The translations under genes and the position numbers were made by a program. This document shows, one piece after another, positions 1 to 64,000 of a stretch of 64,000 bases of DNA. The DNA lies in the NCBI GenBank assembly GCA_977016875.1, contig CDRNST010000188.1, forward strand, positions 186,001 to 250,000, written 5' to 3'. How positions within the stretch are numbered: position 1 is the stretch's first letter; the number at the start of each line of letters is the position of its first letter. Origin of the DNA: Pavona decussata (lineage: Eukaryota). Below the pieces are notes generated by a model. That model ran no database searches, was not told the DNA's origin, and was given only the letters and a program-made list of their open reading frames with translations.

Positions 1-1466
1 AAGTAGCTCGGAATGGTCTATTCCTTTGGGTGTTTTTCCTGTATTACGCAATGCAAGGTTAAAAAGAACAATAAACTACACAGACGCTAAAAGAAGTGAT
101 TTATTAACTACATATCGATTTCTTGTTTACCACAACAAATAATTACAAACATCCAAAGGCTTCCTGACAGTTTCACCAATTTTAGATTATAAAACAGATT
201 TACGATAGACCATATTCGTATTCTCGGTATTGAACTGGATCGAGCTTGGAATGGAGGCTCTTGCGGGGGAATATATTGGAAACTATTTGCATGTGAAAAA
301 ATTTCCCCGCATAAGCCTCGTGTGCAAGCTAGTTTCAGTTCAATACCGAGAATACGAATACGGTCTATTGTGCTTTGTTCGCATAAAACGGTTAGCAATA
401 ATTATTTACTGAACCGGAGGTGGAGCAGTGAAACGACAAGGTAAATATCTAACTCTATTCAGCGGCATATACCAACAATGGATAACCAGCCTCAGTCACC
501 TTATTTCTTATGAATTGGTAAAAAGCCTCACGTGCAAAATGCAGGTCAATGTCGGGAGGTGAATAATTGTTAACTATACGGAGTTTGAAGACCTAATAAG
601 AGCGTGCGAAATTTACTGTCCACTGGTTTGCTAGGTATGTTCTGAATATTACATAAATTATTTTGCAGATTTTAAATTTCTCCATGACAATAAATTACAC
701 ATTAAATAGAATCATATGAGAATAATTTCTTTCCAGTTCTTTTCTCAACAAAAACCCTTATATCGTCGCAAGCAGACATTTTCTTATTACCTTATTGCAC
801 CTAATAAAACTAAAGTAACAACTGTAAAACTGAAGGAAAACTCCTCGCAACACTCGGGACAGGAGGAGGACTTTCAAATCAGTTTATGTCACTTTCTAAC
901 CAGACAACCGCAACGTGAATTTCACTAGATTCTAGAACTTAAAGTTACACTTTTCATGAACATTCTTGGCATAAAACGTTTTCGCTCCCGAAATGTTTTA
1001 AAGAGTTTTCAGAAACGCACTTAACGTTTAATAATCATGGTTGTGTGTGTGTTGTATGTTGTTTTTAGACCAGTTTGGAGATTTTTCACTATCAAGCCGC
1101 TTATTCTGATCAGTGGCATCTGACACACAGAGGGACATCGTCAGCTTCGTCCCCAGTCATCCATGGCACGCGGTCAAATGTGACGTCACCTGTTAAAAGC
1201 GCCTTGAGGCCTGGGAATGAGGCTGGGGCATCTCATCTGCAACATGCATGCAGCACGTCTCTGCCGTTTGGTGTCTCGATGATTGAGTTGACAATTCACA
1301 CATGGTAGGAATCAGCACAAGGCTGCAAAGAAAAAGATAAAGCACAGTAAAACGCGCCGCAATATTCCCCTTCAGTAAAATTGTTCTCATCTTTTCTCGT
1401 CATCTCTATGCTGGTTTTGCACTGAGCCAGTCAAAGGAAGACCATTTGTAAGCGTTTATTGGCCAG

Positions 1467-2642
1467 TTACTCTGCATTTCAAGCTGTCTTTATAACAAGC
1501 GATCTAGCAACGACAACAAAAATTAAGATGATCGATCTCTTGCAGCAGAAAAGATGGAGCATACCTGTAAAATCCTCCGGTATTCTTGGAGAACTAAATA
1601 TAAAAAAGAAACGAAAAAATGGTTAGTGGGAAGAATTATGAAATAGTGCAGAAAACTGAAGCCTATAACTCGTTTATCGCCTTGTGTTAAGGCTTATTAC
1701 ATGGTGTACCTACACTTACGCTGGCGTTTAAATACCTCACAAGTGGGCAACGAGCGCGCGGTTTTTGGACGACTGGAGCAAGCGAGCGAGAAGAAAAGTC
1801 ATACAAGGCGTGTGAGGCTGACGGGTGAGAATCTAAGATTTCGGTGCTTTGGGTTTCGCGACATCTGACGGCTATCTTTGTTTCTCACTCTCACTTTCTC
1901 AGAGCTTTATTTTTTCTTTTTTTACAAATACAGAGCAAAAGGATCCATTATATAACTTAGGCTCTACTTCTCACCTTACAACTTTTTTCACCTGTTCAGA
2001 TTTATCTTCGGTTTCTTGCATTTTTCCGTTGAGCATAGCTTGGAAAGAAATCAAATAATGAAAATAATCACAAGAAAAGAGCATTGTTTTCGGCTAAAAA
2101 AAATTGCTTGCTGAATTATCAAAATAAAATACAATTGGAAACGTTCCTTTCCTTCCCCAAAATTATCTTTATAAAAATAAAATCTACTTTGGAGTTGGTA
2201 TAAGTAACCAAGAAAGTTCGCTAACCGAAATAAAATTGCAATTTCTTTTTAAAACTAATCTTCACTTTTAAACACAAACAACAAGAGAACACTGATCTGC
2301 GTCCACCTCTAACGCGATATCTGGTCTGCAGTCAAACCAGACGTCATCAATTTAAGCCAGAAGCATATCAGGTGATGCGCGTCTAGTTTAGATGACTGAA
2401 CATTGATTTACTCACCTCCAATCTTGAGTGAATTCCAATACTTGCTGTGCTCCCCGATAACATTACTTATTGTCTCAAAGCAGCTATAAAAAGAAACGAC
2501 TGTTAAAGTTAAATATTTTATTTTATTTTATCAGCTTCGTCAACTTAATGTAGGTTACATAAACAAAACAAAAAATGTAAATGATACAATACAGGCAGGG
2601 ACTCCGCAATTACTGCGGGCACGGGTACAATGTCTTTTTTTT

Positions 2643-2708
<66 letters not shown>

Positions 2709-5700
2709 CCTTTAGCTGTAGTTTGCCACAATTATATTATGATTTTCCTTTGTTAAATTCACAACAGCGTTCGAATACAGCCATGTCGAATCATGCCGCT
2801 TGTAATAACTTATGTATAAACTTTAGGAGATAAAAAACAGAATCAAAGACGCCATGTTACCTATCACAAGGTGTCATAGAGCCATCCAGACGAGGGCACG
2901 AATCGCCAAGAAGAGAAGAAGTACAAGCGCACATGGATTCCTCCACAGAACTGAGATTATACCCTCCCTACAACGAACAAAGGAACAGAAATATGTAAGG
3001 TGTACACCGTTCAGTTTTCCATTTTCCAGTGTAGTGGGTAATCTTGATTGTTGAGTTTTTAATTCATACTATTTTTGTTAACAAGGAAAACGGATTCTGA
3101 AAAAGTAAAAAAAGGGGTGGGGGGGTGGGGGTGGGGTTGGAGGGGAGAGGGAGTGAAGTATTCCGCCCCAACCCCCTCCCCACCCTGAGAGAGATGATTA
3201 AATATCTCTCCCACTTTCCGTTGTCTCCCATTGCCAGAAACTTACCCACTGAACTCGATTAAACAACGATTACTACAGTTCTTCTTGGACTTTTTTAAAG
3301 CTGCATTCATTGTTACCTCAAGAACAATAACTACTTTGCCATTTGCTAAATTCATAAGTAGTCTTGTCAGATGGTGAAATCCCTCTGGTGTCACATCACA
3401 AAGTCCCTAAAATAGAAAACGTTTCAAAAATATGAAAAAAAAAACCTTCCTACCGTGTGAACTTTGGATGTGATGCTGTTTATAAGGAATAGTGCTTAAC
3501 GCGTTGGATTTTCGAGCTGGCGGTCAGTAGCTTGAACCAAGAGGTTTTCTACAAGGACGATGCCTCCTTCCCGGCAAAGTACTTATGCGCATGACTGTGC
3601 GGGAAATGCAGGGGGCAAGGGATATTGAAATTCAAAAAGAAAATTGGGCTAAAACAATAATTGTAAAAAGCTTTAAATTTAAAACAATGTATGCACACTT
3701 TGGCAAATGCGTGGTTACCCCAATTATCGTTTTGGATTTCAACAACACTTGCTAAGGTCTCCTTTTTCCGCATAGTCATACACCGTCCTTAAGTAAGAAA
3801 CTTTGCTTCACGTTGTATCTCTTCACTGAGGTGTATAAATCAGATAGATAGATACCAGAGAACTGTTAAGAAGCCGTAAAAAAAGTGGGCGATCACCCAG
3901 GGACGGACTAGCATCTTTTTTTTTTTATAAGAAATATTTATAACATAGCGCGCGCGCATCCTAATCTAATTCCTATTGGCGTCATCATGGTACATTTCTC
4001 AACATACGCACGGCCGTGCGTCCATCCGATGACGTGTGCAAGTCAGGTGAAGGAAGCATGCGCGCGCTATGTTATAAAAAACTTTTTACAGAGAGACAAC
4101 ACCATAAAAAATGTATATTTATAAGAGCTTGTCGAAGTTTAATGAAACGTTAAGATAAAACCGATATGCGAAACCACTTTCACCTTTCTTTTTGTACAGA
4201 GAATTTTGTAATTTATCAGGAACAAAACCTGTTTTCCATGAACCATTTACTTTATTTTCACTATGTTATAAAAGAATTGGTTCATGCTTTTAGCCGTGCG
4301 TATATCGAGTTATGGATGCACTTGGGAAGTTTGGAGAGCACTCAAGAAGCTAGAGTTGCTCTCGGCTACGCCTCGAGCAACTCTTACGCTTTTCTCGTGC
4401 TCTCCAAACTTCCCGCGTGCATCCATAACTCGATATACGCACGCTAAGCATGAACCAATTAGATTAGGATGCACGCGCGCTATGTTATAGTATAACATAG
4501 CGCGCGCATCCTAGTCTAATTCGTATTGGCGTCACCATGGTACATTTCTCAACATACGCACGGCCGTGCGTCCATCCGATGACGTGTGCAAGTCAGGTGA
4601 AGGAAGCATGCGCGCGCTATGTTATAAAAAAGAATTGATTCATGCTTTTAGCTGTGCGTATGGACTTGGAAAGTTTGGGAGCACTCAAGAAGCTAGAGTT
4701 GCTCTCGGCTACGCCTCGAGCAACTCTTACGCTTCTCTCGTGCTCTCCAAACTTTCCGCGTGCATCCACAACTCGACATATGCACGCTAAGCATGAACCA
4801 TTTCTTAAGTGATTAACGCGTTGGATTTTCAAGCTGGCGGTCAGTAGCTTGAACCAAGAGGTTTTCTACAAGGACGATGCCCCCTCCCCGGCAAGGTACT
4901 TATGCGCATGGATTAAATTTAATAGGATTTTTCAATTGTTTGTTAATTTTTATGCCTTAGCTTTTTAGCACTAGGTTTAATGCGCACGGCTCTTTAGAAG
5001 ACGACTTTTTAGTGATAAGGATTCCGTNNNNNNNNNNNNNNNNNNNNNNNNNNNNNNNNNNNNNNNNNNNNNNNNNNNNNNNNNNNNNNNNNNNNNNNNN
5101 NNNNNNNNNNNNNNNNNNNNNNNNNNNNNNNNNNNNNNNNNNNNNNNNNNNNNNNNNNNNGTTTAACCTCATGCACAGAGAAAACATCGGTTCACCTTTG
5201 GGTCTCCACGAGCGGAGTCAAATCCTGCTGACACCAGAACAAGATCAGGATCAAACTGAAAAGAACACAATTGAATACAAAGAGTAAAAGTCTAAAAAAT
5301 AGTACCAGCGCCAAGAGTTTGCAGAAAAACGTTATATCAGAAATTTTTAACTAAACAAAAGGAAGATCTTACTTTTTTAAATACGTTGTTGTAATTATAG
5401 ATTTAAGATTTTAAACTGAGATTGCATGTTATGTATGATGACTGATTGTGTTTGTTTATTTCATTTGTGACATGTTAATGGTGAATAGCTTAATAATGCG
5501 AGGGCCACAAGTTTGTCAGTGACATTTGTTACTGACACCTGTCACCCTAAATAAATAAAGTCGCTATTCTATTTTATTCCATATACGGTAAAACAAGTCA
5601 GTTTAAAGCAAATTCCTAACGACCGTAGCAATCTTAAACCGGAGTAAAAAAGATTTTTAAAATGGTTTTAAATGGGGAAAGAATGTTAGCGGAAGGACTG

Positions 5701-8700
5701 AAGTAAACTTATATATTACAATTTGAAGTAACTATTTTACTGGCTGACTAATTTGGCTGAGTTAGAGGCATCTTCCCATTTCAAGTACTCACTAACAATC
5801 ATCTCGGTTAAAGAAGGATTGGCTCTATAAGAAGCAAGATCTGACTGGCTTTTCACAGCATTGGCGATAAGTGCTGAGATTGCTGTCGTTGGTGTTACTG
5901 TGCTGTTGGTCAAGTCAGTTAGCTCTTTATATCAAACCAGGTACAAATTACTTTAAGCACTCCTTTACACAGTCTTGCTACTAGACACCAATATTATACC
6001 TCATATGCAATAGGAAGAAGAACGTGATGGAACACGGCAAGATAATCAGCATCTCCCATATGTTTCTAATGAGACAAAGAAAACGGAATTAACAACAACA
6101 AAAACTGAACATAAGAGTGTAACGAAACCACCCCGTAGACCCGACCCAGGGACCGATCGGGGCTGCGGGAATTGGGGCGGGGGGGGGGGGGGGATATTCA
6201 AAACGGGCGGTGAAAAATTTGGTTAAGAAAACTCGGAAAAAAAGTGGAAACGAGAAGAAAATAATAACTTGTCATTGTATTCACCATCAGTGAAGCGCAT
6301 TGCAGACAAAAAAAATCCGAGATGAATAGAATGCACCACAGACTTCACAACACCAGTGCTCAATTATATATCCCAGTAATGAATAACAGTGCTTGAACGT
6401 GTACCAATAAATTCTCAGGTCAATGTTGCCTGATAACACAGCCTTCAAACTCTCCAGTAGATTCGTTTACAAAAGTCACAGTAGCAATCAAACTGAAAAA
6501 CTTTCCAACTGATAACTTTGCACTTCTCCAATTTCGACACCGCCTCCTATTGACCAGTCGACTACCGAAACGATTTTAAACAATTGTGAACTTGCACTTT
6601 TAGGATCTGGCTTGTGATCGTTTTATGCAAGTGTTTTCACTACGAAAGCATATTACTAATGCCAATACTGTTGAGTACATTTTTATATTGGTGATTTGTA
6701 AAACGCATTGGTGCTAACCTTGTTCCAGGGCACATTTACTGTATATCCCTTCCCAGGCCCGCAACCAACAACATCATAATTTGCACTTGTGGAAAACGGA
6801 AAAAACTGGGCGTTATCGTAGCGATGTATGGAGAAGTACAGAACACTAGAAAAAAGAGAGAAAAAATCATTAAGCACACAAAATGCAACAAAAATATGTA
6901 ACAAACCTTGGACTAAAGAATCGAGGTTGACTAAATGATCCCAAAAGAGTTTTCTATCCCAGCGGGTTTAAGACCATTTCAAGTTCTTTTTCCCAGGTTT
7001 CAAGACCTAGTTTCTAGCGCCAAGGTCTTATTCTGCGAAGCTTACTTAGAGTGAGGTGTCCAGTCATTTCATATTCGTTTTATTATACTTTATTGGTATC
7101 CTGCCAAGAACTACTACTTACAGAGTTGTGCTACGATTTGCTAGGTTATTAATTTGTCTGTACGTTTTACTACGATATGCGTGTCTAATATACGCTTGTT
7201 TTACCAAATTTGAACGAATTATCACCATTAAGGGCTCAACGGCGTTAGCGAAGACTGTGAAACGGTTACTCGAATGTGAATTCTTTTTGTTACAAAATCT
7301 TGTTGTCTTAAACGTCTCAACTAACGTGACAATTGAGGTCTGGAATAGCAAAAAGCCTAGATTTCTCACTTGTTTGCACTTTTTAATACGATATGCGTGG
7401 CTCAAATACGCAAGTGTAAACATATTTGCTATGCGTTGCTCAAATACGCTGGCGTGACCAAATTTGGAACGAAATAGCAAATTCAAAACCTCAACTGCGT
7501 TAACGAAGACTGTCAAACCGTTACTCGAATTCAGTTAGAAATCTTTTTGGCACAAAATCTTGTCTTAAACGTGTTAGCCAACGTTACGATTGAGGTCTTC
7601 AAGGGCAAAAAGTCTAGAGTTGTCAATAGTCTTTACGCTTTAATACGATATGCGTGGTACAAATACGCAAGTGTAAGCAGATTTGCTATGCGTGGCTCAA
7701 ATACGCGTGTGACCAAATTTTGAACGAATTGGCAACTTCAAGACCTCAACTGCGTTAGCAAAGACTGTCAGACCGTTACTCAGAATGGAAATATTTTTTG
7801 CACACCCTAATGTCACAAAATGTTAAGCCTGCAAGTTAATGTTCCGTAGAGTTCAAATGTTTGTTCCCGCAACTTTAACACTTATATCCCTCAGGGCCCG
7901 GTTGTTCGAAAGCCGATTAACGCTAACCCCTGATTAAAAATTAACCGAGGTTTTCATCTCGCTTATTTTAAGCTAATGATAAAGAAAAGTCAAAGTCCAA
8001 ATTAAAGGATAAAAAGCTTTCGGAAGTATCTTTATTGGTAAGTTATTAAACTAGAATTGAAGTTTATGTTAACCCAGGATTAGGTTAACCTGGCTTGGAA
8101 CAACTGGGCCCAGATGTTCATTTTCAATGTTCCGTAGAGTTCAAAGGTTTGTTCCCGCAACTTTAAAAATTATCTTTTTCAGCTGTTTATGTTCCATCCT
8201 GTGTAGCCGAAACTTTGCCTCTAGAGTCAATGTTGTAAAGTGCAGTCTAGTTAAGGAAAGCCGTAACTTTGACTTGTAACTTTGTCACTATGACTTGTTC
8301 TTTCCTTTCTTGCAGAAGCCCAAGGACGCCCACACGTCCTTCTCCTCTTGTACAGCTGGCACGTTTTTTGACTTTTGTTTAGCAGCAGGTGATTTTCCTT
8401 TCTTGGGTTTGGGCTTACTGTTTCCGTCTGTCGTTGGCGTGCTTTGTTGTGTGTGCTGTTGCTGCTCCGTCGACTTTTTGCCAGTCATTTTGTCACCTTC
8501 CTGGTTTTTGTTACTACTGGTTTGGGCAGACGACTGTTGCTTCGTCCCATCAGCCCTCTTCGTCTTGGGTGGCTGTTCGTCCTCAGAGGAATCAGAGGAC
8601 GAGGAGGAGGTGGACTGCTCATCATCGTCGTCATCTTGCTGGTCCCAGATGGACAAATGTCTGGGGACAGGCCTGCGGCGCTGGGTAATTGAATCGAAGA

Positions 8701-11700
8701 TAAAGACTTGAGTCTTCCTTGAACGCTTGGGTAGTCACGTTTCTTCGGGCTTTTTGTGCAAACTCTTCAGGATTCCGCATAAGCGTCTGAGGCACCAGCA
8801 AATGAACGCACATCATTAACAAGGGTCCCGCAGCATTGAAGCTGTCAACGATTGCTTCGTTAAGTTCGACATCCCTGTCGACTGTTCTTAACAGAGATAT
8901 CACGTCATCACACGTGGGTGGCTCTGTTGTTGGCGGACTTGTCCTTGTTATCAAGTCTGGACAAGGCGCCCCTGAGGGACTCTCACGGTTGTAACAGGTC
9001 CTGTACAAATTCTGGGACAAACATTGTGCCACTGTACTAGCGGATTAACGGGATATTTTCCCTTAAAGTCTGTGCCATTTCCGATATGGCAATGTTCGGG
9101 CGTTGTAACCATTCAAAATTAAAATTGTGCACACGGGGATAAGATTGCTTCTTCCTTCGGGTCTTGAATGGCAGCTCCATAGTTCACAAAAAACTCATCG
9201 GGAAGGATTTGTTGTAGTTTGTTTTGGGCGTTGCATAGGCTCGATTTCCAGCCGCTGTTCGGGAAACGAGCCCGCGTTCCAGCGGCGGAAATCGAGCCTA
9301 GGCGTTGCAGAGCTCGCTGAAGATGACTGCGACATCTGCAGAGAGAAAATAGGTTGAGTGGAATGTTTGAATGGTACTGTCACATTTTCAGTTTACTGCA
9401 TCGAGTGTGGACAGGCAGTTCTCGCAGACACAAAGGAAGACATGGTTGGAGGTTGAAGAAGTCACCGTTTTAGTAGGAGAGAAGATAATATGATAGGAAG
9501 TTCAGGAAGTCACGGGTTTCAGCTGAGTTACTTGCATTGGCTGCATGATTGAGAGGTCAGACTTTCTTCGTACCCGGGACAGGGCGACGTACACAAAACC
9601 AGGTGGTACCGTAGGACAATCCAGCCACACCAGGAGATGCTTCAGATTCTGTCCCTGAGATTTGCAGATCGTTCTGGCGTATGCTGGAGTGAATGGATAT
9701 CGAGTGACATCTCCCTGTCCCTCCACTGTATGAGTTACAGGATAGACAAAGGCACGCTACCCGTCTGCAAACTGAATTATGATCGTCTGCCCATGATTTG
9801 ACACAATGATGGCATCCTGGCTGTTGACTATCCTTAATGTTTTGTCCATGTTCTCTGTGATAACTATCTTCATCCCACGGTAGGGTAGGATGTCTGGCCC
9901 ACCAGCTACTGCTGCACAAGGTACGTTCGTGAGTGGCTGCTGCTCTGCAAATAGCCTCTGGGACACTATGTTGTTGATCCTTTGGGCGGCCGCTCTTGAT
10001 ACTGTCATAATGACTGTGTCGCTCGCGTGTGTTCGCAAATGCGCCATACAGCTGGTCGTCATCTAGGAATCCCGGCGGACAAAGAACAACCGACTGTTGG
10101 AAGTCATCCAACTGGTCCTGAGTGGGTTGGAGGTAGCGCAAGAGGTCCTCAAAAGCTGCATAATCTCTGTCAACTATTCTGAATTGCTGATACAGGGCAT
10201 GTTTCACTGAGTTTTGCTCTGAGAAGGTAGTGTCGTTTAAGATGGAGATAGTGCTGGACACCATGCCGTCTACAGTCTGGAGAGGCTGTTGCTGACATTT
10301 GTCGCCTGCGATGACCACGACTGGACGACAGTTCAGGCGATTGAAGGTGCCCGCCACGATGTGAAAAGATTGTGGAGAGACCAGAGACGCCTCATCAATG
10401 ACTACTTAATCAAATCTGTTCAAAGAGAAGTTGACATCCATGCTTTCGTTAGGGTCTACTGGGATGTGGAAGGCTGCGTCAGTGGAGGGTCTCACACTCC
10501 AAGTCTGATCCGAAAATGGCTCGGTAGCACTGTGCAAGAAGTGCCACTGGAACTGCAAGAAGAACGGATGCTTCGTGCTGCAGAGCATGGTGTATGGCCC
10601 TGATAACCACCTTGAATTTAATTCAAAGTAACCCTTTTCAACAGTTTGAGCCTGGTCAAATCACATTTACCGACAACAAATTCAGATTTACACTCTTGTT
10701 TGGTTAACAAATCTTTATGGCTCTTTTCTGGTTGAAAGTACAGTGGGACCCCTTCACACATTAATGGTTATTAGTCAGGGAACTACGATTTGTCTCATGC
10801 GACACGCTTACGCCATGTCTACAACACGAATCGCGTCGTGTAAATCAACCTACAAAATCCTTACGACAGACGCACACAACACGAAAAATGTCGTAGGATT
10901 TTAAAACATGTTTTAAAATCCTACGACAATCGTAGGTACAGGCAATGTTGAGTGGCGAGAGTTGTGTACGATTTTTACATGACGCAAGCAGCGCGCGCTC
11001 TAAAAATCGCATGCGACAGTCGTAAGAGAAAATCGTACCGTCTAAATCGCCCTTAATGTTTAAAGAATGAGCAGCAGTGTTTTATTGGGATTTAAAACCA
11101 CGAGGCGCAGCCGAGTGGTTTTATACCAGTGGAAAATCAGTTACTTTATGTGATTTTTAATTAGATTAGAACTCTTCAAAGTATAATCACCCAGCTGTAT
11201 CTAAGTGGGGTCCTAAGAAGGAGTGTTGTTCGTGAAAGTAAATGTATAACCAACAGTTCTTCTCAGAACTGAAATCACCTGGGCCCAGTTGCTCATAGCC
11301 CGATTAAACTAATCCTGGATTAACGTGAGCTTTGGTTCGAGTTTAATTACTAATCAATAACGATTCTTCCAAAAAAAGTTTGGCCCTCAGTTTTGACTTA
11401 GAGTTTTCTTTACCTTGAGCTTGAAATTAGCCTTTAAAACTATTTTTAACGAGCAAAATGAAAACCTTGATTAACTTTTAATCGTAGATTAGCCCTAATC
11501 GGCTTTCAAACAACCCGGCCCTGGATGATTCATTGATTAGATAAGGCCCAGTTCAGACGCCGAACTTTTCATGAGCCGAACTTAATTTACTTGAAGCAAA
11601 ACCAATCGCAATGTTAGCTTTTTTTTTTATTTTCTATTTTTTTATTTGAAATGTGTTATAATAATTAATGCATTAGGTTTGGCTCATGAAAAGTTCGGCG

Positions 11701-12443
11701 TCTGAATCAAAGCCGTTCCAATGCCGAAATTCCCGGCTGGACCAGGCGGGAAGAACGGCTGAGCCGTTCCAAATTGAAACAGCCGTTCTCAACTGATTCA
11801 GACGCCGAACTTTTCATGTACTTAATTCAAGGTACTAGGTTTGGCTCATGAAAAGTTTGGCGTCTGAACCGGGCCTTAGAATTCCTAATGACAGTTTCTG
11901 TAAGTATTCATAATAAATTTGCCATACCTTGGATCTGATTCAAAAAGATGCTGAGTTCCATTGCCATGGTGAATGTCCCAGTCCACAATTAGAACCCTGA
12001 TAATAAACCAAGTGTATAAGGCATAGAATTAAGAATTGAGGATCACTGCTTATGCCAGACATTCACTCCAACTAAAATGGCTATAATTCGATATGTGATG
12101 TTAAATCACTTATGCATGGCATAGCTTATTTATACGTAAATGAACCCAGTTGTATATTGGTAAAATTATACCGTAAATAACCACCTAGCAACGTCTTTTT
12201 GTGTGAAACAAAAGCGGAAAAGGTGTCTGCTCTTGCAGGATGATAACCACCGAACAACTGATATGGTACATCTAAATCTGAACACTCAACAGCAATCAGC
12301 AATGATCACTTCTTTTGATTAATAATAATGCACCATTATGGACTTGAGAACCGCCGACTGGTTAGCTCAGTTGATTGAGCATCGGACTACCGTGTGGGAG
12401 GTCGATGGTTCAAACCCCGGCCGGACCAACACTCGGGGTCTTT

Positions 12444-12476
<33 letters not shown>

Positions 12477-15400
12477 GACATCTGAAAATGGTTAGACTTT
12501 CTAGTCTTCTCGGATAAGGACGATAAACCGTACGTCCCGTCTTACAACACTTCAATGTTCATAACCCTGTGGGACGTTAAAGAACCCAGACACTAATCGT
12601 AAAGAGTAGGGCATGGAGTTCCCGGTGTGCTGGTCTGGTCTTTGTTCTGTTTCATGATTTCATGGGTTGGGAGGGTAGGATGAGGTCGCTAATGGACATA
12701 TGCTGATGTAAACCACATTTGAATATACATGAAAAGAAAATGCGGTATATAAATGTATTACCATTACCATATTTTTCTGTTTTATTAAATTACCTCTGAA
12801 CATTCCATCTGGTCTGAGCTATTCTAGCTGCAATAGCTACATTGTTGAAAAAACAGTAGCCCATGGCAAACTCAATATCAGCATGGTGACCAGGTGGCCT
12901 ATTGACAAATGGCAGAAACAAAAATACAAAAGATCAGGACCAGGTGATGGTATATATCAAACAATTTATTAATAATTCATCAATAAATAATTTATTATTA
13001 ATTAAAACAGACTGGATGGATGAAAACCTGGGGTGGGGGGACTCTCATATTTAAGTGACAGGGGTGCTCATTGGAAATTTGAACCTCTGAAAGGTACCAG
13101 TCAGAATTCTATTTTGTGGGCGTGACCAGTCCAAACAGCTTTTCACCCCTAAGAGGTACATGTACCAAATCAGCTGACGGACATTACTTCCTCTCATATT
13201 GTTTGACTCAATACCCTTAAAGGTACCACCATACCTCTGAGCACCCTTGGGGGTACCAAACCATGAATTTTAACCCGTCGCTTTTATATGGGAGTCTCCC
13301 CCCCCCCCTCCCCCTGGGAAACCCAGGTCTGTGGCTTTCAGGGTCTCTTCAGAATGGATCAACCAATTAACAGCCAGGAAGTCACAGAATTAGGTACTGA
13401 GTAGGCACATGCTCACGTCTAATTATGTCCTCATTGTGACAGTCAAGCATTTTTAACAATCATGAGCCCCTGGCTCGGGAGACTGGGGGACCACTCCCCA
13501 TGTTTCGACTTTAAATAAAATTATAGCTTTATACCTTTATCTATCTGAGAAGTCAACAGTTATAAGTGTAATGTTGGCTAGAGCAGTTTTCAATTTTATC
13601 TTTACCACACTCTGCAACTTGTTAGCAAACTTTGCGCCTCAAACCACAAGAAACAAAACAAAAACAAATTGTTACGTGTTCACAAGCTTTTCCCATGCTT
13701 GGGGCCAGTTACAGGTATTTGCATAGAGTTCTAATTGGTTTATTATGTCGATTATAATATTATAACCAATGGACCATTTTTCTGAAAGGAAAATGTAATC
13801 CTTGCTTTGACTTCTCTGCTTCTTCTTTGACTTCTCTGACAGTATTACTAGTGCTGTAATAAATATATGTCATTAAACAAGTGTGAGGTCCGTATCAGGA
13901 AATATTTGTTGATTGAGTGCTTTTTTTTTTATTTTTTGCAAGTTTATGGACCAAGCCGAAGACGAAGTCCGTAACCTTGCAAAAAAAAAAAAAACAAAAA
14001 AACAAAACATTACAAAAAAAAAAATCAACAACGCACCGCATTGTAATGCAACCTCCATGTCCATCTTAGCGAAAAATTTGGACCACTCAGGGAGCCAATC
14101 AGAATGTTCCTTTTTAAAGCAGACCAGTTCAGCTATGTTCTATGTTATAGCATATACATACCATTATTGTAGTGTATTACTATAGCATACGTACCTGACT
14201 ATGGCTACTGCATTTTGGACCTGGAAGAAAGAAAAAAAATTATCTCACAGACCTCATCAAATGTTCATGTTTTCACAATTTTGTTTTCAAATATTTGCTA
14301 GAAAAAAGGATGCTGTAAAGAGAAAAGTTGCTTGTTTGATATTTGTTAGAAAAGCACTTCAAAGTCCTCTCTCACTTATTTATTGCTGCAAAATACTGCA
14401 ATTCCTACAAAAGTAATGAAAGTAATTTAAATGATTTATAATTTGCAGTAAATGGTACTATAAATTTTTAAAGTAAAAAGAGTTTTTTGTACCTTATTTG
14501 TTACAACAGCTTCCACTGCAGCTATAGTGCAACCACAGGCAAGACAAGCACATTCACAAGCATGCTGATAAACAGAGAAGAAAACTTCATATTTAAGACA
14601 CTGACCTTTATGATGGTGGGTGAGGTGGGGGGGATAATAAATCAAACTGGGTGGAAGATTTCAAAACAATTTCCATAGTCAATGCTGTTCATTGTATCAT
14701 GTGCGCAGATAATCCATGAGAGAATGCTTAAATAAATAGTGTGCAAAGTTATCCAACCATGGTCAGATAAAAGTTAAACTTAATAATACTGATAATTGAC
14801 AACAAAAAACATGATAAAACAGTAAAGCTTCACTTATATGCTAAAAATGACCTGAATGATATCTTGTCTGTCATTAATGTGATATGCATGCACCAAGAGA
14901 ATTATCTGTTCTGCAGTAGTTACCTGACTATAGTAAAAGTCAGGTTCAAAGGTTACTTCTTTTCCTTTGGCATACAGTTTTTCATACGGCATTGTCTGAG
15001 TTGCTGCCATGTCCATGAGATGTTGCTGACTGGCAATAATGAAAACAAACCGCTAACTTTTATTCCAATAAAATATTTTCAATTATCGACAACCAGAGTG
15101 AGACTACAGAGAACAGAGCATGGCTTCTGGGTAAAATAATTTCCAGTATATTCACCCTTGAAATATACAAGGTCAATAAGCATTTTATTCAGATACTATG
15201 GTAGCCTAAAGTAGCCTCAATAAGCTGGTTGACTGTGCATTTTGAATATCCCGCAAGACTGGGGAAAAAATAATACTGAGGTGGATTATATTCAGCAAAG
15301 TAAAGCTGGAATTGTCCACACATTTACGCTCTTTATTCACAAGAGTAGTCCTCACCTCACTCATGTAGACAGAATCATAATCACATGCTCCTATGTTAAA

Positions 15401-18400
15401 CAGTTCCTCTTTTGACATGGTCTGCGTTGACTTCATCTTGTTAACATGAGCTTCACTGTTAATTATTGCATTATGAAAAAATTAATATTATTGCAGACTT
15501 AATGTAGCACATTACGAAATCACCGATATTTCATTTTTAGGTCAGATGACTTATTTTTTGGTTGTATTATTATTAATAAGTATAAAAACATTTAATATCC
15601 AACATTATCATTGGAGAAAGTTAATGTTAAGGTTATGGGTTTTAAAAAGCATTAAAGGACATGTAACATGCGCTGCAATTTAATCCACGCCCAACAACTA
15701 ATCAAAGGCATTCAACTCAACATACAGCACATGTAGCTTTGCAGGCTGTGAAAACAGTGAGGTTGTCAAAAACTATTTTCTTTGGGACTGAAGGGATGGG
15801 GTGGGGGGTCATGAGAGGAGGGGGAAGGCTAGCTCAATAATTACAGAATTTAAATAAGGCTACTATTATCATAAAAATAATAATTTGTTACTTTAAAACA
15901 GTAGTCAGTATTGAAGCACATGCATGGGTGAACTAAAAGGACTCATCCAAAAATCATACTGTTCCTGTTCTTATGTACTGTATTTAGTCTTGATATAACT
16001 ATGTTAACGTTTGCTATGATTTTTACTCTCAGCTTTAAATCAGCTAATTTAATACCACAAGGAAGCACAGTGTCTCTACCAAGTAAGGCTGATGTCTTCC
16101 CAGTTAAGCCTGCCGCACACTTGAGGAAACAGCTGAGCAAACTCCCTTGCAGGGCATCGTGAGGCAATCAGCTGAGCTCTTTCCTCAAGTGTGAGGTTGA
16201 GTTTTCGTGAGAATTTCACCTCGCGAGATGAAATCTCAGATATCAAACACGACAGATATTTTCCTCACGGACTCGCAAGGCGAAAAACTCACGAAAACAA
16301 AACCGCACACATGATGAAACAGCTGAGCGATATTCGCCTCGTGAGGCAGTTTGCTCAGCTCTTTCCTCAAGTGTGCGGCAGGCTTTAGCTATGCAGTCCT
16401 GACTCTCTTGACTATCCAAGATGAGGGAAGTTTGCTGGGCAATAAATTCAATGTTTAGGTTGAATCATTGAATAATAATTATTGTATTAACATAAGGCCA
16501 TCCGAAGTTCTAAGAAAATTTTAATTCAATAAAATTGATAATTAATTTTTTATTCATGAGCTAATACCTGTGTTGACTCAGTAGCTCTTCATCAGTAGCA
16601 AACCGAGACTATAAAACATGGGAAATATTCAAAAAATATTTACAGTAAGCTAATGCCATTTTAAACTAAAGAAGGATGTTCATTTTCATTTGAAAACATA
16701 AGGAGCTCTAAAATACCAAAAAGAATAACTTTTATTGTAATAGCAACTGGTGCAAAGACTGTCAGTGTTAATTAATTACCATAACTAAAAAAAAACAGTT
16801 TGTCACACTGCACAAGGTACTAATTAATTTAATTTTCAAACAAACAAACAAACAAAAAATATTGTAATTGCAAACTGTTCCTATTAATATAAAAAAAATC
16901 CTATGTGTTGTCTTTACGTATAATTTGATGATATAATGTAGAATGTAGCTCCATAAAAAAAAAAAACTAAAACTTACTGGAATTTCCTGGCATCTTTCAA
17001 GGAGACCATACTCTTTGTGTTTGTGATATGGCCGTTGAATTCTGTCAGGGACTTCTGGATGAGTACTAATAAAAATAATAATGTAAGAAACGATTTAGAG
17101 AAACATTTCAACAAGAAAATTAACGATAGTGAAACAGCATGACGTTTCGTTTCCTTTCGTCATTTGACAATGACGATATGAAGACGTCGAAACGTCATGC
17201 TGTTTTACTATCGTTAATTTTCTTGTTGAAATAATGTAATAAATTAAATCCTGAACTAAGTTTCTTACAAGTTTATTTGGAGTAATTTAATGGATTTTAA
17301 CCCAGAAAATCCTACTTAAGGCAACAATTTGTTACAAATGTTGTGCATGATGTCAGGTAAAATGTCATGGAATGCTGAAACATAATTATGTTAAAACCCT
17401 ATGACAATCACTGGTGCAGACTAATGAGTGTTGCATTTTGTGTCGATATAACAATAGGAGCCTCAGAAGTCTGAAGTGACAGTCCTAAAGTGACGTGTTA
17501 AAGTTTTGCTGTTTACATTGATATATCATATCAGTATTCTTATATCAGTCAGACTTACCTGTCCCATACATTAAAATGCTTTTTCATCCTTTCGTCAAAG
17601 ACAATTCCAGTCCTAAAATTTCCAGAAGAAAACTATTAATTATTTTCTTCAAATTTGATCCTTTAAAAAACAATACACATATATAGCATGTTCTTAATAG
17701 CATGCTTGGGCAAATACTTTTGACTTGTTTCCATATTCATTACTTCTGTTCTTTCTAAGTCAATGTTTTCTCTTCTACACCAAATGTATAAATTTCTCTC
17801 CACATCATTTCATTTTATATCATCTATTACAAAAATCCAACTAAACAATTTCTTCAAATTTAAACACTTTTATTAGCTCATCCATTTTCCTATTAATAAC
17901 CTTTCATTATTTACAGTGGTACCTTTTCATCTTTTCTACAGTTTCACTGACAACCTGAATTTTAAACGGTAAAAGAAAAAATATTACATTTAATTTAGGT
18001 AACCCCCTCATGTTTATTTCTATATCATCACTGTCATTGAAAACAAGGATAATGGCTGAAGTCAACAATTAAAGCCTTTCAAACTTATACATCATAAAAG
18101 GAAATTGATCAGGCTTGTGATAAGTGCACAGTCACCTTGGTTTTCTATGCACTTATAAGAAGAAGGACAGCAGATTGTCACACCAGAAGTCGTTTTAAAT
18201 GTAGAGCCCCTTGAGTCACATAATGGATGCTCAGGGCCGGCCTCAGGTGTACATGTAGTGGTATCACAACATTGTGGGTTCAAGTCTGCTTCAAGCTTTA
18301 ATTTAACCCTTTCCCGTCCGAGGGAAATGGCAAATTTTTCTAAATCACTAACTATGAACTGGGAGACTACATGTGATATACCATTTAAAAGGTATTTTCT

Positions 18401-19465
18401 GGAGTGTGCTATAAATCACACCAACAGAGATGGAGGAGGTCACATATTAGAGTGAGAAAAGTCCAAAACGAAAGAAGAAAAACTTTGAAAATTTTCTTAT
18501 TCGTTGTACATACTGAGTATCCCCCTAAACTAAAGCTTTATGTACAGCTCTCAGTGCACTGCTTGTTGTAAGATATCAACTGGACCCTTAACGTACAAAG
18601 GAAAAAAAATCCAAAAGTTTGAGGGGTGGTAAATCAAGTCTCATATAGGAGGGGGGCACGATTTTATGCCTTCAATTTATAGATCTTTCAAAGATTTTTG
18701 GTTGTGCAAATTTCACACAAATTGACCAAATACTGAGCTCATAATTGCGTCTTGTGCCATATGGCACTCTTGCGTTAATTGGTCGGGAAAGGGTTAAAAT
18801 GTAGCTAAATGTAATTTAGGCAATGTTAAAGTCAGCTCAATGCCGGTAAGCGGTGGCCTCTTGTCACGGCTCAGGGGCGACCTTTGTATTCTCTGCAGGG
18901 GGGCGCCCCACGGCTCGCATCGCATTTGCTTGCTTGCTGGCCTGCGAGATAGGTCATTTTTGCCTGCCGTATTGTCAAGCTCCCCCCCCCATCTCCACCC
19001 TCCGTTTGGTAAGTATCGGGTATGGTAAGTATTCCACTGACTGGGTTCAGTGTAAGGGTGCTATTGGTGGTGGTCGCTTGCAGGGTTGCCATGGATACCT
19101 CCTACCCGTGCCTGATTGCTCCCTGGCTCTGGACACCAACCTTATAGGCACCAGCTCCCAAGCTCATCTATTGTTGATGAGTTTAAATAATAAATAAATA
19201 ACCTTCATTTACCTTTGGCAGTGTTTATAGCACAAGTGATGGTAAGGCCGAGTATTAAACTTCACAAAGAAATAGTTATGTATTTAAAATGAAAATGACC
19301 TGGTTAAAAATCCCTACTGGCAGGAGTTAGACCAGCTGGTTATTACATTTTACAATAAATTGTGGTTGAAGAGTTTCAACTTGGGGCTACTGAGAAACAA
19401 CTTCTATATTGTATTACCAAGTTTTTAATCCCATTTGTATTCAAATATTCATCACCAGAAGACAT
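1467..19465 (-). CDS. Class IIb histone deacetylase (HDAC6/HDAC10-like), single catalytic domain, multi-exon
   Basis: Phase-consistent GT-AG exons, 5'->3': 19465-19418 ([16 protein letters not shown]), 17954-17923, 17612-17559 ([17 protein letters not shown]), 17065-16978 (THPEVPDRI), 16608-16568, then 15455-15356 OR 15029-14924, then 14564-14493, 14220-14195, 12898-12794 ([19 protein letters not shown]), 11996-11928 ([15 protein letters not shown]-type motif, here [15 protein letters not shown]), 6845-6719 (SIHRY..VNVPW), 6065-6000, 5255-5196 ([13 protein letters not shown]), 3406-3317, 2967-2861 (GGYNL), 2483-2416, 2038-1975, 1593-1565, and a tentative terminal exon 1471-1467 followed by AATAAA. 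All Zn-binding and catalytic motifs are intact. The first two and last three exons are less certain. Confidence 0.93.
2643..2707. repeat. (AATC)n microsatellite
   Basis: About 16 perfect units. Confidence 0.95.
3937..4802. repeat. Cluster of duplicated palindromic MITEs
   Basis: Element X (tataacatagcgcgc..gcgcgctatgttata) at ~3938-4076 and ~4491-4626. Element Y (ttcatgcttttagc..gctaagcatgaacc hairpin) at ~4277-4460 and ~4634-4802. Confidence 0.82.
7130..7800. repeat. Diverged ~255-bp tandem repeat, ~2.7 copies, downstream of Helitron copy 1
   Basis: Recurring anchors tacgatatgcgtg (~7171, 7387, 7644) and accaaattt (~7203, 7457, 7712), plus aagactgt..gttactc three times. Confidence 0.85.
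7895..8110. mobile_element. Harbinger-like MITE
   Basis: cag|GGCCCGGTTGTTC...GAACAACTGGGCC|cag. A related copy lies at ~11282-11520. Confidence 0.7.
8288..9335 (-). pseudogene. Second ORF of Helitron-like copy 1 (uncharacterised; helical core plus acidic/basic low-complexity tail), disrupted
   Basis: Reading across frameshifts and stops gives [163 protein letters not shown] content is elevated, like the adjacent helicase. Confidence 0.62.
9502..10604 (-). mobile_element. Helitron-like element copy 1: decayed Pif1-family (SF1B) helicase, 5'-truncated
   Basis: Frameshifted pieces carry VIDEASLV (Walker B), [13 protein letters not shown] (III), QQFRIVD (IV), [11 protein letters not shown] (V) and YVALSRVR (VI). 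It is clearly homologous to 36000-37090 on the opposite strand and lies in HDAC intron 6846-11927. Confidence 0.88.
11545..11876. mobile_element. MITE with internally repeated palindromic units
   Basis: ggcccagttcagacgccgaacttttcatgagcc...ggctcatgaaaagtttggcgtctgaaccgggcc; the unit occurs four times in alternating orientation. Confidence 0.75.
12350..12770 (+). mobile_element. tRNA-derived SINE
   Basis: 5' tRNA-like head with A box (tagctcagttg) and B box (ggttcaaacc), a non-tRNA body, and a 3' tail ttaccattaccat. Confidence 0.8.
14924..15029 (-). CDS. HDAC alternative exon B ([36 protein letters not shown]), paralogue of exon A
   Basis: ttttcattattgccag|T acceptor and CAG|gtaact donor; 106 nt; same phases (2 to 0); no stop codon; aligns to exon A (H..M..TQTM..E.L). 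Confidence 0.75.
15356..15455 (-). CDS. HDAC alternative exon A (L2 loop: [34 protein letters not shown])
   Basis: aacag|T acceptor and GAG|gtgag donor; 100 nt; enters in phase 2 and leaves in phase 0; contains the HDAC6-like YDSVY. Confidence 0.88.
16107..16385. mobile_element. Palindromic MITE
   Basis: gcctgccgcacacttgaggaaacagctgagcaaact...agtttgctcagctctttcctcaagtgtgcggcaggc. Confidence 0.78.
17104..17232. repeat. Near-perfect inverted repeat (hairpin MITE remnant)
   Basis: atttcaacaagaaaattaacgatagtgaaacagcatgacgtttcg pairs with cgaaacgtcatgctgttttactatcgttaattttcttgttgaaat. Confidence 0.8.
18307..18793. mobile_element. piggyBac-type MITE
   Basis: TTAA|CCCTTTCCCG...CGGGAAAGGG|TTAA termini; no coding capacity. 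Confidence 0.85.
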
Positions 19466-21182
19466 TCTGCAAAAAAAAAGATGATACAAGAAATATTGAT
19501 AAAACTCTCTCTCTCTTTCATTTATAAGGGAAAAGTTTAATTTAAATAATGTAGTTAAATGCAATTTACGGGAGTTAACAACAAAGAGCACAAGTGTTGC
19601 TCCATGACCAGCGGTGTCTTTTTGGGCGCATGGGTCTGGAGTCCACATGCTCACAGAATATATGACCTTCTTGCTGCGTAGGCCTAGCCAGCATTTGGCT
19701 TTTTTTGGTGCCAGGAAGCTTCTGTTTTCCCCCCTCCCTTCGGCCCCCTCTGTCTTTTCCACTGTTTTAGCAGTGTGATGGGTGCCTGTCTTCCCTCGAG
19801 GGCCTGGGGGCTACAGCTGGTTTGCCAGGATTTGCCAGCTATGGGAGCAGTCTCAATCTAGGAGCTGGTTGCCATAGGGGAAGCTCCTGGATATCACAGG
19901 CATCCAACTTCCACTTAGCAATGCAGTTGTTAAAGGTGGCTAGCCCTAGTTTACAGCACTTAAACTTTGACAGATTAATACTACTAGTCACTCTTTATCT
20001 GCAGTATCAACCAAATGCCTTTCAATTATTATTGGTGAACAAGTTATTGTTGTTTTCTTGACTTAGGTTACCATAGTCCATTAAAGTTAGTTTAGTAAAC
20101 TATGGTGTTAATTAGTTTTATTAAAGTGATAAATTATAACTCCAAAAGGAGCTTAGTGATCCCCACTTTTTTGCTATATTTGATGGATTCAGAGCAACCA
20201 TAAATTTTCAAAAATTTAAGGTGGCTCTGAATCCCTCCCTACAAATTTTTTTAAACTTTGCAAAATGTTGCAGCTTGACATGCTGATTTGGAACTGTATA
20301 GTACAACATGGGAGTCACCAAGCTCAGTTTTGAGTTAAACTCACCAAAAGCTGAAATTTATAGGGCTGTTTTCAACAGGTTATAACATTGCTATGGTAAT
20401 CTATAAAGTTGAAAATATGACCATAACTGGTTTAGAAATGGTTACTTTGTTTGATACCATCGGGTCTCCTATGGGTGGTGCCTACTAATACAGGAATATT
20501 TTTGCTCAGTTTAAATTATGCAGAGAAAGCAGAACTTAGCAAGTGGTCATGGTACCCGTAAAGAAAAGAAATGGGGGTGACCATATCATACATTTTTCAG
20601 AGATAATAAAGCTTCAATTTGGGAAAAAATGCCATATATTGCTCTGTATTTTACAGTTTTTAGAATTATTGTTGGATTCCAATAGCCCTTGCTAAGATCT
20701 GCTTTGTCCACATAGTCATAAGCCGCACAAAAATACTTTTGTATATGTAGGCACTGTCCTTAAGAGTGGTAATAATGATCATTCAAATTTTAACTGAAGG
20801 GAATTAAGAGCTGGAAACTGTTATGTGGCTCCTTAAATACAATTTAAATTTTACCTCAGCCAAGTTAGAACAGATCTAGGAAAGTGATAAAAGTATCAGC
20901 AGATGTAGTTACCAAATTTGAAAAATATGCCATCACGCATACCAGCTGATTGGCAATAATATTCACTGATTTTGTTAGAGGTGACTAACTCCAAGCAAGT
21001 CACAGGTGGGGACCTTGACTCTATGTTTACCATATTATTATATGGAAGGTGTCATTAATTTACTTAACTGCTGCCCGGAAGATGTTCAAAAAGTTGGGGT
21101 TTTCTAGACTTGCTGCAACCTTGTAGAGGGTGTCCCATATGTGGATGTACCTCCTTAATTAAATAAGGAATACCCCCTGAAC

Positions 21183-21290
21183 TAGCCTGCAGAACAGGCG
21201 TGATTTTTTTGTTTTTCAGGCAGGCTCGAGGGGAGTGCTTGCCTCTGCTTGTCTGAAAAAGACAAAAAATCACGCCTGTTCTGCAGGCTA
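21183..21290. mobile_element. Short MITE with 9-bp TSD
   Basis: cccctgaac|TAGCCTGCAGAACAGGCGTGATTTTT...AAAAATCACGCCTGTTCTGCAGGCTA|cccctgaac. Confidence 0.85.
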
Positions 21291-21600
21291 CCCCTGAACT
21301 ACATCACCTGCACTTGGTAATACATACCAATGGCCAGCTACTTCAGACTAACACAGACAAATTAGAAGTCTTCTGTCTCATGGTAACTCATCCTCGACCA
21401 AGGAGGTTTCATTTCATTTGGAGACTCAGAGATTTGAAGTTTGATAATTTACCAAAAAAGTAGGGAAACAGTTGCAAACATTTGATCAAGAATTATTTCT
21501 GCATTACTGTCCATATATAATGCTCATCATCAAATGATTGGTGAACTTAACAAGCTTATCCCTAAACACAAATTTCAATATCGCACCTGCTCAAAATTGA

Positions 21601-22779
21601 GGGTTTCGACAAAATGCTGACTCCCGGGACAGCTGACCCCCTACTGACCCCCTACTGACCCCCAACTGACCCCCTAACTGACCCCCTCAAAAAATCACAG
21701 CGAAAAACAAAAACATGCCATGCGAAATCAAAGTTATAAAGTTAACCTGCAAGATGAAACAGCGCAAATGACGAGTGAGTTACCACTCTGTTTAACGTTT
21801 GACTGTTGACTGTTGTCATGAAACAAAATCTGGAAACAATTCCCATGGTAAAATACAGCAGAAATACATTCCAGGTCCCGCTCTAGTTCGCTATTCCCGC
21901 CGCCGCTGACGGATTCCTTCGCTGGCGATGTCGGGTGAGTACTGTAGTTTATTTTGACACAAATACAGGAAGCGTTTAATTTTACAGCCCTCATTTTCCT
22001 GCTTTTTTAGGGAACTAATTGATCTCACTGCTGCGAATGGAAATCGAGAGAGAGCCCTGAGCATGCAAGGCTGCTGTTAGCCGTTTCTTACTGTGCATTT
22101 TCCTGTTATTTAGCGTTTACATATGCACATTTGTGGTCAAATGATGCATAAACTAAAAGTATTAGAAATGGCCTATAACAAAAAACCTCACAAAATTACC
22201 CAATGCATTTTCCTGAAATCATGTGTTACAGCTAGTCTATAACCCCTTTCCCGTAACGACGGATTGTTTGACCTTGTTGTACTTTTGTCCGACTGCCACA
22301 GTTCGCCTTGCCTCCTTGTAATGCAATTAAGATACGAAAACAATTCGCTCCTGTCAGAGAGTTGACTTTCGAACATGCTTTGGTCAGATCGGCTCTTGAA
22401 GCATACTGAAGTTTTTTGAAAAGTTACCTAGTGGAACTGGGATTTTTTTTTTTCGAACAGACGCTCGATTCTTTGTTTGATAAATTCAAAAATCTTCTGT
22501 CTAGAGGCGATTTTGGCAACTTGAATGGTTGTCAACTTCATGATGATGAAGCCCTTTCAAACTATTTTGTTCAGAATGAGAACTGGGTGCATCGGAACAT
22601 TGGTTTATGGTGAGAAACAGGTGTATCCGTTCCTCGTGATTTGTGTGGCATTCCGTCATCTTGGAAATGAAAGGCTGGTTTATAACTTTAATTTAACATT
22701 TTTTGTTTTCCCTGAGATTTTTTGAGGGGGTCAGATAGGGGGTCAGCTGACCCGGGGGTCAGCGTTTTCTCGAAACCCC
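21601..22779. mobile_element. Non-autonomous TIR DNA transposon (~100-bp TIRs with internal ctgacccc repeats)
   Basis: gggtttcgacaaaatgctgac..cagctgacccc on the left mirrors ggggtcagctg..gtcagcgttttctcgaaaccc on the right. Possible imperfect ~9-bp TSD. Confidence 0.72.
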
Positions 22780-23149
22780 GAAGTTGATGGTTTGCATGTG
22801 ATGTCATGGCAGCCATGTTGGTGGACAGGAACAATAAGATATTTCTCCTCTGGGAGTTAACTGCCATTTTCATGCAAATTTTGTTCTGTTTTGTCCACTA
22901 ACATGGCGGCAATGCAAATAGTTTAATAATAATAATAAGAAACCACCTATTGTTTTTCTCGCCCTTACAAAACAACCATTCATTCCCCTGGTGCCGGGTT
23001 TTCTGTCCTCTTCTTTCAAGCGGACAAGTTTTGTTTAAGAAAAATCAAAGAAGAAAGAAAACCTGTGAGTCCAGAAGTAAAGAAAGAACCCATTCCATGT
23101 ACATTCATTTGTTCGTTATTTGGAGCGGAAAACATTTCCCTTACGGTAA

Positions 23150-23657
23150 GCTTACTGCCTGGAACCAGAATGAACCAGCCAGAACGTGGCATGCATGTGA
23201 ACCTCCCGATCGACTAGTATTTGACTACTTTTCCTGACTAGCCGCAGGGCTAACTTCTCACCTGACCAATCACGCTACTTTGATGAAACCTTGTTGTGTC
23301 CAAACAGAACTCAAAAGAACAGAAACCCTACAGTGACTTGACCAGAACTTTGAACCGCGGATGTGAGGCATGCAAATCATGAGATGTGACTGGGACAAGG
23401 TCAAAAAATCTCCTGTGTAGGGCTGGGGTCAGTGCATATGGCCTTTCTTAAAAACTTAAAGGAAAAAATGGCCCAGAGGCAAAAATAATTCCACATAAAA
23501 TAGAAGTTATTGTCTTCACATTTTCTATCTTTTATTCAAGAAACATTCCACTGGTCGGTTTCAGTGCGGATGATTTGGAATCAGTAGGGTGGGGTCAATA
23601 GGCTTGCGTTGGTCACGAGGGAAGGGGAGAGAAGGGTGAAACTTTGGAAGGAGAAAA
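23150..23657. promoter_or_regulatory. Putative bidirectional promoter region for HDAC and ACY1
   Basis: Lies between the ACY1 ATG and candidate minus-strand 5'UTR donor sites (gtaag at ~23124 and ~23155); CCAAT box gaccaatca at ~23264. The TSSs are not determined. Confidence 0.4.
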
Positions 23658-24573
23658 ATGGCGGAAAAGCGAGCAAAAGTTGAAGAAGACTCATCCGTTA
23701 CAGTTTTCAGGGAATACTTGAGGATAAAAACCGTGCAGCCAAATCCAGATTATGGTAAGTACGATGGTCTTTTTAATGTCCTAAAATTACTAGGATTTAA
23801 GCCGTTTAATAAATTTAGCACGCATCCATGAGTATGGCTTCATTTACCTCGGTCTTGAAGAAAAACTCGCAACTGACGTAAAACAAAGTAAACAAAAACA
23901 ACAAAACAATGCAGGGAAGGAGAACAATAACCAACAATACAAAGAAAATCTGCAGGCGGGTTCTTACACCGAGGTAAAGCCATGAGTATAATATAAAATA
24001 ATTTGATGACCATGCCATGCCAAGCAGCAACACCGTACAGCCTCATGATTTAAGATTAAGAAAATTGGGGGTAGCGGGGTATTTTTAAGCAACAATTGTT
24101 CTAATAAGCAGCAAAATACAAAGCAATGTTTGGCGGTTATTTTTCCAAATTGAAGCTTTATTATTATCGAAAAATGTGCAGTTACCCTAATTTTCTTTTT
24201 GGACACCAAGAGCGCTTGCTAAGTTCTACTTTCTCTGTATAGTTTTGAACTGTGCAAAAATATCACTGTATTATTAGGCACCACCCATAGAACACCCGAG
24301 TATCTTGAGATGCGCAGAAGATATGCATAATAGCAAAAGACTAGGTACTGTCCTTAAATCATTTTCAATTGGTTAAATTCTCCCGTAATTCATATCAAAC
24401 AGTACTTGGCAACACCCTGCCTGGGGCATTGATTCAAGTAATTATTACATGGAATTCAGAAAGATTTCCACACAGTCCCCCACATTTGTTATGCATGTGT
24501 TTTGGTTTAAATTTTAACATCCATGGTTTACTTTGTAATTGCTTGATTAAGGCCATTTTCACCAGCCATCTAC

Positions 24574-24647
<74 letters not shown>

Positions 24648-27600
24648 GAGGTTGATTACTGTTTCCTTTTCAGAAAGTGCTATAGTTTTTCTTGAGAGGA
24701 TAGCAGGAGAACTTGACCTTCAGTTTAAATGTATTAGGGTAAGATAATTTATGGATTAATGTGAAAGGGAAAATTGTGTGGACTAATTGGTTCCATAGGC
24801 TTTTTCCCTGAGTTTAAAAAAATCATATAATAAATAATGTGCAGAACAGTGTCAAGTTGATAATCAAGCTTTGGGATATTATAGATTAAGTGAATTCAAA
24901 ACAAAATGTTACTGTTAGTTATCTCTTAAATTTGTTTGGATTGAGGTTTGAATGATTCTTGTGTCATATTTTATACATGTTTTTTTTTTTCATAGCCACA
25001 AATGATTGTAATTTTGAGAGTGTATATAACACTGAATGTTCTCTTTTGTAGAATGACTGTGGCAGAGTTACAGTAGTTATTATAACCTGGGAAGGAAGCG
25101 ATCCTAGCTTGCCGTCCATAATGTTAAACAGTCACATAGATGTTGTTCCAGTGTTTCCAGTAAGTTCATTGGGTTGAAGAAGGAACCACCCCTTATCCAA
25201 TAACCTCTCATCCTCGGAGATCCAGGGGCAGATTGAGGCTGAAGACAAAATCAAAACGGGCGGGAAAAAATTTGACGAACAAAAGTATGGAAGAAAAATA
25301 AGAGCTTTTGTAGTTTGGCTCGTCAAATTTTTTCCCGCCCACTTGACTTTGTCTTCAGCCTCACTATCTGCCCCTGGGTCTCCGAGGATGATAACGTCTG
25401 AAAATTCCTCATGACATCAGTCTAGAACACTAGCATAATTGCAGATTGCTGATGGCAGATTGCTGATGACTTGAGATCGGCATGAAATTGGAGACTAAAT
25501 TTTAATTACTTTCACATTGATTTGCAGGAACATTGGACATATGAGCCATTTTCTGCTCACAAGACTGAAAATGGAAACATATATGCCCGTGGAACTCAGG
25601 TAATTTTTTAGTTTGTTCTAGTATAGCGCCCGCAGAGCTAAGATATTTTTTCTCTGCATTGTACGAACTCCCATTTCCTTACTGGGGCTAACACTCAGTG
25701 GGAAATTTATGGGTTCAAGCTATTTCGACAAAGGTTGACCAAAAAAAATAATAAAAGCGTACGTGACAATGCCGAAAGGTAGTCTGGGAAATACCCAGTA
25801 AATTTCAATAAAAGCTCAGAATCCATATTGCCCGCCATCTCAAGTCTTCACTGTAAGGTCAAGGCATTATGGATTTTGGACAACCTTTGTCGAAACACTG
25901 ATTGCTTAAATTCTAGTTAGCGACTTTTACATAATAATTTCAAATCTGAATTTATTTATTAAACAAATTCAATTTTGATGATGATGATGATGATTGTTCA
26001 TTTAATTTAATTATTATTTGTCTCAAAGATAGATTTTTAATTAATTATCAACTTTTAATTATATTATTTTTCATAATTTTCAGGATATGAAGTGTGTTGG
26101 CATTCAGTAGGTCAAAATTTTAATATTTAAATATTTATTTTTAAATTTTTATATTTAAAAAGTAATATTTTATAATTAACTTTCATTGTCTTCAGATGAG
26201 TGGGTCAATTATTGAAAATATAACTTTGTTTAAACTAATGTATACATTGCTTCAGTAAAGATCATGGTGAATTTATTAGAATTTTTTTTTTGACAATTTT
26301 GTATATTTTTTTACTTCAAGGTACATTGAGGCTATTAGAAAGTTGCGATACCAAGGAATAACCTTTCTTAGAACTGTCCATGTGACCTTTGTGCCAGGTA
26401 TGTTACTACTATTCTGGTCTAATGCCCACTACTACTACTATGAGAATGGAAACACATAGCTTTTTTTAAGATGGCAGTCAATGCTAGAAAAACCCTGAGG
26501 ATTACTTGGAATAATATCCATTTTCATATCATTTTTAAATTATTAACAACAGGATCATTGTATAATGCAATTCCACGGATTTGATTGGCTTAAGGGCCAT
26601 GGTTTATGAGCCATTATACCATGCCCCAAAAAGAGTGACCATTAAATTGTCTTCTTGTTGTTCTTGCAAAGTGAAATCAGCAAGATCTAGCAATATTTCT
26701 TGATTAAAACCATTATCCCCACTCACACTTGTTGGATATGAGATGATTATAGCCAACTCTGTGCTACGCACCTCTTTCAGGCTATCTATCATCTCATATC
26801 CAACACATGTTCATGGAAAATTGTTCAATATGACATGTACATTTATTTACACAGTTTATCTTCAATTTCACCCGCTGAGCAATTTAAAGAAGAAAAAGGA
26901 ATATCTGAATTTGTGAAGATGGATAAGTGGAAATCTAGAGTACCTATTTTTAAAATGTGGATGAATACCAGATACATCCTAAAGGTTACCTAGAGAATAT
27001 TCTTGATTAGTATATACCACACAAGTGAATAGTACTTTTCACGGGCGCTGATTGGCTAGCTCAGAGGTGATTAGCCAAGTACTATTAACCTCCGAGAAGC
27101 CAAAGAGAAACAAGATGGCTTCCCGTTTCGCCAGGGTTACTTAAGAGGAAATTATTTCGGTAAACAAGGCGGCTGTTGAAAAAAAATACATAAATGGCAA
27201 CAAAGTTTGGTTTGATGGCATCAAATGGTAACTTATTTAATCTTTTCAACCTCATATTCTAAAGCGAAAAATGAAAATACAATCCCTTGTTTACGAAAAC
27301 TGCCGAGCACTAAAATTACAATGAAAACAATGAAACATCTAGTAATATTTTTCAGCATGGTTTCAACAACGAGAGGAATTTCACAGAAAAATTGAAGAAA
27401 TGACACCGTAGGAACTAAACAAGTGTCTCCAAAAGTTTTATTTGTCTGCAAGAAAGCAAGACGGAAAAATCGCTTACAGCGTGGCATGCGAGATTTTAAA
27501 ATTTCACACCATTTGTCGGTATATTGTCAGAAGTAAAATATTATTTTTTGTGCACTAGTTATTCAGCTTGTGTGGTATATACTAAAACAATTATTCACCT

Positions 27601-30600
27601 CAGTGTTGGTGAAAGTGATCGATATTTACCTTGCCTCTTCGTGGCTCGGTAAATATCCATCACTTTTCACCTCCGCTTAGGCGAATAATTGTTAACTAGT
27701 AACCATACTTATAAAATAACATTTGTATCTTTTGTTTTGTATTTCACTAGATGAAGAAATTGGAGGAAAAAAAGGGATGGGTGAATTTGTGAAAATGGAT
27801 GATTTCAAGTCAATGAATGTTGGTTTTGCTCTGGATGAAGGTACACACATTTCATTTTTTTAATAATCAACTGGTGAGCAGGACGAAGTAACTATAACAT
27901 TGCTAGCTTTCAGTATTCCCTGATCAGTGTCATCTGACTATACAGATTTCATCAAAGGGTTTAACACATAAAGATAAACCTTGAAAGGACCTAGTTTTAT
28001 GTCTAACCTTTGCAGTGCAAATCACATTCAACTTAGGGTGATGCATGAACATCAAGACCACCAAAATCCTGTGTATCAGTTTTTACATACAATTCATACA
28101 CATACATGATCTTTATTTAAACACGATGGTTTCGTGTGACAGGCTGGACCGTTTAAAGTTTCTGGTCATGCATCTACATTTGGCGTCCAAAATGCTTAAA
28201 TATAATATTTTAATTGCTTTGCATTGCATTGAGGTTGTGAACTTCCAGAGTTCACATGTAATTAAAAGGCACTGATACTGCAACCTGTAACCTGTGTTAA
28301 GGGCGATTTACACGGTAAGACTTTGCCGCATGCGACAAGCTTACGTCAGGCCTACGACATGAATTCTTTTGTGTAAATCAAACCTACAACTTGCTTACGA
28401 CTGTCGTTTATGCACAAAAAATGTCATAGGATTTTAAAATCCTACGACAATCATAGGTATAGGCAATGTTGAGTGACAAGAGTTGCATGCGATTTTTTGC
28501 ATGACGCAAGCAGCACGAGCTCTGGAAATTGCATGCGACAGTCGTAAGCAAAACTTGTACCGTCTAAATCGGCCTTTAGAATGTAGGGCTCAGAGCATAA
28601 TGGACCTATGTCACATTTCAGGAGTTTTTGTATGTAGCCTGTTTTTGTATGTTTCATCTGCTGAATCAAGATTTTAGTTTTTATCACCAAACAAAGTGCA
28701 GATAAAACAATGGAGCAACATTTCCTGAAGGAATTCAAGGCCATACTGAAAACCTCTGGTAAATCTTAGCTAAAACAACAAAAAAGCAATCTGAAATGCA
28801 GTATAGGTCAGTTAAGCTCTGAGGCCTTCAATTGTACTCAGTCATTTTGTGAATATCACCAGGCCTTGCCAACCCAACAGAGGCATTTACAATATTTTAT
28901 GGAGAGAGAATTGTATGGTGTAAGTAGATGGCTTTATTTAAAGCTTAGAATCAATGTACGTTATTTGTGTTCAATTAAGTCTGGCTTATGTCTTGTCTCC
29001 TGTTTGATTGACGTGTACATAGCCTAAGCCAATAAGCTATTTAAGGCATGGGGACATTTGTACATGTACAAGTCACAGCAATTGTACACGCATAGTGAGC
29101 AGTTTAGCGTGGATTGCTTACCCACCATCCCTCTCCCATGGGAACATTATTGCCATTTTGCAGGCTTGTGTATCTTGGTTAATAAAGCCCTTTACCCCCC
29201 ATAACACGTGTGTTGTGTGAATGTTTTAGTTGTGATTCTACCAGAAGTAAAGAGATCATAAACTGCAGATCCAATTGACCATCGATGTCCAGAGGTCATA
29301 AGATGTGTGACAACACTCATCAGGGACCTGGACAGGCCAGGTGTAAATGTAGTTTGTATTGCATGCATGGTTTCATGAGAATTGACTGCATGCAGTTTAA
29401 GCCGCTGCTATCGATTTAACTGCTCCTTGTAGTATACAGGCTGGCAGTTTTCTATTAAAAGGACCAACCTTTAAGTCTGTATGATTTCTTTAAATGTGCA
29501 AGAGTTGCCTACATCCTCTGTATCTTATTGTCTGAGGAGACAATAATTTAATATAATTATAACAGGAGAATCCATGGGTGNNNNNNNNNNNNNNNNNNNN
29601 NNNNNNNNNNNNNNNNNNNNNNNNNNNNNNNNNNNNNNNNNNNNNNNNNNNNNNNNNNNNNNNNNNNNNNNNNNNNNNNNNNNNNNNNNNNNNNNNNNNN
29701 NNNNNNNNNNNNNNNNNNNNNNNNNNNNNNNNNNNTCTTAACCTATGTTCAAGGCACTTTACAGTCATGTAAACAACATCAAGTTTTAAGACCAATGTGT
29801 GCGGCCTCACAATATAATTTGGTGATTAAAAAAAAAAAACATTTTTAGGGCTGAAAGTAATATGCAAAGGTCCCCCTGGTCATGGATCCAGATTCATAGA
29901 AGAAACTGCAGGTGAAAAGATGGTCAGTATATAATGTGAATGAGTGTGTCAATTTATTGTAATATTTGGCAGGAGCATTTATCAACTACAATAACTGTTA
30001 CAATATATTTATTAGAATCACATTTATGGTAAATGGCAAACGTACTGCAAACGTGAGATTAGCACAAGTTGGATGAAGACATGTACGTAGATGAGAATAG
30101 TGCAAAGTAATTATCGCCTTTGATGCTAACATAAAACTACTCATATGAAGAAACTCAAAACAATGAGCAGCAGCAAATGTAGGATAAACAGGGTCACTTG
30201 GTTATTTCTGTCAACAACAACAGCAACAACAACATTAACTTTATTTTTACAAACTGAAAAAAGGCTAATAGGCTAATAAGCCCGCACACACACACCTACC
30301 CACACAAAATTAAATAACTAAATGAGCGAATAAATAAGATTAAATAATAGATCTGTCGTTTACTTAAACAAATCCTAACTCTCTAATGTGAATTGTACAG
30401 TAACATAATGCAACATTTCATTAAAAAATTAACTAATGTGTTGAAGTTATGGATGTCACCAACCAAATAATATTTATTTATAAATTATAATTATTATTGT
30501 TGTTTGTTGTACAAATCTCACCAGCAATTTTAATCTTGTTGATAATATTCTTCTGTGACTTAATGTAATCAAAGTACAAAATTGATAAACATTGTTAGCA

Positions 30601-31255
30601 TGATTACATCATCAGATTTGAATAAAAACAAAGACTTTCAGGGCTGTCATTAAGAGGCGGTGGCCGGGGATTTCCCCGGTTACTAAGAACGTGGCCCCCG
30701 GCTATTTTCATAGGAAAATAGAAGAAAAGTGGAACCAAAAGAAATTCCTAGCTGTTTGATTTCCTGCCTACTTGTTGTATTTATCCAGCAACTTGAAATC
30801 TTAGTGACAGCCCTAAAAGATTATTTTGTATAGAAATAAAATTCATGTATTTTGAACTGTGGGTGAAAGAATGGGTAATTAAGTCACCTCTGCAGTTCTT
30901 GAGTTATGAACACAAAGATAGCCAATGATCACATTTATTTTAAGATATTTATTTGGATAAATTAAGGACAGTGCCTACTATTGTACTATTGCGCATACGC
31001 TCTGCGCATCTTGAGATACTCGGGTTTCCTATGGATGGTGCCTACTAGTACAGGAATATGTTTGCGCTGTTTTAAAACTATTTGGAGAAAGTAGAGCTTA
31101 GCAAACGCTTTTGGTATCTCAAAAGAAAATTGGGGGTAACATGCATTTTTCAGAGATAATTAAGCTTCAATTTAGGAAAAAATCCCATACATTGGTTTAT
31201 ATTTTGGCGCTTTTTCGAGATATGATTGCTTAGTTATCTCTGAAAAATGCATAGT

Positions 31256-31286
<31 letters not shown>

Positions 31287-34200
31287 CCCTTGCTAAGATC
31301 TGCCTTTCCCGCATAGTCATAAACCGCACAAAAATGCTTCGGTATTAGTAGGCACCGTCCTTAAAGCTGTTTGGTAATTTTTTTGTCTTTCAGTGTAAAG
31401 TGCTTCAATCATTTTTTGCCTTCAGAGATGAACAGAAGAAGAGGTTTGATTAAGTTGTTCCTAAAAGTTGATCATTAAGCATTAAGATTTGTTGTTTCAA
31501 ATTGTGAAACTATAATAATTGTTTTGCTGAATAACTTCACAGAACTTTCAGTTCAGGTTTTGAGTTGACTATCCATAGTAGTAAAGTTGAAAACATCTGA
31601 TTATTATATAAACACCAATGAAATACCAGGTGAGCTTTCATGCAAAAACATGATAAATTGTTATCTTCACACATGAAAAGATCACCATTGCTATGGTTAC
31701 ATAATAAATTGCACCTTTTCCAATGATTTGGTATTTCATTACATAGCCACTTGGAGATACAAATTTTCTCTTCTCGTCTCACTTGAAGAGACATCTCTGG
31801 GCGGTCATGTAATATCCTCTATATATTTCATAACCACTTTGGCTTTTATTAATGTTCTAATGTTTTTCTATAGAAACAAATGTTGTCAGAGATATATACT
31901 CCCTGTATAATGTATAATTTTAGGTTGGATTCTAATCCTGACTTAAGATTGGGAGATGTGACAACGCTAAACTGGACAGTTGTAGAGGTACAAGTTTCAC
32001 AACTTTTTTCTATAGTGTCCTTTTTGCTAGTCTGTTATTCAGGGCTTAAGTCTGCATTGTGTCATTTTTTTCCCTTATAAAAGAAATCATACCCTGCATA
32101 ATTTCTCCATTTCTACCCTAGTGTAAAAAATTTAGTTTTAAATTCTCTGCCAGGTGGACAGCTGTCTCTGCCCAGTTCTTTCCGTTACATTGTACCTCAT
32201 ACAGTAGTGTCCACTTTGAGAGAGTTGACTTAAGATGGGTACAAACACATACTGTAAAGGAAACCTGACAAAATAAAATGGGGGGGGGGGGACCCTGCAA
32301 TGAGTTACTAGTGACTTGTCTGAATTCTTCTGACCTTATGATTTAGCTTGGGAGTACTTAAACTTTCACCTCATCTTTGCTAACTTGTTTAAAAAATCTT
32401 GAAGTGTGAAATTCACATAGTCATAAGTAAACAGAAGTCATAGCTAGATGAGGGAACGTGCAGGATTCTACTTTACATTAATATATTATTTTAATTGAAT
32501 CCCAGGGTGGAGTGCAACCCAATGTGATTCCATCTGAAATGTCATCAGGTATTGTTGTTAATAAGTTTGTAGTAAGTGACCGGTATGTTGGATTGTTCTG
32601 TACTCTACCTCCTAGTACATAAACAAGAAAATAAGCTGGGTAAGCGGTGTATATCAGCAAATCATATCAAGTCAGTTTTTCACTCTCACCTCTACATGTA
32701 GAGTCACAGGCTCCTCACAAGTCCCAAACAATGCTTTATGTTGATCTGTTGAACCACATAACCAGTTGAACAATAAAAGTCCCGTTCGCCGATTTGAATT
32801 TGCGAACAGGACTTTGGGCGTGATGTTCAACGAGTTTGCCTATAAATTCAGAAGGTCACTGAATAGTCTCTTGGCTGAGACGAAACGCCGCATCAGACTA
32901 GCCACAAACATTTCAACAGGAACGTCATGCTAGCTCACATGTAAGGCACTAATAATATATACAACGGAGCCCTTGGCTACTAACCTTACAAGATGGCGGG
33001 GATTTCGCGGCGGAATGTGTGTTTGTGCCTGTCCCTTGAAGGACTGCCTGCTGAAAACAAACTGGAGGCCTGTACTTGAACCCTTGAATGAGTTCTGTTG
33101 AAGACTAAAAGTAACAGTAAAAGTATTTCATTTGCATAAATGTTGGTTTATCAGCCACAGCTCCCCCCGGTTTTGACTGATCAAAGCCAAATTTGAAATG
33201 TAGCCATTTTAGGTGAAGACCTAACTAAAGTGCAAAATCTGGAGACCGGTTGGTCAAAACCAGGGGGATTTCTCCTGAAGGCCTAAAAATGGGGTATGAA
33301 CGACTGAGATAGGGTTTTTACTGGACCATAAGTCACGAAGTCACGTGATATTTGACAGCACCAGGTGTTAAAACCTCATGAATTGCGAGACATGAGAAAA
33401 AGCCATCTCGGCCATTTTGGATGTTTCAGAATAGTTACTATATATATATGACATAACAATAGTGAAAACTTGTTTTTAAGCTGATTTCTTATAGTGAAAC
33501 GCTACTCTTTACGGACTTTCGATAGACTTGAGTGTTGGCGAATTACCTCAGCGAGTCTAGTTTAGGCAGCGAGTAAGGCACTTTGGAAAACGCCCCTATG
33601 AACCCATGGCAGAGAAGAGCTGCGTGCGCCATTAATCAGTATTCAGGCACACTTCGCCGTGAGCAGGATGTCAGGAGTCAGGCCAGCAGGCAAAGCTAGT
33701 TTGAAAATCGTAGAGTGGAGTTCCTCGGACAGTATGACTTGCAGGATGCAAATGAGGCATCAATAATTAATACATAAGAAGCCCGCGACCTCAGAGATTA
33801 GTGTCTTCACAAGACCTGGTCATTCTGTTCAAAATGTAGGAAACTTGCCTCTCAGAAGCTACTGCCGTCATTCCGTACGCTAAATCCAGTGCCCATAGAC
33901 AGGAGTTGCAAGTGCGGGGAAGGTACATACTTGGTGCTGCAAGTAGATGACTTCCCCTTGCAGCTCCGGAATCTCTCTTTGGACGACATCCATGTGCTGT
34001 GCCCATTTGACATCCACTGTGGTGACTATCATTGAATGGTACACGGTTACAGGCAGATGACTGGGTCATTCTGCGTCACCTGGTCTGCCTTGACGGTGGA
34101 AGAAAAGGTTACTGCTATTGGAGAACTGGACAGGAGAAGGAAACTTCAGATGATATTCAACTTCCTGATGGAGAAGCGCGATAGTGCCTACGCTAAGTTT

Positions 34201-37200
34201 GTGATCATGCAGTGGCGAGGCATTAGCCAACCTTTTACTTATTAGATCTTCAGTGGTCCAGAGTATGAGGGCATCGAGTGCGCATTGTGGCCCAGTCTGC
34301 ATCATTCCACAGCCTTGTGCGAAAGCTTAATCCGAGGGCACAGCTACTGAGCCAGTGGGAAAATCAGCTTCATTCATAAGGTGCTTTCACCCATAGTGGA
34401 CTTCAGCCTGGACTTCCGAGATCCTCCAGTACCAGTATGATCAGAAGCTCTTCAAGACCATCACCGGCGCCATAAATTCTTCTAAGGCATCTGGGTGTAG
34501 CCCAAACTCCGGTCTTCAGGAAAAATATTTTTCTGTTACTGACTGGCAGTGGCAGCACCTTTGCCTCATGGATGCAGTACACCAGTACGGGTTTCCATCA
34601 TTTTCTCTCACCATCAGCCCATATGAGTGGACTTTTCTTTGGCCTGGCTTCATTCAGGACATCCGGGGTAGTCACTGCCTGGAACCTACCGATCTGCCTT
34701 GGAGACTCTCCATGTGGCCCATAACCCCTGAGGAGGTCGCCAGGGGCTATCTCACTGGTGCAAACTGCAACCGCTGGCGCCAGCACGTCTTTGGCCATAC
34801 ACAGAATCCAAAGGACAGTAATGTCATCACGTATTTCTACTGCTTTGAGTTTCAGTCGCGGGGAACCTTGCACCTCCACATGTTGGTCTGGGTTAAGGAC
34901 TTGTCTTTAATATGGCGAACCTCTTTCGCATTTCCATTCCTCGGGGGAACGCAAACGACACCCTCCTCGTTGCTGACACCCAGAAATCGTCTTCTTCCTG
35001 TTTGACACTGTCGAATGCACCTGACTCCTTCATTGTACGGCCTGACAGAACAACACATGAGGATGCCGACAGCAACCTTCGTGCATACTTCACGACACTC
35101 CTGGGTGCACTGCATTGTCGTACGAATGGCAGATGGCAAGGGCAACCTCTTAAAGTATGTCTTCCTATGTTACAAAAATGCACGAGTCAGCTATCAGTGA
35201 GGGCCTGTATTGCAGCGACGTTACTGGCTATCAGGCAGCAAATTCCTTTCTCCGAACAGTGCGTCTGTTGATATTCCAATTGACCAGCATTGAGGCAGCA
35301 TGGACGGATAAGCTGACCAAACACTTGACACCCCCCTAGCGTGGCCAGGAGAGCACCAATGTGGCCTATTAGTTATACCTCCAAAGAGATAGGCAGGACG
35401 AAGACCTCTCCTTTCTTCAATGGCTGCGTAGCCATACCATAGTGGCTAAGAAGAGCAAGTGCCTCAGGCAGGACAAGTACCTCGTTGCAGTGAAGTTTGT
35501 CTCTGTCTACAATCCAGTATGCTTTTTTCAACACCTGCTGGTCCACCATCCCCACCGTGATCCGGTTCACCTTAGACACCTGGAGGAGTCCTCCATGCCT
35601 TCTGCCATTCAATTCTTCTCTCAGGCTGTTACTCTTTGTCCACAGAACTGGACCATGATGTACCAAATCCTCCATCAGTTTAAGCATGAAGGCCATCGCA
35701 GCAGCTTCCTGACTACGCTGGTGACCTACGTAATTGCTCTTCATGACATCCTGTATCTCTGGCGGCGAAGAGTGCTGGACGGGCATATTGGATGCCTGCA
35801 GACCAGGTCCATTGAGTGCCTGTTTCTTTTGTCTCTGTTCCAGATGGCCATCTTCCGTGACATTGTTGACAGCCTGGCTCAACGCCAAAGAATTTTTGCA
35901 GCAGGGTGCAGGCGAATGTTCTTTCTTCTTCTTCCAACTCTGGCTGGGCCAAGTACAGTATTCTCTTGGGAAAACCTGGGACAGGAAAATCTCAGGTAGT
36001 CATCAGGGCCATTCACCATGCTCTGCAGCACGAAACATCTGTTCTTTAACTTTTAGCAGCTCCGTTGGTGCTTCTGGCACAGAGTTACTGAGCCATTTTC
36101 GGATTGGACTTGGAATGTGAAACTCTGCACGCCGCCTTCCACATCCCAGTGGACCCAAACCACAGCATGGATGTTAACTTTTCCTTGAACAAGTTTGACT
36201 TGGTTTTGATCGACAAGGCGTCTATGGTGTTTGCCTAGTCCTTTAATATCATTGCGGGCACGTTCAATCGACTCAACTGTCGTCCAGTTGTAGTGTTCGC
36301 AGGCGCCAAATGTCAACAACAGCCTCTTCAGACTGTAAACGGCAGGATCTCTACCACTGCCTCCATATTAAATGACAACACGTTCACCCACGGAAACTCA
36401 GTGAAACATGCGCTTTATCAGCAGTTCCGCATCGTTGACAGAGATTATGCAGCTTTTGTGGACCTTCTTCGTTACATGCAACCAACTCAGGAACAGTTGG
36501 ATGACTTCCAGCAGTCGGTTGTTCTTTGTCTGCCCGGATGCATAGATGACAAGCAGCTCTATTGCACCTTTGCAAACATTTCAGATACAGTAATCATGAC
36601 AGTATCCAGAGCAGCCGCGCAAAGGGTCAACAACATTGTGGTGCAGAAGCTGTTTGCAAACCGACAATCTCTGTTCAATGTCCCCTGTGCGGCAGTAGCT
36701 GATGGGCCAGACATCTTCCCCTACTGTGGCATGAAAATAGTAATCAACGAGAACAGGGACAAGACATCAAGAATTGTAAACAGCCAGGATGGCACAGTGG
36801 TCTCAAATCATGGGCACACCATCATAATTCAGTTTGCAGATGGGGAGCGCGCCTTTGTCTATCCTGTGACCCATGCAATGGAGGGACAGGGAGATGTCCT
36901 TTCACTCCAGCCTATGCCAGGATGATGCAAGTCCCAGGGACAAAACCTCAAGCATCTCCTGGTGTGGCTGGATTGTCCCACCGTACCACCTGGTCTCGCG
37001 TACGTCACCCTGTCCTGGGTCCGAAGAAAGTCAGACCTCTCTGTCATGCAGCGTATGGAAGCAAAACAGCTCAAGCGAGTCAATTGCTGATCTTCCAATC
37101 ATCTTGTCTTCCCTCGTGTCAAAACAGTGACTTCTTCAAGCTTCAACCATATTGTCTTCCTTTGTGTCTGCGAGTACTGCCTGTCCCAGTCAATTCTTGA

Positions 37201-40200
37201 ACTTGCAATCATATTGACAATTTTTCAATTTCTTTATTGTATTAACACAGTGGTTAAAATAAAACAGTTTTTGATGGTTATTAATACTGTTTTTGGTGTT
37301 TATTAATACGGTGGTTAAAATAAAACAGTTTTTGATGGTTATTAATACGGTGGTTAAAATAAAACAGTTTTTGCTGGTTATTAACACGGTGCTTAAAAAA
37401 AAACCAGTTTTTGATGGTTATTAACACGGTGGTTAAAATAAAACAGTTTTTGGTGGTTATTAATTTGGTGGTTAAAATAAAACAGTTTTTGATGGTTATT
37501 ATTATTATTATTAATTATTATTATTACTATTATTATTATTATTATTATTATTAACACGGTGGTTAAAATAAAACAGTTTTTGATTGCTATTAATACAGTG
37601 GTTAAAATAAAACAGTTTTTGGTGGTTATTAATACGGTGGTTAAAATAAAACAGTTTTTGGTGGTTATTAACACCGTGATTAAAATAAAACAGTTTTTGA
37701 TGGCTATTAATACGGTGGTTAAAATAAAACAGTTTTAGGTGGTTATTAATACAGTGGTTAAAATAAAACAGTTTTTGGTGGTTATTAACGCCGTGGTTAA
37801 AATAAAACAGTTTTTGGTTATTAACGCCGTGGCTAGAACATGAATATGCCCTATCCTGATGTGAAGATCAGTTATATTGTAGAGCATTCCATTCCTGCTT
37901 TGGACGTGTGGTTTGCTGTGTCACTATTGTTTGTAGGCTAGCATTCTTACTCGGAAGTAATATGTGACAAGACCAAAAGTGGTCACGAGTGCTAAGTAAC
38001 TGAATACTTTGAAATTGGTCTCATTTTAGTACTTGGAAGGAACCTTCCTTGAGATGGACTTCAGAGTCTGCTATTTGCTGTCACAATTTGATTGGGTACT
38101 TTAGAAAGTTTTGATGCTTTCGCAAAACCTCTTCCACGAGTTATTATTTTGTTTTTTTTTTCATACAGCATGAATACACAGATTAATTCTTTGAGACCAC
38201 CACATTCTAGTGACTCGAAATTTCAATCTTTTGTCGCCTGACCTCTCACAAGAGACTACCTTCAGCCTAGACAGCGAGCAGCCTCTTTCTTCTCCTAAGT
38301 ACTGTCATGCGTGCGAGTGATCTGAGGAAAAAAATAGGACTGCTCGCAGTCTACCTACAGCTAGCCCCTGTAGTTTAAATGATATGTCTGTTCTTTCAGT
38401 GTTTGACATGAGGATTACTCCAACTNNNNNNNNNNNNNNNNNNNNNNNNNNNNNNNNNNNNNNNNNNNNNNNNNNNNNNNNNNNNNNNNNNNNNNNNNNN
38501 NNNNNNNNNNNNNNNNNNNNNNNNNNNNNNNNNNNNNNNNNNNNNNNNNNNNNNNNNNNNNNNNNNNNNNNNNNNNNNNNNNNNNNTACATATCAAACGT
38601 TACATGAATAACGTTAATCAATTAGTCAAGGCGCTTACAATAAGAAATTAATGTTTGACTGTTGGCTTCTCTTGAATTTGCAAAAATTTAAGGTGGCTCG
38701 GAACCTCTCTATCATAAAGTTTTTTTCTTTACTTTCAAAAAGGTGTATCTGAACATGCTGATTACAGTTCCACAATAAATAATGTGTCACAGAGCTCGTT
38801 TCTTAGTTATGACCACCTTAAGGTTTAATAAATGGTGTTTTTAACAGGTTATACTATTGCTTATGTTGAGAAAATTACCATAACTTGTTCATCAATTTTT
38901 AGGCATCCTTTCGATGCCATTATTGTTGTATCAACTAATAAAGTGTGGTTGTATTGATTCGTCAAAGTATAAGTGCTAGAATTAGAAAGTGATCGAAGCC
39001 GGTTTAAGGACGTTGCCTACTAATACCAAAGTTTTTTTGCGCAGTTTATGGCTATTCGAGAAAAGCAGATCTTAGCAAGGGCTATTGGAATCCAAAAAGG
39101 AAATTGGGGGTAACCACGCATTTTTTAAGAGATAATTAAGCAACAATAATTATTCTTATTCTTATTATATAAAAATATATTTTATATATTATTATTCTTA
39201 TTTATTATTCTTATCATGCTTTCTCCGCATAGTTTTAAACCGCGCGCAAAAATATTCCTGTATTAGTAGGCACCACCCATAGGAAACCTGAGTATCTCGA
39301 AATGCGCAGAACGTGTGCGCAGTAACAAAAGTAGGCACCGTCCTTAAAGGCCATTAATGAAGATCAGTAAAAATAACGATTTAGAGATGAATCGTTTCGT
39401 TTAAAGATGTTGAACTGGATGACTCCATCTTTTTTTTTTCTTTATTCGTCCAATTTCTAGCATTAAGGCGGAGAATGTTTGATATTTTCAAAATCTTTTT
39501 ACCTTTTTGTATTTCCATTTTTTGCAAGCAATAAATTTTTCGTCTTTTTGCAGGAATTGGAGAACAAGGTCAAGCAGTGGTGTCATGAGGCCGGGGAGGA
39601 TGTCTCATATGAATTTGTACAGGTATCAACTGTAATTTGTGCATGATGTACTTCAACTGTGTCCTTCAAAATATTGGAAATCAGTGTGGTTTTCGTGACT
39701 TTCTGGATAGTTCTGCTCGTTGTTTTTCTGCTTGGGATTCCATTTCGCTATTTTTTTGTTTTTGTTTTTTTTTTTTTTTGTTTTTTGTTGTTCACAGAGA
39801 AGTGCAAATGCAGGGTTAACGTCAACCGCTGATGATGACCCCTGGTGGAGTGCCTTCAGCTCGGCCTGCAACAAAATGTAAGTAACCCAACGTGTTTGCC
39901 TTTTTGTTGAGTTTCATGACTGGTTAACGGTCCCCTCCACGCTTATGTGTTTTCGCCTATCGTTTACAGTATTTACATTAAAACGATTGAAAGACTTGCG
40001 TAAAACATTTTCAAAAGTGGAGACTTATTAGATTCATTTATTGTGCATTTGGAGCAGCACTGCGAACCAACTGCATTGTTACTGAGTAAGCGATCTCGCG
40101 GAGGGGCTACATGATCGCCTTCCTTCCATTCCAAACATCGTTCAAGTTAAAGCTATACGTAAGTATACCAATCCTAGGAAAGCCACAGGTGCTAAAGGCA

Positions 40201-41217
40201 TTCCTGCGCGACTTCTTGAACACTTTCACAAGGAGTTGACGCCAGTGGTGCATGACATTATCTGTGTAAGTATTCTGACGTGTAAATACCCAACTGCATG
40301 GTTAATAAACACGCTCTGGTCAGCCCAGTACCAAAGGATAGGAATCCAATCGACATTAAAAACATTGCAGGCAGATCTCAGTGCTACCCCATGTTGCCAA
40401 AGTGCTTCAGAACACCCAGTTATGCTCAACCGAATTCAATTCAAGTTTTCGGGCTTAACATTGTTGTGTGTCTTTGTTTTGTTCCCCTGCGTTGCTTGGA
40501 CCACGCCAATTGTGATTAACAACTGCTGTGATTACTGTGGTGTTGGTTTATTTTACTAATTTCAGTGAAAAGTAGGTCGCGCTATTAAATGACTTGCCGA
40601 GTTTTCTCGTTGTTTTTTCAGGGAAATGAAAATCGAGAAAGAGATCTTTCCTGCGGGGACAGACAGTCGTTTTCTACGCGAGGTAACTCAGCTTTTCACC
40701 ATCCAGCTAGAGAAGATTTGGCGCATGTTTACCCTCGGAAGTAACTTTTTTTCAGCGGGGCTTGTGAGTGAAAGCGTGGCGGTTGTAAATTCTGGGTTCT
40801 TTTGTATGGTTGTGTTGCTTCCTCTGCTTCAAGTCACATGATCGACCTCTTTCCCAGGGTCTCTCGGTCTCATGTTGTTTCAGTCGCGCCAACGTTCATT
40901 TGGAAACAGTTGCTCTAAGATCGTTTTTCAACTCCCTTCTTCCTCTATCTAGATTTATCAGGATCTAACTTTAATACAGTCTTTCGTGACTCGCCATTAT
41001 CTAGGGAAGATCAAGCGTTGATTTAACGAAGTCACAAGTGACAGGTTATTCATTCTTTTTTCAGCTTGGTTATCCTGCCATTGGGTTTTCACCGATGAAC
41101 AACACTCCGATCCTTCTTCATGACCACGATGAGTTCCTCAACGAAAAAGTGTTTCTGCGAGGAATTGAAATTTACTGTGAAATAATACCTGCTTTAGCAA
41201 ACCTGGCGCCTTTCTAG
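23658..41217 (+). CDS. ACY1: Aminoacylase-1 (M20A family N-acyl-L-amino-acid amidohydrolase), 17 exons
   Basis: Exons 23658-23754 ([32 protein letters not shown]), 24674-24738, 25052-25159 ([11 protein letters not shown]), 25528-25599 (IYARGTQ), 26084-26106 (DMKCVGIQ), 26321-26397, 27751-27840 (DEEIGG..FALDEG), 28863-28919, 29849-29922 (PGHGSRF), 31394-31443, 31924-31987, 32506-32548 (GGVQPNVIP), 38400 into the gap (FDMRITPT), 39554-39622, 39798-39877, 40622-40682 ([13 protein letters not shown]), 41065-41217 ([19 protein letters not shown]). These are the signature ACY1 motifs. Confidence 0.96.
24574..24647. repeat. (TTA)n microsatellite just upstream of ACY1 exon 2
   Basis: About 24 perfect units. 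Confidence 0.95.
25208..25391. mobile_element. Palindromic MITE
   Basis: tcatcctcggagatccaggggcaga..tctgcccctgggtctccgaggatga. Confidence 0.72.
26863..26966 (+). pseudogene. Decayed duplicate of ACY1 exon 7
   Basis: Translates [21 protein letters not shown] versus the real exon [21 protein letters not shown]. The acceptor is lost (atttcacccg versus atttcactag). Confidence 0.6.
28300..28575. mobile_element. MITE; related copy at ~10780-11053
   Basis: gggcgatttacacggta...taccgtctaaatcggcc TIR; internal sequence is shared with 10800-11050. Confidence 0.72.
30966..31360. mobile_element. TTAA-flanked MITE (GGAC..GTGCCTAC family, Kolobok-like)
   Basis: TTAA|GGACAGTGCCTACTA...TAGTAGGCACCGTCC|TTAA. 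Related copies at 39008-39343, ~24050-24355, ~20460-20760 and ~3640-3790. Confidence 0.82.
33690..37200 (+). mobile_element. Helitron-like element copy 2: decayed HUH Rep + Pif1 helicase (RepHel)
   Basis: Rep motif 1 [10 protein letters not shown] (~34600), HUH motif 2 [16 protein letters not shown] (~34844-34891), motif 3 KY..SYVTK (~35153-35180), Walker A GKPGTGKS (~35969-35992), degenerate Walker B IDKASM (~36210), then QQQP, QQFRIVD and YVTLS. Many frameshifts and stops. Lies in ACY1 intron 32549-38399. The 5' boundary is approximate. Confidence 0.9.
37241..37832. repeat. 39-bp minisatellite (ttaatacggtggttaaaataaaacagtttttggtggtta), ~13 copies, with an embedded (TTA)n run
   Basis: Directly visible; translates as repeated [13 protein letters not shown] on the minus strand; starts immediately 3' of RepHel copy 2. 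Confidence 0.93.
38426..38586. other. Assembly gap truncating ACY1 exon 13 (other gaps: 5028-5160, 29581-29735, 44862-45018)
   Basis: N runs. Confidence 0.99.
39008..39343. mobile_element. TTAA-flanked MITE, same family as 30966-31360
   Basis: TTAA|GGACGTTGCCTAC...GTAGGCACCGTCC|TTAA, with shared internal sequence in inverted orientation. Confidence 0.8.
40100..40460 (+). mobile_element. LINE (CR1/L2-like) reverse transcriptase fragment, decayed
   Basis: Across frameshifts: [64 protein letters not shown]. This matches the typical non-LTR RT N-terminal pattern. Confidence 0.78.
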
Positions 41218-41705
41218 GTATGGAATGAGCTCAAGATGGAAGGAGGCAATATCAAACCAAGCCAAGCTCGGTTACTGATGACGGAATTTTATATATTTAT
41301 CACTATTTAAACAACAGAAGCAGAGTTTATTTAAATTCTATAAATGATTGGTTTTATACTAGAATTAATAAAGAAATCTATTTCATTTTACCTAGGACAA
41401 AAGTTTATTTTTATAAAAACAGGATCAAAGTTCATTAGGGGTATCACGAGTGTCTTCAGTGGTGTTAAAATAAAATGATTGAACTTGCACAGTCCTTTTC
41501 ACTGTTTCGCTCTCATTTCCTGACAGATTCGAAACGTCGCGTTCTTGCGGTGTCGCACTTAGTTCCATAAAAATTAAATTTTATTACCTCGGATAAAGAC
41601 CAAGCGTTCACAGTCTAGGGGTGAAGCCTGAACCCGCCAGTTCTCGATTCACCGGATTAAGCCAGTAATTGCCACAAAGGAAATTGTCGGTCACGGTTAT
41701 TGGTA

Positions 41706-41881
41706 CAGTCGAACCTCTTTATTACGGACACCAAGGGGACGGGAATAAGTGTCCGCATTATAGAGGTGTCCATTTTAGAGAGGTAGGCTTTATTTGGAGT
41801 TCGGTCTCAGGGACCAAGTGAACTGTCCGTAATGGAGAGGTGTCCATATTAAAGAGGCGTTCGTAAGGAGAGGTTCCACTG
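41706..41881. mobile_element. Tc1/mariner-type MITE
   Basis: TA|CAGTCGAACCTCT...AGAGGTTCCACTG|TA termini. Confidence 0.72.
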
Positions 41882-44800
41882 TACTGCATACATTATTACG
41901 TATATTTTGGGAGAAACATTTCAGTTTTGTTAAAGGAATCTTTGAAACATTGTAATCTACGATGGTCTGATAAAAACTGTACACCTTTCCATTTATGAAT
42001 CAAAGGTTCTTAAGGATCTATACATTACTTTATTATAGGATATTAAAGCTTCATGAAATTAACGCCGATTTTAAAAATTCGCATTAATGGGGTCCTTTCG
42101 AAATATTAAAATTCAGCTTGAATGCGAAGCCCAGAGGACACAAACAACAGAAATGAATAAACATGATTATTCAGTTTCCTTTGTTTGTGTCCTCTAATCC
42201 TCAGTATAAAGTTGATTTTTAATGAAAGAAGCCTATTTAAGTCGCGTCAATTTTTCTTAACGTTATTTTTCGCGTCATTAATTAAGTTGCGCATCAATTT
42301 TCGCGATCTCAATTTCCATTATTTTCGCCCTAAATTCTCGATACACTCCTGAAAGGAAAAAGCTGCCTTGTTTTATCAGGGTGCAGATCCGTCGGTATCG
42401 TGGACACTGTGAAGAACGCTGGAAGTGGCCCGATTCCTTTGCCTAACCCCTATGTTTACGGACAATTTCGGGCACTTATAAATTTGTTCCCGTTGTCTCA
42501 ACAAATTCTGTTTCTTTGTGGAAGTCGCGTTAATTTCCTTCATTTAGAAGGTTTAGCACCTCTTAAAGTAATTTTCGTTCAATTCGGGTTAATTTCGAAT
42601 ACTTTAATTAACACGAGCGTTAACTTCCTATAATAAGGTAATACTTATCCTATCCAATTATCGCCTCTATTATCTCCATTATGAAAGAGACAAAACAAAC
42701 CAATAACAGAATTACAGGGGCACACGATGTTCAGAATGAGACCAATACAAAAATTCGTACCGGAAATCAACTTATACAAAAGTTTTTGAGGGTTCTTAGC
42801 ATTCGACATTCCCCTTCATAAGCCGGAGCCTGCACACACCGCTCAGAGGCGGTTTGCGCCTCGAAAATCCATCTGAGCAGCGATTTCGTCATGAACAGTC
42901 GAAGCCCCATTGGGGGTGGGGAAGAAATTGGAGGGTACCGCGATACTCCTTTAGTGGCAAAATGTCTCAAAAAAGGACGTAAACTATGCAACAGTGTACG
43001 TAGCCCCAGCATTTTGGCGAAATCAAGAAGCATGAATCAATGTTTTATTTCGTATTGCAATTTCTTGAATATAGATGATAATTTAAAATGCTATTGAGAT
43101 CTCAAAATAAACGCCAACACCGTTGGAACTCTAGTTCTATAAATAGAGCATTGCATGATTTAACGTTCCTGGGGAAAAAATACCCGCTCTTCACTGCCAG
43201 CGAGCAAGACTTTTAAGAAATGAAAATCATAGCCAGCTTTTAGTGTGATGTCTGTCAACTAGGCAGCAAAGTTGAAAATAGCAAAAGGGAGACAATGCCA
43301 GCCAGTGCAAGAGAAATTTTTCCAGCTTGCTAGCAAGCGATAGCGTACACTAGTTTTTAGCCAGCCAGAGAAGTTTGCTGAAAAAACTACACTTGTGATT
43401 TCAATTGAAATTACAATTGTTCTGTAGGTCCCTTGACGCCTTCAGTCCCGAGTTCAGATTGCGCGTACGATGTTTAATCATTAAGGCCTCTTTAAAAGTA
43501 GCACATTCCAATAATTTGCTCGAGCAATTACAGTGGTTTTATTTTGTACTGTTTGTATATCGAATGATCTTTTGCCTAGAGAGTGTGGGGAATCAAGCTG
43601 GATTTCGGAATTTCAAATCACAAGTGTTTTTTTTTTCGTAGCCTTTTCTATTTTTAATCATTGCCTGATTATTTTGTTGAAATAAACAACGAAATATTGC
43701 TCTGTTAAATCCCGCATCCTTGTAATCTAAATCTTAGATTTGTGAGATGCAGTTCTTCGGACTCACGTTTATAGAATGGTCGGATGGCAAAGAACAATTT
43801 TTAACCATCCTATACAGAGGCATTGTCAACAATCCATCAAAGGAGCAGTCGTTTTCGGGAAAACGGCAATAAAAATTGTAAGAATTAAATGAGGTAAAAG
43901 GAGTCCATTAGCGGTACCTCCAAGACTTCAGGTCATCCTTTTGTCGTTATATGAGTTTTAACACGTGCGCATGTTCAAACCTCTCGACGTACCACATGGA
44001 AGACAAAATGACTACATGTTCATATATATATGTGGGTGAATCTCAGTTCAAGTCTGTAGAGGTGGAAGTGCTAGTACGAAAGTAATCTGTCTCATACATC
44101 CGGTCTAGGGGCCGACTTTTCCCTCCCTCACTGTCTTGTCGTGGCAACCATCTCCGGCTGGCATAAGCGATCCGCGGGCCGAAATCTCGTGGTGCATCGT
44201 CATGGTACAACGCTCAGGCAAAGTGTCCAGAGGTGGCGCTGTCAGCTGTTTATTTTATTTTATTTTTGTCTCACTCTCTCTTTATCAGCTATTTTGTCTT
44301 AAATGTGCCATGTGGAAGACAGTAACTACGTTTTTAGTAACAGAATGATCACACTGACTCGAAGACTGGCAAGTCGCCCGAGCACATCGTAGGGAAAGAA
44401 GCTTTTCATTCATGTCCCTTGTCATGTCCTTATCAAATTGTCGACGGGTATTGTGTACAATTCATAGCCTTTAAACCAATTCTGCACATTAAACACGTTC
44501 CCTTGAAAATATAACATCGATAAATAGATTTACGGGCCGGGGGGATTGCAACCCTTTGCCAGTACAAGATCAAGGGCCTGTTTCACAGGAAATTCCTTCG
44601 CGAATCTGGAGAGATCATGTTCGGAAAAATGTCATGGAAACATGAAATTATTACGGTACAGCAGGATTTGAAAACTCGGGAAATTCGAAATCGTTTCCGT
44701 GATTGTCACCGAAAAATTGGGAGGATATTCTAAATTTCCGGAAGAGGGTAATTTTATTGGACAGAAATGCATGGAGAGGCCCATGTGTATTTTACGGCCT

Positions 44801-46245
44801 TTTCGAGTGGAAGAAAAGCGCTAGTCATGTTCTGTGAAAAACAGTTAGCGAGTATTATGATNNNNNNNNNNNNNNNNNNNNNNNNNNNNNNNNNNNNNNN
44901 NNNNNNNNNNNNNNNNNNNNNNNNNNNNNNNNNNNNNNNNNNNNNNNNNNNNNNNNNNNNNNNNNNNNNNNNNNNNNNNNNNNNNNNNNNNNNNNNNNNN
45001 NNNNNNNNNNNNNNNNNNCTTTGGTGAATAGCGTAGTGAAACGTAACAATTTGCTCACCTTTTCGTTGTCTTCAGAGCCGATTTGAGCGATTTCTGTCTT
45101 TACTTTGGTCGCCTTTAAGCTGACTGTAGTCCTCGGACATCACTCACAGTACGCCTAGCTCAGTGGGCCCTTGCTTGCTCCACGTATTAAAATAAACCTA
45201 ATCTGACGCAAGGACAATCACAAACCACTAATCCTAATGTGAATAACTCCTGACTCGCTGGATTTCAGACGACTTCTAACAAAAGAGACACGTTCGTTAT
45301 CACTTCTTGGCAGCTGACATACACAGCGTGATATAAAGAGAGAAAGAACAACACATGATGGAAAACAGTGGAGCCGCCGTTATTTCCAGGCGCGCTACTT
45401 GCCTTCAAATTTCATTGGTAAAGATGGTGTTAGAGCGAAAAGTCAAATACGATTTTTTACAAGCCTAACAGGGGCCCTAACAGGCAGAAAAAACAAACGA
45501 GACATTTTTTTACCCAGCAATTCCCAGCAAGCTAGATATTTAGAAACGTTTCAGTCAGTATTCAGTTCCCAGCCAGCTCTATTCCAGCCTCCAGAGCGGG
45601 TTTTTAGTCGAGCGGCCCCATCAGGTACTCCTGGCAAAAGGATTAGGTCTCATATGTAAATTACCCGAAATTTAGACCCCCTGTGGTCTGACCTCTGGTA
45701 AGCGACCACCTATCCTTGACATTATGGGTTCGAATGGGTGGTCGCTTACGGGAGGTTCGACTGTTTTAATATCCTAGAATCTAAAGACTTACATGACGAT
45801 TTTGAATCTCTAGTAACAAAAGTCAAATCACAACTGACATAGTTGTATATTACCATTTTGTCATTCCTTTCCATCCTACCCGATTTCATGTTTTCCTTGT
45901 ATTTTCTCCTGTCTTGCCTTTAAAGAAGCTCAAAAAAGTTCTTCACTATTTTAGTCCTCCCAAAAACCTTTCCTTATTCTTGTATCTTTGATTTTAAGGC
46001 TCAGTCTGCCTTCTTACTTAGCAGGTAAAGTCAATCTTTCTTTTTGTCATCCTGGCCAACCTAGATTAACTTTATACCTGCTGCGCCAAGAAATTGTACA
46101 TGTAAATAAATATTACTTATACAAATACCTTATAACGTTGAAGTTGAAGGGTGTCCGCAGGAGAAAATTGTTCATCCGGGTGGGGTTCATACTATACTGA
46201 GCCCAGAGCCCACGGTGGTAAACAGGTTATCAGCGGTAAATCAAG

Positions 46246-48088
46246 ATGGCGGTTTCGTTGGCTCCTCTTCGCTCTCTTCAAGACTTCCTCACTGATGCTC
46301 AATTTACAGCTCCAACTTTAAATGACAAGGATAGAATGGATAACAGGATGGTCAACAACCTTATTTATTACCAAACTAATTACTTTCTTACTGCGATCGC
46401 TATTTTCATTTTGGTTGGGTAAGTGTCTGACGTGGATATCGATTAGACTTCTCATTTGAATCGATGGGATAAAAATATGAGTTTCATAGATCGATACCCT
46501 GCTAATAGGACGATAGTTTAGGGCTAAACTCCCTAAATAAAGTGGATACGCAGATACACAGTCAAAAAAGGAAATGAAAAATATATAATTTCTTGTTCTT
46601 AAAGCGTGCTGTACGATCAAAAGGCAGTGCAATCAGCAAAATGTATCATTTCTGGTGTTACGACGTTCCATTTATTATCGGTACAACCCTCCCCCCTCCC
46701 CATTCCTTATGGAAGGTCGGATTCCTAAGCCCGTTTTTCTGCTGTCGGCACCTTTGAAGATTGCATCCAAGGGGTCCAAAATTTTGTCATCTTCTTTGAA
46801 AACGTATTCCTACAGCCCCTATGACAGAAACTACAATCCAAATGAAGTGCAAAATATATAATTTCTGCCTCACTTCGTATCCGTGTATCCACTGTGATAT
46901 ATACCTACTATATTGAAAGGGGTAGGAAAGTCTAGCTCACCTGGTATCATTGGCGTATGCACTTCGATGTATATCCATGTAAATGGCTGATTCAGGCATG
47001 TACCTTCCAAATGGCAGGGTATTCCTTAGTTAGCACAAAAGTTAGAAGTATATAAAACAGCTGGCACCATTAATCAATCAATGTTAATCTGCATTTAATG
47101 ATTGAAGAACCAGCTCCATGATCCATGTGTAGTCTTTGAGAACTTATTTATTAATAAGCTAATATAAGTATTAATACATTAGCTAATAAATTATTTTCTG
47201 CCCTGCAGTACCCTGTATCCAAAGGATTTGATAATTGGTACTGTTTCACTAGTCTTAACCTTCATGTTGTTTGGAGTCGCACAAAGCTGTGAACCAAGAC
47301 TTGCATGGATGAAGCAGCAGTATCCTTCTTTGGTGCCTGGTGCCACGCTTGGTCTTGCTCTGCTGATTATTTCTGCCCTGGGATCCGTCCTTGTTTTTGT
47401 TTGGGGAGTCACATTACCACTAGGAGGTACATTTATCACAAAATATAGTACTCTACAATTTTTGGAATTTGGACTACCTCCATTTGTCGGTCCCATAAGT
47501 AATTATAACTATACAGAAAGGTGTTTTAATAATTTTTCTGCATGTTTTATATCTACCCTGATTTTTGAAAAGGTGGTTGAGAAGAGAGAGAGAAAACAAG
47601 ACTGCAACCTCTTGTAAATTTGGGCAGTTTTCTGAGGATTTGGAGAAATCAAGAAATCCAAGATGGCAGCTATAAGAATCAATGTTGTAATCACACACGT
47701 CATATGAACTCATTTTCACACTCTCCAGACGCCAAAGAAGACAGTTTTGGACATAGTTTTACCCCTCCATGTTATATTGTCATTATGTCTTGGAAAAGAT
47801 TTAAGGAGAAGATAAATACAAGAAAATTAAGCAAGAAAACAACTAGAAAATATGTGCTCAGTGACAAAAGTAGCCATCAGCTTTCAGGCTACAGTGGCAA
47901 ATTGTTTCATAAAATTTCCTTTTTCACTTTTCTTTTCAGTTATTCTTCTTCATGCTGCTACTCGCAAGAGAAATGTTAAAAACAAGTTTGCTAATATGGT
48001 GGAGCTGTTTAAGGAAGATGTCTCCCTTATGACGATTATTCTGTCAAAGATTTGCTCAAATGAAGAAGAAAACTCTGAACACAGATAA
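46246..48088 (+). CDS. PRA1-family protein (PRAF2 / ARL6IP5-like), 3 exons
   Basis: Exons 46246-46418 (MAVSLAPLRSLQDFL..NRMVNNLIYYQTNY), 47209-47426 (hydrophobic TM segments) and 47940-48088 (ILLHAATRKRNVKNK..*). Phases are consistent. NNLxYYQTNY and HA.xR are PRA1 signatures. Confidence 0.92.
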
Positions 48089-51000
48089 ATAATTTGCATA
48101 AAAATGAGCAAAGAAATTTATATTGCCTAGCTTTTAGTTTTACAGATGATAAAAATAGATGTGTATTTACATAAAAAGGCACTTTTAGCTGAAAAAAATA
48201 TCAAAAAGGCAAAAATTTTGATGGAGGTAGGCCAGGGACTAGCCTGCACCACAGATGGAATCAACAGTACCATCTGGGACTTAGGATCCAACCAGCATAC
48301 TAGGATCTGAGTACACTTTGTGATTGGTCTTTACACAAGCTGGTCATTATTTGATTCATGTGGTTATAGCCAGTTAGATTGAAGGGGATTTCGAAAGTGC
48401 CTTCTGGTATTTCGTTGCGTTCGTTGGGGGTCTAGAGCATGGATTTGGGCACTTGATTCCATCTTCGGCACAGGCAATCCAGGGGCAGGAAGCGAAGAGA
48501 AGTGTGTGAGATTGTGGGAAGTATTACACGCAAGACCAGATTTCAAAAGATCAGGGCTGTGGAATATTGTAACAATTAGAGATAGCACTTTGCACGGACT
48601 TGAAATGCGCCAATACAAGGCACTTAATGTTTTGTTGCAATGATTTTTGCATTATCTTAACGTATGTTCACTTTTCAACAAGTGTTTAGCTTTATAGAGG
48701 CAATAAAATTACGTTGACTGCCATTTCTACCCAATTTACATTGTACCTCTATTAAACGGCCAACCTCTATAAAGCGGCCAGTTTTCAAAGTCCCCGCTTA
48801 ATAGAGGTCCGATGTAGTTGTTCAAGGTACAGTAAATATGCAGTTTGTTGTAAGAGTTTGTACATTTCCAAATCAACTTGAAGTAAACACTAAGACTTTA
48901 ATTCTCCAATCATGAAGGTGTTCTCAAGTGTTTACCTGAGGAACGCATGAAACGTATGAGCAACAAAAACACATTAAAACAAGGCGTTACAAGCTAGCTA
49001 GTGCGGAGAAAAATATTGTGCTGCGTTTTTCTCCAAATAACGGACAGTTTTGACACCGCATTAGAGTTAACGGAACTTAATTTACATCCCCTTACCGAGT
49101 TTTCAGTTGGATTGATTTTCATTGTTCTTTTAGTGGGAATATATGTATAACCCCTGATAATCCTGAGAAGCTGGTGGCGGCCTTGATTTTACAGGAGAGA
49201 GCGGGACTGAAAATAACAGCTGATAACAATATCAAATCCCGCCCCCCCCCACCATTATACCCCAACTCGGGAAATTTAGAGGTGTTTCGAAAAAGCACAA
49301 TACACCCGATATGTTTTCGGGCCCACACCTCAATAACCCTTGTATAAATCTGCATTTAGGAATCGCGCGAGGACAACTTGCCTCTCGTCACCACTCGTTC
49401 CGCACGCTTTACGTGTCCTCTTATACAGGGACGCAGCAAGTGTCAAATTTAGTGTCCGAACAAAGGTCAATAAAAATCCCTTGCATCCCAACCTGAGATT
49501 AGCCTGTGTTATTTTCGTTTTGCTCCATCGACTACCCTTCGAGAACCACACTCCGAACTTTCCTGATTGTTTCACCTGTGCACCTGGAGCTCGTCTCAGT
49601 TCAATGGACCACAGGCTACATACCTTATTCTCGTTTATTTTCGCAGGACTTAAATTTCGCGAAAATTTTCTCGGCACATTTCGCGAGTCAAATTGCGTTT
49701 GCAGGGATTTTATTTTCGCGAAATTGACGATTAAGTGATTATTTTTTTCTTTTCTACAAAAATTGTACGTTAATCAACAAGCGAAACAAAACCAATATGC
49801 TGTCCCTTAGCGGCAGCTGTGTTCCTCTTAAAGTCAGTCTAACAGTAATAAAAAAGGTCTTCTTGTTCTTCCGAGTCATTATCGAGTATTGAGAAAATCG
49901 TTACATGTCCTTTCTAGGAGATCTCAATAGAACCTTCAATCTCTTCAAATGGATCCTCAGGGGGAGGACTAAACGATTCATCTAACAGTTGGGCGATGCC
50001 AGCCTTTTCCCATCCTTTAGCGATGTGGCGCCTACCAATATCACTGCTGAGATATCTTGACACTGATTAACATCTAAAGTTGATAGATGATAGCTCCTTG
50101 TACTAACACCTTGTGTTAAAAATTGTTTAGGACCCTTGAAAACACAAATACATGATTTTTCTATGTCCATTAAATTTTGCGAGATCAAAGTTCACGGTCG
50201 TTATTTTTCGCGGGTCTTTAAGTTCAAGAATTTCTTAAAATCGCGAAATTAAGAACCCGCGAAAATTAAGGAGAGTACATGAAGCTCTTCCAAGTTGACA
50301 TGTATCCGAACATTGTTTTCTGGTAAGTCTATTATTGAACTAACAATACAATACTCAAGATAGATCCTAACTAAGGAAGGCTTCTTGAATGTCTACCCGA
50401 AGGCCAACTCAAATGGACTGTGACCCGTTTGTCGAAAGTTCCGACCGGCCTCGAAAAGTTTTTATGTCGACAATGTTCCTGGACAGAAATTTCGTTTTCA
50501 TTTCTTTCAAATCATCCCCATTCGGTTTTGTGTGCATCTGTGTTCCTGGTTGAACTTACAGCAATTCACGCGACAAATGGTATGAAAAACCCTCGCAAAC
50601 AACGTCAGTCAGAAAGATTGATTTTATTCAGATGAGTTAGAAAATAATTAATGACCAATAATTTTGAACTTCCATTTTATTTGGAAAGCAGTAAACTAAG
50701 CGTGTTGTGTTGGAGGTAAGGGGACATTCACATTACAGATACAGAACAACACAGTGCTTTTCCTACAACTTCCGGCATGACAAACCGTTTTGGACGAATT
50801 TGACTTAAATGCATGGCATCCAAGTTTTTTCCACTTTTGAAAGCTAACACAACCCATAGATGAGTAACTATGACGGCTGCCCCATATTGTCAATGCAGCT
50901 TTGCTTTTTTAAAAACTAAACTCTGTTGTTAGAATTTCAAATATTGTCTTATAAACTTCTGTCGACCAATTTATCGTCTTGGAGCGAAACTCAGCCCCTG

Positions 51001-51149
51001 GATTTTTCACAATTACTCAGAACAAAAGATCACGTAAAATAGATAGTTTTGAGTAACCGTGAAAGGCAATGGAGGAAATTTAAGCGTCCTTTTTAATTTC
51101 GTTTTTTTTTCTGCAGCCTTCCCGATAAAATTTCTTGCTGTTCGTTGGG

Positions 51150-54100
51150 TCAGTTCATCAAGCTCCTGATCTCCTTGTGCATTTGGCAAAGGAAGTCTAC
51201 ATAACTACTCGCGGCTGGATTGATGCCTTTGTCCTCAACAAGGAAGTGCTTAAACCACCCTTCAAGTTTGTCCCGCTGTCGTACAACGGTTAACTGAAAA
51301 GAAAGAAATAGAATTCAAATAAAAAAATATGATACTTTTAGGTTAATCGATCGATCAGAATGGCAAAAAGAATCACTTATCGTTCAAGCATATTTACAAC
51401 GTAACGACTTCAACAGTTGCCGACATGAGGCCAGGCTGGATCGATTCCTTTTTACGGTACAAGTATATTCGTTATAAAGCTGAAGTTTTTCCTGCCAAAG
51501 CGCATGCATTCATTGGCTAGTTTATGGTCACATAGCATCTAACAATGGAATTGTTTTCCGCCAAAAGCCCATGAGCTCGTAACACTGCGAAAACTATGAC
51601 GTCAGAGGGTAACAGTGAACTCTTCAACTTCGTTCTGGGAACGAGGTTGTGAACTGTGAATCTAATGTATCAACTGCCTTCATGTAACATTCCAATTTAC
51701 CAGTAACATCTGTGCGATTGCTTTAACAAATTGTATCCAACCAATTGCCATTTGCATTCCATTTCATTTCTTAAATCAATGAGACAAAAGTTTTCAAGAG
51801 AGTAGCGTTGTACCTTGAGATAATGCTGTCTCTGTCCCTGGATCTGCCGAATAACATCGTTAAGTCGGGCATTCAGAGAATTCTCAAGGACTGGCAGAGA
51901 GGTCTGATAACAGAAACAACAGGTTAACGTCACATCTACACATGGAATTGAATTAACTATGAAAACAATTAATTGTTCCTATCATGAAATACAAACATTT
52001 GAACAGTGCTGTAACTGTAGAATGGGTTAATATGCTGTACCAAGTGCTTGTCAGCACAGTTAATTCTGTAAATAAAATCTTCATTTGAGTGCATACTCAA
52101 ATACGACCATTGAATAGCACTTTTTTGAGGCATCGTTTATTATATCACAACGTGTGGGTCTAACTCTTGACCCAGTAAAAGTTGCCTGTAGCCAAATCTC
52201 ACCATTTCAATGTCCACTTGGCCAATAGTTTGGACTCCAAACACTTCATGGAGCCAGTTGGGATCAACTTGAAGACCAATCCACATGAACAGGGAAATTC
52301 CATTCTCTGTTAAATAGATAAAATTGAAGTGAGAAATCTTAACATAGAATGCATGCGGTTGACTGGATAGAACGATTTTCAATTGAGAGTTGAAAGAAGT
52401 TTCGCATTTGCTTTGTTTCGACTTCGCTAATCCTCTCATTGACTATCAAGTATCAACACAACCCATAACTCCTTGATTCGCTCTGAGGAAAAGCTAGCAC
52501 TCCAATCGTCAGCTCTCGACTCTCTTTGTGATGGCTACCTTATAAAACTAACAATTCATTGTCAAGACTTGCACCATGTCAAACAATAGCACAATTTGTA
52601 GCAAATTATAGGATCAATGGGGAGATTTAAACCGGAAACTTCACATTTTTTTTAGTAATTCTTTAAAAATGTCATGCAAACTTGTATTGGAAAGCACTCA
52701 AGCCAAGTTCAAAGATAAGGACTCATACGACGCTGCATCAGTCAACCAAACTTCAAAGTTAAGCCATGTCAAGACCCGTTTTGGTTATCAGGGAACTAAG
52801 CAGCGACAGCAGCGCCAACATAAACGTCACCTGAAAATATAACTTCATTTCATTTGTCCTAGTTCGAAATTATTTCAACTCGTTCAATTTTTACAGAAAC
52901 GGCGAACTATTATACCCAGGAACCAAATTGGTAGGAGTGGCATTCAAGTCAAGAAAGAAATTGAAACATTCACCGTCGTGTTTTCACGTTCTCCACAAAA
53001 CCTCGAATTTGGTCATTTCACGCTGTTGTTTTGCAGGACGGCAAAGAAATGTACCAAAATTTGAAATACATGTGTGTTGTCACACAACACTTTTTCAGTT
53101 TGCATGATGAGTGACAGCCCAACTGAAACTTCACTCACCCAATAGGTAAACACCATTCTCTGACATTCGATCAGCTGAACATCTGATGACTGATGGAAGA
53201 CCCGATGAATCCACATCCAAATCATGCTAAGGGCAAAAAACATTAACAACAACAGAAATTAAACTGTTTCGTTACTGAAACAAAAAAAAATATATATCAA
53301 GATTTGATACTACCAGAAAAGAAAAACAGTGGGCCTGCAATCTTGGACAGAACAGGACAAACATTTGTTCATGAACACCAAATTCCATACAAATGTTTCT
53401 AATTCTGAGATTGCGTCCTCCAAATCCATTCAAAGTCTCTAACTTTTCCGATTTTGACAGCCTTCCGCATGTTTGCAATCTAACCACAGAACCTAAAACT
53501 TGGTAAACTGACAAATTTTAATGTGATCTTTTTTGTGTTGGACTCCAGTTTCTGATTAAATAAAAATTTAAAAACTCATCCATAGTCCCCATTTAAACTC
53601 CGGAACAAGCAATATGCTTTTCTCCTTTAAAAAGACAGGGTTATGTAACCCAGGTTCATAATCTTAAAGTCACATCAGTCTGACGCAAAGTGTAACTACC
53701 TGGGTGATCATGTAGCATTATGGATGCCTGCACTACCACAAACAACTCAAGGTCGCACAGGTTTATTATAATGCAACACTAGCTCTAGAGTGTTATGTCG
53801 AGCAATAATCTGAAAGTGTCCAGAACATATCTGATACATACCAAGGGGAACAGCCTTGGATAGAAATACGGCACAGAAGCCGCCTGATCCATTGACATCA
53901 CAGATCTCATGAGCCAACTGCGGTCATCAGAACTCATCTCTGAACCTTGGATTTAAGACAACAGCTGATGATTAACAATTTATATCTTTTAAGATTTACT
54001 GGGAAGTACTATTTAGAAGGTTTAGTACCCGTGAACAAACAGTTGACAGTTGTCTGTTCTGTCCTTTAGCCTTTTTAACCTTCTACAAACGCTACGCTGT

Positions 54101-57100
54101 ACATGCTGAGGTTTAGACATATAGTGTCAAATCAGCATCCTTAGGTCACACCAAGTGTGATCTGTAGCTGGCTGTGCCACTCTTTTTGTTTTCTACCAAC
54201 ACACTTCAAATCCTTTATCTTTTATTTTGAATGTGCAAAAATCAGAAATTACGAAGCATCAGGAGCTATTTTTAAATTACAATCCTAGATGCATTTGTTG
54301 GAACACTCCGTCCTCTTCTTCCCAATAATGTTGGCAGCTCAACATTGAGAGGAGCGGGGGACTTTTCACATACCCTAGGTAAATTCTAATCTGTAGCCAA
54401 GTGTGTGTTCCAAGTACTTGTGACAAGAACTGTAGCAGTTTGTTGGCACAAGTTTTTTTGGAGGTAGACAATGCCCTGAAGTGAAACATAATCACCTAAA
54501 AAAGTATGAGACTCACCTCCTAAAAGAATGTCATTCTTTAAAATACAATTCGAGTAGAGAGGCAGGAGTTTCATGCACTCAGGAAGGATCAACTGCAGAA
54601 ACAACCCCAAAGTCAAAAATGAGTAATGTCTACTGGATGTACCACCATTCAGATTTAACCTGACTATCAGAATCTTAAGTGTAATGGTGTGAATGGCTCA
54701 TGAGAACAATGCAAGTGTCTTTTACCTGGCCAGCAGACGATGGAGAGGCACAGTTCCGTCTGTAGCAGGCTAAGATCTGTGCACATTGGTTCATAAGGTT
54801 TTCTCTGATAGCTTTAGGAGTTGATGTGTATACCTGTCTGATAGCTGAAAAACATAAAAACAAACATATTATTGAAACATGCAGGTTTTAAAACTCCAAT
54901 TAAGGGAAGTATGATAGAGACAATATTTTACTGGTCGGGTTCCAACAACTACAGAACTAAAATGGATGGCAGCCGCACCAATGTTGCAGCATTTGAGCAA
55001 ACTTTGAGATAACTTCAACAGAAAAGCACCAGAAGGATAAGAATAGTAATGCCCATTGTGCTTGAACAAAAATGTAGTAAAATTGGCTCACCTTGTTTTG
55101 AAACAACATTTACAAAGGTGTCCATTTCACAACAACGGAACAAGTCAGACAACTGGCTACAGGTGGAGAAAGCCAGATTGTGGACTCTTAGACGTCGCTG
55201 CCCAGTGATTGACGTATAAAGCAACGCACACTGGAAATAAGCTTGACTGTCCTCTGGTAACTTGTCATCATGTTTGATTTCAATAGCAATTGCCTAAAAT
55301 GCAAAAAGAAGTTATATGTTTGTTGAGTGGAAACACACCAAAAGAGGATGCTTAATATGCATGAGAAAAATTCTGGACTAAACAAAAGATAATACACAAT
55401 GGCTTTGAGAATGGTAGATGGGAAACGGTTACCTTGTGTGGATCAACCACCGCAAGTTCCACATCTGTAGTGTTGCTCATGTAACAATTTCCCCAGAAGT
55501 CAACTGGCCGCAATCCTGTTTGTATGGAATGAACAATCTTGTCAGTTGCTTAAGAAGGACTAAAGTATTTGAACCTACAAATAACTTAAGTCTTCACAGA
55601 CTAACTGAATTATATTTTTATACAGTCAAAAGCAAGACCAGAAAACTATTTTGATCACAGAATTCAATATAAACATGACCAGAGCCAGTACATGTCACTG
55701 TGCAGAGCAAAACAAACTAGAGATGGATGTATGGACAGCTATCTCAAACAAGTTATGACAACAGCTGAACTTTAACTTATATAATTGACCTGTCTAACTG
55801 ATCAAGCACAAAAAAAATCAAAGCACCAATACATATTTAATACCTGTACTGCATCTGAGTCTCATCACAGCATCAAAGCCAACGTTGCGCTGTAGATTTC
55901 GTTTGAGGTCTCCACGTAACTGATCTCCATGTGTGGCTTCCTAAAGTCATTTAAATAGTTAATTAATTTATTATTATGCTGTCAGTAACAAGCTGGACTT
56001 GAGGTTAAAAGGTCGTGATCCCGATAATGAAGATGTAGTTACGTCATTACAGCAAGCAGTGTTCAAGGATACATTTCCAGCATTCAGCCACTAGGGACTT
56101 ATCCTAGGTAGCCTGGTAGGCAAATGTCTCCTCAAAATAATCCTACAGCTACAGACTATTAACAGCCATGAACAGGTGTGATCCATCTCATTTCTCAATC
56201 AACAGAAAAGCATGTTCATTCTGTTAACGGCTAGGGTTTTGTACCTCTTGAACGAGGTTATGTTCACTTTATGGAGCCAAGTAAAGATTTTTTTCAGGAT
56301 ATAAATAGTAACAAATTTCAAGTACTAATGTATTGTGCATACACAACATAACACAATCTCGTAAGTGAAGAGCAAAATTATTACTAAATAAGTTACATTT
56401 TGTCAAACTTGGAAAGATATATAAACTAGACAGCTGAGCACAGTGCACCTTGAAGTATGAATATCTGTAGATTTGTCCTCCAGTCAGAGTGGCTACCGAG
56501 CCAATGGTGGCTACATCAATGTAAGCATTCGGGAATAGAAACAGATCCACTGTAACACCACTTTCTACACAGTCCTTTGCAAGCTTTTCATAGAAGGAGT
56601 TCTGTGGTGTGAGTATTGTCTGAGGAAAAACAGAAACACATTACTTACAAGTTCTATTTACCATAAACATTAACCAAGAAGAGCTCAAAAGCTGACCACC
56701 TTTTCATTAACCAGGTTAGCAACTGATTCATCAATACAATTCAAGGTTTAGATAAATGCAAGAAGCCCTTACAAAATTTAGGGATGTTTCTAAGTTCGCT
56801 TTTTTGACAAAGACTTATGACATCTTCAGTTGATAAAAGAGATTGTTAAATTTCAGTTTGTAAAGTTTACATGAGACAAATATTGTCACTCTGGATTACT
56901 CTTCTGTGTATATTGTACAACATACCTTTTCTTTCTCAGAACCAAGCAGTTTTCGGTCTTCTCTGTTCTTTAATTTGCCAGGTGCTTCTGCTATGGGTAG
57001 AGACGAGTGGAACACAAACAGCTTCCCTGAAATACCTGCCGCCTGTGCAAACACAATGCTGATCAGTTGCAAACTGGATGTGTCTGCAGTACTATCAACT

Positions 57101-59909
57101 ACAAAGTAATTTAACACAATACAATAATATAGAAGAAAGCCAAGGATCAATGATCTTGTTTATCAGTTACTAGAAAGCCTTCATCAACACCCACAGAGTT
57201 ATGTTTAGTGGGTCAATCCAGTGGTTCAACTTTGGAAAGACCTTAAATTTGATAGTAGGACAAAGTAACACAGGAAGAAGGCAAAACCAAAAAGAAGCAA
57301 AGACAAATTTGGTTATGGACCAGATGCGCACCTGGGCAAACAGTGGATGTCTGGATTTAGGAGAAATAAATAGAAATCACAGCAGTGATTTTCTAGTTTT
57401 GAACATGTCTCCAGAGTAAACACTTTACAATTTCTTGTAAAGGAAATGATTGTTCACCTTAAGTGCCTCCATTCCAGCTTGGATAACAGGACCAAGGACT
57501 GTTTCTGTTTCTCTTGTTTCTCCAAACATTGTGGGAATTTGTTCCAAAAGGCTGTCAACAAGATCCAAAAGAATTTGCATTTGCCAATGCAATTACAAAA
57601 CAAACAAAATCCAAAAAGGTAAGGCTGTTTTCTGAAAGGAGCACAGAGCTAACAAAATATCTGACACAGGAGCCTAACTTCTGGCCCCTAACATCCTGGC
57701 TACTACAACTTCTCCTCAGGCAACAGCCTAAAAAATTGACAACATTGACAATAAAAACAGGCAAAAGAGGGACATACCTATCTACAACACTTCTGGCTTC
57801 CTGAAGATTTACTAAAAAGCCATCTACAAGAGGCACAAAGACATCTTCAATATCTGAAACCACCATCATCTGGGGCTGAGCAAGATTACTCTGCCAAAAA
57901 CAAACAAACATAAAAATTAGCTTGCTTGAACTATTGTTATTTTCCCAAAATTTTGGAACTTTTTCCATATCTGTAGAGTAATCTTATTGTTTTCATGAAT
58001 TTCAACATTTCACACAAACGTAAATACTGCAGCTAAGCTCAGTGAAGTAATACCTTGACATTGTAGAAATGCAGACGATTGTTGTATGTTACAAATCCAA
58101 CTCTGATGGAAGAGTGTTCTTGGCCGTGCTCTCTATAAGATAACAAAACAATTGAAAATCATCTCCCTTTAATTGACAGGCACTCATTTCTATTACTCTA
58201 GACTAAAGCCAGTGACACACTAAGTGATTTTCTATGCTTGTCATGGCAAATGGATAAAAGCCTCACATCTACCTTCTACTGCAACAACAATTTTGCCCAG
58301 CAATTTTGATGACCTCAATAAGCAATAAAATCATCAATATCCGTCATGTTGGATAATGCTAATACCTGTTCACAGTCATAAGTCACTTTGGTGTAATAAG
58401 TTTGTTTTATAAGAGCCTTTTGATGAGAACGCTTAGTTTGGGTCTTTACCATATTAAGGACAAATTATACAAAGGCTGAGATCTTAAAATCAAAACATTC
58501 TAACTTCCAGTCCTCATCGTCTGACAACTCTGTGTTCAATGGGTCAGCCTTCTGCTGAGTCATCATTAATTTGCGACGTTAGCCTCATTTATTTGAATTG
58601 TTTCAAAGAGTGTCACTAGCCTAACTTTTCAAATCAATTTTGAAACAAACCCCTTAACTGTCAAATCACACAGGCTTACTTGGGAAGGACATCTAAGAGT
58701 TCTTTGAGTTCCTTCATGAGCATTCTAACCATTCCACACTGCATGCTCTGGTACGACACATCGATCATAAATATATAGGCAGGAGGCCCTGGCAACTTTT
58801 GATCCTGTTTATGATGAGGAGACAAAATGGACAGTTTCTTTACAACATACACAATAAATCATTACTTCATACACAAACAAAATTAATTTCAAGGGTCACA
58901 TGTGGTACCTGAGATCGTGGATTGTTTACAGTGTACTACCAGAAAATGTTTCAAAAAACGAAAAATCAAACAAGAAATTGTTGAAATACAGTGTTTTAAT
59001 ACTATTCTTTGCAGATGTCTTTCGTTATTCTAAGAATTTGGTGACAGATTTTGCCATTGATCCCCACACATAACCGACAATCTTCTACATTCTCATTACA
59101 TGCCATGATGACTTAAATGGAACCTGTAGCTGTGAAGTGTAGGTTACCTTGCAATAATCCTTTGTGGCTACAAATTCATATGATCCAAGGTGAAGCTCTG
59201 GTCTTTCATACGTATCAAGCCTCAGACCTTGGTGGTCTAAATGGCAGAAGTATTCTCCAGGAACTGAAACAAAACAATGCAATGTAATTTAATTTAACAA
59301 TGTTATTGGGAAAAGTAAACAAAGAGCAAGAAGTGGCAATCAAATAAATTTAAATAAAGTAGTAAATTATTGAATTTTATGATGGACAGTGAAATAATTT
59401 ACAAAGAATGAAGTTGATAAAAAACAGAGGCACACTAAAGTTTGACCACTATCACTCAAACATAATTTTAGTCAGAACAAAGAATCAAGCTCATAGAATC
59501 CATCCACATTCACTCTGTGCAAGATCCTCTCTGTAAACTGCAGGAGTGAAAATAATTGCAACCCATTCTAATTTACACTGTGTAGTTTTATACAGATATG
59601 TTCAAACACACTTTCTAATATATCTCATAGATACAGCACCTACAGACAAAAGGTACAAAAATGCACATCAAAGGGGATGAGTATATCATTCTAAATAACT
59701 ACCATGATTTAATGAAGCACAGTGAGAGAGAGGAAGGAGGGATCATCTTACTTAACTCATATAGATTTACCTTCTGAAGAGTAGGCGCAAATATTACATA
59801 TGAATCTTCGACCACCATCAACAAACTGTACAAAGGGATTCATGTACGCCTTGCAACGATTACATCTCACTGGCCCGGTGGGATTGTAGTCCATGATGCG
59901 TAGAGGAGG
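51150..59909 (-). CDS. Protein transport protein SEC24C/D-like (COPII cargo adaptor); 3' portion, 5' exons lie beyond the window
   Basis: Exons include 59909-59771 ([23 protein letters not shown] zinc finger), 59263-59148 ([15 protein letters not shown]), 58804-58680 (AYIFMIDVS), ~57890-57778 ([16 protein letters not shown]), ~56619-56449 ([17 protein letters not shown]), ~55230-55092 ([16 protein letters not shown]), ~54843-54726 and ~54594-54516 ([13 protein letters not shown]|[11 protein letters not shown], the SEC24C/D LIL motif), and last exon 51293-51150 ([18 protein letters not shown]). Confidence 0.95.
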
Positions 59910-60099
59910 CTGTACAAGATTAACAAGACTGACATGAGTACTTGTGAAGTAAGTAAGAAACTTCACTTAGGCAGGGTGGCCCAGTCAGGACCGAGATTGA
60001 TATTCAGTGGGTTCCAGCAAATCATCAGTTATTACAAACCATCCAACATGATAATATCCACAAAATACTATTAGTCCTAAGATCACAATTTGTTGTTAA

Positions 60100-63000
60100 G
60101 AGCCGATTTCTGAAATTATCAAAAATCGGGCGTCAGTCGTGAAATTTCGAATTCCTTCATATTTTGCCCATATAATCTCTATAGTGGAGTATTTTCAAAA
60201 ATAACGTTAAAAGTTTCATCAGCGTGTTATTTTTTTCGAAATCGGGCAAAGTTTGAAATACGGCAAATTAGCGTCCTTACGGTCACGAAACTTACTAAAA
60301 ATTACCCATTTTCATCTCGCTCGTAGAAAGAAACGCGATGTCCTCCATTAATGAAATGTTTACAAAATATAAACACATCCCTCTTCTTCATAATGCACTA
60401 GTTAAATTTGGATAAGCTTGAAAATTGGAAATGCTTCGGCCGTTAGAAGAAACCCCATTTCGGCAGTTTAAAAATTTAGCAAATTTCATCCAATTTCAAC
60501 ACAAAAGAAACCCAATTGGTACGTCCAGTTTGAATTTAAAATGAAGATATTGTTAAAGCACAACCTTTGTAGTTTACTGTGTTAAAATATTTCTGGCGGC
60601 AATGCAAAAGTACCCCGTCGAGAGACCAAAATGTGAAGGGTACTTTGACACGAGGAGAGCCTGTGAAACGAACAACGGCCGTCACGCTACAAATCAAGTC
60701 CTTCGTTAAATTGTCACTTGCGACAAAGAATATGTTTTCTATAAGCTGTACAGAAATTGCTAAAAGTAGTTTATTCTCTGTTGAACTTAGTAGGATAACA
60801 TTTTGTATGATTTTGTCAACTCATGTATTTTTACACATGTAGAAGTCACTGGGGATTAGGCACATTTTGCCGTTAGTTGTGTAATTGGAAACTGTTTACA
60901 TTATTCTGCTTCGGCTACTTTCAAAAATACAACAGTCAGGAAATACCAAAAGTCAGAGTATTTCTAAGCCTTAAGTCATCTATTGCTTGAGTTTTTAAGA
61001 CAGGAAAGGCAATTACATTAGAATTATCAAGCAAAGATGGTATAAATTCACTAAGAAGAGGTCAAGTTAACAGCAGAGATCAGCTATGTGATTGTCGCAT
61101 CGCAGAATAAATATTTATGAAGTTGCCATAAACAAGCAGTTTATTCTGGCCCTGAATTTGAAAAAACTCGCTAAGGAGAACTTACCACAGTGATCTGATC
61201 TGCAGCGCCAGTAACTCTTTTTAAACGGAAAAAGTTGAAATCCTTGTAACTGCGCGACTAACTAAAGCGTGATCAAAACTGCGTGGGACCTGGTAACCGA
61301 ACTATCTTCCCAAGCCGGCTACAAAGGCGAACAAGTTACAAACGACAAACAATTCCGTATTTTACCTCAGTAAATATGCAGTTCTTCAAGTTCCTAAGCC
61401 AGCCGTCTAGCCAAATATACACTCCTCGTGCTTGAAAACGTTTTTTTTTCTTGGCGGGGAGGAGGGGGGGGGGGGGGTAGGGGAGGGGGAGGGAGGTTTC
61501 TTATGTGTGAGATCTCGCGGACGTTTAGAACTCAGCTTAGTGCCTTTTTTTCAACAGTCACTTTATATTTTCTACTGTATGGCACTTATCTTTGCGAATA
61601 TCAAGAACGAAGTGGACAGTTACTATAGTGTTAATTTTCCTAACTACAGCAAAAGGCTAACATTATTGGCTGGAGGTTCCATCTATGATACAGTAGCAAG
61701 TAGACTAGACATTTTCCTACAAGAAACGACCGCACATGGTCCTACGACGGACCAGCGCACAAAAAGACTGTTTTGCAGCCTCGTCTGTTCAAAGCTCCAG
61801 AATAGTGAGAACCGCAAAACATGAACCCGAATTTTAAAAGCGCTCTCTCTCTACGCAATTCCACTCATTTTGCTTCTTCGGGTTTGGTTTGAAATTTGGG
61901 CGTTCTCACTAACTGAGGGCTTTGAACTGGCTAATGTTCAACAAGCTAGTGTCTATGCATAATTTTAATTATGCCACATGAACATTAGCCAGTAGGAAAA
62001 GAGAACTCGAATGACATTCCAGGCTTTTTGTGCTTCTCGAGTATCTTATCTACACTTGAAAGACAAAAATTTGACTGCTTTGCAGTCAAGGAAGATGCTA
62101 CGTGTAGACATAAAATGCAGGTGTGGCCTCATACAGTTTGCAATGTCTACTCTACTTGCTACTGTATCATAGATGGAACCTCCGACCATTAATGTGAGCC
62201 TTTTTCTGTAGTTAGGAAACACTATAGTGACTGTCCACTTCGTTCTTGATATTTGCAAAGGTCCCCCCCATTCGTTCCCACCCCGCCAAAGAAAAAAAAT
62301 GTTTTCAAGCACAGGGAGTGTATATCTGGCTAGACGGCTGGTTTAGGAACTTGAAGAACTGCATTTTTACAGAGGTAAAATACGGAATTGTTTGTCGTTT
62401 GCTACTTGTTCGCCTTCGTAGCCGGCTTGGGAAGATAGTTCGCTTACCAGGTCCCACGCGGTTTTGATCACGCCTTAGTTTGTCAGAGTCACGCAGTTAC
62501 AAGGATTTTAACTTTTTCCGTTTAAAAAGAGTTACTGGCGCTGCAGATCAGATCACTGTGGTAAGTTCTCCTTAGCGAGTTTTTTCGAATTCAGGGCTAG
62601 AATAAACTGCTAGTTTATAGCAATTTCATAAATATTTATACTGCGATGCGACAATCACATAGCTGATCTCTGCTGTTAACTTTGACCTCTTCTAAGTGAA
62701 TTTATACCATCTTTGCTTGATAATTCTAAAGTAATTGCCTTTCCTGCCTTAAAAACTTAAGCAAAAGATGAATTAAAGCTTAGAAATACTCTGACTTTTG
62801 GTATTTCCTGACTGTTGTATTTTTGAAAGTAGCCGAACTAGAATAATGTAAACAGTTTCCTATTAAACAACTAACGGCAAAAACACTGGCAAAATGTGCC
62901 TAATCCCCAGTGACTTCTACATGTGTGAAAATACATGAGTTGACAAAATCATACAAAATGCTATCCTACTAAGTTCAACAGAGAATAAACTACTTTTAGC

Positions 63001-63659
63001 AATTTCTGTACAGCTTATAGAAAACATATTCTTTGTCGCAAGTGACAATTTAACGAAGGACTTGATTTGTAGCGTGACGGCCGTTGTTCGTTTCACAGGC
63101 TCTCCTCGTGTCAAAGTACCCTTCACATTTTGGTCTCTCGACGGGGTACTTTTGCATTGCCGCCAGAAATATTTTAACACAGTAAACTACAAAGGTTGTG
63201 CTTTAACAATATCTTCATTTTAAATTCAAACTGGACGTACCAATTGGGTTTCTTTTGTGTTGAAATTGGATGAAATTTGCTAAATTTTTAAACTGCCGAA
63301 ATGGGGTTTCTTCTAACGGCCGAAGCATTTCCAATTTTCAAGCTTATCCAAATTTAACTAGTGCATTATGAAGAAGAGGGATGTGTTTATATTTTGTAAA
63401 CATTTCATTAATGGAGGACATCGCGTTTCTTTCTACGAGCGAGATGAAAATGGGTAATTTTTAGTAAGTTTCGTGACCGAAAGGACGCTAATTTGCCGTA
63501 TTTCAAACTTTGCCCGATTTCGAAAAAAATAACACGCTGATGAAACTTTTAACGTTATTTTTGAAAATACTCCACTATAGAGATTATATGGGCAAAATAT
63601 GAAGGAATTCGAAATTTCACGACTGACGCCCGATTTTTGATAATTTCAGAAATCGGCTC
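60100..63659. mobile_element. Non-autonomous foldback DNA transposon with ~1.5-1.6-kb inverted arms and TTAA TSD (Kolobok-like termini)
   Basis: TTAA|GAGCCGATTTCTGAAATT...AATTTCAGAAATCGGCTC|TTAA. Arms ~60100-61712 and ~62141-63659 are near-identical reverse complements (mirror ORFs 60579+ and 63180-). Spacer is ~430 bp. Lies in a SEC24 intron. Confidence 0.92.
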
Positions 63660-64000
63660 TTAAGTAAGGTAACGTACTGCACCTTTCAATAACATATGGA
63701 CTCTGAAGTTTAAGATTCAACCAACCGTTGCGCTTTTCACTGCCGTTAATCACTGCAGCGGACCCTTGACAAAACAAAAATGTTTGGCTCAGTTGGTCAA
63801 AAGGTCATGTTTCTGAGCTGTAATTGGTGGATTTTGATCCACTCTGTCAGTTTCTGTATTTTTGCACTGAGCCATTTGTCACTGTAATTGTGATTGACAG
63901 CAGTAAAACATGCAAATAATTTGGGATTGGAGTCAAGAGTCTGTATTTTATTGAAAGGTGCAGTGAGAAAGTAACATGTAACAGTAACTAAATTACTGAT

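Follow-up and report, generated by a model that had tools for sequence, protein, structure and literature searches.

Does a decayed open reading frame beside a transposon helicase represent a host exon picked up by chance, or a gene that belongs to the transposon? The question is raised by a locus in a 64,000-nucleotide stretch of the Pavona decussata genome (contig CDRNST010000188.1, hereafter the window). Here, an earlier note had described a decayed reading frame of about 1 kb (ORF2) directly 3′ of a helicase stop codon and on the same strand, and had proposed that it encodes an accessory protein dedicated to a distinct family of rolling-circle elements with two genes. What is understood of Helitron transposition comes from Helraiser, a single reconstructed element that encodes one protein. 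To our knowledge, Helitron accessory genes have been catalogued only via known Pfam domains, and they are thought to be dispensable.

A dead copy of a Helitron-like element in the window

The region from 10619 to 6959 (minus strand) is probably the old, dead and 5′-truncated remnant of a Helitron-like transposon that is present in stony corals at low copy number (Table 1). Its helicase relic aligned in tblastn to the last part of an intact 1220-aa Rep-helicase (RepHel) from contig L066 (E 2.7e-136), and is 71–82% identical to the helicase (Hel) of genome copy C144-a. The relic begins just after Walker A, includes Walker B (VVIDEAS) and reaches motif VI (YVALSR), with weak Pfam scores for AAA_30 and Herpes_Helicase on its pieces. 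The truncation lies inside the helicase and has removed the first 851 aa of RepHel, Rep domain included. Two in-frame stops (10406–10408 and 9757–9759) and a frameshift near 10020–10034 precede the natural helicase stop at 9502–9504.

The decayed reading frame lies where the earlier note had placed it, and the globular-looking core and the acidic/Ser-rich, then Lys-rich tail were found as well, with the quoted peptides at 9205–9134 and 9138–9040. Pieces of ORF2, unjoined and unrepaired, were queried one by one and matched intact homologues far beyond chance (E 3e-66 for the C144-a core and E 1e-49 for the L066 ORF2). The relic carries at least four frameshifts (near 9200, 9135, 8930 and 8715) and two in-frame stops (9037–9039 and 8983–8985). 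It is also interrupted by a palindromic MITE-like insertion flanked by a 9-bp target duplication (ggcgttgca at 9227–9235 and 9301–9309), and dozens of copies of the insertion occur in the genome at 81–100% identity.

Beyond ORF2, the element extends 3′ to about 6959. A tandem array in this non-coding region shows about 70% homology to a 226-bp array 3′ of ORF2 in C144-a, and the last stretch of homology to the region downstream of C144-a is, judging by that alignment, the probable 3′ end region of the copy, its terminus being approximate. A SINE/MITE-like secondary insertion sits between 48-bp direct repeats (7838–7885 and 8126–8173), and a related copy in inverted orientation is found at 11276–11523. 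A second, separate RepHel copy of the same family retains the HUH motif (HLHMLVW at 34871), Walker A (at 35969) and a Helitron_like_N score of 29.5 bits against a cut-off of 28.9. It ends about 100 bp into the spacer and has no ORF2.

The copy in the window is biologically inert. Its strong splice acceptor is intact and lies, in sense orientation, inside an intron of a host deacetylase gene. The window also contains a run of N near 5027–5170.

Table 1. Features of the two element copies in the window (positions are those of the window).
Feature	Position	Strand	Details
Rep-helicase C-terminal relic	9505..10619	-	aa 852-1218 of the 1220-aa RepHel, last 30%
Helicase-ORF2 spacer	9336..9501	-	166 bp; ttttctctctgcag at its end, adjoining ATG
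Decayed ORF2	8291..9335	-	stop 8290-8288; piecewise matches to intact homologues
ORF2 conserved N-terminal core, predicted all-helical	9335-8621, in pieces	-	
ORF2 acidic run	8650-8621	-	
ORF2 acidic/Ser-rich, then Lys-rich tail	8671-8291	-	C-terminal DVWxxL motif
Palindromic MITE-like insertion in ORF2	9236..9300	.	65 bp; 14-bp terminal inverted repeats TAGGCTCGATTTCC
SINE/MITE-like secondary insertion, 3′ non-coding region	7886..8125	.	
Tandem repeat array, 3′ non-coding region	7176..7804	-	period about 257 bp, about 2.2 copies
Last homology to region downstream of C144-a	6959..7107	-	73% over 152 bp
Second, separate decayed RepHel copy, same family	33607..37186	+	aa 45-1218

The element family and its RepHel

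Full units of the family span about 7.3–7.9 kb and consist of a single RepHel ORF of about 1200 aa, a spacer of 0.15–0.85 kb, ORF2 (420–540 aa) and 3′ non-coding tandem repeats. RepHel combines a zinc-finger-like CxxC..CxC motif, an HUH nuclease with two catalytic Tyr and, fused in the same ORF, a Pif1-like SF1B helicase. By these domains the family is Helitron-like, as judged from sequence. Contig L066 carries an intact pair, a RepHel of 1220 aa and an ORF2 of 439 aa. This RepHel has HLH at aa 468, YVSSY (YxxxY) at aa 573, Walker A (GKPGTGKS), Walker B (VVVDEAS) and motif VI (YVALSR). RepHel scored above the Pfam cut-offs for Helitron_like_N (39.9 bits, cut-off 28.9) and AAA_30 (42.5 bits), and below that for PIF1 (19.5–22.2, cut-off 25.9), and its best relatives among solved structures are the bacterial Pif1 5fhd (E 4.9e-6) and Helraiser 7lcc (E 1.4e-5). 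The earlier description of a RepHel with a Pif1 helicase needs two corrections: the window copy lacks the Rep domain, and it is AAA_30, not PIF1, that passes the Pfam threshold.

Animal Helitrons typically encode one ORF (PMC4067079). Like those of the Helraiser/Helibat type, the coral elements have an N-terminal zinc-finger-like motif, HUH with two Tyr and a Pif1-like SF1B helicase in one ORF, and lie in head-to-tail arrays, an arrangement that rolling-circle copying would be expected to give. Unlike them, the coral RepHel is short and divergent, with a sub-threshold PIF1 score and a match to Helraiser confined to motif VI, and the element has a conserved second gene. Helentrons and HINE (DINE-1-like) elements share the 3′ non-coding tandem repeats and the occurrence in Cnidaria, whereas the coral RepHel lacks the C-terminal AP endonuclease domain of Helentrons (HLE2). 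Pfam returned no Exo_endo_phos match for RepHel, and the family carries neither an endonuclease nor RPA or OTU. Replitrons have a Y1 Rep without a fused helicase (bioRxiv 10.1101/2022.12.15.520654), and membership of that group is ruled out by the two Tyr and the fused SF1 helicase. Helitron-like elements are marked by termini of the form 5′-TC ... CTRR-3′ with a 3′ hairpin, by insertion between A and T and by the lack of a target duplication, and Helentrons by subterminal inverted repeats, a 3′ palindrome and a T-rich target. In the coral family, six loci share a homology boundary close to TCGAATGTCCGTAA, with A or G before it; the units sit in arrays that offered neither an empty site nor a clean single insertion.

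ORF2 is linked to RepHel across diverged lineages

The 602-Mb coral genome contains six copies of ORF2, one of them intact at 442 aa. RepHel lies directly upstream on the same strand in four (the window copy, C144-a, C144-b and C58); the remaining two belong to element copies that have been truncated or rearranged and still have the element spacer. Elsewhere, ORF2 directly follows the helicase on all three assembly contigs (L053–L055) and on 11 of the 12 metagenome contigs that could be assessed (500 bp or more of sequence upstream of the locus). This linkage spans ORF2 lineages that are only 30–60% identical to each other. Word searches gave 124 and 50 relatives, and an exhaustive HMM search of public data, clustered at 50% identity, recovered representatives of 635 clusters at E<=1e-3 and of 357 at E<=1e-10. 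In the HMM search relatives the ORF2 domain is always N-terminal, in proteins of 70–580 aa. Named homologues came from Porites evermanni alone, in the first word search; the second word search and a look-up of cluster members for taxon names yielded none.

The core of ORF2 is under strong purifying selection, with a dN/dS of 0.07 between L056 and L060; in most pairs dS is saturated and dN is 0.13–0.56. The tail has a dN/dS of 0.4–0.6. Identities of Hel and ORF2 are correlated (Mantel r 0.45), a value reached in 6 of 2000 permutations. The low dN/dS of the core and its place beside RepHel across deeply diverged lineages argue that the element needs ORF2.

Could ORF2 instead be a host gene that was captured once, long ago, and has since been carried along with a marginal or counter-defence use rather than a part in transposition chemistry? 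Helitron-like elements do capture genes, and about 20 different extra domains are stably carried by them (PMC11417382). The fast evolution of the tail and the lack of a detectable tie to DNA-processing folds would fit such an origin. However, no stand-alone host paralogue was seen among the six genome copies, all of which come with the element spacer or RepHel, and a passenger would not be kept as strictly in a selfish element as the core is across element lineages. The fixed position of ORF2 and its co-divergence with Hel also speak against ancient capture, which we consider improbable. We conclude that ORF2 is very probably a real, dedicated, element-linked gene, that it is ancient, and that it appears not to have been described before. 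The proposal of a dedicated second gene rather than a one-off captured exon is thus upheld by linkage, selection and co-divergence.

Plant Helitrons and some Helentrons offer a parallel, as their RPA-like, OTU and other second genes are recurrently linked to RepHel, usually downstream, and are presumed to aid transposition. In the HELIANO survey of extra domains in HLE1 and HLE2, accessory genes were 'fragmented, not always detected' (PMC11417382), whereas the coral ORF2 is kept far more strictly next to its RepHel. ORF2 contains no Pfam domain and would have escaped a survey built on Pfam.

A conserved putative splice signal at the start of ORF2

The strong acceptor that the earlier note had seen does abut the ATG, which lies a few bases from the position given there. 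In the window copy, the last 14 bases of the spacer (9349–9336) form a pyrimidine tract plus CAG, and the ATG (9335–9333) is immediately next to them. Among 24 other scored loci, YAG adjoins the ORF2 ATG in 20 and lies two bases upstream in the remaining four, which belong to subfamily B. The pyrimidine fraction is 0.79 at positions −18 to −4, compared to 0.54 in the background, and a branch-like CTNAY motif is found upstream of the tract. Branch-like motif, tract and YAG are kept in all lineages, whereas the remaining spacer sequence is not conserved. A conserved 3′ splice-site signal at the ATG points to expression of ORF2 by splicing; no donor for this acceptor was identified. YAG is also found 5–7 nt upstream of the RepHel ATG. 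The one hint of expression comes from three small sequencing runs, guessed to be RNA, in which 35–42% of the sequence words in the C536 ORF2 locus recur.

An acceptor at this position could also mean that ORF2 is the C-terminal exon of RepHel, joined to it when splicing removes the helicase stop. The strong putative 3′ splice site coincides with the ORF2 start, in phase 0, and a GT that falls two to three codons ahead of the helicase stop, within a conserved Pro-Val pair, is in phase 0 as well. In every lineage RepHel ends two residues after this Pro-Val pair. However, many lineages have C at position +3 of this GT (GTCAAC, GTCCAG), a poor donor consensus on which we rejected it as the fusion donor, and its conservation is accounted for by the Val codon. 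The helicase stop is always there, the ATG and the Met-Ser-Gln/His start of ORF2 are kept across lineages (MSQ in most, MSH in the L060 group), and among the 150 best relatives none exceeds 582 aa or is joined to a helicase. A RepHel–ORF2 fusion therefore seems quite unlikely.

The ORF2 protein

A model of the ORF2 core (AlphaFold2; pLDDT 81.5, pTM 0.68) is all-alpha, with a compact helical domain of about 170 folded residues predicted inside the first ~210 aa. The tail of ~220 aa falls below pLDDT 50 in the full-length model and is read as disordered. It consists of an acidic patch followed by runs rich in Ser/Arg and in Lys, with a predicted amphipathic helix, short and conserved, at the C-terminus (residues 428–438). 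The tail has a pI of 9.3–11.6 with Lys/Arg runs. The core, at 5.3–8.7, is near-neutral to acidic and thus not an obvious DNA binder.

Three intact ORF2 proteins matched no Pfam family, and scans of PHROG and NCBIfam were also empty. The ORF2 profile reached at best E 1 against PDB sequences, and Foldseek searches with the model found nothing at E<=0.001 in the PDB and nothing in the predicted viral structures of BFVD. A wide VIA search returned generic helical bundles (best Z 5.6), two ESM Atlas look-ups gave no usable match, and no LxCxE motif or PIP box was seen by eye. These family and fold searches agree with the earlier observation that ORF2 resembles neither RPA, OTU nor AP endonuclease: its predicted all-helical core is neither the OB fold of RPA nor the papain-like fold of OTU.

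The combination of a Rep with a second gene encoding a long, basic, disordered region is seen in many small single-stranded DNA replicons, and two ORFs produced by alternative splicing would be virus-like. ORF2 might thus be a structural or nucleoprotein-like protein that coats or packages a single-stranded circular intermediate, with the elements themselves being virus-like; the strongly basic tail would suit such a task. Parvoviruses and geminiviruses/mastreviruses would be comparable in their compact unit, their Rep and a downstream gene with a splice acceptor, putative in the coral elements, at its start codon. Unlike in these viruses, the predicted fold is all-alpha and not a capsid-like jelly-roll, and no relative was found among predicted viral structures or in a scan of viral contigs. 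All copies seen are chromosomal, often head-to-tail. We regard a packaging role as very improbable.

Possible role and implications

How could a dedicated, element-linked ORF2 contribute to transposition? ORF2 would be made from a spliced mRNA, and its Lys/Arg runs would carry it to the nucleus, where the basic tail may make non-specific contacts with nucleic acid or chromatin. The helical core could then aid rolling-circle transposition as a non-enzymatic adaptor, with RepHel or a replication or chromatin factor of the host as possible binding partners. Such a specific role as a nuclear helper or adaptor protein is put forward tentatively. Somewhat less likely still is an obligate two-gene system, in which one primary transcript with alternative acceptors at both start codons yields RepHel and ORF2 as an essential co-factor. 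In that case, ORF2 might escort or coat the single-stranded circle or tether the transposition complex to chromatin. If true, Helitron biology would gain a new class of protein, and a DNA transposon would be seen to use a virus-like scheme of gene expression.

If the element needs ORF2, the gene would provide a new handle on how rolling-circle elements manage their single-stranded DNA intermediate or gain access to chromatin. It would also serve as an annotation marker for a Helitron clade that domain-based tools under-describe, and some 635 clusters of orphan proteins among public data could be labelled as transposon genes.

Structure and decay of the relic in the window

The earlier note had placed a decayed ORF directly 3' of a helicase stop, on the same strand and with a splice acceptor at its ATG. 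We confirmed this arrangement: on the minus strand, the relic (10619-6959, here called the window copy) contains the end of a Helitron-like Rep-helicase (RepHel), a 166-bp spacer and a second gene, ORF2, whose ATG follows the acceptor ttttctctctgcag without a gap. The broken ORF pieces were each searched separately, and no joined or repaired ORF was used. The helicase pieces match the intact RepHel of the metagenome contig L066 (tblastn, E 2.7e-136) and show 71-82% identity to the helicase of the sister copy C144-a; the ORF2 pieces match intact homologues with E-values from 1e-49 to 3e-66. As RepHel homology stops upstream of 10619, the entire Rep domain and Walker A are missing from the window copy. 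In the remaining helicase, the reading frame is interrupted by stops at 10406-10408 and 9757-9759 and shifts near 10020-10034; the natural stop lies at 9502-9504. ORF2 has frameshifts near 9200, 9135, 8930 and 8715 and stops at 9037-9039 and 8983-8985, and it is interrupted by a palindromic MITE with a 9-bp target duplication (9227-9235/9301-9309), of which a genome search (268 first-look candidates) found dozens of copies at 81-100% identity. The window copy is a dead relic. The secondary repeat in its 3' region, of about 240 bp, lies between unusually long 48-bp direct repeats that are 94% identical (span 7838-8173); a related copy is found inverted at 11276-11523 in the window, and contig C536 also holds a relative.

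Features of the window copy, and repeat clusters upstream of RepHel in related loci
Feature	Position	Strand	Description
RepHel C-terminal relic	10619-9505	minus	three frame pieces matching L066 aa 852-1218 of 1220
Helicase-ORF2 spacer		minus	166 bp; 3' end is ttttctctctgcag at 9349-9336
ORF2 relic	ATG 9335-9333 to 8291; stop 8290-8288	minus	matches intact homologues
Palindromic MITE	9236-9300		65 bp; 14-bp terminal inverted repeats; interrupts ORF2
Secondary repeat insertion	7886-8125		element 3' region, by comparison with C144-a
Tandem array	7176-7804		period 257 bp; element 3' region, by comparison with C144-a
Last homologous block	7107-6959		element 3' region, by comparison with C144-a
TCACGTCA-like clusters	L066 3880-4080; L055, L053, L062, L031		upstream of RepHel ATG

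ORF2 is linked to RepHel

The 602-Mb Pavona decussata genome contains six ORF2 copies. The only intact one, of 442 aa, is on contig C536 (G000:C536:9938-11266); C144-a is nearly intact, C195 has one frameshift, and C144-b, C58 and the window copy are decayed. In four of the six (the window copy, C144-a, C144-b and C58), ORF2 comes immediately 3' of the helicase and shares its strand. C195 is rearranged, and C536 is truncated within the spacer, so that RepHel is absent and about 90 bp of element spacer with the acceptor are kept before the ATG. A full RepHel was found upstream of ORF2 in all three assembly contigs examined, and a helicase end in 11 of the 12 metagenome loci with at least 500 bp upstream (18 loci in all). 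In L066, an uninterrupted RepHel ORF of 1220 aa and an intact ORF2 of 439 aa occur on one contig. In a Mantel test over 14 loci, pairwise identity at the helicase C-terminus correlates with that at the ORF2 N-terminus (r 0.45, reached by 6 of 2000 permutations), which shows that both genes diverged together. Linkage and co-divergence support the earlier proposal that ORF2 is a dedicated second gene of a two-gene rolling-circle family. The spacer of subfamily B measures about 0.7 kb versus 0.16 kb (L054 7400-8000, L037 3990-4700), and subfamily-B spacers have a common conserved internal block that resembles an old repeat insertion.

Classification of the element

The intact RepHel of L066 contains a CxxC...CxC zinc-finger-like motif, Rep motif 1, an HUH motif (HLH at aa 468), two tyrosines (YVSSY at aa 573), Walker A, Walker B and motif VI. 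It matches the Pfam families Helitron_like_N (39.9 bits, cut-off 28.9) and AAA_30 (42.5 bits), and its score against Pfam PIF1 falls below the cut-off. Among solved structures, it is best matched by bacterial Pif1 and Helraiser. A Helitron RepHel is by definition a fusion of a Y2 Rep with an SF1 helicase (bioRxiv 10.1101/2022.12.15.520654), and the intact RepHel fits this definition. The same fusion rules out a Replitron. As RepHel contains no AP endonuclease, the element falls outside the Helentrons strictly defined; its 3' tandem repeats nevertheless resemble those of Helentron-derived HINEs (PMC4067079).

In C144 (b-a-c), L053, L055 and L063, units follow one another head-to-tail every 7.3-7.9 kb. 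The C144 array (G000:C144:1654000-1672000; fetched as L031 and L037) comprises two units, b and a, together with the beginning of a third. Such arrays are consistent with rolling-circle concatemers. A homology boundary near TCGAATGTCCGTAA recurs in 6 loci, which does not fix the exact ends of the element. The family is low-copy, with about 8 helicase loci in the genome. A second decayed RepHel copy of this family, with its HUH motif retained, is located at 33607-37186 (plus strand) of the window; it continues for about 100 bp of spacer before breaking off and is therefore without ORF2. Just upstream, at 33037-33529, is an inverted block of the non-coding 'Y' region of the element. A more distant helicase relative, 30% identical and with many stops, is found 13 kb away from the array (G000:C144:1646964-1648106) and is probably a member of a different Helitron-like family.

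ORF2 encodes an apparently undescribed protein family

A word-index search identified 124 relatives of ORF2, two of which are named (both 'unnamed protein product' from Porites evermanni); a second search with another ORF2 subfamily returned 50, none of them named. When 1.84 billion cluster representatives were searched exhaustively with an HMM, 635 matched at E<=1e-3, 357 of them also at E<=1e-10. In the matched proteins, which are 70-580 aa long, the ORF2 domain is always N-terminal, and no helicase fusion was seen among the best 150 matches. Together with ten intact ORF2s of 419-538 aa in the fetched loci, this shows that ORF2 is a real gene family.

In most lineage pairs dS is saturated for the ORF2 core, with dN of 0.13-0.56. 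For pairs with measurable dS, the core dN/dS is 0.07 (L056 versus L060; dN 0.052, dS 0.69) and 0.14 (L056 versus L057); the tail gives 0.59 and 0.38. What is kept in the tail is composition and short motifs, not sequence. The AlphaFold2 model of the core (121 sequences) is all-helical, with mean pLDDT 81.5, pLDDT above 90 at half of the residues and pTM 0.68. Core motifs with strong conservation include NYNKHFPRSFLLNYG, NCEWLxRPNIAxSEMAxTL, RLDNKDK and FNAxGP. The full-length model predicts disorder at residues 206-426 and a short C-terminal helix (428-438) covering a conserved Asp-Val-Trp-x-x-Leu motif. The acidic and Ser-rich, then Lys-rich tail described from the window copy is indeed present: an acidic run directly follows the core, and the tail also has poly-Ser/acidic stretches and several runs of at least three Lys/Arg (Lys+Arg about 20%, Ser 13-20%). 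The core is near-neutral (pI 5.3-8.7) and the tail basic (pI 9.3-11.6).

The view that ORF2 is unlike known Helitron accessory domains also held, as it has no match in Pfam, PHROGs, NCBIfam, PDB sequences or the ESM Atlas. Its model has no match by Foldseek on PDB and viral models, and the best Z in VIA wide, 5.6, is below chance level for helical bundles. Any function of ORF2 is putative. According to the HELIANO survey, Helitron-like elements stably carry about 20 Pfam domains, RPA, OTU and endonuclease among them, which the survey considers fragmented and probably dispensable (PMC11417382); being Pfam-based, it is blind to ORF2. In Thomas et al., a Phytophthora proto-Helentron is the only element for which hypothetical ORFs are described. 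In the papers searched, we found no description of a second gene of a coral Helitron. The ORF2-bearing family represents a variant of an established element type and carries an apparently undescribed protein family.

Predicted splice signals and probable expression

We compared the region before the ORF2 ATG in 24 loci from lineages whose spacers are otherwise not alignable. A pyrimidine tract is conserved (0.79 at -18 to -4, background 0.54) and ends in a YAG. In 20 loci this YAG immediately precedes the ATG, and the four loci of subfamily B have it 2 bases further upstream. A branch-like CTNAY motif is found 15-25 nt upstream. On sequence grounds these elements make up a complete 3' splice-site signal, so that ORF2 would most likely form the first coding exon of a spliced transcript. 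No splice donor for ORF2 was found; the GT within the conserved Pro-Val codons where the helicase ends was rejected, being a poor donor in most lineages. RepHel has a YAG 5-7 nt before its ATG in most lineages examined, L054 excepted. A conserved TTGG(C/T)TA(T)AG is found 5-15 nt upstream of the RepHel ATG, and CRE-like TCACGTCA-like repeats cluster 50-120 nt upstream. These could represent a candidate promoter and second acceptor. We speculate that one leader might feed two alternative acceptors, before RepHel and before ORF2. For the C536 ORF2 locus, 35-42% of its words occur in three small runs of uncertain type, guessed to be RNA, and so this ORF2 may be transcribed.

The relic in its host gene

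One host histone-deacetylase exon is located near 6.7-6.9 kb (about 6686-6904, minus strand; Pfam Hist_deacetyl, E 6.6e-9), and another, recognised by a peptide motif, near 12.0 kb (about 11950-12060, minus strand). As these exons flank the relic, it occupies most of an intron of about 5 kb in sense orientation. Host transcripts could use the intact strong acceptor of the relic (9349-9336) as a cryptic splice site.

Follow-up and report, generated by a model that had tools for sequence, protein, structure and literature searches.

A probable mutually exclusive exon pair that would exchange the substrate-loop segment of an HDAC6-like deacetylase in stony corals

Can a single deacetylase gene supply two enzymes with different active-site rims by choosing between two versions of one exon? 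The question is raised by the minus strand of a 64-kb stretch of DNA from the coral Pavona decussata (hereafter the window), in which an earlier note, made from the letters alone, had pointed to two adjacent exons of a class IIb deacetylase gene. Mutually exclusive exons are a known route to two proteins per gene. Our analysis makes it probable that the two exons, 5A and 5B (exon A and exon B), arose by tandem duplication and are used in a mutually exclusive way, in a gene for an HDAC6-like (class IIb) zinc deacetylase of stony corals. The RNA data used here are contigs assembled with k = 31 from runs X1, X2 and X8 of studies P1, P2 and P4. The pair and its neighbors are as follows.

16608-16568, minus strand: exon 4, 41 nt, ending in ..CACAG and contributing two bases to a split Ser codon; taken as the upstream partner common to A and B
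15455-15356, minus strand: exon 5A, 100 nt, the canonical version, with the YDSVY loop motif at its end; A joints in X1, X2 and X8
15029-14924, minus strand: exon 5B, 106 nt, the alternative version, with the end motif K-x-V-T-F-E-x-D-(F/M)-Y-Y-S-Q
14564-14493, minus strand: exon 6, 72 nt, ending in ...VVTNK; taken as the downstream partner common to A and B

Reanalysis of the minus strand bore out the earlier description of two adjacent, stop-free exons of 100 and 106 nt with good splice sites and the same phase, and the peptides given there are identical to our translations. Read on this strand, with a slash at each splice site, the context of exon A is ...aacag/T...GAG/gtgagg and that of exon B is ...ttgccag/T...CAG/gtaact; the pyrimidine tract is better at exon B than at exon A. 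Both exons are entered with two bases of the Ser codon supplied by exon 4 and are left in phase 0. In a frame test on joined exons, the A-only and B-only frames were open through exon 6 and further. Inclusion of both exons led to an early stop 15 codons inside B, and skipping of both led to an early stop within exon 6, in line with the frame shifts announced earlier for these two forms. Thus, only transcripts with one of the two exons can yield a full-length protein.

In PKM (exons 9/10), FGFR2 (IIIb/IIIc) and SNAP25 (5a/5b), tandem duplication of an exon has given rise to adjacent, homologous, same-phase exons with their own splice sites, of which one is used per mRNA and a functional segment is swapped. 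The coral exons share the adjacency, the homology, the common phase and the separate splice sites, and their both-in and both-out forms are unproductive. Unlike in those pairs, the coral exons differ in length and each is 1 modulo 3, so that the reading frame itself forbids both-in and both-out; furthermore, the part that would be swapped in the coral is the rim of a deacetylase active site.

The remainder of the gene model, also on the minus strand, was placed as listed below; one small exon between 19418 and 17612 is unplaced.

19418..19465, minus strand: first coding exon, ATG at 19465, located by tblastn with the spliced N-terminal fragment P0009
17559..17612, minus strand: exon after the first coding exon, from the same tblastn
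16978..17065, minus strand: exon 3, ending in ...CQEIP; joint 16608->16978 in X1 and X2, and in a variant form in X8; bounds from the N-terminal tblastn
14195..14220, minus strand: exon 7, a micro-exon of 26 nt encoding VQNAVAIV plus two bases; joint 14218/14220->14491/14493 in X1 and X2
12797..12898, minus strand: exon 8, PPGHHA... with the tandem catalytic His; Pfam PF00850, E 2e-12
11928..11996, minus strand: exon 9, zinc ligands Asp and His; Pfam PF00850
6719..6845, minus strand: exon 10, ending in ...NVPWNK; Pfam match, and HDAC6 match in the PDB with E 4.5e-28
5997..6065 (approximate bounds), minus strand: exon 11, from tblastx against the relative L012
5196..5257 (approximate start), minus strand: exon 12, zinc-ligand Asp and Lys in the gatekeeper position
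3317..3406, minus strand: exon 13, best solved matches HDAC6
2858..2967, minus strand: exon 14, catalytic Tyr in the GGY motif
2414..2485 (approximate), minus strand: exon 15, end of the catalytic domain, from tblastx against L012 and L019

Two more small conserved pieces lie on the same strand near 2057-1980 and 1610-1554.

The assignment to class IIb was upheld. Four exons individually matched PF00850 (E 2e-12 to 3.6e-5), the arginase-deacetylase fold family of the HDAC6 catalytic domains (especially CD1 of zebrafish and human; PDB 5G0I, 5EEF, 6UO4), and the tandem His, the Asp-x-His, the Asp of GFD and the Tyr of GGY (GGYNL) are all present in frame. HDAC6 was the top solved match for exons A, 10 and 13, with HDAC10 and class IIa enzymes ranking lower; exons 10 and 13 scored better against HDAC6 CD2 than against CD1. 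An HDAC10 identity was rejected. HDAC10 has a Glu gatekeeper and a P(E,A)CE helix, both of which are absent from the coral gene: the gatekeeper is Lys (GDPK-G) in the window and in every relative read, as in HDAC6 CD1 (K330/K353), and the N-terminal motif is HPEVPDR. HDAC6 has tandem catalytic domains and a C-terminal ZnF-UBP, whereas the window, which ends approximately 1.5 kb past the last conserved piece, contains one set of catalytic motifs. No second set was found in the 5.6 kb downstream of the domain in the compact relative L012. The coral gene thus seems, from its sequence, to have a single catalytic domain. This agrees with the suggestion that the gene obtains by splicing what HDAC6 obtains from tandem domains only as far as the domain count goes; the comparison itself is a gloss.

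Spliced contigs contained the joints 16608->16978, 16568->15455, 15356->14564 and 14493->14220, all GT..AG (studies P1, P2 and P4). Contigs from all three studies showed A spliced to exon 4 upstream and to exon 6 downstream, the two exon A junctions that had been predicted. For exon B, X2 record 12 (163 nt) and X8 record 28 (135 nt) cover exactly 14924-15029 with zero mismatches (record positions 30-135). In the contigs of these two studies, the match ends at both B splice sites, with 29 and 28 foreign letters beyond them. The 5' overhang of 29 nt is that of the exon A arms X2 record 13 and X8 record 30, for which the joint to 16568 is listed. Since exons A and B both start with T and both end in AG, a k = 31 bubble arm running exon 4-B-exon 6 is expected to overhang by 29 and 28 nt. 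The overhang of an A-to-B joint would be 30, and no such joint was present among the listed ones. From this overhang geometry, we infer that exons 4 and 6 are the direct splice partners of exon B. The predicted splicing into B was found as far as the use of both its splice sites in two studies is concerned; its two joints fall outside those listed, and the partners are read from the geometry. Contig depth was low, at 3.8 and 5.0 for B and 13.7 and 6.2 for A; in X1, only an unspliced piece lay over B.

A word search of protein collections (proteins of 0.55-1.75 times the query length; queries were the exon B frame, the exon A frame and the spliced N-terminal fragment P0009) revealed no predicted protein, whole or partial, in which B was spliced to other exons; its matches were genomic or unspliced open reading frame (ORF) calls. 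An exhaustive representative search with exon B gave seven matches, all of them intron-flanked ORF calls on coral DNA. In JGI metagenomes and metatranscriptomes, no spliced B was detected; the five contigs found were all unspliced around B.

The homology of the two peptides proposed in the earlier note was confirmed for their first part. The BLOSUM62 local score of A versus B was 47, which was reached by 0 of 5000 shuffles and was the highest among 1581 other stop-free frames in the window (runner-up, 38). An hhalign comparison of the A and B profiles gave 91.8% probability (E 7.5e-7) over the first 22 columns only. Identity is approximately 38%, and the motif H-x-x-x-M-x-x-T-Q-T-M-x-x-E-x-L is common to the first two thirds of A and B. 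The last third is unalignable; in A, it holds the substrate-binding loop with its Asp-Ser motif, and in B, the loop is 2 residues longer and has its own conserved motif with an invariant Asp. The earlier residue-by-residue equation of D-S-V-Y with P-D-F-Y accordingly found no support in the profile alignment.

Exon A matches zebrafish HDAC6 CD1, its best solved match, as far as YDSVY, and this loop motif is identical in the predicted isoform A. Exon B was compared, both as a single sequence and as a profile built from 8 orthologues, with all solved structures and matched no HDAC; the sole match, BRD9 (E 0.88), was taken as chance. Thus, the homology of B to HDACs is visible only via exon A. 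In known enzymes, a loop Asp (HDAC8 Asp101, HDAC1 Asp99, HDAC10 Asp94) or the HDAC6 Ser binds the backbone of the acetyl-lysine substrate (PMC5454378, PMC10157890). If the coral exons are aligned at their 3' termini, the invariant Asp of B falls at the position of the Ser of A. That it corresponds to the Asp of HDAC8 and HDAC10 and replaces the Ser is a guess, given a B loop that is 2 residues longer and aligns to no solved HDAC.

Comparison with related corals showed that exon B is intact in about ten other lineages or alleles, always with 106 nt and conserved splice sites. The AG, the pyrimidine tract and a GTAA donor are found in L002-L011, L017, L019, L020-22, L023, L026 and L028, exon B also occurs in the ORF calls P0011-P0015, and L001, another genome from this species or a sister species, carries an exon B identical to that of the window. 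Identity between species begins and ends at the B splice sites, and the flanking introns are unalignable. Pairwise dN/dS was 0.04-0.24 for exon B (Fisher p down to 4e-7) and 0.05-0.25 for exon A; for B, pN/pS was 0.30 (p = 2e-4; three independent pairs) and 19 of 35 residues are invariant. Hence purifying selection acts on B in the frame in which it replaces A, and the earlier proposal that both exons are under selection holds. Within the clade of the window, pN/pS of exon B was 0.37-0.58, which suggests a weaker constraint there. A search for RNA pairing of the docking/selector type yielded short AT-rich arms only (15462-15486/16541-16565 and 14791-14802/15076-15087), which were taken as chance pairings because the introns are unalignable between species.

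A working exon B is missing in three lineages. In L018, which groups in the window's own clade and has the exon B DNA that most resembles that of the window, exon B carries a 5-nt insertion, with a retroelement nearby; L027 has an in-frame TGA; and in L012-L016, exon B is absent. In the B-less lineage, no remnants were detected, the local score being no better than that of shuffled intron. The earlier note had named a lack of splicing into B, together with its absence or disruption in relatives, as the outcome that would speak against the pair. Overall this was not what we found, apart from these three lineages. The A/B pair is, on the sequences compared, limited to a group of stony corals, part of which has lost it or carries it broken.

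These losses could mean that exon B is a relic: the exon would have arisen by duplication long ago and would now be disappearing, with low-level splicing that is only noise and a B form that has no function of its own in this species. The higher pN/pS in the window's clade, to which one of the broken copies belongs, the lack of a B-containing protein in the collections searched and of a spliced B contig in X1 are consistent with such decay. A relic does not readily account for an intact exon with a better pyrimidine tract than that of A, for the identical copy in the same or sister species, for B contig depths of the same order as A in two studies, or for the strong constraint over the wider tree and the invariant length and splice sites among the intact copies. 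We therefore regard a relic as unlikely.

Exon B could also be a "poison" exon, whose inclusion after A would create the premature stop in B and turn the gene down via nonsense-mediated decay. Decay-triggering conserved alternative exons are common in regulators, and the stop 15 codons into B would serve this purpose. A poison exon leaves unexplained the codon-level constraint in the B-replaces-A frame and the homology of B to A, and the 29-nt overhang fits an exon 4-B joint rather than an A-B joint. On the codon-level constraint and the contig geometry, this reading was rejected as very improbable. The idea that exon B is just intronic sequence in which an open frame and splice-like sites arose by chance, as its 35 codons and low identity to A might suggest, is refuted to the point of being negligible by the shuffle, whole-window and hhalign controls, the spliced contigs, the conservation island bounded by splice sites and the dN/dS values.

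We return to a mutually exclusive pair as the probable explanation. The mRNA would run from exon 4 through either A or B to exon 6, and transcripts with both exons or neither would be removed by nonsense-mediated decay. The exchanged last third would correspond to the loop at the active-site entrance in HDAC6 and HDAC8. Isoform A would present the HDAC6-type Asp-Ser motif in this loop, and isoform B a loop two residues longer with an invariant Asp; the latter may be an active enzyme with different substrates or partners. More tentatively, and with considerable doubt, the isoforms may differ in substrate class or sequence context, such that specificity would be switched by splicing. One possible form of this would be a HDAC6-type Ser rim in A and a longer Asp rim in B that favors cationic or non-peptide acyl-amines.

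In the literature searched, we found no report of mutually exclusive exons exchanging the active-site rim in an enzyme of the histone deacetylase type, no alternative loop exon described for HDAC6, and no description of splicing-switched specificity of one deacetylase for any member of the HDAC superfamily. Coral gene models with exon A alone would miss the second isoform. The pair is also a case of exon birth and death: it is old enough to occur in coral lineages that split deeply, most of which keep it under constraint, and it has been deleted, frameshifted or stopped in three. The predicted A and B isoforms would be a natural matched pair differing in the loop segment, a ready-made experiment on specificity set by this loop, and the coral pair also bears on the role of a single-domain HDAC6-like enzyme in a cnidarian.

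The deacetylase gene lies on the minus strand of the window, which is stony coral DNA. Its alternative exons A and B are separated by a gap of 326 nt and follow exon 4:

16608-16568, minus strand: exon 4, starts a Ser codon whose last base is supplied by A or B
15455-15356, minus strand: exon A, 100 nt, after AG and before GT, ends in phase 0
15029-14924, minus strand: exon B, 106 nt, after AG and before GT, ends in phase 0

The two peptides given in the earlier note are the exact translations of these exons. Exons were joined by script, for a check of the frame only, in four combinations. With A only and with B only, the frame was open across exons 6, 7 and 8. Inclusion of both exons placed a stop within B and skipping of both placed a stop in exon 6, in agreement with the proposal that either event breaks the frame.

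The peptide comparison indicated that the similarity between A and B is real and partial. Their BLOSUM62 local score of 47 was reached by 0 of 5000 shuffles, and none of the 1581 further stop-free frames across the window scored as high. Profile-versus-profile comparison with eight orthologues per exon yielded 91.8% probability (E 7.5e-7) over the first 22 columns only. The last third, which contains C-D-Y-D-S-V-Y in A and K-x-V-T-F-E-x-D-(F/M)-Y-Y in B, gave no alignment. The suggested homology of the two peptides holds for the first 22 columns and is not seen in the last third.

Exon by exon, the sequence identifies the gene as an HDAC-family zinc deacetylase. Pfam PF00850 was matched by four exons, and the catalytic motifs (19 protein letters, and GGY) were all found. 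The top solved relatives were HDAC6 domains, with HDAC10 and class IIa ranking below. Exon A matches zebrafish HDAC6 CD1 up to the YDSVY motif of CD1; the later exons score higher against CD2. At the gatekeeper position that follows GFD...GDP, the gene encodes Lys, which is also the residue of HDAC6 CD1 (K330 in zebrafish and K353 in human; PMC10157890), in contrast to the Glu of HDAC10. Only approximately 27 residues precede the deacetylase domain. As a search of L012, a compact relative, showed no second catalytic motif set over the 5.6 kb that follow the domain, the enzyme seems likely to be single-domain. RNA contigs additionally revealed a 26-nt micro-exon (14220-14195). In exon 6, 4 of 24 residues differ between the window (14493-14564) and a second genome of the same or a sister species (L001:2560-2631), which is otherwise approximately 97% identical; at HACECA-C/R-LACG, the window has Cys and every other lineage read has Arg.

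The RNA data consisted of assembled contigs of RNA-type runs. In contigs from three studies (X1, X2, and X8), we detected the joints 16978 to 16608, 16568 to 15455, 15356 to 14564, and 14493 to 14220. Each has GT..AG ends, and together they trace the exon A mRNA; the second and third are the exon A junctions predicted in the earlier note. Exon B was found in X2 record 12 (163 nt) and X8 record 28 (135 nt), both of which correspond exactly to 14924-15029 with zero mismatch at record positions 30-135. In both, the match ends at both splice sites and is preceded by 29 extra letters, and the X2 contig has 28 extra letters downstream as well. The unspliced contigs (X1 record 5 and X8 record 27) differ in that they continue into the intron. 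Because A and B have the first base and the last two bases in common, a bubble arm exon4-B-exon6 would, presuming 31-letter assembly words, be expected to start 29 nt before B and to end 28 nt after it, and the observed overhangs equal these lengths. Exon A arms, for which a joint to 16568 is recorded, likewise begin 29 nt ahead of their exon, and an A-into-B joint would predict an overhang of 30 nt. For the predicted B junctions, the matches end exactly at both splice sites, and the overhang lengths suggest exons 4 and 6 as the probable partners. Contig depth was 3.8 and 5.0 for B and 13.7 and 6.2 for A, which is of the same order and unsuited to ranking. Three JGI contigs (L008, L009, and L010; positions 1-120 onward), in which the exon 3-4 intron is removed and the introns around A and B are all kept, look like partly spliced pre-mRNA, a hint of late splicing in the alternative region.

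Genomic contigs from related corals were reached via open-frame calls on coral DNA in protein collections. Exon B was present 300 to 900 nt downstream of exon A in L002-L011, L017, L019, L020-22/L028, L023, L026, and the ORF calls P0011 and P0015; L002-L011 include contigs of black-band-disease mats from Caribbean Orbicella, Pseudodiploria or Montastraea (PMC5394123). Every one of these copies is 106 nt long and stop-free, with AG, a pyrimidine tract and a GTAA donor. The introns flanking B are unalignable, and identity starts and stops at the splice sites. Pairwise dN/dS was 0.04-0.24 for B (Fisher p as low as 4e-7), in line with the earlier claim of selection on this exon, and mostly 0.05-0.28 for A. 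In three pooled, phylogenetically independent pairs, the pN/pS of B was 0.30 (p = 2e-4). Invariant residues make up 19 of 35 in B and include the loop Asp. The constraint falls in the frame used when B replaces A, which favors translation of a B-only mRNA and counts against a poison exon. In the window's own clade, B pN/pS was 0.37-0.58, and constraint may therefore be weaker there. Between the two coral clades, dS was 1.1-3.6 in exon B, much above the 0.3-0.6 in exon A; with approximately 19 synonymous sites, this excess may be noise, or it could reflect faster change or past gene conversion.

Some lineages have no working exon B. Contig L018 belongs to the window's own clade on the tree, and its exon B DNA is closest to that of the window; a 5-nt insertion makes the exon 111 nt long. 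A poly(A)-tailed retroelement (L018:10058-12140) lies approximately 70 nt downstream. Its target duplication, unusually long at approximately 115 nt, supplies a second copy of the 3' half of exon B and of the intron start, and the 5-nt insertion was gained later, in the upstream copy. In L027, the second codon of B is an in-frame TGA. In L012-L016, from Tara Pacific coral metagenomes, the 330- to 344-nt intron contains no trace of B. Midpoint rooting of a tree built on shared exons (396 nt) nests the B-less lineage within a group of B-bearing lineages; depending on the root, either a loss or a late gain would fit. In L018, the start of the PPGHH exon and its acceptor also occur four times in tandem at 80-nt spacing (14647-14985), and only the last of these copies runs on into the full exon; the array could reflect partial duplication of the exon in tandem or an artefact of assembly.

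In the intron between exons 9 and 10 (8250-10405, minus strand), a long ORF (10405-9560, 282 aa), which looks like a PIF1/Helitron-type helicase (VVIDEASLV...), is followed by further long frames. Upstream of exon A, a MITE-like element (16106-16385) has nested inverted repeats with 42-nt arms that are 95% complementary. Its contig depth of hundreds to thousands in RNA-type runs and its many variant joints make a large expressed repeat family likely. Further high-depth repeats are located at 13191-13337 and 14073-14219.

Mutually exclusive exons arising from tandem exon duplication are a known mechanism, and the coral pair appears to be a new instance of it; full-text searches yielded no description of such an exon in an HDAC catalytic domain or of this coral gene. 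Both isoforms could already be listed in some genome annotation, as full-length annotated proteins lay beyond the search. Isoform A keeps the Asp-Ser of the HDAC6 loop at the active-site entrance, in which the Ser contacts the backbone of the acetyl-lysine substrate. The position of this Ser is Asp in HDAC8 (D101), HDAC1 (D99), and HDAC10 (D94) (PMC5454378, PMC10157890), and in HDAC8 it also makes an ionic contact affecting specificity (PMC10157890). The longer replacement loop of isoform B has an invariant Asp, and none of the solved HDACs in a search of solved structures resembles this loop. If the exons are lined up from their 3' ends, the Asp of B lands on the Ser of A; the profile comparison, in which the loop is unalignable, lends no support to this line-up, and the proposed pairing of D-S-V-Y with P-D-F-Y was not upheld. 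Isoform B is possibly inactive or regulatory. Most likely, the exchange of exon A for exon B would alter the substrates or partners that the enzyme accepts.
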